DNA of 63,766 nucleotides, the filler included, from Cercozoa sp. M6MM (taxonomy: Eukaryota > Protista > Endomyxa: Ascetosporea): assembly GCA_040357565.1 (NCBI GenBank). It is 10 parts of 10 records of this genome, joined end to end, with 100 filler letters (N's around TTAATTAATTAA, not from the genome) between each part and the next. Parts side by side here need not be neighbours in the genome. Positions count along the whole stretch, not along the records: positions 7,190 to 14,265 come from JBDODJ010000662.1; 9 more parts are not named here. The stretch is one strand, 5' to 3'. Below are positions 1 through 63,766 of the stretch, piece by piece. Each line of letters starts with the position of its first letter. The stretch's first letter is position 1. Below the pieces are notes generated by a model. The model saw nothing but the letters and a program-made list of their open reading frames with translations, had not been told where the DNA came from and made no database searches. Position numbers and translations under genes: made by a program.

Positions 1-42
<42 letters not shown>

Positions 43-44
<2 letters not shown>

Positions 45-986
45 AAGCAGATGCATCGCGTCCGACTTGTGACGCCGCGGAATGCCGCCGATCAGTTGTC
101 GCTGTCGCTGCAGGCACAAACCATGCTGGTTCAGCACCTGCTCGGCTTGCAGCCCTTCCCGGTATGCTTTGCATCAATATCAAACATGAAGATGAAACCA
201 GATTATACCAGTTTACCCGCCTATCACAGAGTCCGTTGCGCACGATGGTGGCACCTCCGGCGAAACGGCGCCGCACGGCACGAACCTTCACGTTCGAGCG
301 AACATTGGCGCGTCCCCAACGCTCCGCTGTCCCCATCACTGTATGTATAAATTTACCATGTTGTCTGTCCAGACTGCTGTGTGTTGTGGCTTATCTACGA
401 GCTCGTTGACTGCGCAGGTACCTGGAACGGTGTCGGTCGCACCGCTCTCACTTCCGCACTCACCCGCTGTCGCTGCTACTGCCCACGGCAGTTTGCACGC
501 CTACGCCATGAGCGCCAACCAGCCGAGTAGCGCTGCCTCTACAAGCAACGGCACAAGCCCTCCTGACGGCAACAGCAGCGGCAGCAGCAGTAGCAACAGC
601 AGCAGCAGCAGCAGCATTGCGAACAGCCCAAACAAGGAGCGTGCACGCAAATCGCTACGTGACTTGGCCGACCTTGCGCGTGCTTCGCTCTCGCAAGCAC
701 AACCGTATTGTTTCCTTTCGCTGCTGGAAACAAATTATCTACGCGGTGTCGTTTTTCAGAACAACACCAGTATCGCAACTGACGCCGTCGCCATCGTTTG
801 CATCGTATCACATTCTTTGCTCTTTGCCCTTTGGCTGTTTACCACCACCTCGCTCTGGTGCAGGCAAGGTGCCGACCGCTCTATTGGAAGCAGCGACAAG
901 TGACCGCACTCGCACGTTTCCCATATGCGCTGGCGGCTTTCGTCTCGGGTCCGGAGGCGGCGCGAGGTTCGCCCTGGTCGTTGTGA
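43..986 (+). CDS. 3' part of an unknown Ser-rich low-complexity protein (5'-partial, intron-containing)
   Basis: GT-AG bounded segments follow the (TG)n. One exon has a poly-Ser tract (NSSGSSSSNSSSSSS). No recognisable domain, and the last-exon frame is uncertain. Confidence 0.35.
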
Positions 987-1499
987 CCGGTTACCATACC
1001 TGCGTGGTTGGTGCAGTGCAATGATTTGCGCGACTCACGATGTAGGATTCGCGCGCGCCCGAAACTAACACCTATTTAAACTCGCTGCGAACTAACTTAA
1101 CCGTGACTCGACTATCCACGGCATCGCATGCGCATGCTGTGCGCTGCCGTGTAACTTTTTGTAACGTACCGACTATTATTAAAATTTACTGCACTATCGT
1201 ACACGACATATCGTATCTCAACTATTTATTATCGTGTCGTATCATATATTCCCGTCCGTTCAGCGCAGTTTCATCCGCGACTGTACTGGACAGGTATCTT
1301 ATCTACTGCGCGTGCGCAAGGTAGGCCGCTTGCCGAGTCGGCTAACGAAACTAACGATCTATCACTCAATGAAATGCACATCTAGTAACTTACCTGTAAA
1401 AGTTCCGTTTTTATCCGTCAACCTCAGTGATCATGGATACGTACGTGCACCGATCGTCACTGCGGTACTATTTGAATCGACGCCTAAGACCAGGTTATG

Positions 1500-4228
<2,729 letters not shown>

Positions 4229-4557
4229 TCGCCGGGGGGTTTCGTTTCGTGGCTAATGACCAACTGAAGGTCGTTTGGTCTCGTGTAGCCAAAAGGCTTT
4301 ACTGTACCTTTGAGAGACTGCGTCCGCGCTGAGTTACCGCGATGCGAGACTGAAATGTCGCAGTGAGCATAGAGTTTCTCTTCGGTCAATGCGTGCGTTT
4401 CTCCAATTTCACGCAAACTCAAACTCCTCAACTTTTAGCAAGGTGTGCCATCGTGTTTTATGCTTCTGGCACGCGTTGTAGTGTGCCTTCTGACAATCTA
4501 TTGATCGCTAATTACCCTAAGGGCAAACAAGCGTCTACAAATCGAAAAGTCTCTGGG

Positions 4558-6055
4558 ATGGTGCGCCGTCGCTCGAATGTCGCGCGCCGCTTCTCGCAGT
4601 CTGGCAGCAGCGGTGGCAATCGCTTCGCTCGAAGGCGCAACTCGCTCGCGCAAGACAAGGTAAGCCAAGCTGCTCACAAATTGCACAGATTTGCGTTTAT
4701 TGCCCGGTAAATTTAGCTGTACAAGACCGAAGTCTGCCGCACTTGGTCGGAGACTGGAGCTTGCCCTTACGGCACAAAGTGCCAGTTCGCGCATGGTGAG
4801 AGCGACATGCGCCCAGTTCTTGTTGAGCCAAACTACAAGTCAGAGATGTGCAAGAACATTCTTCTGCACGGCGTATGTCCGTACGGTGTGCGATGTCGGT
4901 ACTAGATCTTGTTTCTCGAGCCGAGCCCACCTTTTACAATCAATGGTTTTCAGTTTCATTCATGACGATGACATCAAGGTTCTGATGCCACAATCGGTGA
5001 AAATGGTACCATGCCACCCGCGACCAAATCCAAATGGCGGACTCAAGCACCTCAGCAGCAAAAAGTCAGGAGACCCTGAACCCGAAGTGGATCCCATCCA
5101 CACGCGTAACTATACTCCTCCGCGCGGATTTCGATGCGTTTTCATCGTAAAGGGCAAGCACACTGACCTCAAAGAACTCGTCCAGATGGAAGAAGGCTCT
5201 GCAACAGAGAAAATTGAGTCTGAGGCAGATGAAGACGCTATTAAGAGCAGTGACGCCAGCGATCAGTTTGAACACGAAGCTCACTATCGATGGATGCCTA
5301 ACCCGCACCCTCGTCGCGAAGGCGGAATGACCAATCCAACCCACGTCAGCGAGCAGACACACGAGGCTTCACTGTCCCAATCCGCGTCAAACACGGTGAG
5401 CTCTTCGGTCCCTCGTCACAGCGATAGTGACGGCAAGAGCCACTCGGCAAGCAACCAAAAGCGCACCGTCGGTGGTCTTGTCATTCACGGAGAACTCCCA
5501 GACGCGATAGAAACCGGTAAGTACGACCTTCTTAAATAAACGATGTGGTAGTAATTGATTTGACGAGCTGTAACAGGCACTGTCGAACCTGTGCGCATCA
5601 TCCCTGCCATAACTGCCGAGTACCACCGCCAAACGACAAAACAAGAGTCTAAGCGTCCAGTGTCGCCTCGCATGGAAATCCTAAAGAATCTCTCGAAACA
5701 GGAGCTGTTGAAGCTGGTTCAACAGCAGGACTTTGACATCAGACGACTTCGTGCGCAGCTCACAGACACGCAAGTACGCCTGCGTGCAATGGAGGTACAG
5801 TTCGGAGTACAGGCACCAAAGGAGCCAGTGTTCGCGCCAACGTTGCACCAACCGCGCTGGAGCGGCCCGGTATTCACAAAGTCGGGTGAGCAGCCAGACT
5901 CACCCGCACGTCGCAAGCGCATCATGAAGATGTTCATGCATCATGCCAGTAGCACAGTCGGCACTCCCTTCTTTCGTTGCCTGTATCTTTGTCTTGCTGG
6001 CACGTTTTCTGTGTCAAACCCATCTTCTGATGTGCTCCCCGTCTGTACAGGTTAA
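4558..6055 (+). CDS. Tristetraprolin/ZFP36-family tandem CCCH zinc-finger RNA-binding protein with C-terminal coiled coil
   Basis: Spliced YKTEVCRTWSETGACPYGTKCQFAH and YKSEMCKNILLHGVCPYGVRCRFIH: two CX8CX5CX3H fingers with an 18-residue H-to-C linker. The 3' end is uncertain. Confidence 0.85.
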
Positions 6056-6730
6056 GCCGCGAAGATATTGCCCGCAGTCCGGGTGAGACGACACCCTGAC
6101 GAGCTGAAACAGCCGAATATTTTAGCTAGCTCGACAGCCGAAACTGCCGACCAACCAGCTGACTCCCAAAACTGAACGAAGCTGCCAATTTTCTAGATCA
6201 CAATCCATTTATTGAATCTTCCACCGTTACCTCACTATAGCCAGCCACTTAACGGCACCGCGCTCTGGCAGTCACTAAATTAGTGACCAGAGCCGACGAG
6301 CTACTTTTGCTGGCGTGGGTCAGTCAGCCACCCTGTATGGTAGTACTACGTGCTATACATACCGTACAAGTATGAGTCAGTCAGCGCAGTCGAGTGAAGT
6401 TGTGATCTGACGCGAGCTGCCTGGCCAGAGCAACTGCAAGATAATGAGCTGTGAGTCGACGTCGAATCACGTCACTCGCACTGTCATGTCACCGCACGGC
6501 GTCAACCAAAGAGCGCAAAACATCACCGTCGCAGTTGCAACGTATGATCGCTGCGCTGACAGGGTTGCGCCGGAACCTAGCCGAGCGGCGCACCAAAAAC
6601 CCTACCGGCTCACCAAAGACCCTACCTGCACACGCGTACCTTTCATCAAAATATATAGCCGAGCGGAGTGTCTATGTAAAACTATACATGAAAAAGATCA
6701 ACGAGCGACACTCAAGAATAGATTTGTAGA

Positions 6731-6984
6731 CTAGGGCAGGTCATCAGCATCACCATCCTCCAACACAAGCTGTGAAGGCGGAGCGACGAGTGACACCTAT
6801 AAGGCGGCAAAGCAACATTAAATGACAGTGACAGTACGATATAAAAAAGCCCCCTAATCATACCCGACGTTCCGCTGACGGCTGGTCGGTTTGTCTTCGT
6901 AACTCCTGTGGACATGAGCGATTCTTCCGCCTCCGGCGCTCCTGGTCCGGCAGTGCGGTTTCAGAGACTGTGAGAGGACTCATC
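6731..6984 (-). CDS. 3' end of an unknown gene (5'-partial at contig end)
   Basis: Two GT-AG spliced exons read MSPLTVSETALPDQ...SAERR|VSLVAPPSQLVLEDGDADDLP*. Confidence 0.4.
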
Positions 6985-6987
6985 TGT

Positions 6988-7081
<94 letters not shown>

Positions 7082-7089
7082 ACACACAC

Positions 7090-7189
7090 NNNNNNNNNNN
7101 NNNNNNNNNNNNNNNNNNNNNNNNNNNNNNNNNTTAATTAATTAANNNNNNNNNNNNNNNNNNNNNNNNNNNNNNNNNNNNNNNNNNNN
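7090..7189. other. Artificial contig linker (N44-TTAATTAATTAA-N44); recurs at ~14266, 17950, 42154, 45260, 57253, 59872, 61173 and 62466
   Basis: Identical six-frame-stop spacer embedded in Ns. Adjacency across it is not biological. Confidence 0.97.
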
Positions 7190-9169
7190 TTGGCGTATTT
7201 CGCAGCACGCGCTGCCTTGGCTACACACGTGGTACAGACAGACAGTCCATATGTACCTGTGTCCGTATGGACCTGTGTGTGTGTCCATATGGACAGGACA
7301 CTGTTGTGTACCACGATGCTCGGCGGCCTCCTCGGACTCGCCGTCGTCCTCCTCGCTGTCCGCGTCCTCGTCCTCCCTGTCCAGTTGTACACACCTGTGT
7401 CCATATGGACCACTTCTTGTACTGTCCAGGTTGTACCTGTCCTTGTCCCGATTGGACCGGTTCTTGTTGCACACCTCTGCCAGCGCACTGCGCAGCGAAC
7501 GCTTGCCCTCCTGCCGGGGGGGGTAGGGGTAGGGGTAGGGGTAGGGGTAGGGGGAGCGGGTAGGGGTAGGGGCAAGGGGTGGGAGTAGGGGGAGGGGGGG
7601 GGTGGGGGGGGGGGGTAGGGGTAGGGGTAGGGGTAGGGGTAGGGGTAGGGGTAGGGGTAAAGGACAGAGAGGCAGTGTACAGGCGTGGCCCAGAACATGT
7701 CGTACGACGCCTCGTTCTTGGCGTCCTACCGTGTGAGGGAGGGTAGGGGGTACAGGGGGCGCAGAGGGAGAGAGGGGTGGGTGGGTCAGATGTACCACTC
7801 CGCAGGCACGCAGACACAGATTGCACAGTCGCAGGATCGCCTCCTGTATATTATATATATACTAATTAATATATATACTAGAAATAATAGACATTTATTT
7901 ATACATAATAAAGTAAGACATAGATAGATATACAGACACAGAATAGAGACATATATATATATATGCATCGATATAGAAAGAGGTCTAAAGATACAGACTA
8001 CATGAGTGCCTATATAAAGATATTAATACATTATATATATATGTAGATGTACAGATATATAATGTATGCAGACAGACCTGCGACTCGCGTTCGGTGGCAG
8101 CGGAGCGGTACTGCAGCGCCCACTGCTTGGCCAGGCCTGTTCACATGGGGAGGGGGTAAGAGGGTAGGAGGGAAGGGGGGGGGTAAAGCACACGGTACTC
8201 TTGGCCTGTGCGCGAGTGCGGCACTTGCACAGTTTGTCGAACAGCGAGCCTGTCTACACACACACACACACACACACTTAGTTGTACACCTACTCCCTAC
8301 CCCTTGTCCCCTGGCTAAAAGTACCGCATCCACAACGGCGACTTCCTTCTTTTTCCGACTCGCTTTCGCCTTTGTCTTGCGTTTCTTCTCTGAGAGAAAA
8401 ATACGAGAATACCGAGGAAAAAAGAAAAGAAAGGTACTAGCAGGCTGCGCTTTCGTCTTGACGGGTTCCTCAAAGTCCTCGTCTGCACTCCAGGTCAGTT
8501 TATTCAGTCAAATCGGTTCGGTCAAACCAGTTTCGTCAAATCAGTTCAGTCAAATTCAGTTCAGTTCAGTCCAATTCAGTCAAATTCAGTTCAGAAAATC
8601 AACTCAGTTCAGTCAAAATAAGTTAACACAGAGGGAAGAAAAAAAATAAAACGCAAAGGCGACAAACTCACCGTCGTCGTTGTCGGAGGGAACTTCGATG
8701 TCGAAATCTTCATCTTCTTCTCCCGCTGCTTCGTCTTCTTCTTCTTCTTCTTCTTCTTCTTCTTGGTGCTCTTCTTCTTCCTCGTCGTTGTCTCGCATCT
8801 GATTCTCCTTGTCTTCTTCTTCTTCGTTGTCTTCGTCAGTCGGTTCCTGTTTGGTGTCCTTCTTGCCCTTCTTCGACTTCGACTTTGGCTTTCTCGACTT
8901 TGACTTTGCCTTTGACTTTGACTTTGCCTTGGCCTTTGACTGCCTCTTGGTGGAAGCAGCGGCGATTTGTTTCTCCTGCACTTCAATCTGCTGCGAGAAG
9001 GCACTCGACGCCGTCTGCGACGTCTTCATCACCATGTTGCTAAACAAGCCAACTTAGAATTTCAATCCAACTCCAGCAAAAGAAAACAGCGCAATGCGCA
9101 CCCATCGTCGTCATAGGAAACGATCTGACGCGGCGCTGGCGTGCGCTTGCTGCGTCGACGCGGTGGCAT
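7190..9169 (-). CDS. SCC3: Probable cohesin subunit SCC3/STAG (SA), N-terminal part (3'-partial)
   Basis: A basic/acidic disordered N-terminus is followed by spliced LFDKLCKCRTRAQAKSLAKQWALQYRS...EAILRLCNLCLRACGV. This resembles the STAG N-terminal block (LFE.V...VVDDWIESYK...ALLDLINFFIQCSGC). Confidence 0.6.
7517..7658. repeat. (GGGGTA)n telomere-like intronic satellite, C-rich on the sense strand
   Basis: Tandem GGGGTA units and G-runs inside an intron of the minus-strand SCC3-like gene. Confidence 0.9.
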
Positions 9170-9553
9170 GTCTGTACAACACAAAGCAATCCCGGAGCTG
9201 CGTGGTCAGAAATGAGGCGCCAAAAAATACTCTTCTCTTTGTTCGGCTTCTACTCTGAATTTGACCTGTTCAATGCAGTTTAAAAGCAACGGTAGCACCC
9301 CTACACCGCTTGGCAAGCTCTAGAAGCTGCTGAGAGTTTGTTTTATCTTTTGGTACAATTTTCCGATACACAGACCACGCATTGGGCGCTTGCTGTCCTA
9401 CAGCCTAGCATTTAGGGTTTACGGACGATGTAGCTAGCTTTATTGTCTATCGACATTAGTTCCCCGTCTACTCCTCGCACCTAGCCCATGATATGTTTTT
9501 CTAGAAAAATATATAATTTGAATGGTGCTCTGTGCTTTGTTCAGCTTCAAAGC

Positions 9554-9750
9554 ATACTCGATCGTGGGCCTCTTGGCTATGATCAAATGTAGTTTCTGTT
9601 CTTAATCTTGTAACAAAGATTAGCAGTCCTTCGTGACTGTCATTTCTGTTACTCACTGTTTGCGGTGATAGTCGGGTGTGTCGATGGCTTGCCACAGCAC
9701 CCGGCGCGCATGGCACCTGGCTCACACTGCCCCAGGTCTCGCCGTGTCAC
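9554..9750 (+). ncRNA. U2: U2 spliceosomal snRNA, divergent variant
   Basis: The 5' block GGCCTCTTGGCTATGATCAAATGTAGTTTCTGTTCTT aligns with canonical GGCCTTTTGGCTAAGATCAAGTGTAGTATCTGTTCTT. Also present: stem IIa TAATCTT-GTAACA-AAGATTA (9603-9622), the IIc partner TGTTAC (9647-9652), stem IIb (9623-9640), stem III with GGCTTGCC, and stem IV CCTGG...CCAGG (9716-9736). Length is ~197 nt. Confidence 0.9.
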
Positions 9751-9776
9751 TCCCCAATTCTTTTTGGTTTGACTTG

Positions 9777-9834
9777 GGTTTTTTATTTAATGAAGCAAAA
9801 GAGCGCCGGGTCCGCAGGTTTTTTATTTAATGAA
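9777..9834 (+). repeat. 18-bp direct repeat GGTTTTTTATTTAATGAA x2 between U2 and NAA20
   Basis: Exact copies at 9777-9794 and 9817-9834. Confidence 0.85.
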
Positions 9835-9890
9835 AGGTTAGTTAAAGCAACATTCATAAGCCTGTGCGTGCGTGGCTGTGGGAGTCTGTG

Positions 9891-10709
9891 ATGACAACAC
9901 TACGTGACTTTCGGCTCGAGGATCTGTTCGAGTACACAAATGTGACACTCGATGTGCTCACCGAAGTGTACACCGACACCTTCTACATGTACTACATGAG
10001 GTATCCCTGTCTCTATATGTCCCCGATCTTAGTATCTTTGACTTTTGTGCACGCGTTTCCTCCTAAACGCAGCAAGTGGCCGCGTTACTTCACAGCGACG
10101 GAAGATCACCAAAAAACGCTGACTGGCTACAGTACCATAATGTGTTTGTCTCTGGTCGAAACCAAGGTGTCTGTGCTCTTAGTGATAGGCAAGGCAGAGG
10201 GCAAGGGTGAGGAGTGGCACGGTAGGCCCTGCTCTGTGTGCTGATCTGGTTGGAAAGCAGACTGTTTTGCACAGGCCACATCTCGGCCGTGACAGTGGAC
10301 CCGCAGTTCCGTCGCCTCGGACTGGCCAGACGCCTCATCCGGGATCTCGAACGCACCTCAGAGGAACTGTACGACACATGGTTCGTCGATCTCTTCGTTC
10401 GTGCCTCCAACAAGCTCGCCATCGGTACCTGTGCTTTGACTAGTGTTCTCAACGTCCACTGTGATGTATGCACCCATGCAGGCATGTATGAGGCACTCGG
10501 CTACGCGATCTACCGCACAGTGCGCGAGTACTACAGCGCCGATCTGCTGCACGCTGCCGAGAACGCTCTGGACATGCGACGCCCGTGTGCCAAGGTACAG
10601 AACACACATACTTTCAATTGTTTAATCATTGCCCGTGCAGGACACGGATAAGAGGTCACTGATCTGCAAGAAACGCGTCGTTTCTCGTGATGAAATACGC
10701 TTTGACTGA
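9891..10709 (+). CDS. NAA20: N-alpha-acetyltransferase 20 (NatB catalytic subunit), 5 introns
   Basis: Spliced MTTLRDFRLEDLFEYTNVTLDVLTEVY...GKAEGKGEEWHGHISAVTVDPQFRRLGLA...FVDLFVRASNKLAIGMYEALGY...REYYS...ENALDMR. Confidence 0.95.
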
Positions 10710-10766
10710 CGGCTGCATTTGATTGAAACTTGACTCACAGCTGAAACTACAGCACTAGTGTAGCAA

Positions 10767-13200
10767 CTACAGTGCATCGGCACGCAGCATGCGGTCCAAA
10801 TGAGTGATCGCGCTGCGTTCGGCAGTGGTAAGCGGCAAGACTTTCTCCATGCGTTCGCTACAGCAAGCAAATAGGGAAACGGGTCAAACAAACCCTCAGC
10901 TCCGGAAACAAGTACACGAAGACATCGGCCTGTCGTCGGAGTGCGGCCACCTCGGCGTGGATCCGTTGCAGCAACGCGACGTTTTCCTCTCGGCTCAGTG
11001 AGTCCAAGTACTCCTCCCGATCGAAAGAGCTCTGCAAAAACACACGCAAACCAATCAGCTTCGTGTATCCAGCAGCATGTAACACGCGTGCAACAAGAAG
11101 CAGCATACTGCGTGTTCGTAAGTTTTATCACGTTGCTTTCTGCAAAAGCATACAAAAGATACAGTCACACAAAACAGGGTTTTGAGCGTACTTATGGTCG
11201 CGGCAAAACGTATCGGCGATCAGCTCGGTGCTCTGATCCTGGAGACTTAAAAGGTTAAACGTATGGCTGCAGCCTCAAGAACGTGTTACCACAAGACGCT
11301 CAATGTCGGCTTTCTCCTCGCGAGCTCTCGGTGCGTCCTGCAGCAGCGTCACTGGAACAAGGTCGGGACATGAGTCAGAAAGTAAGGTAGGAAGGAAGGA
11401 AGAAGCAAGAAGGAAGAAGCAATAAGCAAGGAAGAAGTAAGGAAAGACAAGAAAGGCCAAAGGGGTCGTACTAGCGCATGTGCGCATGTGCACGTTGGAC
11501 AAGGTGGCGATTCGCATTAGCTGCGCCCAATCGGCCAGGGAAAACGACGCAGCGACGTTGGGCCTCTCGTCAATCAGAAGCTTCGGTGCACTCTTCAGGT
11601 ACTACACAACAAACAAACAGGGAAAGGAAGGACAGTTTGACGTTGAAAGCCAGGGGACGAGGATCAAGGTACCCGCGAAACAGTAGACGAGTCCGTTTCG
11701 GCATGCATGCAGTACGACAACGCAAAGGCAAGCAAGGCACTTGTGTATACTGTTAGAGTATAACAGGTGGGAGGGTCGGCAGGGTCAGAAAGAACAAAGC
11801 ATACACGAGCTAAAGGTGTTTTTCTCGCAGGTAGCCAGCAATTTGTCTCGCAAGTGCTTTGTGTCTACCAAGGTGGCACAAGGAGTAAAAGTCATTAAGA
11901 CAAAAGACAAACAGGCACCGATCTGCACGGCGCCGCGACGCATGGTGTCGCTCAGGCGCTTCGTATCGTGTCGCCACACCGAGGAGCGTTCGTTCCCGGC
12001 CACTTGGTTCTACATAGAGATGTGGTAAGGCCAGAGATTATGGAAAGCCAGAGAAGCACACTTGGTACCTCATGCACAGGGTTGAGAGCACAAAACGCAG
12101 TTAGCGTGGTCATCAGGAACTCTCGCAACTGCACAAAACGTCAGCACACGCAACACACAAACACATCGTGTCGAGAGGGCACCAGAGTTTGGTCTCGAGG
12201 TAGCTTGCTGCCGTATTTCTCTGTGCGTGTATATGGCAGTGTACGAATAAAAAAGTCCAACAGTCTATCAATAAACTGAACTAACCAGGCTCGAACGACA
12301 TCAAATAGGTGTACTTGATACCCAAGCGCAGCCGTTGCACCGCGCCAATGTTACTGCAACACAGAGACTCCCGTCAAACCCAAACAAACACATGTGAAAA
12401 CGTGGAAAACATAAGCCAACTTGAGAGGGGTGGCGATAACGTTGGCCAGTTTGACGCAGTGCTCCATCTCGTGTTTCGAAAGGTCGGTACAGCATCTCTG
12501 GAGCAGTACTCGCAGCACCTAAACAGAGACAGAGTAAAATAAACACAAACAACCCACGACTGGCGAAGCTGGAGAAACGCACGATAATAACATTGGCGAC
12601 CAAGACGCGGAAACTGTCGCTTCTCGCCAAGATATCGTCCATCTGCTGCTTCACCTGGTTCAACGGCACCAACACCGAATCGCGCAACAGGCACACTAGC
12701 CACAGCTGCAAAAAAGAAGATTAATAATCGCTTTTGGGAAAAGACAAGGCTACAACGCGCACGCCCGAGTCAGCCTCGTCAGTGAACTCTGTCCCTCCGT
12801 CGTCGGTTTTGGACATCATATGAAAGTTCAGAAACAGCCTGCGCATCTCGTAGGTGCATTCTGCCGGCGAGTGCAGCTTCAAACTGATGACCTGCATCAT
12901 GCGCTTCTGCGCACGCACAAAATCAACAGGCATGCATGCCACAGGAAATCTCAGCGAAACATAGGACTCACCCGCAGGACTGGACTGCTGTGTGCGTAAG
13001 ACGCAAGTCGATTCAATAGGTCGATCTCCTTTTCGCCGCCTTTGTTCTGGGAGAACTGTAGCATATGCACACATAAAAGAAACGCGCCACAAATCACCAA
13101 GTCAACTTGCCCGTCGCGCCCATCGCACACTGCGCGGCAGCCTGTACAGGCACAGCATTGTGCCGATACTCTGACAGCAAGCCCAGACTTGCGGGTGCCT
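10767..13200 (-). CDS. Unknown multi-exon helical protein; 5' end disturbed by a local duplication/inversion
   Basis: GT-AG spliced exons such as KRMMQVISLKLH...EFTDEADSG|LWLVCLLRDSVLVPLNQVKQQMDDIL and ...HLDRMLRADAL*. The start is unresolved. Confidence 0.5.
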
Positions 13201-13392
13201 TCTCTAATGGACAGTGTCCAAATCCAGCACGTGATCGACTTTTCCATTTTCTCAGCGAAATGTAACATTGTGGCAATTGTGCTCTTTTGATGAATAATGA
13301 GGATTCAGTTTGGAGAGCAGATTCGGGCGTGCGCGTTGTAGCCTTGTCTTTTCCCAAAAGCGAATTATTAATCTTCTTTTTTGCAGTTGTGG

Positions 13393-13785
13393 CTAGTGTG
13401 CCTCGTCAGTGAACTTCGCTTGTCGAATCTGCCTCTTTTGATTCGACGACGAGGGAATCAAATGATTCAGTTTGGAGAAGCGAAGTTTGACGGCCTGCTG
13501 TGCGTATTGCAGCAAATACACAAAGTCGAGGATGGTCGGCACCTTCTTGTTGCTCCTGTGGTTCTGTTTGATCTCTTCCTTGGTTTTTTGCGTGCGCTCT
13601 GTCGAGGGGGGGGAGGGTAAAATACCCAGCACCTCCGCTCCTCCTCGACGAGCAGCGACGCGCTCGTCGATCTCGCGTCGACGCCTCGTCATCGTCGTTC
13701 TCGCCAAGATACCATCCATCTGCTGCTTCACCTGGTCCAATGGTACCAGCACCGAATCGCGCAACAGGCACACGAGCCACTGCAA
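13393..13785 (-). pseudogene. Paralogous or rearranged copy of exons of the adjacent unknown gene
   Basis: WLVCLLRDSVLVPLDQVKQQMDGILAR duplicates 12625-12706. The frame ends KFTDEAH* at an inversion breakpoint. Confidence 0.45.
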
Positions 13786-14218
13786 AACGAGTGATTTCCT
13801 TTTTTGGTTTTTGGACAAACAAGGGAAAAAGACAAATCTACAACACCGCACGAAAACCACAAATAAGCCACAGCCAAGTTATGGACAGTGTCCAAATTAC
13901 TGTACAGTGTACAGTCCCTAGGACTGATCAACCTTTCAATTTTCTCAATACTGTACAATTGTAAGTTAACATTGATCAATTGCAAACTTCGGACTCGGTT
14001 TTATTATTATCAGCTATTCGGTGATCGACCCGTTTGAAACGGTGAAACCGGAACCGAGCTGTTCTTCGCCCCGTTGGAAGTGTTGTGCTTTGTACTGTAC
14101 CTGTCCAGTACTCCATTGCAGAACTTCTCTAAACTACTTTTCCACATCTGGCGGGGGTGTATTGACAATGTCGCGCCGCAAACCGTGCAGGTATTGTTTT
14201 GCTTGTTTGTTTGTTTGC

Positions 14219-14265
<47 letters not shown>

Positions 14266-14946
14266 NNNNNNNNNNNNNNNNNNNNNNNNNNNNNNNNNNN
14301 NNNNNNNNNTTAATTAATTAANNNNNNNNNNNNNNNNNNNNNNNNNNNNNNNNNNNNNNNNNNNNACAGACGACTGGGTGCTCGCGAGGGTGTGACGCGG
14401 CCGACGGCGACAACGACAGGCAGTGGTGCCAGTGTGACCGATCACGTGACCACCGACGAAGGCAAACCGGCGCGCTCGGACGGTCTCATGTCAGGCGAGC
14501 TGTCCGACCTGGAACGCTGACTCGCGGCCGACTGACCTTGCCTAGCCTCGCCTCCTGTCGCACTGAACTAAATGCGCGCAGTCTTTGTAGGGCTAGCTAT
14601 TTACAGCATACTGGATCGTATGTCCGCGCGGAAGACATTTTTAGACTTTCATACAACCTCCGTCAAGGGAAGATTTTGACGTGTGTTCACTGGTATCCTG
14701 ACCTACACGCAATAACCCAGTTTGATTAGTTCTTTGAGTCTTTTCTGAAACCAACGAAGGAGTTCCCCTGCACCAGTCCGGGGTGGGTGAACCCTGTTTG
14801 CTTCTCTTTATAAATTTTCCGACTACGTGAAAACTAACGCTGTAAATACCGCACTTTAACGCCCTTTCGGGCTTCAAACCTTCAGTTAAGTCCGTTAAAC
14901 TGCCAGCCGGCGGCGTGCACAGTTGATACAAAAATTGACAGCCGGG

Positions 14947-17905
14947 TCAGTCAAGCATCTTGCGTTCCTCCTCTTCCTCAATCTCGCGCACCACGGAGAG
15001 TCCTTCGTCGTCCTGCGTTCCAGACAGCGACACATAAGCAAGCGGACATGAGGGAGGATAATCAAAACGCTAGATGGCACAATCATGGCATCGGGATCGT
15101 AAAGCTGCCGCTGCCGCGCATCGTTCAGTCGCATCGCTGCTTCGGTTTGCCGCTGCTGCTGTTCGAGGTATTTTAAACGAGCAGTGGCCGCCTTTTCGTC
15201 CTGCAGTGCGTGTGAGCTCGTGAACAAACAAAGCTACAAACACACAGGGCATCTCCTCGGTACCAGCAAGGAATGCCCGATGGCGTTGCCTTCGAACGGC
15301 TGCGCCATCTGACGACAGAACGCGCGGACAGTTGAGACTGCTCACGCAACCGACGCTTTCAAATAAACTGAAGAAAAAAGCAAAGCGCACCTGCGGTTTC
15401 GGTGCTGAGACCAGTGTGCTCGAGCGTGATGTATTTCTGAATCCACTTCGGCAGTTTTTCGCGTTTCTCTGGCCGACTGTACCGCGCATCGGCAAAGATC
15501 ATGAGACCGTAGTCGTTCTTGTTGCGAATCACGCGACCCACACACCTGGCGGGCAGTCACACATATGAGAAAAAGTACGCACCACAAGAAGAAGTGAAAG
15601 AAACTGCGAAGCTTGTCGCAAGGCATCAAACGTCATGAATTCCGAATCGCTAAAAAAGAAAGAAATCACAAAGGAAAGAAGAAACGACGGCGAAACTCAC
15701 CTGACACCGTACTCGTTTTGCAAAAAACGCAATCGTTCGCGCAGCACACGCGAAAGCGAGTATTGGAACGGCACCTGGTTTTGCGTTGAAAAACAAAATT
15801 CGGCAAGACTACTCCAAACTGACCAACAAAAAGAAGCAAAATACGCCAAAGAGAACGACAGCTCGACCATAGTGCCCGGCAAAGTCGATGCCTTCAGCCA
15901 CCTTGCCTCGGGCAACCGACAGGAAGATTGCTCCTGTCAGTCATAAAACAAAGATAGTCCCTGGTAAAAACCACAAGACAACTTGGTACCTCTGCCAGAG
16001 TCACAAGCCTTCTTGTACGCATCCAGTGCAAGCAAGGTTTCCACGACGTCCTTAGTTTCCAAAAACAAAAGCTTGCGTTTCTTCAACTCGTGCAGCACGC
16101 CGCTCTGCAAAAATACAAGAATAAAAAAGTAAATACAAACTCCGAAACAAGCCGAACCTCGTGCCACGCCGCAACGACGTGCTCGAGGTACGAGTACGAC
16201 ACAAAGAAAGCAACGATGCCGTCCGGCACACTGCGTGATAGGTCCAGTAGCAATTCACCTACAAGCAATGATATTCTTGCTTAAAGGGGGTGCGAACAGA
16301 AAACCTAATACCAAAATTGCGCAACACTGCAGCATCGTGTCGCACTTGAAAGCGTGTCGAAATCGGCACTTGGTCCTTTGTGTATCACCAGGAAACTCGA
16401 GGCGCAGAAAGCAAAAGCGAAAAATTTTGGGAGATACCTTGCCTTTCGACACCAGCAGTGGACAGATACACTCGCGAGGTAACGTCGGGTCGAACGATCT
16501 GCTCGATTGGATAAAAAAAGAGTGTACGCACACTAACCGAGTGATGTACTTGAGTTTCGCAACGTTCAGTCTCAAGATTTGCGGGTAAAACTCGAGTGGA
16601 CTCAACGTTCCTGTTAAATAGAAATGAAGCATCGCATAGGTCGTGAAAGCTATCGATGGTACCGCTGGTGATGACCACATTATGAAAGCGCTCCGAAACA
16701 GCACTCATTGCGATTGATGCATCCAAGCAGCTGCAAAAAACTTGAATGCGAAAGCTATCAGTCGTCAAGTGTAAGCTGTTTACCACAGCTGAAGCACAGG
16801 ATCCGGCACGTCAGGAACACTAAAAAGAACAAGCGATACGATTAAAGACACAATCAAGGCAAGCAAAAGAAAACTTACCGATCATCAAACGGCTCCATGA
16901 GAACGCAAAAGCCGCGATCGTAGGCCGAGCTAATTCAACACAAGTTTCGTCGCAGCTTTCGAACAGTCAAACCAAAGAAATTACACGAGTGCAGCGAACT
17001 GAGTGACATAGGTCAAACTGCGAAACTTTTCCGTTTCTGTGATCTGCAAACACAATAGAAAGACGATCAACTAACTTGATATCCAGTCAGAGGAAGCCAA
17101 AAGCTGTCAAAGCTACCTCGAGTGTACGCATCAACAAGTTGAGTCGTTCGTGCACGAAACGCAGCGCGCGCGTTTGGCCTTCATCTTGCGCCTGAACGCT
17201 TAAAACTTGACGCAATGACGAAACACACTATAGCGAAAGAAAAAGACTCACGGTGGCTTTTCGCAGAGTTTTCACGAAGTCTGATGGCGTTTGAGTGAAC
17301 TAACTCGACACAACTTGGTCAACCAAAAGCAAAGTTTGGTTTGGCGAATAATACCACAATTTGTTCCGAAAGACGCTGTTTGAAGTGCTCCACCAGCACC
17401 GACAAAAAACGCAGGAAGTTACGCGTCTGCCAAACAGTACAAAGAATCGAGTAGGATGAGAACAAGCTGTTTAAGAGAACCTTTCGAATGTTGCCAGGCA
17501 GACACTCTTTCATCAGCGCGAGATCTCTAAAGAGCAAAAGGGCCAAATGAATCTTACTCTGTCAAACAGAAAACTCGCAAAAGCTACTTCGGAAGCAGTG
17601 GCGACGGAACGGCCTGCTCCTTCCGTTCATTGCTTTTACTGCATACATGCACTCAAACTTTAAGAATATTGTCAGAAAGTATCCGTACGTGCTTTTGAGG
17701 TCCTTTAGAAGCGACTTGTACGCATCTGCAGCAGATTAAACTTTATTTGTGAATTTTCGATCGAATTTGTGAGAAACGCAAGCTGAAGAAACGTAGCTGT
17801 CTGATTGGAACTAACCCTGCAACTTGCGGATATCCGTGTCTTCCGCGTGTTTTGCTTTCTCTCGCAGCGTCTACAAACAGCTCACAGGTTGTCGAGACAA
17901 CTGCG
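14947..17905 (-). CDS. XPD: TFIIH helicase XPD/ERCC2/Rad3 (5'-partial)
   Basis: Spliced motifs [88 protein letters not shown] and KLPKWI. Confidence 0.97.
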
Positions 17906-18049
17906 ACTGAAAGCAAAAGACAAAAGCAAAAGCGAAAGCAAAAAAAAAANNNNNNNNNNNNNNNNNNNNNNNNNNNNNNNNNNNNNNNNNNNNTTAATTA
18001 ATTAANNNNNNNNNNNNNNNNNNNNNNNNNNNNNNNNNNNNNNNNNNNN

Positions 18050-18102
<53 letters not shown>

Positions 18103-18109
18103 TTGGAAT

Positions 18110-20844
18110 TACAGTCAAACAAGAGCTGTCGGAGCTGACGCGTATCTTTATGAAGGCAGACCGTCCCCCGTTGGGACCTTCAGTTTGCTGAAGTGCAGAC
18201 CCGTCGGATAAGTGAGCATAGATTGGAGTGGGTTTTAGTTCATTCGGTACCTCGAGTCTAACTGCGGTATCTGAAGCTTCGTCTCGCGTAAACTACAATC
18301 CCGGGTAGTGTAAATCCTGGCGCAAGCTCCAACAAAAACTGATTGTAAATTTACCTGAACGAGAGTAGAGTCGAACAGGGGCACAGGCAGCTCACGATCA
18401 AAGCTCACGAGCATCTGCACTCGCGTCTTGTTGCTCGGAACCGGACCTTGATCCCCATTGAGGAAGTCGATGAGCGCGCTTTCACCCGGCACTGGTCTTT
18501 GCAGAAGAACGAGCGGCTCGAGACGAGTTTTTTGTTTTTGCGGGCCCTCCGGATTCACGGACACTAGCGCAAATCTTGTTGGACGGGCACGAAAGAGGAC
18601 ATAGAAACTGCACAGTCATACAGTCAAGGCAGAGACGTTTTTCCGCAGGAAACTGTCAGAAATGTTGTTACGTGTATGGGTTCGCGAACTGCCATTGACG
18701 GTCCAGAGAAGATTGGGCTGGTCGTCGCGGTGCATTGGGTGCCACAGCTTCGATGAAAGCGCAAGGTTGCACGCTTGCAGTACCATACTCTACAGAGTGT
18801 GCAAACAGGGGTGGTAACATGTTGCATGTTGCAGTTGACCCAGTTAAATTGGCGAATTTTCGCTGTACCCTCGATCGAGAGCTCCTTGCCTACAGGTGGG
18901 CCAGAAGTGAAGTTGTTTCGCCCGATGAAAGCTTCATCGCCGACGATTTCGATGCGGGCGGGACACGTGTCAGCCGGTATAACTCTCGAGACGATCCCCG
19001 GAGTGCGTCTTTGTGCACTGGTACCGACAAAACGAGATGTCCGATCCATTCGCATGCACGGCGCCAGGGATGAAGCCGCACGCTGTTCCTCCAATTCGAA
19101 GATGTCGGTTGCTTCATCTAGTGAAAATTTAAACTCAAAGCTGCGTCAGAGTATACTACCGGGTTATCCACCATGACCAACTGAAAATGTACCTGAACCG
19201 CTGAGGGCTTTGTCGACAATTGGGAGGCAAACCTGAGCGTGTATTCGACGTCCTTGAAGCGGATGCAGAGAACTTTGTGGGATGTCAGACACCAAGGTAT
19301 GAAGCACCATGCGCCTGTAAAGAAACCCAACCGCAGGGAATTTATTCGATAACTTTTCAGTCTGATAAGGTAAGTTGCAGTTCATGTAAAGGAAGATACG
19401 AGGCACCGACAAGCATGGCTTCAAGAGGGGAGAACCCGTCATTGCGCAGAATGTCGTCCACCGTAACTTGAGCCATCAAACGGTTTCTAAATTTACTCAT
19501 AGTCATGACGTACGCATAGAGATAACACGCTGGATGGGTTACATTAAAGTCAGTTTTAGTAAAATTTACAAATTAAAGATATTGTAAAGTTACACAGAAA
19601 AGACGGACGTCGTGTTTGCTATCGCCCAAGGGAAATCTGTTGGCAGAAGGTGTTGTGAATTCGAGCCGGGCTGGTGAAGGTAAGTTTAAGGTCCACCAGA
19701 GATGAAGTCGAACGGAATGTTCGGATCCACGTTGTTGTCAGAACCCGCCAGTAAAGCTCGGGGTCGGGCTGCGTCCAATGTTCTGTAAAGGGATATGACA
19801 AACATAGAGACGAGAGACTTGAATGTCTGCACGCACCTGACCGAGAGATTTAGAGAAGAGCTAAATACAAACTTACAAGGACATTCGAAGACTCCGGTCG
19901 GCTCGTGACACAGCAGCAGTACCCGGGTAAATGCAGGTACTTCTGGCACACCGGGCCTCGACGTCAATTAAAGCGAGCTGCTGTGCTGTGCAGTCAATAA
20001 ATATTATATTACAAGACACAGGAATGCACGCCGTTTCACTAGAACTGGAGAGGTTTCATACTAGTAGATACTACAGACTGTAACACTACTGTAAGTTTAC
20101 CTTTGCTGAATTGCGTCAAGCGCTCCATGAAGAAATTCTAAAATAAATTTACAAACTGAACATTCACGGTATCACAGGTGCACTGCACAGTTAATGACAG
20201 GGATAGGATCATACGAGTTTGTCTTCTTTGCTTGAATAGAGAAACGCGTCTTGACAATCCTCATGCGCGCGGCATTGGCCTCCTGCCAGGCACCATTGAC
20301 TCGGTCCGCACACCATTGGTGCTACATTACATTAGGTGCGAAGTCACTTGAGCTGGTGCATCGGCTGATCATGGGATTCAGGAACTGTTTTTGAGTACCT
20401 TGAGTGCTGCTATAGACACAGTCGGCATCTACGGCACAAGAGTCCAACGCAGAGCAATACCCTGACGTCAAACACCACAACTGTGGCGAAAAACACTGCC
20501 CATGGGGACGGAAGGAAATGTAACTACAGTACCGACACGGTTCCAACTTGTACCAGGTAAATGCGGTATAAGTTGTTGTACTGAAACAAAGCGGTTTCTG
20601 GGATCACAACTTTGCTTTTCGCACTGATTTACAATACAAACCAGGCCGGCATTGCACTCGTCTGATTTCTGACACACATCCCCCTCGCCCTTTTTAGGTA
20701 CTGGCGTCACCTGCACTCAAAAACACGTGTATACACGGTGTAGTGAAACGACCTCCACCCAAGCATTTAGTGACTGCAAATTACCTGACCTTGCGTCGCC
20801 TGCAGCCACAAAAACGTAAACAGTCGGATCGCACCACAGGGCAT
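18110..20844 (-). CDS. Large secreted or surface protein with N-terminal Cys-rich repeats (3'-partial)
   Basis: Signal-like MPCGAIRLFTFLWLQATQG, then modules CQKSDECNAGLVCIVNQC, CLTSGYCSALDSCAVDADC and CGPSQWCLAGGQCRAHEDC. Downstream exon frames are uncertain. Confidence 0.5.
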
Positions 20845-21159
20845 CGTCAACTCAAGCGAACGAACAACAGAAACCAACGGCAGCCGCTCGCTCCATGCAC
20901 TTTGAAGCCACGGGTCGTTCTATCTACCTCTAAACTACACAGCAATGGCGTTTTTTGAAAAAATGCGAAACCCCGCTGGAATTCTGTGACGACAGCGCAG
21001 ATGCGCAACCAAGCAAACGAAAAAAAGTACGGTGAGCGAGGAACAGGACGTTCGTTTTACCGTTACTGTGCACTTGGCAATTGCAACAGAGCTGGAACCA
21101 ACTGACTTGGGCCCGGCAACGAATGACGTGAACGCCGCGGCAGAAATTGAATTCGATTA

Positions 21160-21265
21160 ACGGTGAGCAACGCAAACTGAAACGCAACGAAACTGCAATT
21201 GCCAAGTGCAGCAACCGAACGTAACTTACGGTGAGCAACGCAAACTGAAACGCAACGAAACTGCA
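21160..21265. repeat. 38-bp direct repeat x2 just downstream of the PRELI stop
   Basis: ACGGTGAGCAACGCAAACTGAAACGCAACGAAACTGCA at 21160-21197 and 21228-21265. Confidence 0.9.
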
Positions 21266-21286
21266 GACGAGGAAAACGGTTCGATA

Positions 21287-22240
21287 TTACTGCTGAGAGA
21301 AATCCAGCTTGACAGGCGTGTTGAAGTCGAAGCGCAGTTGTGTGAAGTCCCTGAACTCGTCAAAGGCATTTTCGGCTTCAAACAGAAACTGACGACTTCC
21401 ATCGGCGAGATCCTCACAAAGAGACTCCATCACAGACAGTCCTGCAGAACACAACCAATCCTCGAAAAAAAGGCGACTGATTCAATGCGTATACCTTTCT
21501 GAGCTTGTTGCGAGATTCGCGCCAAAGAGAACTTCTCAACTCGAGAGGACAACAGGCCAGCAAAGGCGCGTATTCTTGCCGTCTGGCGGTACTGTGTCCA
21601 TTCGCTGTTTTCCTGCAAGTGGGGAGTGAAGAACGGAAATGCACGGACTTCGGGAACAGCGGAAGGATACATGTGGCGTGTACTCGCACACTTCCTCAAT
21701 TGAGAAAATCGAGTCAAAGCTGAGATTCCGCGATGAAACAATCAACTTTTGCTTGGCGATATCTGTGCAAGTCGGGATGAACAAAACACTGGAAGCGAGA
21801 ACTGCCATGTTCGTGTTTTACCGAGCAAGGAGACTTCGCAAGCGACAACGCCTCCACCAAGGCCGAGTGTACGTGCCCAGCCAGGCACGGCAGACACACA
21901 GGTAATAACTCGCGACGACGTTAGCGTTTGCTTGAGCGCATCGAACTTTCGCTCGAACAGGTCCGACTGCTTCACGCTACCAAGTGAAACCATCAGAGCA
22001 AAGAAGTCGAATACAGCCACCAACAAAACAAAGACAGAAACTGTACTGCTCAGCGCTAGAATTCGGGTATTTCTGCAACCACGCTGAGACCACGCGCTGC
22101 CATGGATGTCTGCGCGATCAAACACCACCATCCGAGGGCACAGAATCACCCCGAAAAATGCGCGCAGTTCGCTGATCGCTTATTCGATCAGTCCGCAGAT
22201 TGCTAAGTTACCTGTAAACGTGCTCCTGGGCAAATTCCAT
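21287..22240 (-). CDS. PRELI/MSF1-domain mitochondrial lipid-transfer protein (Ups2/PRELID3-like)
   Basis: Spliced MEFAQEHVYRHPWQRVVSAWLQKYPNS...VKQSDLFERK...SRNLSFDSIFSIEEVCEYTPH..NSEWTQYRQTARI. Confidence 0.88.
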
Positions 22241-22480
22241 GCTCTTAATACCAGATAAGTACACCAAGCACTAAGCAAAACTCTTATTCGTTAAGAGTCT
22301 TGCGAATTTATGCCATTGGCTCACACGATCCGAATCTGAGCCCGAAATTTCGATTTTAGTGAACACCTGTCTGTCCGCCAAGTGTACGTGTGTGCTCGCA
22401 GCGAAACATCGGACACTGTAGTGCTCGATACGCTGGTCGAAGGAATTAGTTTTTCTTTTGGCCCACCACAGAACCAACAA

Positions 22481-23879
22481 ATGCCGGTGTTGGACGCTGC
22501 CGAGCTCGCTGAGCTGTTCCTGCGTGATGATGTGGCCAACGATTGGGAGGAACAGGTCGCTCGCGCGCCCTACTCGCTCAGAACGTACAATATCTTTCTC
22601 GATTGGCAAGAGTATCCACAATTCGGTTTTGTGTTCTGCTTTTAGTTGGCTGCGTTACGCCGAGGCCGTGGAGGTAGCCTTAGTTTCCTCGTCTGTCATT
22701 TGTGAAATACGCTGACGCGTTGTACAGGCTGCGTCATCGGATGCGGCGCTCCGAATCTATGTGTACGAGCGTGCCTTGCAGTTCCTGCCGCGCAGTTACA
22801 AGCTGGTGCGTCTCCCAGTGTCTCCTACTGTATCTTGATGTGATCCCTAATGTGTGCTTTACATAGTGGATGCGTTACCTGCGATACCGCAAGAGTCGCT
22901 GGTATGTCTGTTGATGTGTGTTTAGTCTAGCGGGTGGTTTTTATGTACCTCCGTGTTTGAGTGCAGTGCGAAACTGTGCCTCACCGACAACGAATTCGAA
23001 GAGACCAACCACGCGTTCGAACGCGCCCTGTTGCACTTGTCTAAAATGCCTCGTGTCTGGTACACCAGTACGCTACGATTGTCACCTAGTGCTATTCCTC
23101 CCCTGGGTAGGCTGGAGTATGCCGACTTTTTGGAGTTCCAGTGTCGTGTCACTCGCTGCCGTCGCGTCTACGACCGGTTTGGCCTGTCCATACCATTCTC
23201 ACCTGTCTGTGACTGTCCCTGTGTATCCCTATCTGCATCTACAGCTGCCTGCAAGCACTGCCGATCACACAGCATGCGCGCATCTGGCCGCAGCTGCTCC
23301 GCTTTGTCGAGCGCGTCGGCTACGGCGCTTCGCTGAAACGCGTACCCTTCCGCGCGGATAGCTGAGTGTCACTTGAGAGACTGACCCGTTGAGGTACGGT
23401 CTGTGTTTGTGTGGGCAGAAGAAGGGACCGAAGATGACAGTGTCGGGCGAGCGACCGACGTGTCCCAAAACGGCGCGAGCCGTGTACGCGCGCTACGTGC
23501 AGCTTCGACCGGAGGACTGCGCGCGTTTCTCCAAGCTGCTGCGTCGCATCGGCGACTACGACGGTGCCGCGCTCCTGTTGGCACGTGCTGTTGGTACCCC
23601 CTGTCACGTGTTTGACTGGTGATAAACGTGCATGTGTCACCTGGTGTGTCTGTGTCTGTGTGACCCAGGTGTCGGTAACCACGAGGTCATTGTTGGCGCC
23701 GACGGTTCGCTGAGCGCGCCCGTGCTGCTCAAGGTGAACACCAAGCACGCCGTCGACTGGTCGCTCGAGGGCCAGGACGCTGCCAAGAAGGGCAAGAAGA
23801 AGGGCGACCAGAAGAATGCCGGCTACCAGGGAGCTGACAAGTCGGCCGAGGAGGCGGTGCATATGCATATATTATATTA

Positions 23880-23929
<50 letters not shown>

Positions 23930-26900
23930 TACACTGTACTACAGAAGGAGCAGCAAGAGAAGCAGCGCAAGCTGTGGCACGAACTCTGCACACTGTCGGT
24001 ACAGATGGACATGCATGCAATGCTTGTAGCCACATATGTGTACGTGCACAGGTCCGCCACGCACACAGAATCCGCTCGGTCGACGTGGCCGCCTTGCTTC
24101 GCAGCGCCATCGAGAACAGTGGTACAACACGCTGTGTGCTAGGTGGGGGAGGGGTCATGTCTGCATCCGCGCGGATCTAGGTGCCGAGCAAGCGGGTGAC
24201 GTTGGTGACCTCTGGGTGGCCTTGGCCGACTACCACGTGCGTCTGGCGCAGTTCGAAGTGGCACGTGGTACCTCCGTCCTCTGCCGTCTGGTCTAAGCTG
24301 GTCGTGGTGCCACTGTGTGTCTGTGTGAACAGGCGTGTTCGAGGAGGCACTGCAGTCGGTGTCGTCGGTGCGCGCACTGGCGACAGTGTTCGACGCCTAC
24401 ACGGAGTTCGAGGAGGCACGTGTGTCGGCCAAGCTGCAGGACGCTGAGGAACAAGAAGACACCGAGGGTACTTTCTGTTGCCTTAAACAAGGCTGCGTCC
24501 AGATGGACCGTTGTTTGTCCTTGTACCGTTGTTTGTACCGTTGTTTGTATCGTTGTTTGTACCGCTGTGTCAGTGGCCGAAACCGACATTCTGGCCGCCG
24601 ATGATGTCGACATGCATATGGACCGTTTGGACCACCTGCTGCAGCGCCGTCCTCTCCTCGTGTCCTCTGTACAGGTAGCCTGCACCCTGTCTGCTACCCT
24701 ACCTTTTACCCCTACTCCCCCCTTGTGGCTACAGTTGCGACAGCGACCCAACAGCATCGATCACTGGCGTCGTCGCGCCGAAATATTCAAGCAGAAGGAC
24801 GACGCTGTCAATGTCGTTCGCACCTACGCTCAGGCGCTGCGGTATCTCTTTACCCCCCTACCCCTCCCCTTTACCCCCTACCCTTTACCCCCTTTGCACC
24901 TGTCCCTTAACCCCCTGTGTTCAGTGCATTGAGCGAAGACGCCGAGTCGGCAGCGAGAGCGGAACCGCGCGGTGCTTTGCCGCTGCTGTGGACTGAGTTG
25001 GCACGGTACGTTTCGGACCTGGTCCTGTACACAGTCCAGTTGGACCGTACATATCACATATGCGCAGGTACTACGAGGACAATGGCTCCTACGAGGAGGC
25101 ACGGCAGGTGCTCGAACGCGCCGTGGAAGCGCCGTTCGCAACGACTAACGAACTCTGTGTCGTGGTACTTTTTACCCCCCCATCCCCTTACCCCCTACCC
25201 CTTACACCTACCCCTTACACCTTTGCCCTTACCCCTACCCCTTACACCTTTGCCCTTACACTACTCCCTTATCTGTTTGCCCTTGNNNNNNNNNNNNNNN
25301 NNNNNNNNNNNNNNNNNNNNNNNNNNNNNNNNNNNNNNNNNNNNNNNNNNNNNNNNNNNNNNNNNNNNNNNNNNNNNNNNNNNNNCTTCCACACGCGCTG
25401 CTTGATGGGGTTCGTTTTCCCCCCCCCCCCCCCCCGTTACCCCGACCATCTATTCTGTAGAACGCGGGCAAGCGCGCCTTGGAGGTGGCGCGACGTGCGT
25501 GTGCACTGCCGCCTGACCATATTGTCCGACAGGTACAATAGACTTGTACAACAGACTTGTACAACAGACCTGGTCCGTTTGTACTGGGTATATGGACGTG
25601 TTGCTGGACAGGGCATGCGACTGTCGGGCTTTGCGGCGACGGTGCCGATCAAGCAGCGCGTGTGGAAGGAGCTGCGTCTGTGGACACTGCTGGCCGATCT
25701 GGAGGAGTCGTTCGGCACACTGGACACCACACGTGCCGTCTATGACACTGGTACCAACTGGACCACTGACTGGACTGCCTGGACTGGACTGGACCACTGA
25801 CTGGACTCACTGGACTGGACTGATACTCCATGTGTATGTGCAGTCATGTCGCTCCGTCTGGCAACGCCGCAGCTCGTGTTGAACTACGCGCGTCTGCTGC
25901 TGACTCGGTACCCTCCTTCCTGCAGCCTTAGCTGTGAAACGTGTCGTACAAACAGACCGATTGATATGCCATAACATTGTAGCCGGTTCTTTGACGACGC
26001 GTTCAGCGTGCTCGAGCGCGGTGTCTCGTTGTTCCCGTTCCCGCACAACCTGTTGCTGTACAAGGTGCGCTCGACCTTGTGTCCTCCCCTGTGTCTGTGT
26101 CTGTGTCTGTGTGTTTGTGTCTTGTGTGTGTGTATGACCTCCTCTCTGTGTGCAGACATACCTGCAGCACTTTGTTCAACGCTACGGCAGCACGGACGCC
26201 GGTGCCAAGAACCACGAGCGTGTGCGCCAGTTGTTCCGTCAGGTAGACCCATCATCCTACCAGCACTATCAACATACACAGTGCCTGGTAAGCACGCTTG
26301 TTTCTGCAAAGGCACTGCACGCGATCCCGTCTCTCGAGAGCGCCGACGACAACCATTCGCAGCAGAGCGCCGTCAGCAAGGCACTCGGCGAGGTCAGGTA
26401 GATGACCCCCCGCCCCCTTGCCTTGGTAGATACATGGTTCATGCGATCGCAGCAAGACCAAGGCCGAACGTCGACAGGAGATTACGACGGCAGTGCGCGA
26501 GGTACCTGTCCTGTCTCTTTGTGTATACTTGCATATGTGTATGTGTGTGTGTATGATTACAGCTGGTGGGCGAGTTCGTCGCGTTTGAGGAGTCGCTTGT
26601 GGAGGGCGCTGGCGACGGCGTGACGACGCGACAGGCGCTGGACGTGCTGAAGCAGGGCGCTATGCGACTGCGTGCTCGCGATCGACTCGACATGATCAAG
26701 GTGCGCCTTCTCTTTGGCCTTATTGCTTCCTTCTCATTGCTTCCTTCTCATTGCTTCCTTCTCATTGCTTCCTTCTCATTGCTTCCTTCCCATTGCTTCC
26801 TCCTTAATGTTTAAACCCAACTGCACGCTGTGACAGGTGCTAGCACACAAGACGGCAGCGTGCCGAGGCATTGTCGCCGCGCGCAGGTACGTCCCAGCAG

Positions 26901-28027
26901 ACATTGTTTTGTGACGTGCTTATGTTGGCATTTGCGTGCTCAGAGTTTGGCAAGATGCGCTTGAGAATCGTCTCGGCACCCACACACAGGGTATTTGTTG
27001 TGTACAGATATATGTATATAAATAAATAAATATAGATGGCTTCATATTCCGTACATTTGCAGGTGGCGGTGACGACTCACTGTGCGTTGAAGCAGCGCTT
27101 CTGTTCGCCAAGCTCGAGCAGGTACACTGCGTTGTTATACATTTGCTGAGTGTGACCTCCCTTGCGTAGAGTGTCGGCGAAATCGACCGAGCACGCGGCA
27201 TCTTCAGCTTTGCCGCACAGGTACCCGACACCTTGAGTTGACCCCTTGTGTCCATTCTTGTCAATGCATGCGATTTAAAGTTGTCGTCGCCTGCCGATCC
27301 GCATATGTGGGAGACCTTCTGGACCAAGTGCGTTATTTCTTTTGTTTTGTATTCTGTTCCTACTGTGTATATGTTGATTTGCTTGTTCTTCTGGACAGGT
27401 TTGAGAACTTTGAGGCCGAATTCGGCAACGAGCACACGTTGCAGGACTTCTACACACTGTACCATACACTCACTTACCAACCTGAAAAGCCAAAGTTAAT
27501 GTTGACATCTGTTGGTCTTGTGTGAAACAGCAAGCGCACTGTCACGGCGCGTACCGCTCATGCGGCAGCGGTGGCTGCGGCACAGCGGGCTGCTGCAATG
27601 AGTGGTACACTCTCATCCTTGGTGTGCGTATATCATTAATGCTGGTTGTGTGTATAGGCTTCACTAAGGCTGGCACCATGGCTCGTCCGTCGGACGTGAA
27701 GGACGAAGCTGCCTTGCCGGCTGGCGTTGAGGAGCAGGTGAGTTTAACTGTATCTCGTTGTTCCTTTCGGCTATATTGTGCCTGATGAGCACAGACGCTG
27801 GGCGAAAAGCGCGCTGCTGAGACGCCGCTGGACGAGCTGTACATTTTTATCTCTTCGCACTACCCTACGAAGATTCCTGCTTTACTGATTTTCCTGTGTG
27901 TAGTGAGGCCGAGTTGGAGCACTTGGCTAAGAAGAGCAAGACTGAAGCTGCATCGGAGGAGGCGGAGGCTGCCGGCGCTGCCAACCCGGACGAAGTCACC
28001 TTTAGCGACGACGACGAAGACGAGTGA
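22481..28027 (+). CDS. SYF1: Pre-mRNA splicing factor SYF1/XAB2 (HAT repeats), ~35 introns, one 100-N gap
   Basis: Spliced PYSLRTWLRY, YERALQFLPRSYKLWMRYL, FERALLHLSKMPRVW, LPITQHARIW, LRLWTLLADLEESFGTLDTTRAVYD, ERGVSLFPFP, GEIDRARGIF and FGNEHT. Confidence 0.93.
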
Positions 28028-28828
28028 GTTTCGTCAAATGCAACACCAGATGCGATCGACTTCGCGTAGTTGTTGTCGAGACGTTCAGGTGATATGGAAC
28101 TCAGTTTTGTTACTGCGGCTCAATGGCCCAATCAGTAAGGGAAAGGAGAGACTAAATAAATCATTCAATTAGGTAAGTCGTCACTCAGTTGAGTCAACGT
28201 TAGAACTGTAGGTGAAATACCCCTACTGGGTCTCGTAGTGATCCACTGGATCTCGACCGAAGGCAGACGTCCTTGGTCGTAACAATGCGTTTATGGAAGA
28301 AAAACTCCGCCTGTGAACACACGACGAAGTGAGTGGAATGGAAACCAGCCAATGAGCTAACTGACCAGGCTGAAGCCGTGACGGAGCTTTCTGCTTCTCT
28401 GCAAGGACTCTGTCCAGGCAAGTCAGTAGTTAGGTCTCAGAGCAAGGTACCAAGCCAAAACACTCTTAAACTCCTTCCTTTCTCAAACTTGTTGAGACAT
28501 AAGTTATGACCTCCACGCGGACGAGTCAGAGCATGATTACTGAAAATGTGCAGTAACAGTTTTACTGCGCTGACTCGAGTCTGTGTTACGGTATTGAAGA
28601 TGACTAAATAAAGTTGTACAACGTCTGTTAGAAGACATACCCTAGCGTAGTAGAAAAGGTCGTCGAAAGCGAAGGCTTGTCGAGGCAATAAAAAGGAACT
28701 GGACTCAGCACCAAGCGCGCGGCCGAGTTTGGCTAGTTCAATCAACTAGGAACGGCGCCTGGTTTCGCTGTAATCAGATCAGTAACTCGCGTCAGCTCGG
28801 CTGGTTCAGACAGTGCAATGCTGCCGAA

Positions 28829-31800
28829 TCAGCGGTACTGCCGCGGCGGGATGTCCACATGAAGTCGTCCCTTTGCACCAGCACGCTGCATCGCAGCCTC
28901 AGCCAGCAATGTCGCCGCGCGTCGCAGCGCTTCCGACTGCTCGTGCAGCTCTGTCACACCAAGTAGACCATTATCATTTCCTCTGTCTGTCTGTCAACGA
29001 ACACAGATTAGTGAATGAGCAGTACGTTGCTGTGTCCGGGCCTTTTCTTGCTTCATCCGAGCACGTAATGTCTCAAGCGCACCGTCCAGCACTGCCATTC
29101 GGTCGGATAACTCACGCTGTGACTCAAGCGTGAGCGCAAACAATTGATGCGACTTTTTGCAAAACTGGAGGACTGCGGTAGTCACTCTTCGGGTTGTGCC
29201 TCCCTTTTGCGCTGCAAAAAGATGTTGAAACGACGAAACAAGAAACGTCGTGAGCCGTACCTTGTTGAGAATTCTTAAGGGCAATCAAGTCGTCAACACT
29301 GCAGCGCTGCCGTTGAACGATCAAACCAAGCGTCTCTTTTCTGTCTACCCAGAGTGTGTGTGCGAACCTCTGTTGATAGATAGGTTGTTCAAAAATACCT
29401 TCAAGAGCAGCGACCCGGTCGGACAAGACTGTTTGCGCAAGCAACAATTGTTCAAACTGTTGCATCGACTTCGTTCCATAGGTTTCCACAACTTGGGCCA
29501 CGTCTGTTTTCAAAACACACATTTGTAAAGTATAAAGTCGTCGAATGCGATCGCACCGTTTCGTGTCTTTTGGTTTTGGATTTCGTTGTTTTGTGTCACA
29601 TGTTCGAGACCTCGTCGCTCTGGCAAGTGATATCAGTTAGAAGAAACCGTAAACAGTAGACAAATATACCAAGGACAGCTCGAGCACGCAAAGCGAGTTT
29701 ATGCAGCAGCTGCACACGGCCCAAACGGCAGGTCAAACGCTCTTGTCGTCGCAACAGTACCGCATGTGACTGCAACATGCGCAACTCGAACTGCTCCATT
29801 GCTGCCCTGACAGCTGCCAAAAAGCACAGGTATAACAGTTATGGCGGTCTACAAACGACGCACAACCCAGTACCGCCTTTGTCGTCGTCGCGTTGTTTGT
29901 TGCCAGAGCGGATTGCTGCTTTTTGTTGCACCAATAACCTTTCAGCGCGACGACGCGCATCTGCATGCATATGCGTAGTTCAACCAAATTCTCAAGTCAA
30001 ACACTGAATTCAATCACCATCAAGCTTGCTTAGACGGACAAGCAAGGCATTTTGCTTCTCCTGCTGCATTTTCAACAGTGCAAAAACGCGCGTCTCGTGC
30101 TGTCGCACCGCGAGTGTCACTTCATTCTGATGCCTTTTCGATTTCAGCCTGAGCTCACACACTTTGCATCTACACTTCAGTAGTTCACAGCTCGGGTAGT
30201 ACAATGACAGTCGCATATCGTCATTTCGTCGTTCAACTGCGTGCAGTGCTTGGTGTCGGCACTTAGCGAGAGATAGGATACGCGTTAGCAGCCTGTGCTG
30301 TCGCAGCTGCACTATTTCGTGAGTTTTAACCACCGCCGATTCGACGGATTTGCACTTTCTCGCGACCCCTACATCACCAGTCTTCTCGAGGCGCAATGAA
30401 CAAGCTAAACACAACGTACGAGAGAGCAAAGACGCGTGACGAGCACTCTGTTTCACCCTGACTGCAGTTTCTGTTCGTTTCACTGCAGAGAATAAGCAAG
30501 TTAGACCAGCAAATACACTATCAAAGGTTGCGTTGGACGATACGGTGATCGAGGCGTTGTTCCACAGAGGTGACACGGCGTAACGCTTGCTCTTGGAAGT
30601 GTTGCATCTGCTGCGACAGCGATCGCATGCCTCTCAAGGCGACTCGCAGTGCGGCGTGTTGCTAAAGACACATTGCAACGTACGCCGGCAGCAACAAAAG
30701 TTGAAAGTGACGTACAGATTGCATCAACAAATGGTCGGAGTGGCGAGACTCCATCGCACTTTCGGCTGTGTGCGCCAAATACGAAGCCGTCTCGGTCGCC
30801 AACTCTTGCTAAACGGAGCAAAAGCACTGAGCTGTCTCATCATTGTCAATGTAGACGCACCCTACCTGAGCTTTCAGTGATTCTTGCAGAGTGGCCAGCT
30901 TTGTCTCCACCTGGAGGCACAAGGTTTGAAACGAAAAAGCACAATGGGACTGAGGTACCTCTTTTCGCTGCGCTCGCTCTTCATCAATGCAGTGCTGCCA
31001 CCTAATTCTCTCATCGGCCAGAACTTCGTCTTTGACTTTCATCTGCATATCGCATAGAATAGCGACACATGCACAACACAAAGAGTAAATTTACCTCGGT
31101 GTCTCGTTTCTGTAACTTGGCCTGCAGCACCTTGACCCGTCGCTGCGCATGTTCCAGTTGCTTTCGCAGCTCTTCTTCCTACTCGAATGCACTCATGAAC
31201 AAGCACGTCTGTCACACTGTGTGACCCAGGTACAATAGTGGATGCCGAATCAGCTGCAGGGGTAGGTGTCTCCGCGGCTGGCGACTCAGTCGACATCGTG
31301 GATACAGCGGAAGGCGGCGGAGTGTCCAAGAACTGCGAGTATTGCGACAAGGACCGCGAAGACGACCTTTTGTGTCTACACACACTCATTGAGACAATTA
31401 CCAAGAAACAGGGACAGGATTACCGTCGAAACGGCGCGAGGAACGAGTCGCGACGCTGTGTGCAATCACACCAATTGAAACAAACAGCGACAGGCACGAT
31501 CCGGTACCCTTCGGCCAGGAGTCGAAGAAGGGGAAGAAACAGAAGCGTCAGGTGAGTTCAAATTATCGTTCGACGCAACCACAGCACGCGCAGTCAAAAT
31601 TAACGTGGCACCGGCGTCGAAACTTCTGTAGGTATATGAGATACACCCAGGTGCGTCACGGAGCGTAGAGTGAACAATCACCCTCGTAGAGGCACAGGTA
31701 TGGTTGTAGTTTTTCGCGGCAGTGAGGCCAAGTCCACGAGGCATTCGCCTTGCAGCTCGTCGCCCTGCAACAGGCAAATGCAGAGTCGCGCAGACCATTA

Positions 31801-32444
31801 TTTTCATAGATTCATACACAGAAACAAAATGAAAAGGTACGAAAAACAGTTCGAATTTCGAGTTCTTGCGTTCAAATAAGAGTTCTTGAGGAATCGGCTC
31901 TGACAACGGCGGCACCAAATTGTCGTTTGCATGAGTGGCGTTTGCAGGCAACGGCGAAGGCTCGCCTACCATTGGAGCACACAACAGCAGCGTGAAACTC
32001 GGAAGAACAAAAAAAAACAGTTCGCACGAGACGACAACTAACCCAAGAACATCGTTGCAGTCAGTTGCATCTCGTTAAATGTGAGTACACAACGGCCCAT
32101 CTCATCGATGCGCATAGTGCCTTCAGCGTCGACACTGTTAAAGAACCTCAAAATCATGCAAATGGCAAACACATTTCTTTCGCTGTAAATGCTGAGGCAC
32201 CTGCGAGGTTGTTTGCTCCATCTTAAACGAATTGGGGTGGCTTCCGAACGTCTGACTGCACAGACCAGGGTACTCGCGTTTAGACTCGAAGTTGCTCTCA
32301 GCGTCCGCGCGGACCTTTTGGGGATCACTGTTTACCTGCTTCTGACGTGCCAGCCAGCGAATACACGACCTCCAAACCAGTTGCATGAAAAACACAGGGA
32401 ACGCCAGAAGTCGAAAAGGCTCTTCGTCGTAACCGCTTCAACAT
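28829..32444 (-). CDS. N-terminal C2 (EEIG1/EHBP1-type NT-C2) domain protein with a long coiled-coil tail
   Basis: Spliced MLKRLRRR...VFHATGLEV...IRLRWSKQPR...LTFNEMQLTATMF...FERKNSKFELFF|GDELQGECLVDLASL...ATLILTARAV follows the NT-C2 pattern. A Ser/Pro linker and heptad-rich exons follow. Confidence 0.6.
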
Positions 32445-32694
32445 CACGGCACCACAGTGCACCACAGCCTACACTTCACCCCGCGATTGCACTGAGGACG
32501 TTTTTAAATCAAAAATAATGGTGGGAAACTGGTTCCAGAAAAGAGAAAAAGGTCTGGCTGTGCCAACACGAAATAGCGCCGCTGCAACGATAGACGTGTG
32601 TCGGGTGCTCCAGAGCCAGTTGTAGGTGTCAAGAGGTGCTGATCGGAGCGCGTCAGTGAGTTATTGTGCGGCGTTTTTCCAGTCGCGTTGGGAA

Positions 32695-35039
32695 ATGTCG
32701 TCAGGTTCCTCGGTGGCTCGCTACCTCGCCGAGCAGCGTGCGCGCAGCAAGACGCCGCTCCGTGTTTCAAACAAGCGCGCTGCGTCGCCTCGGCGCCCTT
32801 CGGGACGTTCGTCTCGCACACCTCGTAACCCGTCAGAAGCAAGTTCGTCTTCGAAGCGTGCTCGTTCGCGCAGTCGCTCGCGTGTGCCGCTTGCCACTCG
32901 CTCAGCCACGTCCAGCGCGCCGCGTCCGTCTTCCACGACTGCAGCTCGGTCGACAACCAGTACGGCCGGTTCAAGTGGGTCAACGCGGAAGGCCTCTCCA
33001 AAACTCGAGCCTCTACCTCCGGTGTCAAGTCGCAAGGTCCCAGTGACGCCTGCTGTGCGAAACTTTGCACGCGACGACTCGATCAATGACTCCGAGTATT
33101 TGCCTGGTAACTAGAACCTTCGTTTGTTCCACTTAGACTGATTTTATGGGAGTAGAAGGCGAAGCGTCGTACGAGCTGTACGATAGCGAACTTGAGACCA
33201 GTCTCGAGTTGTCGACGCCGCCCTCACGTGGTGGACGAACACTCGCGATCGTGGCCTTCCTCGCTGGTGTTGTGAGCACGTTGCTGGTCTCACAGCTTTT
33301 CGCAGGAAGCTTTGCACCTGCATCGCTGGTCTCTCGCGCCCCGGGGGTTGTTGAGACCATTGTCGATGCCGACGAAGTTGTTCCGTCGGTCGAGTCGCAC
33401 GATCGAGAGGAGTTGAGTGGAGTCGACAAAGTTCAGAACTCTGCCTCATCCCTCCAGCAGTGGGTCTATTCGCACGACGTTTCTTTTGCTGGTGCGTTTT
33501 GGTTTTCTTCATTCCTGTATATGTGTATATGCTTGTTCCATTACTGTTGTGTGTGTGTGTTGCAGACGAACTGCTGGCGCGAGTCGAGCAGGTGCAGCAG
33601 GCGGCCCAGGAGTTGCGCACGCTGAGTGCTGCGCGCGAAGGCGAGGTTTCGGCCTTTGAGTGGTCGCAGCTGTCTTCTGAGATCACGTCAGAGATTCCAA
33701 ATGAAGAGGCCCTGGTGCAAGCGTACTTCTCGGGCGCGAATGTTGATCCCAAACTGGTACTTGCTACTGTCTTTGTGTTATGATATATATATATATATCT
33801 ATATGTGTGTATATACATGTATTAATATAAAGTGGTTTGCAGCTGGTGGAGCAGTCGCCGTTGCTGTCGCGCATGGAGCAGTTCTTTGCTGCGTCAGATG
33901 AGTTGCGTCAGAAGTACGAGTCGATGCGGCACGAGTTTGCATCGGTCGCTGCGGTGGCCGCTGCACGCATCCAGGTGTTTGACTTTGCCGCCGATCAGTG
34001 TGCTGGTAGCTTTGCTCTGTGTTTGTGCTGTCTTACTCTTGCTGTTTAACAGTGTACGTGTGTGTGTGTGGTGTGTGTGACTACAGAAGGCACGGAACTG
34101 GAGGTAGCCACCGCTGCTGTGACAGAAGCGTCGCAGCTGCTGCTGAAGCGGCGACAGGAACTCGCCGAACACAGCGCCGAGCAGAACGAGTCGGACGCCG
34201 ATGCCGCTGCTGCCGTGCAGAAGCAGCGCGCCGTCGCAACGCAACTCGAGAGTGCCGTGCAGCAGCACAAGTCGTGTGCGCAGGATGCCGAGCAACTGGT
34301 TGAGACCACTGCGGCTCTCAAGCAAATCAAGGACAACATCACCGAAACGGTACTATTGTAGCCCACATTGGACTCAACTTCTCATATGTTTCGCTGCAGG
34401 AAGCACGTGCCACCGAGGCCGCGAGGAATGCGACGCAGCTGAGCAGCATCGTGGAGGGCCTGTCGCGTCGTGTCACCTTGCTTCGCGACTGGCAGCGCGA
34501 GGAGCGGCGTCTCCGCGAGGACGTGCGTCGCCGCATGCAGCCTCTGCTGGGCGGCGACGACGACGACATCGTTCGCATGCGCTACGAGGACGTGGTCAAG
34601 GTGCTCAACGATGAGGACGACGAGGGCCTGCATCGCCATGTGTCGCTGCCATTCGACACCAGTGCAGACGATGTGTCTGCTGTCGCTGAGGCCATCCCCG
34701 AGGACAGCGATGCCGAGGCCACCGAGGAGGACAAGCACGAGGCTCTGCTGCGCCGTCGCTTGGCTTCCCTGGAGCGCAACCTGGAAGGCGCCAAGGATGC
34801 ACTTCTCCATCAGAAGGCTCTCTCCGAGGTATAGCACCGCTTCTCTGTTGTTACTGGTATCACCATTAAGTCCTGCCTTGCAGAAGCTGTCGCGCGACCT
34901 GCCAAAGCTTCGCCAGGCTGCCAAGAACACTGCCGACTTGCAGTATCTACTCTCTATATTTAAGTATTATATATGCATTATATATATCCTTTGATTGATA
35001 TCTATATATATATATAGACATTGATATATTGATTGATAT

Positions 35040-35079
<40 letters not shown>

Positions 35080-35628
35080 ACATATTGGTTGAATGTATGG
35101 TGGCAGGAGACGACTGCAGGCCCGACTCGAATCGGCGCAGCACGACCTGACGCGCGCACTGTCGCTCGTGCTGCCCACAGGCGAGGTGGACAAGAGCGAG
35201 ACCGACGTCGCCTCACTCTGGCAGCAGGTGCAGCACCTCGCCGAGGAGCAGCGCGCCCAGGCCACGCAGGCCGAAGAAACGCGTCGGAACCACCTCGCCC
35301 ATGTCGAAGAACTGCGCCAGTTGCGCCGACAAGGTACCTCCTTTCTCTGTGTCTATATCTTCTATTGATATCTACATCTATTGACATGTGTATATATATA
35401 TATATCTATATATGACATTGCTGGACAGCTGAAAAGGACGAAGCTGAAGCCGAAGATATGCTGCGCCAGCTGCTTCGGCAAAGTGAGGCGCAGCTGCGCC
35501 GTGTGTTGTCGCTGGCCCGCGCCGTGCGGATTCTCGCCGACGGCGACGAGGCTCGCGACGCCGTGTCACTCGTGCGCGAACTCGGTCGCCTGGCCGACTC
35601 GCTGCCGGATCTGTCGACGCTGGACTAA
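32695..35628 (+). CDS. Single-pass membrane protein: Arg/Ser-rich N-terminus, one TM helix, long coiled coil
   Basis: MSSGSSVARYLAEQRARSKTP...RARSRSRSR, TM segment LAIVAFLAGVVSTLLVSQLF, heptad-rich exons, ending LPDLSTLD*. Confidence 0.65.
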
Positions 35629-35837
35629 TTTCGCTTTTGAGGCGTTTCGTGTTTCTTTCTCGAAAGTTCGCGGAACGTGAAGTGCCGAAACGGAAATCGA
35701 GACTCTTTTTCTGGTCGTGTTCGCTGTTCGTCCCAAAAAAAAGTATGAGGCTGGGGAACTTCGAAAATCCAGCGGATTTTTTGTTACTTGTGTTGCGCTA
35801 CATAGAGACTGCAACACTAAATCGGTCTTGATATATC

Positions 35838-37029
35838 ATGTTAGCCATTGGCGCGCTGCTGCTGGCCGTGCTCGCCATCGCATGGTAGTCTTTTTGTATT
35901 ACTTGTCCACCTGTATCTTACACCTCATTAACTCGATCTGCTGTGTCTATCTAGCATCTGGTTGGTGTGCTTCAAATTGACGACGCGACGGTATTTGGCG
36001 CAAGGTCTGCGGTCGATTGGTGTGGCCACCAAGCGTGTTTGGAGGACAGTGAAGGAGCTGCGAAGAAAGTCGTTTCACGTACGCTTTCCGATCTCTTCCA
36101 GAATTAAGCAGGCGAACTTGGAGTTGAAAACAATAGTTGCTCGGCGTGCTGTTTCCGACGTTGTACTGGTTCGGACTGCAAGCAGGCATTCTGACTCGCG
36201 CCTCCGCCTCGTGTGTTGCGTTTTGTCTAATGCCTTCCCCCCATCTGTTCATGTCCTTGTGCTTTCTTTCTTCGCAGAGTCATTGTTTGCGCAATCGTCT
36301 GCATTAATTTTTTGATTGAAATCTTGCGAAAAGTGTCGCCTCAGTTCGCGCACTTCTACGAAACCAAGTACCACCCGCACTTTTTCCTTTTGTGTTGCAT
36401 TTGACTTATATTGTGCCTAGACTGGCCAAGGGCATCCTGCGTGCCAAGGAGCGAAACCGCGTCACTGGCATGCTGTTCTTCAGTTTGGGCGTCTTTTTAA
36501 GTACGCTTTGTTTTCCAAAAAGCTTCTGATACTTTTGAAAAGTGGTGGGTTTGTTGTAAAATAGGTATCACGTTCTTCCCGGTTCGAATTTCGATCGCGG
36601 CGATTCTGTTCTTGGTGTGCGGCGATCTGGCCGCTGCAATGGTATTGCTGTCCTTTCATTTTCAACCATCAAAAGTGGATGTGTTATCTTTTTGCAGGTG
36701 GGTGTCTCATTTGGTCGAACAAAGATTGTGGGAAAGAAGTCGCTTGAGGGATTCCTCGCCATGTTTGTCGTGTGCTTCGTCATTGCTTTTGTTATCTTCA
36801 AGTACCTCCTCCTTTCCATGTTGAACTGTTGGTATACTGTGTCAATTCTTAACTCTTCTGCAGAGACCAGTATCTGGTGGAGTACGTTGCATTCGTGGGC
36901 GCTCTCTGCGCCTCGCTGGTGGAGCTGCTGGAGCCACTCGGCATCGATGACAACTTCATGATCCCTCTGACGTCATGTCTCGCGCTGTATCTGGTATACC
37001 TCCTGTCTGAGATTCCTATTGAAATCTAG
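35838..37029 (+). CDS. DGK1: CTP-dependent diacylglycerol kinase DGK1-like (cytidylyltransferase/polyprenol kinase family)
   Basis: ELRRKSFH, GDLAAAMVGVSFGRTKIVGKKSLEGFLAMF and IDDNFMIPL, with multiple TM segments. Confidence 0.8.
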
Positions 37030-37143
37030 ACAAATCGGGTGTTGTATTATACGTACAGGCGAGCGTAAGGACAGGCAACGTCGACTATTTCGCCGAGCAT
37101 CGCGGCAACCCGCTTCTGGTGTTCGTCGGTTTCTCCGACTAAC

Positions 37144-37306
37144 CCCCACCGGGACCATTTATAGATAAATTTGACATATTTCTAGTAAAATAGACGTATT
37201 TCTCGAAACAGTGCGGGTCGCTAGGAAAGGTTGCAGCGCAGAGTGTTTCTCAACCAAGTTGTCGGCTGACTCGTCGTCAGCAGACGATCAAATGGTCCCC
37301 ATGGGG
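37144..37306. mobile_element. Candidate 163-bp MITE (17-bp imperfect TIR, 3-bp AAC target-site duplication)
   Basis: Left end CCCCACCGGGACCATTT matches the reverse complement of the right end, CCCCATGGGGACCATTT, at 15/17. AAC flanks both sides (37141-37143, 37307-37309). Confidence 0.45.
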
Positions 37307-37432
37307 AACTTGTGCTGTGCTGGCTACTAACAATCCGGCACACCGCACGTCAACGAACGCCATTTTCCTTTAATTTAATTTATTTCTTAACTGAGGTTCG
37401 GTTCAGCTATCGTATGGAAAGACGAAGGCATG

Positions 37433-39446
37433 TCAATCGATACCGCTCGCATCAACGGCAGCGAGCTGAGCACGAATTTGCTGGCCACGGCGCGCCTTTC
37501 GCAGCACGTCCTGCTGCTGCTGCCGCACGTCCTACACACAGCAGCGTACGTCCGCACATCCCGATAAAGGAAAGAAGCAAGCAAGAAGTACGTCAAAAAT
37601 CGTGACAGGCGGTTTCACCATGCGATAACCACGCATCAAATGGTCCCAGGTCTACGTGCACGACAGGTTGCAACCTCAGTCCGTACAACAAGGCATAAGG
37701 CAGGGTACTAGTGGTGGCACTTCGGCATGCGAGTATCGGTGCTTACGCAGCAACAGCTGGGTGGCAGCTTGCACCATCTATACCAACACACACACACAAA
37801 CAAGTTAAGTACTATCAAAATAATAAACTGAGCAACAAAAACATACCTTGCACAGGTCGCTATGTGAGTAACCCTCAGTGATCTTACCGAGTTCACTAAG
37901 CCACGTGGCGTGTTTTATCTGCAGGACACACCATCACACCAGGCGTTAGACTTAAGAAAAAAACAGCAGACCTGAGCAAGCTCGTCACACGTGATACTTC
38001 GGCCTTCAATCTCAAAGCGCAGTCGCATGTCCTTCTTCATTAACCTGAGTCTGCAGACACATTAAACTATTTGGAATCTCCCCTAAAGGTATCAAAAGTG
38101 TACAGTTCCATTCGGACGACATCGCAGCGGTCCTCAGTCTCTGGCAGATGGAACGCGAACCGTCGACTGAACCGTCTCAGAACTGTCAAAACAAAATACT
38201 CACATACATACTCGCTAAAGCAGAAAGACACAGGCAAACAAAAGCAACGCACAGGCTTCGTCAATGTCCTGCGCTCTGTTGGTTGCGCCGATCACCTGAA
38301 CCACATTGGAATCACTAAATGTCAAAAGAAACAATGCAGGCAACACTACAATGACAGGCTTGCTGGGGTCATTGTGCTCCAACAGACCGTCCCACGACGA
38401 TAGAAACGTCGCTTTCATCGAAGAACCTGCATTGTTTCCACAAGCAATAACTCAATCGCACAGCCAAGAAAAAGAAGAACGAACTGCTCGCCGCAAACTG
38501 CATATCGACGCTCCTTCTGCACACGCAAAGTCTCTGAGTTTAACCTTAAAAAAGAAAGGAAAAAGACACTGTACGACTTCAGAAGTGCGTCGATTTCGTC
38601 AATGAAAATCACCGTAGGTGCCAGTTTACGGGCCAGTGTGAACTACACACACATCCGCGCGGAAGAAGCAAAATGCAAGAAATGATTTTACCATGGCAGA
38701 CACGTTCTTCTCACTGTCGCCGACGAATTTCGATTTGAGTTGCGCGTAGGAAACGTTGAGGAAGGTGGCGTTGCACTCCTTGGCGATACAACGCGCCAGC
38801 ATAGTTTTGCCGGTGCCAGGAGGGCCATAGAAAAGCACTCCTTCCGGTGTCGCCATGCTCTCTGTATGCAGCATCATCCACCTTGACAGGTAGTGGACGA
38901 AACAAGGGGGGGGGGTAAGTTAGGTACGTTACCAGACAAATGCTGCAGTGGCTCGACAACCGTGTCGCGCACAGACAGCAGAAACTCGGGCGAACCCGCC
39001 AGACACGAGAAGTCGACCTGCACCAGAAGATCTAACCAGTCAAGAATTCCTGGAGAAACGCCACCTTGATCTGCGATGGGTACACGAGGGCATCGAAGAA
39101 CTTGGCTTCTGTAGATCCAGTGTGTGCTCACAAGCATACGCAACACACAGAGAGAGTCAACTGTACCATACTCGTCGCAGGAAAAATCATCGTCGACACG
39201 TCGGCCCAGTTTACGCAGTTTCGTCACGAGTTCTTTACGTTGCTTTTCCACTGTCCACAAGGTTCGATTCGTTTACTCAGAGAAACCTAGCAATCTGGCA
39301 CCTTCTCGTCGCGTGGCGGCACCTGTACTGTGGTCCAGCATGCGCCAGGTCAGGTAGCCAAATCCGACGACACCTGCGAGCTGGACCACCAGCTGCGCAC
39401 GGGTGTATCTTGTAAGGTGAGGGCACAAAAAATTTCTCGCTGTCAT
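37433..39446 (-). CDS. ATAD1: Membrane-anchored AAA ATPase ATAD1/Msp1
   Basis: N-terminal TM (QLVVQLAGVVGFGYLTW), Walker A GVLFYGPPGTGKT, Walker B IFIDEIDA, MKATFLSSWDGL and SRH GATNRAQDIDEAVLRR. Confidence 0.88.
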
Positions 39447-39696
39447 TGCGGTCTACAGAGATAGAGTACCCCGGCCCATTCAAACCGATTGGGAGACATT
39501 CTACACGCACTGACACAGTTTAATCTGCCCGCTGCCTGCGCGCAGGATACCGGAAATTCCGAAAATAGCTTATCAACTTTAAGTTGATCGCTGAATAAAA
39601 TTCGTTTTCCTAGCCTCACGCAGGTCGCGGCCGGAATGTGTCTACTGGGTATGAAACTGGGGCGGGCGAGGGCTAAGTAGCAACATGAAACTGGGT

Positions 39697-41493
39697 TCAA
39701 GCGTCGGGCTCGTTGAAGTTGAAGATCGAGATGACAGTGACGCAGGCACCGATGAGCGAGACCGGGACCAGTTGTTCGCCCTGCAACAAAGGGACATACA
39801 TCTAAAAGAAAAGGCTGTAGGTAGCGGGAGCTAGAGGTACCATAAAGGAGGCCTCGATGAGCATCGAGAGAATGATGCTGCCGGTGGTTGCCATGCTCTT
39901 GAGGATTGTGTTGGTGTGCTTGACTGCCAGTGCCACCAGAAGACCACCGCCGGCCATCTGTGCCACCCGCAAAAAGAGTAGACACACACAGGAAACTAAG
40001 GGAGGGGAGTGGTTGACACAAGACAGGTGCAGTACGCCGAACACGACCATCCACGTGAACACCGAGTAGTCAAAAAAGATGCCCTTCTCGCGCACAATGT
40101 CGTCGCTCACGAGAGCACTAAAGGCCGCGATGAACACCTGAACAAGCCTCAAACAATATTAGTCGACTGATGCCGAACTGAAAAGGAACCAAGAGCTCAA
40201 CACACCGAGTAGAAAGCGAGCTGAAAGTTGCGGTCCCAGATGGAGAACTCCTTCTGATTGTGCTACACACAGGGACTCAATACAGAGCACACATAGGAAC
40301 AGAGAGGAAGGTACCTTGAGCACCTTCTCGACATAAACACCAGAGAGACCACTGAACGAGGCCATCAGCAGCGCGGCCAGAATGCCCATGGTGGCACCGT
40401 CATCTGCGACAACAACACACACACACACTTAAGCCCATTGACATTGGAAGAAAGGAAGGTACCATTGTCTGAGTCACCGCTATCGCCTGCTTCCACCTTG
40501 GGCAGCTGCACCAGGATAGCGCCCAGCATCAGCAGCAGCAAGGCTCGCCACTTGCGCGACGAGAGTGATCTGCCCACAAGCAACATCAGGAGGTTATTAT
40601 ATATACATATATACATATATAATATATAACTGACCAGACAAAAAAAGACTACCGATTCAACAAAGCGACCGAGAAAATGCCGGTGGAGAGAATCTTCATT
40701 TGCGACAGAATGCTAAACTGACTGCACACAACACGCGTTGCTTAATATGTGTACAGCCTGGTCAAAGCAAAGCGGTCAGACAAGGGTACCCGGCTGAGAT
40801 GCGCGACAAGGCGTAGTAGCCAAGCAGGTTCTGCAAGAAGTAGATCACGGCAGGCACAGCCATCGGGAGCGACTGTCGAATCAGCAGCATCAAACGACTG
40901 CCAAGTCTGCGCAGACAGGGAGTTTGCATGCATGCCCTAGCTGCCACTTATCCTCATGAGCAAGACCACTGTGAGTGTACCGAGATTGCTCCTTCGACAG
41001 CATGTGAATCGAGAAAGAAAGCTTGATGATCTAGCAGGCAAGCACAAGCATAAGAGCACGCGGAAGTCTCTGTGTCAGGATGTCTACCTCAGAAAACATG
41101 ACAGCAGAGGACTTGCTCCACTTCTCACCGCGTGTGCCGCGCGAGTATCGTACCACCCTGCAGGTATACACACAGGCAAGTGCAACATGCTCTCAGCGCA
41201 GCACATGGAACAAAGAAGCACAGTATACAAGAACTGGGTCGTTGCCTGCACGCACAACAGAACGAGGAAGAGCAGACCGAGACGCGAGATTGTGTCGTTT
41301 GCTTTCTTCGCTGTCACCGGCTCCGGCGTGTGGCGCGCCGTCTTGCCCGTCAGCAGCTGGTCATTTTCTGACGCTTCGGCAGCCAAGTCATCTAACTCAT
41401 CAAGGTCCGGCAGACTACAGGCACGCGTTTAACACGAAACAAGCAAACGGCAAAGCAAAAAGGGTTAAAAAAAGGGTACAAATCGTCATCCAT
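39697..41493 (-). CDS. SLC35A-family nucleotide-sugar transporter (UDP-Gal/CMP-Sia type)
   Basis: MAVPAVIYFLQNLL, SQMKILSTGIFS, RKWRALLLL, SGLSGVYVEKVLK, GGLLVALAVKHTNTILKSMAT. Confidence 0.9.
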
Positions 41494-41834
41494 GTCGACA
41501 TGGTGCTCTCGATTACGCACCCCAGCCATCGTGCGTCAGTGTGCTCGCAAACGCAGAGACTGCAAATAAGCCCTTCTTCAGCTTTAGCCCTGTCTGGTGT
41601 TCGGGCAGTGGTTTGTTTTTTGAGCATTTGTAGCCATTGGATACATCGATATTGCATCGAGTCGTGTTCTCGGAACCTGATGTTTCGGCGTTTCGCTTTG
41701 GTTGCTAAATGTCGTCTTTTGTTATACGGTGCTTGTACCGGTGTATCGACTTGAAGAACTTGCTACACAAGGACTGTGCAGTAAATTTACAAACCTTCGA
41801 CTTCAAACCTAAAAAATTGCAAGTTGTGGAGAGG

Positions 41835-42074
41835 ATGTGGAACGTTTCGTTGTTGCTCGCCCTTGGCTGGGCTTCATTTGTCGTATCGGCCGCAACTGCT
41901 ACGTTTGAAAAGAACAAGCAACCGCACCATCCAAAAGAACTCAACCCGGATGACATGGTACGGCGTCTCGTGCACGGCACACTCCTCTCAAGCAACACGT
42001 TTGAGGCTGCGGAGAAGGCAATTGACGCAAAAATTCGAGATTTGGTGTCGTCCGTTGCTCTACTTCGCGAAGGA
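41835..42074 (+). CDS. First exon of an unknown signal-peptide protein (3'-partial)
   Basis: MWNVSLLLALGWASFVVSAATA... followed by a GT donor leading into (TG)n. Confidence 0.45.
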
Positions 42075-42106
42075 GTAAATTTACCTCGAGCCTGTGTGTG
42101 CATGTG

Positions 42107-42153
<47 letters not shown>

Positions 42154-42253
42154 NNNNNNNNNNNNNNNNNNNNNNNNNNNNNNNNNNNNNNNNNNNNTTA
42201 ATTAATTAANNNNNNNNNNNNNNNNNNNNNNNNNNNNNNNNNNNNNNNNNNNN

Positions 42254-42297
<44 letters not shown>

Positions 42298-42323
42298 GTG
42301 TGTGCACAACTGTACCTGTGCAG

Positions 42324-45094
42324 ATACAAGGCCTTGCAGCGGTTGTTGGAGCGAGCTACGGGTACAAAGTATATAAAGCTGCATCACAAGAAAACAGTAG
42401 ACACCGCAGGCGATTTTACCCGTTCGCACAGATGCCATTGGCCGTCTCGTGCAAACCCTGTTTGTAGCAGCGTGTATTTTGAGAACAGGACACACACACA
42501 CACCACACCACACAGAGTCAGAAGTGTACAGAGTGGAACGCGCGCACAGAGGCGTAGTACTTCTGCTGCGCCGTGTGCAGATTTTTGAACTGCGCGCATG
42601 CCAATCGTAAAAAACAGGTCACCGATCATCAACGTACCAACGCGTGCAGAGCCTTCAGTTCGGCCTCTGTCTTTTCTGTTCAAGTGTGCGAGAAATCACA
42701 GTGTTAGACTTCTCGGTGGATGCTAATGCTACCGAAGGCACGAAGAATTTCGACAAACTGTGGGTCTTCTTGCGACTTCTCGGTGCCCATGGCCTTGTTG
42801 CGCATCGAGTGCAGGCCTCCCTGTCAATAGCGAATCCAGTGCAGTCATGTTGAGTTTGAGAAAAAACACGAGTACCTTGAATTTGCTCAGCATTTTTTTC
42901 GCGCGGCGAAGTACAAAAAAAAACGTGGCCGCAAGTTCCTGGAGCAAAAACACGAAACGCACACGATGAAATAACCGATGACCCTAACTCAACTGTTTTA
43001 TCACTATCAGGCACGGTGCCACACCCCAAAAGGCTCCTTACGGGATCAAAAAGTGAGATGATGTACTGCACAAGTACGATTATTGGTGGATGATCTCTCC
43101 GCGTTTTTTTCAGACAGGACTTGGTGATTACATAACATCAAATGAATACATCACGAAGGTTGACCGTCTGTTGACGGCATCTCACCACGTTCGGCTGACT
43201 GATATCGATAGGAAAACAGTCGTTACAGAGTTTCGTAAGTCGATCTTCCGTGAAAGAGACAACAGTATTGACTCCAGGATGTGGGCTTGTATTCTTAGAA
43301 GTACCTGGTTCAGCGCTTGGCATCGCATCCTGTTGCTTTGTGGATTCCACGAACTCGATCTTGTGTGCGTCTGGCCGCAGCACCCACCTTTTCGATGTCA
43401 GATCGAAGAAAGTTGGCGAATTGGTAATATTGCCTTACCGATCCTCATACTGAGCGGCAGAACTGACAGGGCGTTCCATCGAATTTTCGCAGACCGGCCA
43501 CAGTCGACCCGTTCGCTTCGTAAAAACAGATGGCTCGTATTTAGCGTACACGTACGACGATTTTGTTACACCCCATGCACTCTTGGCTTATGACAACGGT
43601 TGTTGCAGTGTCTCAGACGACAGCGTCAGGGTCTGGGATTTGCGAAAGTCGCAGTCACTTGTGCAGAGCTACACTTTCAGTGATGTTCTGGAGCCATTTA
43701 GTGCCGTTACCTTGCATGTTGGCGCTGCGGGTAATTGCCGATGCATGGAAAATTGTTCTTATCTTCCTTTTTCACCCTTGTGCAGGCGGAACATACAATC
43801 GCTTGTTATTGGGTTCAAACCGTATCGACGCATTGCAATGCTGTATGACCAAGACGGGATTGGCTTCAGTTGAACGAATTGCCCAATGTCCTGGCACGCA
43901 CAGTTTGACGGTGTATGAGGTAAATGTCATGTGCAGCTTTTCATACATTCAAGCAGTGACTCTTTTTTGCTTTTCCTAGGCTGACCAACGACGGCGACAC
44001 GTCGGCAACGAAGCCTTTCAAGCTTCTTCCAGCGCGTTGACCTCGTGTATCTTCAATCCAACCTTTGAGCAAGTAGTTACAACAAGTTTGGCTGGTACCC
44101 TTGACCCCTTAACCTCCATACCTCTTCCCCTTACCCCGTTACCCCTTTATTATTAAATGTAGGCACCGTGTCGGTGTGGAACATTGATACAGGCGCGCTT
44201 CAGTTTTCCTACAACTGTACAGAGCACAAAAACGACAACGCGACGTCCGCGTGCTTTGACTGGAGTAAACGACGCCTGATTACGGTGTCTAATGGCTTTA
44301 TCCCGCTTTTACGCTTTGCTCCCAGTTCCTTTTTACCCCTGTAGCCCCCTTATCCCCTTTACCTTTTTACCCCTGACCCCCTTACCCCAGACCCCCTTAC
44401 CCCACTTTACCTTTTTACCTCTGACCCCTTAACCCTTCTTTAGGGAACTCACCACGGTCGATCTAGCGTATCGAACTTTAACAATGGGGACAGACTCTGT
44501 AGCTTGCAGGTAAATCCTTGAGCACTGTGAATCATCTAAGTTAGTATTTTCGGTAAATCAGTTTTTGAGTCTCTCAGGGCAAGACGTTACGTTCGCCTGC
44601 TCATGCCAGGGTAGAAACCAAATAAGTTCGATCTGGTCAATGTCACACAATGTACTATCCCTTCTGTGTTTGGCGAAATTAGGAGATTACAGCTCTTGGA
44701 TTCTCGGATAACCCTTCGATGCGGAGAGTGTATTCGGCTGCGTGGGGTGGAATCATAAAGTCCTGGGAGATAGACAACGTCGATGAGAACTGCCCGCACG
44801 CTCTGGCCCTGAAAGCTACCAACGACCTTCACCAAAACGATGTCTCAAAGATAATTGCCATGATGCATGTGGGCGAAGATGCTGAGTCACAGTTCGCGAT
44901 GGCCAGTTGCGATGTTGGAGGGTTGATCTCAATATGGGACGGGTCAAAGTTATGTGCTTTGCGCTGTCTGGAAACGGGGAGCTCGGTTTCAGACCTTGAA
45001 TTTCACTCCTCATCGAACACTCTACTGTCAGTGCACCTCGATGGAACGCTACGTGCCCACGATGCCTACACTCTTCGAGTAATATACCGATACA
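42324..45094 (+). CDS. WD40-repeat protein, WDR49/WDR64-like (partial at both ends)
   Basis: DDSVRVWDLR and FNPTFEQVVTTSLAGTVSVWNIDTG...SACFDWSKRRLITGTHHG..VSNFNNG, typical of this WD subfamily. Confidence 0.65.
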
Positions 45095-45141
45095 GGTTCG
45101 ATTGTAGTTCTGTTTTCGTTGAGAACGGACTGGTACATGTA

Positions 45142-45255
<114 letters not shown>

Positions 45256-45408
45256 GAAGNNNNNNNNNNNNNNNNNNNNNNNNNNNNNNNNNNNNNNNNN
45301 NNNTTAATTAATTAANNNNNNNNNNNNNNNNNNNNNNNNNNNNNNNNNNNNNNNNNNNNGTGTTGGTTACAGTAAGTTTAGTGCGCTCACTTGCTTTTGT
45401 TGTTTGCA

Positions 45409-45792
45409 GTGCTGCTGGCAGAGTACCACAAGCTGGCGAGCGAGCTGCCTTTGCACGTGCCGCCTCAGCAGCGGTACAGTACCAGTAGCTCGACTCATTG
45501 CTTCGACTGATTACACACACGAAATCGCTTGTGATGTCGCAGGTACACTCAAGTGGCCTGCTCGTCGCACTCGCCGGGCAAGAAGGCTGCTCGCATGTAC
45601 GTCGCTGTCCAGTACGCGCAAGAGGTCGACAGTCTGCCGAAAGACGCCGCCGAAAAACTCCGTGCCACTTTGAGCTCGTTCGTCTTCTCTCGCAGTAAAC
45701 TCGCCGTGTATCCAGTCGCTGCCCTCTCGAAAAGGACGACTTCTAAGTCTCAAGAAGCACTGCACACACTGACAGTGTGGGCAGACGACTGA
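45409..45792 (+). CDS. 3' end of an unknown gene
   Basis: Two spliced exons ending ...ALHTLTVWADD*. Confidence 0.4.
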
Positions 45793-46361
45793 AGTGTTTT
45801 AAAACTATAAATCTCATCCTATCGCTTTTATTTGCCTGTTCACGACGACTGAGACAGCATAAACTAATGCAACCCTAAAACTGATAAAATCCCTAGACCG
45901 AGGCGCGGAAGTTTTTGACGAGTGTTCGTTGGTATCCTGGACCTCGAGAGGGTTTATCCCAGACTGTGGGACACCTGTGTTTGAGGCAGCATTGAGCTGG
46001 CTGTTGCAGCTGAACTCTCGGCCAGTTGTCCTCGCTTCTACTTGTCCTCTGCCCTTCCAAATGCCCTTCTTAGTCTACTTCACGGAACTCAATTGCCATC
46101 TGACGGGTGACTTTCCCGTCCGCGTTAAGAGTTTTACCGCTCAACTGAACCGTTGGGGTAACTGACTACCTCGAACTGATACTTGGCCACTCCCTCCACG
46201 CCAACTGAAGGACAAACTACAACGGTTTTTTAAAATCGAATACGTTCCTTGCGTTTCAATAGATTCTTTTACATTAGATTTTCTTACGTTACTTACATTG
46301 GATAGTACCTTTAATTTACCAAGACCTTATCCCTGTTGAGAGGGCGGAAACAGACCTGAAC

Positions 46362-47034
46362 TCAAACAAGGCCGAACTCGTCCTCACTGCCGTCCGAGTG
46401 CTGGAAATCAGTGGTGTCGCCAACCTCGAGGTCGGAGTGGTCATCGTCATCGTGAGGCTGCTCCTGCTCTGCTTCGTTGGCGCTGTCTTCGCCCTCGTCG
46501 GCGCGGGGAGTCTCGGCACTGGACACGGCGTGACTGTCGTCGTTGTTGTCGGTGTCGCTGTCGGAGAAGGAGTCGAAGCCGTCGTCGTCGATGTCCTCGA
46601 AGCCGTCGGCGTCGCTCCAGTTGTGCACCTCGTCGTCCGAGTCGTCCTGTGGCGGCGCAGGCTGTTCTTGCTCCTCGCCAGTGGCCCAGAAGTCGTCGTC
46701 GTCGAGCTGATCGACTCCGAAGGACGATGCCGTCTTGATTGCACTCTCGTGCGACACCGACGACTTGGCCGACTTGACCGGCGTGCCCACCAGCGACGAC
46801 GACGCCGACACCACTGCGTCCGCGCGGACCTCGTCGCTGCTGCCGGTCAGGAGCACCGGCAAACTCTCGTAGTGCTGCGTCGTGTGACCGCTGCAGTGCG
46901 CCAGCGAGCCGATCTGCCAGGGGGGGGGGGGGGGNNNNNNNNNNNNNNNNNNNNNNNNNNNNNNNNNNNNNNNNNNNNNNNNNNNNNNNNNNNNNNNNNN
47001 NNNNNNNNNNNNNNNNNNNNNNNNNNNNNNNNNN

Positions 47035-47075
<41 letters not shown>

Positions 47076-49802
47076 CACCTTCCACATTGATGTCCTCGTC
47101 GGAGTCACTCTTCTTCTTGCTCTTCTTGAGGAAGACACCTCGCACCAGTCGGGCGCGATCACGCTGCGGGGGGGGGGGGGGGGGCAGCATAGGAGTACGG
47201 AGTAAGGCAAATCATACGACGTCGTCGTTGGTGTCGTACTTGGCCACATCGATAGCGTAGCGGAAGCACTTGGCATTGTCGCCCTCCTGCGGTCGCCACA
47301 GGAACACTTTGACGGCCAGATTGAGAATCTGCAGGCGCGTCTCGCTCTCCTCATCCACGAAACCTTCGGGGGGGGGGGGGGGGGATAGGGAGAGTGGGGG
47401 TGCGGGGTAAAGGTACACTACCAACCAAGAGTCGTCGCAGCACCTTTGGCACCAGTTTCGGCACTGCGTGTCTGTACTCGCCAACTGCACGGGGGGGGGG
47501 GTAAGATGGTGTGTGTGTGTGGGGGCGGGGGGGGGGGGGGTAGGATAGGTGGCAAACACACTGATCCACACGATGGCGGCACGCGCGCGGTCGTCCGAGA
47601 TGTTGCGCAGCTTGAGCACAAGGGCAGCCACGACACCGGCCAGCGGATGCTGCTGCTGCTCTTGTTGTTGTTCCTGTTGTTGTTTCTGGCCGGACATGTC
47701 GTTGACGGCGCGCAGCAGTTTGCGAATGGCTTGAACGGCGGCACTGGCCACGTCGGCGTCGGCCGCGTCGATCACGCGCAGCAGCGTTGCCACGCAGCGC
47801 GGTGCCACACTGGAGCGGGGGGGGGGGGGGTAAGTGGTAGAGTAGGGTAATGGAAGAGAAGGATACGTAGGCACTCGCTGTGCAGCGTGCACCAATGCCG
47901 ACACAGCAGCCACGGCGACCTCGGTGTTGCCTCCACGGATGCACTAATCAACCCGTTGAGTCAGGGTCTGACACGGCTAGGGTAGGGAAGGGTTAGGTAC
48001 GCTGTCCATCTCGCGCAGTACGTCGTGCACGTTGTGCTCCGAGGCAGCGTTGCTCATCACGGCCAGTTTGAGCTGCGTCACGTGTAGTGCTTGTAGGTCC
48101 TCGGCGTACACTGCAAAGCACACATATATACTTAGTATACACAATATACTCAACACAAGTGATACCAAAGAAACGCGGCAGGATGTGTTCGAACAGTTCG
48201 GGCCACTCGTTGCTCAATGTCGCTGCCTGTGGGGAGGGGTTGGGGTAGGGGTAGGGATAGGGTGGAGGTAGAGTAGGGGTAAAGGAAAGAGGGTACAGCA
48301 GCCAGCACGACTAGCGTCTCCTCGGCCGAGTCGCCAAGCGACAGCGCGTTGAGCAGGAGGTCCGGCAGGTACTGCTTGGCCTCGGCGCGAGGTGCCAGGT
48401 AGTACCACACCTGCATGCACTGCACCAGCACGGCCGGCGATTGTGAAAACGAGAGCGACTCGACCACCTTGAGCAGCAGTTGATGATCACCCGTGAGACC
48501 AGACTTGTCGTTGGAACCGTCATCAGCGTAGGTGGCACCGTCAGTGTCGGCGGAGTCAGTGTCAGTGGAACCGTCAGTGTCAGCAGCCGTATCATCGGTC
48601 TGCTTGACTCGCCAGGGACACGCGAAGTGAGCGCTCGCGTAGCGAAGCAGCAGCGACAGCGTCGTACTCTGCGCGGCGTAGTCCATGTCGGGCAGTGCGC
48701 GCACCAGGCGGCGGTAGGCACCGTGCAGCAACGTCCACGCACCGTCCTCCGCGTCACGTGGCACGCTGTCCAACCAACTCGATGTGTCACAGCCACACAA
48801 CATGTACCCACAAGACTGCCCAACGTACTCGTCGAAAGCCAAGGCGATCTGCTGCACGGCAAAGGCGGCTGATCCCAGCACAGTCACATTCGTCTCCTTT
48901 GACAGCAGACGCTTGATTTGCTGACGCATCTGCTGTCTGCTCCCACAGGAATGAGTCCTCTCCTTCTACATACTTAGGTTTGAGGCAGCAGCAGTACCTG
49001 GCAGCAGCGTCGCCGAGTCGTGCCAGACGCGGCATTGCGAGCAGTGCCGTCTTGCGTACATAGGCCGACGAGTCCTGCACGGCCGCGTCCAGTGACAGCA
49101 GCGACAGCGGCAGAATCAGCGGCAGCGGGATCTTGGTCATGCCCTTGAGTGCCAGGCCGCGCGTCCGCGGGTTGCGCGCCGACATGCGTTTGTGGAACGA
49201 GTTCACACACAGCAGTGCCAGTCTATAGGGAGGGCAAGGTAACGAATAACTTGGTGGGGAGATGGGGGGGGGGGATGGAGCAACAATACTCGGGGTTGCT
49301 CGCGGCATATCGCACAACGAAAAGCGACAAGAGCGAGCGCAACTCGGCGTGCTGCTCTTCCACAACGCCGACCAGTTTTATCGCATCAGCGTAGTACTGA
49401 CTCGCCTGTACACACATTTATCTCATGTCTTAGATTCGATAGAAACAAAGGAGCACACCTCTTCATGTCTGCCGAGCACCAGAAGTGCCATGAGCGCCTT
49501 CATACCTTGCAGCCGGTCCCTGACACACGGTACCCAAAGTTCAATAAAAAACACATGTGATGAGGAGAAAAAGGACCTCGGAGACTGACTCTGAAGCTTC
49601 TTGTGCAACTCAAGCGCTGTCGTAGCCTCCTCATCGTTGCTTCCGACAGAAACGCCGCCGCTTTCGGTGCCCTTCGCACAAGCATAGTATCCACCAAACA
49701 GGTACAGAAAGAAAGCCAACACACCGCGAGCGACGACTTTTGATCGCCGCGCAACAGCAATGCGAGGTTGTTCATCGCCGAACCAACCGTTTGAGACGTC
49801 AT
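46362..49802 (-). CDS. AP3B: AP-3 complex subunit beta (trunk plus acidic hinge; no appendage seen)
   Basis: LQGMKALMA, FVVRYAASNPELALLCVNSF, DSSAYVRKTA, ARAAIVW, FVDEESETRLQILNLAVK and AKYDTNDDVRDRARL, followed by an acidic tail. Confidence 0.88.
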
Positions 49803-50234
49803 CTATTCACAACGCAACAACATGAACACAGTGCAATCTTGTGTTTTCGCAACTTTTTGAACCACACAAAAAACATTGCATCATTTCTGCTAGCGCGCAA
49901 GGGCAGCACACCTCTGCCGTCTCTGGTGTCAGCCAAGACTCCACTGCACACGCCACAGATGCGTGAATTCAGACACAGCCAACGTTCGAGCTGGTTGATC
50001 CCGGCCAACAAAAAAAGTTGTTTCAACAACTCTGAGGCTCAGAACTACCTGTTGCCGCGTGCACCAGCCTTTCAGTAGCTGGCACACGCCGATCTACACT
50101 GATTCACGATTCTGCGTCGATCAGCAGATGTCTCCAGCTACTTTTTGTTAAAGGCGCGCTTTCTGCGAGTTGTTCAGAGTTACAACTCCAACCTCGTGCT
50201 ACTCCTCATTTTCCTATCTCATAATTGACTTTGC

Positions 50235-53116
50235 TTACGGACTGGGCTGCCACGGAGAGGCGCGCCGTTGTCGCAGCTGCAGCGCGTCGCTGCTCGCACG
50301 ATCGTGACTAGCGAGCATGACTGAGGGGTCCATGACAGTGCGCTCCACATGTGACCTTCGCCACTGCAGCACAGGGCCGTAAATCAAAGATAGGTACGCA
50401 GCATCAGCGTAATCTTTATAACTACCCTTGGGTGGTTCTTCGCGAAGCTCATGATTGACTGCTGGAGTTTCGAGCTGCCAAACGGTCGTTCCGGTTCGGG
50501 CAGGTCCGGCATTAATTCACTAAGCGGAGATGAGCAAGTTAAAAAGGAACAGTACAAACAGGCAGGTATGGGGGATACCTCTCCGCACGCAGAATGAGTT
50601 CGCCAACTGACTCGCGTGAAAGCAGCAAGCTTTGCTGAGTATGGGGCTGATCGTTCTCTCGCTCCAGTGGCGTCGTTGTCGGCGGCAACGAGTTTCTCCA
50701 CGCGCCCAGTGCACACTCGACCCGTCCACTACCGTCGGCGTCTGCACGAGAAAAAAACATAGTGATATCACTTTCAATCAACTTGGGTAGTCAAGATAGG
50801 ATACCAGCCACAGCGAGCTTTCGCATGGTTCGCACGATGTGCTCGGCGCGCCGCCTCATCGGGACGGCAAACAACAGCGGTGCCGCCACCACGCTCATCA
50901 ACTCGCGAAGAAACAAATTGAGACGCGGCGCGTACAGCTTCGAGAACTGCTCGTGCGTGGACCGCGTGTGCGCCTGGTGCTTCCAGTGCCGTGGCATGAA
51001 GTGCGTGTGCACCGCCGCCTTCTGCAGCAGCTGCGCCGGGCCGTCTTGCTGCAGTGCACCCGTCGCACCGAGTCGTGAGGCCGATCTCGCCGCACCCAGC
51101 AGCACCAGCAGCAATGGCAAGTACCAGAGGAGCGACCTTCCCAAAAATTGGAAGTGCAGCAACACTCGCGAGTTATAGAGCGACATGGCCACGAGCACAC
51201 CGACGCAAGCGCCACTCATCTAGACAACGCACATACGCATAAACTGTCCCTACCCTCAGTCAATTTAATAGTTACAACAAGCTTACAAAGGCAGCAAGCT
51301 GAGCAACGGCACGTCGCACCGGTGCAGGAAAGTGCTCAATGTACATCGTGGCCGGCTCCTGGCGAAACACATTAGATCACACTCTTTTTTTACGACATGA
51401 ATTGATTCATACCTCAGCAGCAGCCAGGCGTTGCTCAAAGAGATGTGGCAACTCGTTGAGGTCGCGCAGCAGCACACGAGCCAAAGGCGACCAATCGCGC
51501 GGTCCAAACACGCCATTGGAGCCGTTGCTGTTGACCATCTGCTCGAGATTCCTCAAGACAAAGAGCGCCGTCATCATCAGCAGCGTGAACGGCATCGTCA
51601 CCAGCGTGCCGACCGACAGCATCAGAAACAGCTGTCGCAGAGCGTACGCGTCGCTCTGCACCGCGCTTTCGTCCTCTGTATCCCACTGAGGCACAGCGTA
51701 GAGCTCAGATGCTCTCGTCCGCGCAGGCGTGTGCTGTAGTCGTCCAAGCAAAAAGGCAATCGCGCGACGTGTCAGAAACTCCACGAAATTGCCAAAGAAC
51801 TGCCGGCGTCGCGCAAACTGCTGCTCGGCTGTCTCCCGGCGCTGCTGCTGCAAATTGTGGTGCTCGTAAGCGTTGTGCAGTGAGTCATCCAGCAGTCCAG
51901 TTGAGATCCACGGATTCTCTCGGGTTGCTTCCATCTCAACTGATCACACAAAGCAGTCGTCGCAAGACAATGTAAAAAGAAGAGTAAGGCTAAAGTACCA
52001 TCGCGCGATGCCACGGTGAGCTGCTGTCGTTCAGGAACGTTCCAGCGACCCAGTCGCCTCAGCAGCGACATGAAACCGTCACCAAAGGAAAAATCGAGCG
52101 CGTGCTCCGAAAGCATGGCGATCCAGAAGTTGTCGCGTCGCATGATGCGAGCAGTCATGTCGGCGGCATCGCACTTGTGCAGCACGAGCGACAATCTCAC
52201 CTTCGTTTGCACTTCTTCCAGTCGCGTTGTGACGTCTTGCCAGCCGTAATTCGGCAGTTCATTGTCCTGTTCACAACAGCGTCAGTCATAAAGGGCGGGT
52301 GTATGTACCAGACATGGCACATACCCTAATGTCGAGCACATCGCGAAAGAACTGCGCCGTGCCTCGCATGCGATTGCTCTTGGAGATTGCCGTGGCCATT
52401 TGCCAGAGGCAGAACAGGAGAAAGACGGCAAAGTACATGACAACAATGACGTCTCCTACTCCGTTGAACAGGTCGGTACGCAGTCCTGGCGTTTCCGCAC
52501 ACACGTCATCGCCATCGCCTTGGCAGTTCTTGTAGATGCCCTTCCAGTCCACAAAGAGCAGCAGAAACGTGCTGAAGAAGCAAGCGAACAGCAGAACACA
52601 TGCGTGCGACAGCGAGTGCGCCTACATTGGTGGATGAAAGACCCTTAAAAGTCACAAGAGACAACGCGCACAGTACCACAAATCCATTCAGTCCGCCATG
52701 CCGCCAGTATCGATAAACGTCGCCAAAGAAAAGGTCAAGGTCCGGCACTGCGATCCACTTTCGTCTGTCGTGAAGATTGTCAGGCACGTCGTCATGCACG
52801 TTGCTCTCACTGTGCGCTGTCGGTGGCGTGCTGAGCACCTCGTGGTGCAATGCACTCCTGTTGAGCCCAATGTGCTCTGGCACAGCCAGGTGCGACCGCA
52901 CAGAGTCCCGAAGTTCCTCGCGTAACTCGTCCTGGTCCAAGGCACGCACGTGACTCAAGTCCTCAACGCTCTCGTAATCCGTGTGCTCGTCCTCATCGTC
53001 CAGTTCCGCCGCCGACTGAACCTGCGAGCACAAAGAGAGATATGGACACATAGGCCTCGTGCTGTAGCTGCACATTCGTGTACCGACGACTGACAGCTAA
53101 GCGGCGGCGGATCCAT
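50235..53116 (-). CDS. ATG9: Autophagy lipid scramblase ATG9
   Basis: DLDLFFGDVYRYWRHGG, RIMRRDNFWIAM, RDWSPLARVLLRDLNELPHLFEQRL, THFMPRHWK..AH, LRELMSVVAAPL and KLQQSIMSFAKNHP. Confidence 0.95.
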
Positions 53117-53552
53117 GTCTGTCGCAGTCTGTGCACACAGGCAATGGGATTCCTCGACAGAGAAAACAGCGAACCACGGAAACGCGCACACTGTCAAACG
53201 AATGACCAAAAATGGCACATATCAGCAACTTACCGATCAGCAGGCGAGGAGTCGCCCAACAGCGACACAGCACCAGAGTTGGAGAATTTTAGCGTGCTAA
53301 ATGCCCGAAACAGACGTTTCTTCTGCTTGGCGAATAATTTGGTCAGCTTTTTCTGTTCGGGCGAGCTGCTCCATCTGTGTGTCGTGTGCCAAAGCGCGAG
53401 GGCCGATCTCGGTCCTGACCGCGTGTAACACCGAGCACACACTGCGTCGGGCTTAAAACTCTCTGCAGCATTCGGCGTGTGTTGAGTTGTTTTGGTTGGC
53501 CCACGTGATCAAGGATCGACCCACAAGACAGTTTTTTATTATTCTTGACATC

Positions 53553-55821
53553 ATGCGAAGCGAGCTGGCGGAGGAGTATCCCCTCCACTGGAATATCCTA
53601 ACTGACGATTTTGACGCTTTTTCTGAAGGTACCGGTGTTTCTTTACGCAGACAATGCATACGGAGTGTGTGTTCCTCTAGTGGTGACCCGTTTGGTGGAG
53701 CAGCACGGCGACAGTCCGATTGGCGCGTCTCCTGCAGCGCTGCACGACGGCCGGCGGCACCCACTCAACCGCAAGGACAAGTGCGGCAACACTGCGCTGC
53801 ACTTGTGCGCAATTCTTCAGCGACCGCTTCGCTACGCCGAACTCTTGCTCCAGCATGGTGCTTAGAATCCCTTTCCCACTTGGCACTGAAGCTAGAATGG
53901 CCCTTTGATTGTACATAGGTGCGAATTTGCCTCTGCGTAACGTGCTCGGATGGACGTGTATGCAAGAAGCACAAGCTTCGCACAATCGCGAACTTGTGAA
54001 GCTGTTTTTGCGGACTGCAAACGGTAGAATGCTCCCTGTTCTCACGCGCGACTGATTAGACACAGTTTGAATCTTCGACAGAGCGCCTTGAAACAACGTT
54101 TCCTGCGACTTTCGAGGCGGGCGTCGAACGACTGCGTACGTTTTTCGCAACATTTTTTCTTCCTTGTGTGATATCTTGTATCTTTATTCATAAACAGGGT
54201 GTGCCCGTGATTTCGCTGTGGACATCGAGTGGCAGTTCAAGAGCATCGTGCCCTTCATTGGACGCTTCCTTCCGTCCGACACGTGTCGAGTTGTCAAGCG
54301 TGGCAGTCGTGTGCGGCTGGACTTTTCACTGCGTGACTTCTCGATGAAAACAGGGTGAGAGTCGTCCAGTTTGTTTCTATGTTGCATCTCTATGGACACC
54401 CATCTATGTGTTTTATCTGATAGGTGGATTCGTGGTCCCTCGAGCGTGCTGTTCGATCCGCAGGGCTGTCTCCCGTGCTCAAGTGCTGCCGGTCGAAAGG
54501 AAGAAACCGACTTCCGTCACGCTCTTGTGTTTGTCGACCATGAGAAACAGATCTTTCGTTGTACCATTCTGCACAACTCAGCAGTTTATCGACGGACACA
54601 ACGTTGTTGTTTTCGGCAGGTGCGCACAAGAAACCAGGTGCAGACGATGCCGAGGCAGAGCTGGACAATGCCGTTGAGGTGCTAGTTCAGAGCGAGCTAC
54701 AGCACGCCGGTGTCTACACTGGCGACGTCACTCTCAAGCCACGCACCAAGTTCTTCTCGTCTACCCAGCAAACGGCTGAGGTGGGAGGCTACATGTGCAA
54801 GATCTTTGACCTACAAGGCCTCTGTGTGTTTCGGCAAGTGCGCGACGCTCATCTGTACAGTTTCTCTTTTCGATCCATTCATGGTGTTTCATAATACAAA
54901 ATTCGAGTCGGTTTGCGAGTAGGCCTGATGACTTGAAGAAGCTCAACAAAGAGCGCGAGGAAGAACTGAAGAAGTCGCTTCAGAACGAGCCGGACGAAGA
55001 CAAGATCGCGAAAATAGCCAAACTTCAGGTATCAGCTTCTTTTCTCCATGTTGCTTGTTGCTTGCTTCAGTGTAGTTGGGGTACTTCCTGCGTTAAATTT
55101 AGTGGAGCTCAGTTGAGCGGTACGAGTTCGAGCCGTACGCACCGCCCGAACTGGACCCTGTCGATTATCTGCTTGGTCGAATTTCGCCGAAGTCGAGTAC
55201 GTTTGCGACATTTTTGTTTCCGTGTGATTTACGAAGTATGCATTCACCTGTAGTCATGGGAGAAGTCAAAGGTCACAGAAAAAATGTCAAGTCAACACTG
55301 TTCCTGGCACGGGATTTCCCGCTCACTTATGATGGTACCAATGTTCGTTCAAACCAAATGTTCGTTCAAACCCTCCTTATCTGTTCCAAAATGTTGATGT
55401 TTCTTTGCAGACTTAATGCCTGTGCTTGATGTCGGCGCCAGTGCGAGTCGCACGCTTGAGAAACTTCAGCAGTATCTCTCTGGTACAGGATGTCTGCTGT
55501 ATTGCTCAAACTTCCAGTTCATTCATCTGTGAGCAGAAGTGCGAGAGCACGGGTTCCCTGTCAAGCTGGAGATGCCTCTCTTCATGGTCCTTACTGCGAC
55601 CGCCAGTTTCAACAACTTTCGCTGGCTGTATGTTTTACTTTGATGACTGTTCCACCATGCAAAACTATGCTTGTTTTCTTTGCAGTGCAAAGGACGAAAG
55701 GACTGCCCAAGAGTTTCCCGATGAGTTCTTCCGTGTTCCGAGGGACTACGAAGAAACACATCCTGCAGTTCAACCGACCCCAAGCAACGAAGGCGGCTCT
55801 GTGTCGCAGCCAAGGATTTAA
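53553..55821 (+). CDS. ANKRD13: ANKRD13-family ankyrin and GPCR-chaperone domain protein
   Basis: YPLHW, DKCGNTALHL, GWTCMQEA, WQFKSIVPFIGRFLPSDTCRVVKRGSRVRLDFSL and GFPVKLEMPL. Confidence 0.9.
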
Positions 55822-56554
55822 AGTCGGATCTCTCGAACTACGCTGCCGGCTGGGCGCGGGTGTACTGTGCCAGACCGGACCATGTCACCTGCCGTTGGTT
55901 GACGTTCGTGTCGTGTCGTGTCGTTGGTTACTGTAGCCGTTTTAGATTAGTTATTTAAAAGGTGTGTTCAAAGACCTCTCCAGCCTGCTCAAGATAGAGC
56001 GAGTTGGTAGCTTTGGTGTCAACAAGCATGGTATCTTTTGACGACCTGATATCTGGAAAGAGGGCTGTTTTCAATTCTAGAAGCAGTTTCAAGCTGCTCG
56101 CCACTCAGGTCTCAACCTTCTTTTTTGGCGTGAGCAGGTAGTCAGCCGAGTAGGTTGATTGATGTTGACAGAAACACGTCGGTCGAGCATAGGTTGACGT
56201 GATTGATCTCGACGGGCGAAGATCACGCTGCCATTGACAGCAACCAATAAAAAATTATCATCAGGCACGCCCGTCCTTGATCATTTCGACCACTGTACTG
56301 TACGCTCTAATCACAGTCGCAGTATCGCAGAAGGCTGTGACAATCAGCGGCTGCAGGATTACAATACTGTAAGTCACGTGGTCGGGAAGACTCACGCTTC
56401 TGGCAAAGTGTGCCGACGTGTGCTTGCATTCTAATTGGTACACACGCTCAATATAGGATGAATGCACGCGTCTATAGGGGCGAATTTTTGTGGCGTGATT
56501 TTGTTGTTTTGACCTGCATTGATGGGGCAGTTCTGACAGAGCCGGGGAAAATCA

Positions 56555-57252
56555 ATGCTCGACCTGGCGTCGTCCTTCGACGCTGCAGGCGGCGGTCTCG
56601 AGCAGCAGCTAGAGAACTCGCGTCTGAAGTCGCGACAGCAGTTGCTGCGGGACAAGATCGCTGGTCTCGAACTGGAACCGCCTGCTGACAGTGAGTTTTT
56701 GGCGGGCTTCTTTCGGTGTTGCTTTTTGGTGTGTTTTCTGATTTGTGTTTGCCTTTGTGCAGTCACTTCTACCGATTCGATCAGCGTGGCTCCGGATGGC
56801 AGTGCTTCTGCCCTTCCGCGCGGTAGCTCTGGGTTTTCTTCATATTCGATTTACCAGATTTGGAATTAGGCAAGTTCCACGTGGCGTTTTGCGTGCACCA
56901 CGCGATTTTCTCGGTGGGCGAGGACACGTCGTTGTATTTCTCGTTGTTCCGCGCGGACGACTCTGTGCCAGAAGGCGGTCACTACGTGTCGGACGAGTTT
57001 GTCGTGTAGCTCCCTCCAGACAGTGTTGTGCTTGCTGTGTGTATTTTTCTTTTGGTAGGAACGTGACGAAGGAGGGTCTGTCGGCGTCGCGGAAGAAGAA
57101 CGTGTGCATCTTCCGCAACGTGACAGCCAGCGACTTCAGCAACCTGTTCCTGGTGTGCCGCATCTTTCGCACCGGCGTGCTGAAACTCGGCGACACGAAA
57201 CGCGGCGCGGATGCTCCGCCCGTGCGGCGGCCCTACGGTGCCTGTATGCTCA
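56555..57252 (+). CDS. DOCK-family GEF (DOCK-A/B-type N-terminal region), 3'-partial
   Basis: FSVGEDTSLYFSLF...YVSDEF...CIFRNVTASDFSNLFLVCRIFRTGVLK...VRRPYG matches the DOCK1/2 N-terminal pattern (IGEDAELFMSLY...LICQIVRVG...RRPFG). Confidence 0.75.
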
Positions 57253-57429
57253 NNNNNNNNNNNNNNNNNNNNNNNNNNNNNNNNNNNNNNNNNNNNTTAA
57301 TTAATTAANNNNNNNNNNNNNNNNNNNNNNNNNNNNNNNNNNNNNNNNNNNNCGACTCCAGCTGGGCGTATACCCCTTAACCTCCGTTTTCCTATTTCCC
57401 CTTCCCTACCCCCCCCCCCCCCCCACACA

Positions 57430-58447
57430 GGACACGTCAGTGCTTGCGAATCTCGGCAGTGTCGATGCCGAAGGCGGCGCCTTGACTGAGCGAATGCTCG
57501 TATACGCACGTGCGGCACTCAAGGAGTTAGACACGTGCCTTGCCCCGTATCCCTTTACCCCTTGTCCCCTTACCCTACCCCCTGTGTGCAGGTGTGCTGC
57601 ATCTTTCGCGCGTCTGCAGAGGTGTCGACCCTCAATGCGCACAGGCCAGATGCTGGTGCCCTACCTGTCCTTCAGCATTGCTGCTGCCGGTACTACCTAC
57701 TTGCTTTGACTTGACTCACTTAACTTGACTCACTTCACTTAACTTGACTCACTTTAATTGACTGACTTGACTGGACGGAACTGCAGAGGTCGAGGAACTC
57801 GGTGTCTTCCGCGAGGATACACTCCTGCAGGGTAGCCTACCAAAGGAGGTGTTTTATCTTTTATAGTACCCTCTCCCTTCTGTACCGTAGATACTGCACA
57901 ACACGACACCGACAGTGTCGGCAGCGAGCGAGAATTCTCCTGGTGGCGACGCCAGCAAGGCCGCTGTTTTCGTACAGTTGTTCCCAGTCTCGTGTGAAAC
58001 TCTCAGTTTGTGTATTCTCTGTGCAGACAAGGAGAGACGCGAGTACGGTCTTTCGGCCTCCTTGTTTTCGCTCGTGCCGCAACGTTTGCCGCCACCGAAA
58101 AAACGCAAGCCAGCGTGCCTTCACTTTTCTCGTTTTCTTTAGCTTTGCAGTCTCTCATTTTGCTCCTCTTGGAAAACAGCAAGAGGAAAAGTCTGCGCTC
58201 CCAGCGTCGCTCCCTGCAGTCGAAAACTGCCACTCGCACGCGACAGCGACGCAGCAACAGTGTCACGGAACCGTCCGCGCGGACACAGCAGAAACCAAGA
58301 TCGCCGACACTGCGAGGAGAGAAACCACAGTCGCCGCCGCAACAGCACTCGCATCTGCCGTTTGCGGACCAACTTGAAAGTTCGGGCACAGACGGGCAAG
58401 TTGCGCTTCGCGAAAATGCCTTGCTACGCGATTTGCGCCTCATTTAA
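57430..58447 (+). CDS. 3' part of an unknown gene
   Basis: GT-AG bounded exons with a low-complexity Ser/Arg tail. Frames are partly uncertain. Confidence 0.35.
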
Positions 58448-58596
58448 TACTGACTGGCATCGCATGACTCGGATACAATTTAAAAAAACGGCACGCAGTC
58501 GAGTCTCACAAAGAAAACTAGGACCAATCTTAGGAGCGCGCAGTCGAGATCTCCGAGAAGCACTACCCACTGGTAGGTTCCGATAGTCCGCACCAC

Positions 58597-58635
58597 CTGT
58601 GAGGTGACGATAGTCTGTGAGGTGACGATAGTCTG
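58597..58635. repeat. 18-bp tandem repeat CTGTGAGGTGACGATAGT x2 upstream of SEY1
   Basis: Seen directly in the sequence. Confidence 0.85.
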
Positions 58636-58813
58636 CAGTGTGACGAGAAGTCACGGCACATGTACATGTCTGCCTGTTCAGACTGTCAGTGTGCTTAAGC
58701 GGAGGCCATGAGCTCTTCCGACTCAGCGAGCCCCAAATAAACTGACGTCGGTCAAGACGCAGTATAGCAAGCTCTCAGTGGGCATCCAAGTGCTAGACAG
58801 TCCACTAGGACTA

Positions 58814-59808
58814 ATGTCAGGTTAGTTATGCGCTTGTTGTGCTTAAAATAAGCGCGATTGGGCTTTTCAAATAAACAGAAGAGCCAAAATAGAATCTTGC
58901 CTCGGTGCAGCTTCGGTCTTTGTGCGCGAGAGTGATCTCACTCATTCTGTGTGTGCTGGTGCAGACACGAGTGGCGAGAACTTTGTCATGGTGGAGGCCG
59001 GCGAACCGCTGCAACTCATCGATGGTGATGGTGCGCTGTCCCTTTCCTTTGTATAGGCACATGATCCGCCTGGAATGCAGGTGAATGGGCGCCGTCGGAG
59101 CAGCGATTTGAGGCCTTCCTAGAACAGCATTTGGTACTCTACTTGGTGTGCTTTGCCCTCTGTGTTAGACTCACGTGTTTGTGTTGGGGCAGAACGGCAG
59201 CGGTCTGTCCAAGTACACGTTGTGTGCGGTGATTGGCTGCCAGAGCAGCGGCAAGAGCACGCTGCTGAACCTCTTATTTGGCACGCACTTTGACGTGCTC
59301 GACGCTTCACGCGGCCGGCAGCAGACCACGCGCGGCGTGTGGTTTGGTACCCCCATCTTACCCCATCTTACCCCCCCAGCTTACCCCTCCTCCGTAGGTG
59401 CGTCGAATATCGCTACTCTGCCGGACGGCGACAGTGATCCGTAAGACCTTTGCTCCCTGACCCTCTGTTACCTCCTCTGATCTGTCTGAAATGTAGGGCC
59501 ACGAAGTTGCTCGTTCTCGATGTGGAAGGCACCGACAGGTAGTCTAGCTTGGGGGTAAGGGGAGGGGTAAGAAACCGACTGTTGTGGTGTGTGCAGTATG
59601 TCACGCGGCGACGAGCGCGACTCGTTCGAGCGTCAATCCGCGCTGCTGGCTCTGGCACTGGCCGAGGTGTTTTTCCCCCCCCCCCCCCCCCACACACACT
59701 TTTTCTTTTTACCTCCCTCTTTACCCCCTACCCATGTAGGTGCTCGTGATCAACATGTGGTTCACCGACATTGGTCGCTACACGGCATCGAATATCGCCA
59801 TTCTGCAG
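58814..59808 (+). CDS. SEY1: ER-fusion GTPase SEY1/RHD3 (3'-partial)
   Basis: [69 protein letters not shown] and DIGRY. Confidence 0.95.
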
Positions 59809-59971
59809 GTGTGTCTACTCCTCTCCCCTACCACCTTTAACACCCTACCGTTTTATCCCTTACCCCTCTTTNNNNNNNNNNNNNNNNNNNNNNNNNNNNN
59901 NNNNNNNNNNNNNNNTTAATTAATTAANNNNNNNNNNNNNNNNNNNNNNNNNNNNNNNNNNNNNNNNNNNN

Positions 59972-60692
59972 AAACCTTAAGCAGACGCACGCGACGCGGC
60001 GGCTTCTCCTCCTTGCGCACCCACGACAGCACGCGGCGGCCCTTGACACGACCGTCGTACAAGGCGCACGTCGGGTCCATGTCACCCAGCGGCGTGTCGT
60101 CGTCTTCCTGTCCCAGGGGGGTAAGAGGGGGATAGGAGAGGGTAGGGCGGTAGGGGGTAGGGGTAAACGCACCTCTTCCTCCTCGTCGTCACGCATCGAA
60201 ATTTCCTGCGACGACGTTTCGCTCTCGTCCTGCCGTGCGTTCGNNNNNNNNNNNNNNNNNNNNNNNNNNNNNNNNNNNNNNNNNNNNNNNNNNNNNNNNN
60301 NNNNNNNNNNNNNNNNNNNNNNNNNNNNNNNNNNNNNNNNNNNACAAGAGGGGTAAAGGGGGGAGGGGTAAAGGGGGAGGGGTAAAGGGGGAAGGGGGTA
60401 AAACAGGGGACAAAGGGGAATAACGGGGTAAGGAGGGGTAAAAACGGGTCAGGTAAAACGGGTGAAAGCACCAGTCGTCTCAGGCGACGCGCTCGGCGGA
60501 GTCTCCTCGTCGCCCTGCATCGAGTGCTCCTGCGGCGCCATCGGCTGCTCGGACTGCGACATCCTCCACTCCCGGGTGGCTGCTGTGACCAGCACACATG
60601 CACACATTCACTCACTCTCACTATCTCACTCGGGCTGCACATCAGACATCGAAGTGCGTCATCTCGTATTTTGACGAGCAATCGCATCCCCA
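59972..60692 (-). CDS. 5' part of an unknown acidic protein
   Basis: Exons such as MSQSEQPMAPQEHSMQGDEETPP and SSQEISMRDDEEEE, separated by C-rich introns. The start is uncertain. Confidence 0.35.
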
Positions 60693-61272
60693 TGAGAAAC
60701 GCGTCCGCGCGCACCCAAAAGTTCACTCAACACAGAGCCAAAGGAAACGAGGAGGTGTGCTTAGTGTACAAAAGCACCAATCGCGCTCCCAAAACCGAAA
60801 AGCCAAAACATTCTGTTTTTTTCACTCCCGAAGAGTGAGTGAAACGGTGCCATGATACTAAGGTGCCCGCGTTGTTTTACAAGTACCTAAACGTTGTCAC
60901 AACGCCCGATCTTGTTGCTCGAGCAACGTGATGGCGGAGTGGACCTCATGTGTTTATTTTTTCGTCTCTCGCGGTCCGTTCGTACCTCGATTCAGGATAT
61001 TTCTCACAACAAGTTGAAACCCTGGCAGTCCTAGGAGATTGTACGGGTGCTGAAAACAAGTGTTTTGTTAGCTGTACGATAAACATCGTCGCAAACTCAA
61101 AATTGGTGCTGCTCCAAACAAACTGGGAATTATCATGATAAGAAAAACCTATTGCCTCCACCCCCCCCCCCCNNNNNNNNNNNNNNNNNNNNNNNNNNNN
61201 NNNNNNNNNNNNNNNNTTAATTAATTAANNNNNNNNNNNNNNNNNNNNNNNNNNNNNNNNNNNNNNNNNNNN

Positions 61273-62442
61273 CCACTTTTTTACTGATCCACATGTATCG
61301 TGAGCTTCAGCAGAATTTGACACCATGTTGTTCTTCTATCGCACTTTCCTCTCTAATCCTGACACTGGCGAAATCGTACCCTTTATGGATTTGGTAGTGT
61401 GAGGATGGTCATTGCATGGTACTGTGTAGGAACCTGCTGGCTTCACAGGCAAGGGACTTGGTGCCTACCTGACCAACGTTCGGGTAAGTTCACCCAGGGT
61501 CGTGAGAGTCAGTTCACAACGATGCGGTTTCTCTCTTTAGGTCAGATTGCAGCCATCTCATGTGTCGTACCTCCAAATGAACTACTTATGGACTCTTTCT
61601 CGGCATTTTGAGGTCCGAGGCAGCGTTTTTGTTGATGTATCTTTAGACTCTGCCGGCCCGCATCGAGATCTTCTATTTCACTAACGTGACGGCGTATAAC
61701 TTTATCTTGTGAGATGTGTCTGCTTTTGCGGACTACTCCCTGTTTGTGTGCACAGCTACAGATCTTCCACAGGCCTGGGCCACCCGTCGGGCTACGCTGT
61801 TTTGGTACCAAGGAGAGAGAGATCAAGAAGGCAAAGCGCAATGTAAAATGCGTGTTGTTGTTGCTACTGCAGGTGAATGAGACGTTCCACGTGTCGTCGC
61901 AGACGGAGAATGCTGTGCGACACTCTGCGCTTCTTTTGCTAGTGTTATTCAAGCTTATTATTTTCCTTGCGTACCCCCCTGGATAGGTCACACAACAGGA
62001 CGCGATTGATTTCGTGAGCAACAAGACTTTTGCGTGGAAGGTAACTCGGTCCTCTGCCTCCTTTACCCTTCCCCCCCTATTGTTCTGTCCCTTCGACCCC
62101 TCCTTCTCGCTCTTTGTCGTAGTACTGGATGCAAGAGAATCCAGGCGAGCATCGCACGTTCGTATCTTCTTTGATATTTGTTGATGGTACTTTGGTGCTT
62201 CCTGACGCCTCTTCCCTTTAGCACCGATTCACCAGTCTGTACAACGTCAGTGCTAACGCCGTTCGAACTGACAAGGTACTATTTTGTCCCTCCTTTGTCT
62301 CGGTCGTTTTGGGCCCTCTGTCCAGTTGTCAACCCTGCTTTTGTAGGTGCACGTGGAAAGCTTTAGTTCGGAGAACAACGCCAACACAACGACGGATGAC
62401 AGCGCTGGCGATTTCGAAGCCAGCAAGAGCGTTTGTGGCGCG
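61273..62442 (+). CDS. Internal part of an unknown micro-exon-rich gene
   Basis: Series of GT-AG bounded 40-90-nt segments with no recognisable domain. Confidence 0.3.
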
Positions 62443-62624
62443 TATGCGAATCTTAACCCCCCCCCNNNNNNNNNNNNNNNNNNNNNNNNNNNNNNNNNNN
62501 NNNNNNNNNTTAATTAATTAANNNNNNNNNNNNNNNNNNNNNNNNNNNNNNNNNNNNNNNNNNNNCGGGGTTGGGGTAGAAGGCGGCATCAGGAATATAG
62601 GAGGTAAAGGGGTCAATCATGTAG

Positions 62625-63721
62625 TACCTGCGGACGTGCAAGTTCTTATGGTAGTGATGCACCAGTGACACAGCTGTGGGGTACAAGGTGATATGGTGTG
62701 GGGGTAAGATGACAGACGGTTCTACCGAGTCGCACGGCGAAACCGTCCCCGTCAGAAGTAGTCAAATCAGTGGCTACACACATCCGCGCGGGCGCCATCT
62801 TGGTGTCCATGACGGCGCCGTAGACGGCATCGACCGCGCGGAAGGCGCGCATGTCACTCACCTGCACGGCGCAGTAGTAGGCGCTTTCGTTCAGCGCTAG
62901 CTGTCTGCGGGGGGGGGGGGCCCGCCCAACACCGACTCTCCCCCGGGCCGCCCCCGGGGCTAAAGGGGGTAAAGTCACCTCTCACAAGCCAGTGCAACCA
63001 GAGTGTCCAGTGCCATCTGCATGGCACGCGCCGCATTGGCACCTGAGAGTTCAAGGGAGGTCACCAATAGTAACAGGGGGGGGGGGAAAGTACTATTTGA
63101 TTCCGCAACAGTCGCCGTCACTGTCATCTGCAAAGGCACGGGGGTAAGGGGTACGGGAGTAACGGGCGGGGAGGGGATACCGTGCAGGCATCCTGATGCG
63201 ACTCAACTCTGACGGAACAGTTTTCGTTCGCTGCTTCGACCGGCCACATTTCTGCCTTGTTGCTCTTGCCTCTGTGCCAGGGGGTAAGGGGTAAGGGAAG
63301 TAGAGGAGGCAAAGAGGCGAAAGATGGGTACTGTTCGGGCGCGTAAAGTGACAACGCTTTCCGATCATCTGCGAGTTCCTCTGGCGTCTTATCCGTCAAC
63401 GACAGTTTCACCAGTCGCATGTGGGCCACCTAGAGCAGGGGGAGGGTAAAAAGGAGGACAAACGGGTACAAAGGGGACAAAGGGGTACAAAGGGGACAAA
63501 GGGGCAAAAACTTAAAGCAGGGAACATATTAAGAAAGGTATAAGTACAGGAGCGATTGGATCATCGACATTGCCGACAGTTTCGCTGGCCTCCACAACGA
63601 TTCGTTTCTGGGGGAGGGGTAAAAGAAAGGTAGAGGCAAGGGAAGTAAGGAATAAAGGGAGGGGTAAGATGGAACCTTGTACAACGGGCAGTCTAGAGTC
63701 AGAGTCTCATACTCGCCGCCC
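62625..63721 (-). CDS. DPH6: Diphthine--ammonia ligase DPH6 with C-terminal RidA/YjgF-like domain (partial)
   Basis: GGEYETLTLDCPLYK|KRIVV...VAHMRL, followed by RidA-like VSDMRAFRAVDAVYGAVM...PARMCV. Confidence 0.85.
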
Positions 63722-63766
63722 TATCGCACAAACCATACCAACTCAGACTGGAAGAGGGGGGGGGGG

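Follow-up and report, generated by a model that had tools for sequence, protein, structure and literature searches.

GUAGUU in place of GUAGUA: a lineage-fixed, recurrent one-base variant of the U2 snRNA branch-recognition box in a cercozoan

The GUAGUA box of U2 snRNA is regarded as a near-invariant of eukaryotic splicing. Bases 33–38 of U2 (human numbering, used for U2 bases throughout) pair with the branch-site sequence UACUAAC, with the branch A bulged out and base 38 opposite the first U. According to a 2026 survey, GUAGUA is strictly retained, with two sponges the only exceptions named (PMC13685798); as described there, the sponge U2s with substitutions in the box come from animals, a different lineage from the one analysed here. 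Trypanosomatid U2 departs from GUAGUA lineage-wide, and its genes are reported to be transcribed by RNA polymerase III (PMC4950102). We analysed a stretch of 63,766 nucleotides from Cercozoa sp. M6MM (the window; GenBank assembly GCA_040357565.1), in which the piece 7190–14265 (JBDODJ010000662.1) carries a U2 gene reading GUAGUU. As in trypanosomatids the departure is lineage-wide, yet this U2 keeps five of the six letters of the box. A full-text search, of incomplete coverage, found no literature linking GUAGUU to U2 snRNA, and this variant was not found in the literature on dinoflagellate, syndinian and Perkinsus U2 or in Amoebophrya supplements. The GUAGUU variant of U2 is undescribed in the searchable literature, which is itself incomplete.

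Positions 9554–9754 on the plus strand were assigned by cmscan (Rfam 15) to U2 snRNA (RF00004), with 88.8 bits against a gathering score of 46 (E 3.2e-17). The match covers model positions 1–192 with no truncation at either end, and it is the only one in the piece 7190–14265 to exceed its gathering score. Rfam assigns the locus to U2, and not to U12. At the E-value threshold, the scan of the piece returned no other credible RNA family, the three weak matches lying far under their gathering scores, and no further snRNA beside U2. An earlier note on this DNA had called a divergent U2 with GUAGUU at 9589–9594 and had asked for a scan of the locus with the U2 model; the sequence and the RF00004 match confirm the call, its coordinates and its letters.

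Positions 9554–9603 read AUACUCGAUCGUGGGCCUCUUGGCUAUGAUCAAAUGUAGUUUCUGUUCUU. The conserved 5′ part of the window U2, GGCUAUGAUCAAAUGUAGUUUCUGUUCUU, differs from the RF00004 consensus, GGCuaaGAUCAAGUGUAGUAUCUGUUCUU, at three positions, 9580, 9587 and 9594 (Table 1). On established U2/U6 models, 9580 is presumably a bulge base, flanked by the U6-pairing strands GCU (of helix Ib) and GAUC (of helix Ia). Both strands are kept in GGCUAUGAUC, where one bulge base is altered, and the letters predicted to face U6 in helices Ia, Ib and II are AUACUCGAUCG and GCU-AU-GAUC. Like canonical U2 (RF00004; human RNU2-1, yeast LSR1), the window RNA is full length and has stems I, IIa, IIb, III and IV as well as a IIc-type complement; the GCU and GAUC strands for U6, and GUAGU plus UCUGUUCUU, are common to both. 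Unlike canonical U2, it has GUAGUU, A31, U24 in the helix I bulge, the loop I sequence CUCUU and an atypical Sm site, and its gene has no internal T4 run and is followed by a T5–T7 run.

Table 1. Features of the U2 locus. Positions count along the window.
Feature	Position	Strand	Remarks
Branch-point recognition sequence GUAGUU	9589–9594	+	Human numbering 33–38; five of six letters of GUAGUA
A38-to-U change	9594	+	GUAGUA to GUAGUU against the model consensus
G31-to-A change, within CAAGUG	9587	+	In the stem of the branchpoint-interacting stem-loop, beside the loop
A24-to-U change, within GGCUAAGAUC	9580	+	Two-base bulge between the GCU and GAUC strands
Stem-loop I (UCG..GGCC / GGCU..UGA)	9562–9582	+	Model alignment; loop CUCUU, not CUUUU
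Stem-loop IIa	9603–9622	+	Model alignment; seven pairs, compensatory changes across seven sequences
Stem-loop IIb	9624–9639	+	Model alignment and cross-sequence compensation
IIa loop GUAACA	9610–9615	+	Complement of UGUUAC at 9647–9652
UGUUAC, stem IIc-type alternative pairing	9647–9652	+	Complement of the IIa loop GUAACA
Atypical Sm-site region CUGUUUGCGG	9655–9665	+	Only three consecutive U, without an AU4–6G run; low posterior probability
Stem-loops III and IV	9671–9748	+	Model alignment
T5 run, terminator-like	9761–9765	+	7 nt past the RNA end
TATATAA, possible promoter element	9511–9517	+	Putative; 43 to 37 nt upstream of the RNA start; similar in L007

In the model alignment, stems I, IIa, IIb, III and IV of the window U2 are all paired, with four pairs flagged as non-standard. 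We analysed covariation in seven GUAGUU-type U2s, namely the window RNA and those of metagenome loci L001, L002, L003, L006, L007 and L008 (described below). In stems I, IIa and IIb, pairing is preserved by double changes, and 22 of the 42 predicted pairs include a compensatory case. The IIa loop and its downstream, stem IIc-type complement co-vary and are kept in all seven, as GUAACA/UGUUAC in the window, GUGACA/UGUCAC in L001, L006 and L008, AUGACA/UGUCAU in L003, GUGAU/AUCAC in L007 and UAAUAUC/GAUAUUA in L002. To judge from these changes, the pairing pattern is that of a working, not a decaying, U2. The observation that all stems (I, IIa, IIb, IIc-type, III and IV) still pair, made before from the window alone, thus stands, with the four non-standard pairs added.

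We scanned JGI metagenome contigs for GATCAANTGTAGTTTCTGTTCTT, a scan for the variant pattern only, which yielded eight loci (L001–L008) from marine metagenomes, every one of them a U2 by Rfam (87–151 bits). Viral contigs matched neither the variant 23-mer nor the canonical 23-mer, and hence give no ratio of variant to canonical. Besides the window, the eight loci form three groups. Group A (L001, L003, L004, L005, L006 and L008) reads GGCUAUGAUCAAGUGUAGUUUCUG and comprises five full-length U2s of 135–151 bits and one partial U2 (L005, 93 bits). The change of A38 to U is common to the window and all eight loci; group A further resembles the window in U24 (L001, L003, L004, L006 and L008) and in a GUGACA-type IIa loop, and retains G31. 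The group A genes lie in rDNA spacers in the order 5S (reverse)–U5–U2–U1–U4 (reverse), with the SSU rRNA gene about 1 kb further downstream. The RNAs of these clusters, which come from abundant marine eukaryotes, are all well above the Rfam cut-offs (for example, L004:1–1450 and L006:176–3220). The SSU rRNA gene of L006 looks alveolate, possibly syndinian, with one mismatch to the syndinian probe ALV01, and we take this as a lead only. The genome of Amoebophrya has 5S and spliced-leader genes within the rDNA spacer (PMC12005148).

The U2 of L002 (146.7 bits) is plant-like throughout and, like the window U2, has both A31 and U38. The motif TCCCACAT, which we take to be the upstream sequence element (USE) of plant snRNA genes, occurs exactly twice in the 2341 nt of L002 (0.10 expected), at 567–574 and 1528–1535; it stands 35 nt before the TATA box of the U2 gene and 29 nt before that of a Plant_SRP RNA gene. 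In plants the USE–TATA spacing sets specificity for Pol II or Pol III, a rule echoed by these two spacings. Downstream of the U2 stands CAAGTTCAGTTCAA, a fit to the plant 3′ box, and with these elements the gene has every part of a plant-type Pol II snRNA gene. A distance of 760 nt separates it from the Plant_SRP-type SRP RNA gene, and the source of L002 is probably a marine green alga. The third group is L007 alone, whose U2 (86.9 bits) matches the window RNA in its degree of divergence and keeps G31, with TATATAA at a similar distance upstream to that of the window. Unlike the window, group A and L002 score 135–151 bits and have a normal loop I and normal Sm sites, and their genes stand in rDNA-spacer snRNA clusters (group A) or behind a plant-type promoter (L002); divergence is much greater in the window RNA and in L007 (87–89 bits). 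As far as these comparisons go, GUAGUU occurs in four distinct lineage groups of U2, including the window, and at least two of the groups have it in gene contexts that argue for function. The locus had been put forward as a candidate for an undescribed system; with eight metagenome loci in three further groups, GUAGUU is not unique to it.

The branchpoint-interacting stem-loop is protein-stabilised in vivo. Position 38 forms the edge of the branch helix and also closes the loop of this hairpin. The best hairpin of the consensus (ViennaRNA) pairs 25–45, 26–44, 28–42, 29–41, 31–39, 32–38 and 33–37 and has a three-base loop, in agreement with the published stem-loop, in which G25 is at the base, G31 and U32 are beside the loop and three loop bases are flipped out (PMC13019295). 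In the hairpin model, U38 abolishes the 32–38 pair, that is, the loop-closing U32–A38. Nearest-neighbour dG of the stem-loop was +1.7 kcal/mol for the consensus, +3.0 for G31/U38 and +2.5 for A31/U38 (the window and L002), the last computed as a fold in a shifted register with A31–U38 and A30–U39 pairs; taken alone, the stem-loop is unstable whichever the variant (dG above 0), the differences are within nearest-neighbour error, and thermodynamics therefore separates the variants only weakly. In mutational work, weakening the loop-adjacent pairs of G31 and U32 reduced the disadvantage of weak branch sites (PMC13019295), and the energy differences calculated for U38 fit this published effect of weakened loop-proximal pairs. 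The human mutants of that study, G31U and U32A, have weakened loop-proximal pairs, and the A38-to-U change of the window would break U32–A38 from the other strand. They are, however, laboratory mutants in an orthogonal reporter, whereas the change in the window is natural and fixed, and also alters a base that pairs with the branch site. Most likely, A38U chiefly does no more than weaken the loop-closing pair of the stem-loop. A31 has recurred alongside U38 in two lineages not related to each other, which may reflect compensation. A compensating role of the G-to-A change, as the earlier note had it, agrees with this recurrence, but A31 would regain only about 0.5 kcal/mol, which leaves the idea plausible but weak.

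We delimited 18 GT-AG introns by hand, keeping the reading frames, in the two genes near U2: five in a NAA20-like gene and 13 in a minus-strand multi-exon gene. The introns are 46–120 nt long and end in CAG (13) or TAG (5). Their best yUnAy branch candidates, with branch points guessed, are degenerate. Fifteen candidate motifs were obtained from these introns, and the base facing U2 position 38, again with guessed branch points, was T in nine, G in four, C in two and A in none. By the pairing scheme at position 38, A (or G) is what U38 would formally be expected to favour at this base. An AACUAAC-like optimal branch site had been predicted for this U2; the count of A, nil in 15 candidates, speaks against it, within a small sample of guessed branch points. 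GTAC donors, which had been read as a sign of a remodelled spliceosome, do exist, but they start only 7 of the 18 introns and lend that reading no support.

Among the indexed sequencing runs, no RNA run contained the region 9354–9954. Contigs of a DNA run of this organism (X1, with 84% of the sampled words of that region) and of a marine metagenome from another study (X2, with a small share) were compared over 9000–10800 at a likeness of at least 80%, and variants were counted at a share of at least 5%. X1 is DNA, because the contigs of its flanks span intergenic DNA and introns; these contigs (773 and 3032 nt, depth 289 and 304) are single-copy. Within the U2 body, depth at 9669 was 4005, about 14 times that of the flanks, a rough guide to copy number as contig depths were summed; bin sums over the body, at 10,000–15,000, are inflated by overlapping short contigs. 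Other U2 copies in X1 diverge from the window at 9550/9552 on the 5′ side and at 9751/9755 on the 3′ side and then continue into unrelated sequence. Besides the window's own flanks there are two differing loose ends per side, giving at least three flank contexts. The deep U2 body and the several flank contexts indicate that U2 is a dispersed multi-copy gene. The X2 contig (173 nt) matches 9552–9706 with a single difference and has yet another upstream flank.

The U2 copies in X1 have one variant at a share of at least 5%, T to C at 9669 (1322 of 4005, about two-thirds T and one-third C). This position is in the linker directly 5′ of stem III, and the C there is the single difference of the X2 contig. 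At 9580, 9587 and 9594 no alternative letter reached a share of 5% among U2-like X1 contigs. Likewise, no U2 with the canonical letters reached that share in X1, in a comparison that covers U2s at least 80% alike and that a more divergent canonical U2 would escape. The three substitutions are the state of every visible U2 copy of this organism, and the GUAGUU type is its only visible U2 type.

That sequencing or assembly errors account for the substitutions is next to impossible: depth in the thousands shows no alternative letter, the same RNA was recovered in a different study (X2), and GUAGUU is found in eight independent metagenome contigs as well. We regard this reading as excluded by the X1 depth and the X2 contig, and the three substitutions described in the earlier note as real. 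The dispersed copies could also belong to a repeat or pseudogene family derived from U2 (retro-copies or a SINE-like element), with a working canonical U2 elsewhere in the genome. The locus is indeed multi-copy, its homology stops very nearly at the ends of the RNA, unrelated sequence following on either side, and the Sm site is atypical. The copies, however, are nearly identical, with the one polymorphic site at a share of at least 5% and the canonical A in none; both a poly(A) tail and a target-site duplication are absent around the window copy, a gene-like T run follows each of the three 3′ ends observed, and the structure, with the IIc covariation, is intact. Moreover, the master gene of any retro-copies would itself have GUAGUU. 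We consider such a family quite improbable, in line with the earlier view that this is not a decayed pseudogene, for which the uniform copies, the full-length model match and the compensatory stem changes all speak.

A second, variant major spliceosome beside a canonical one would account for three changes falling in the most conserved part of U2, and U2 variants are reported to be expressed in some eukaryotes, Dictyostelium for example. We nevertheless find it highly improbable here, since the canonical letters at 9580, 9587 and 9594 never reach a 5% share in X1 at a likeness of at least 80%, other snRNAs are absent from the piece 7190–14265, and GTAC is found at only 7 of 18 donors. The remodelled or second spliceosome suggested before is not borne out, as no canonical U2 reaches a 5% share among the X1 contigs at least 80% alike and the 15 candidate branch motifs give no sign of an AACUAAC code, besides the modest share of GTAC donors. 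It is also conceivable that branch recognition has co-evolved, so that U38 (with A31 and U24) favours branch sites in which the fifth base upstream of the branch A is A or G. Base-pairing logic, with position 38 opposite the first base of UACUAAC, would lead one to expect this, as would the fixation of the change in all copies and the joint occurrence of A31 and U38 in the unrelated lineages of the window and L002. The bases found at the relevant position (nine T, four G, two C and no A) do not follow this expectation when set against introns of 39% T and 16% A; the branch motifs are degenerate, making it unlikely that the position is read strongly, and G31 is retained in group A and L007. We therefore hold co-evolved branch recognition to be improbable.

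The preferred reading is that 9554–9754 belongs to a set of roughly a dozen or more near-identical, dispersed genes that encode an ordinary U2 of the major spliceosome, with the box fixed as GUAGUU. We think this likely: the data establish what the RNA is, its structure, the uniformity of its copies and the presence of GUAGUU in other lineages, while expression, function and the effect on the stem-loop are inferred. The variant is a lineage-fixed, recurrent one-base change in the branch-recognition box of U2, a rare natural variant of the ordinary spliceosome and no new splicing system. On the proposed mechanism, the window U2 would work like any other U2: its GCU and GAUC strands would pair with U6, stems IIa and IIc would toggle, and bases 33–37 would pair with the degenerate yUnAy-type branch sites of short GT-AG introns. 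A38U would remove the loop-closing U32–A38 pair and weaken the already marginal hairpin by about 1 kcal/mol, and the neighbouring change of G31 to A may regain about half of this loss. A38U would also alter the identity of the intron base, five positions 5′ of the branch A, with which U2 could pair. Because local branch sites are degenerate at the facing position, A38U is probably close to neutral, or makes branch-site discrimination slightly looser. What the case offers is a genome whose entire visible U2 family has GUAGUU, together with three more environmental groups in which the variant sits in otherwise normal, gene-like U2 loci. Its value lies in a documented, recurrent exception to GUAGUA that can be tested in orthogonal U2 systems.

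The T5 run after the window gene has its counterpart in T7 runs at the matching place in two other U2 copies, seen as loose ends in X1 (three copies were inspected in all); in the piece 7190–14265, 2% of positions (0.02 per site) have a run of at least five T within 15 nt. The window U2 has no internal run of four or more T, loop I being CUCUU and the Sm region having only UUU; each of the seven metagenome U2s has at least one. A conserved T run downstream, together with the lack of T4 runs inside the gene, hints at transcription of the window U2 by Pol III, a tentative reading to which we give well under an even chance. Both features are reminiscent of the Pol III transcription reported for trypanosomatid U2. 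Trypanosomatid U2 promoters, however, are upstream tRNA or tRNA-like elements, whereas ARAGORN found no tRNA in the piece 7190–14265, and there is no upstream tRNA-like A/B-box promoter. The stronger proposition, that the U2 genes have switched to Pol III and that A38U (with G31A in two lineages) adaptively retunes the stem-loop for weak branch sites, appears unlikely; if it were true, GUAGUA would be a tunable element and not an invariant of the spliceosome. Between U2 and the ATG of the NAA20-like gene (9891), an exact 18-nt direct repeat, GGTTTTTTATTTAATGAA, is found at 9777–9794 and 9817–9834; a role as back-up terminator or promoter element is conceivable.

The NAA20-like gene (NatB catalytic subunit) occupies 9891–10700 on the plus strand, with five GT-AG introns of 46–72 nt. 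In an exhaustive protein search, with exons taken one at a time, the best relatives of its most conserved exon showed 67–70% identity, the top named match being a chytrid NAA20, and an Atlas search with this exon returned generic GNAT clusters only. An identity no higher than this suggests that the protein library contains no closely related sequenced organism. Among 10 exon-sized ORFs searched against Pfam, the acetyltransferase was the only one named. In the minus-strand multi-exon gene, the exon with LWLVCLLRDSVLVPLNQVKQQMD and its adjoining intron are duplicated (regions 12621–12774, 13317–13403 and 13698–13783). One duplicate is direct (86 nt, 91%) and one inverted (about 86 nt, 87–96%), leaving pseudo-exon fragments upstream of the gene. 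Regions 7516–7660, 7850–8070 and 7242–7422 contain, respectively, a (GGGGTA)n array of about 140 nt, a sharply AT-rich island of about 220 nt amid 50% GC, and palindromic GTCCATATGGAC repeats, and ATGGACAGTGTCCAAAT recurs at 13207 and 13881. The array, the island and the GTCCATATGGAC and ATGGACAGTGTCCAAAT repeats may be remnants of a mobile element.
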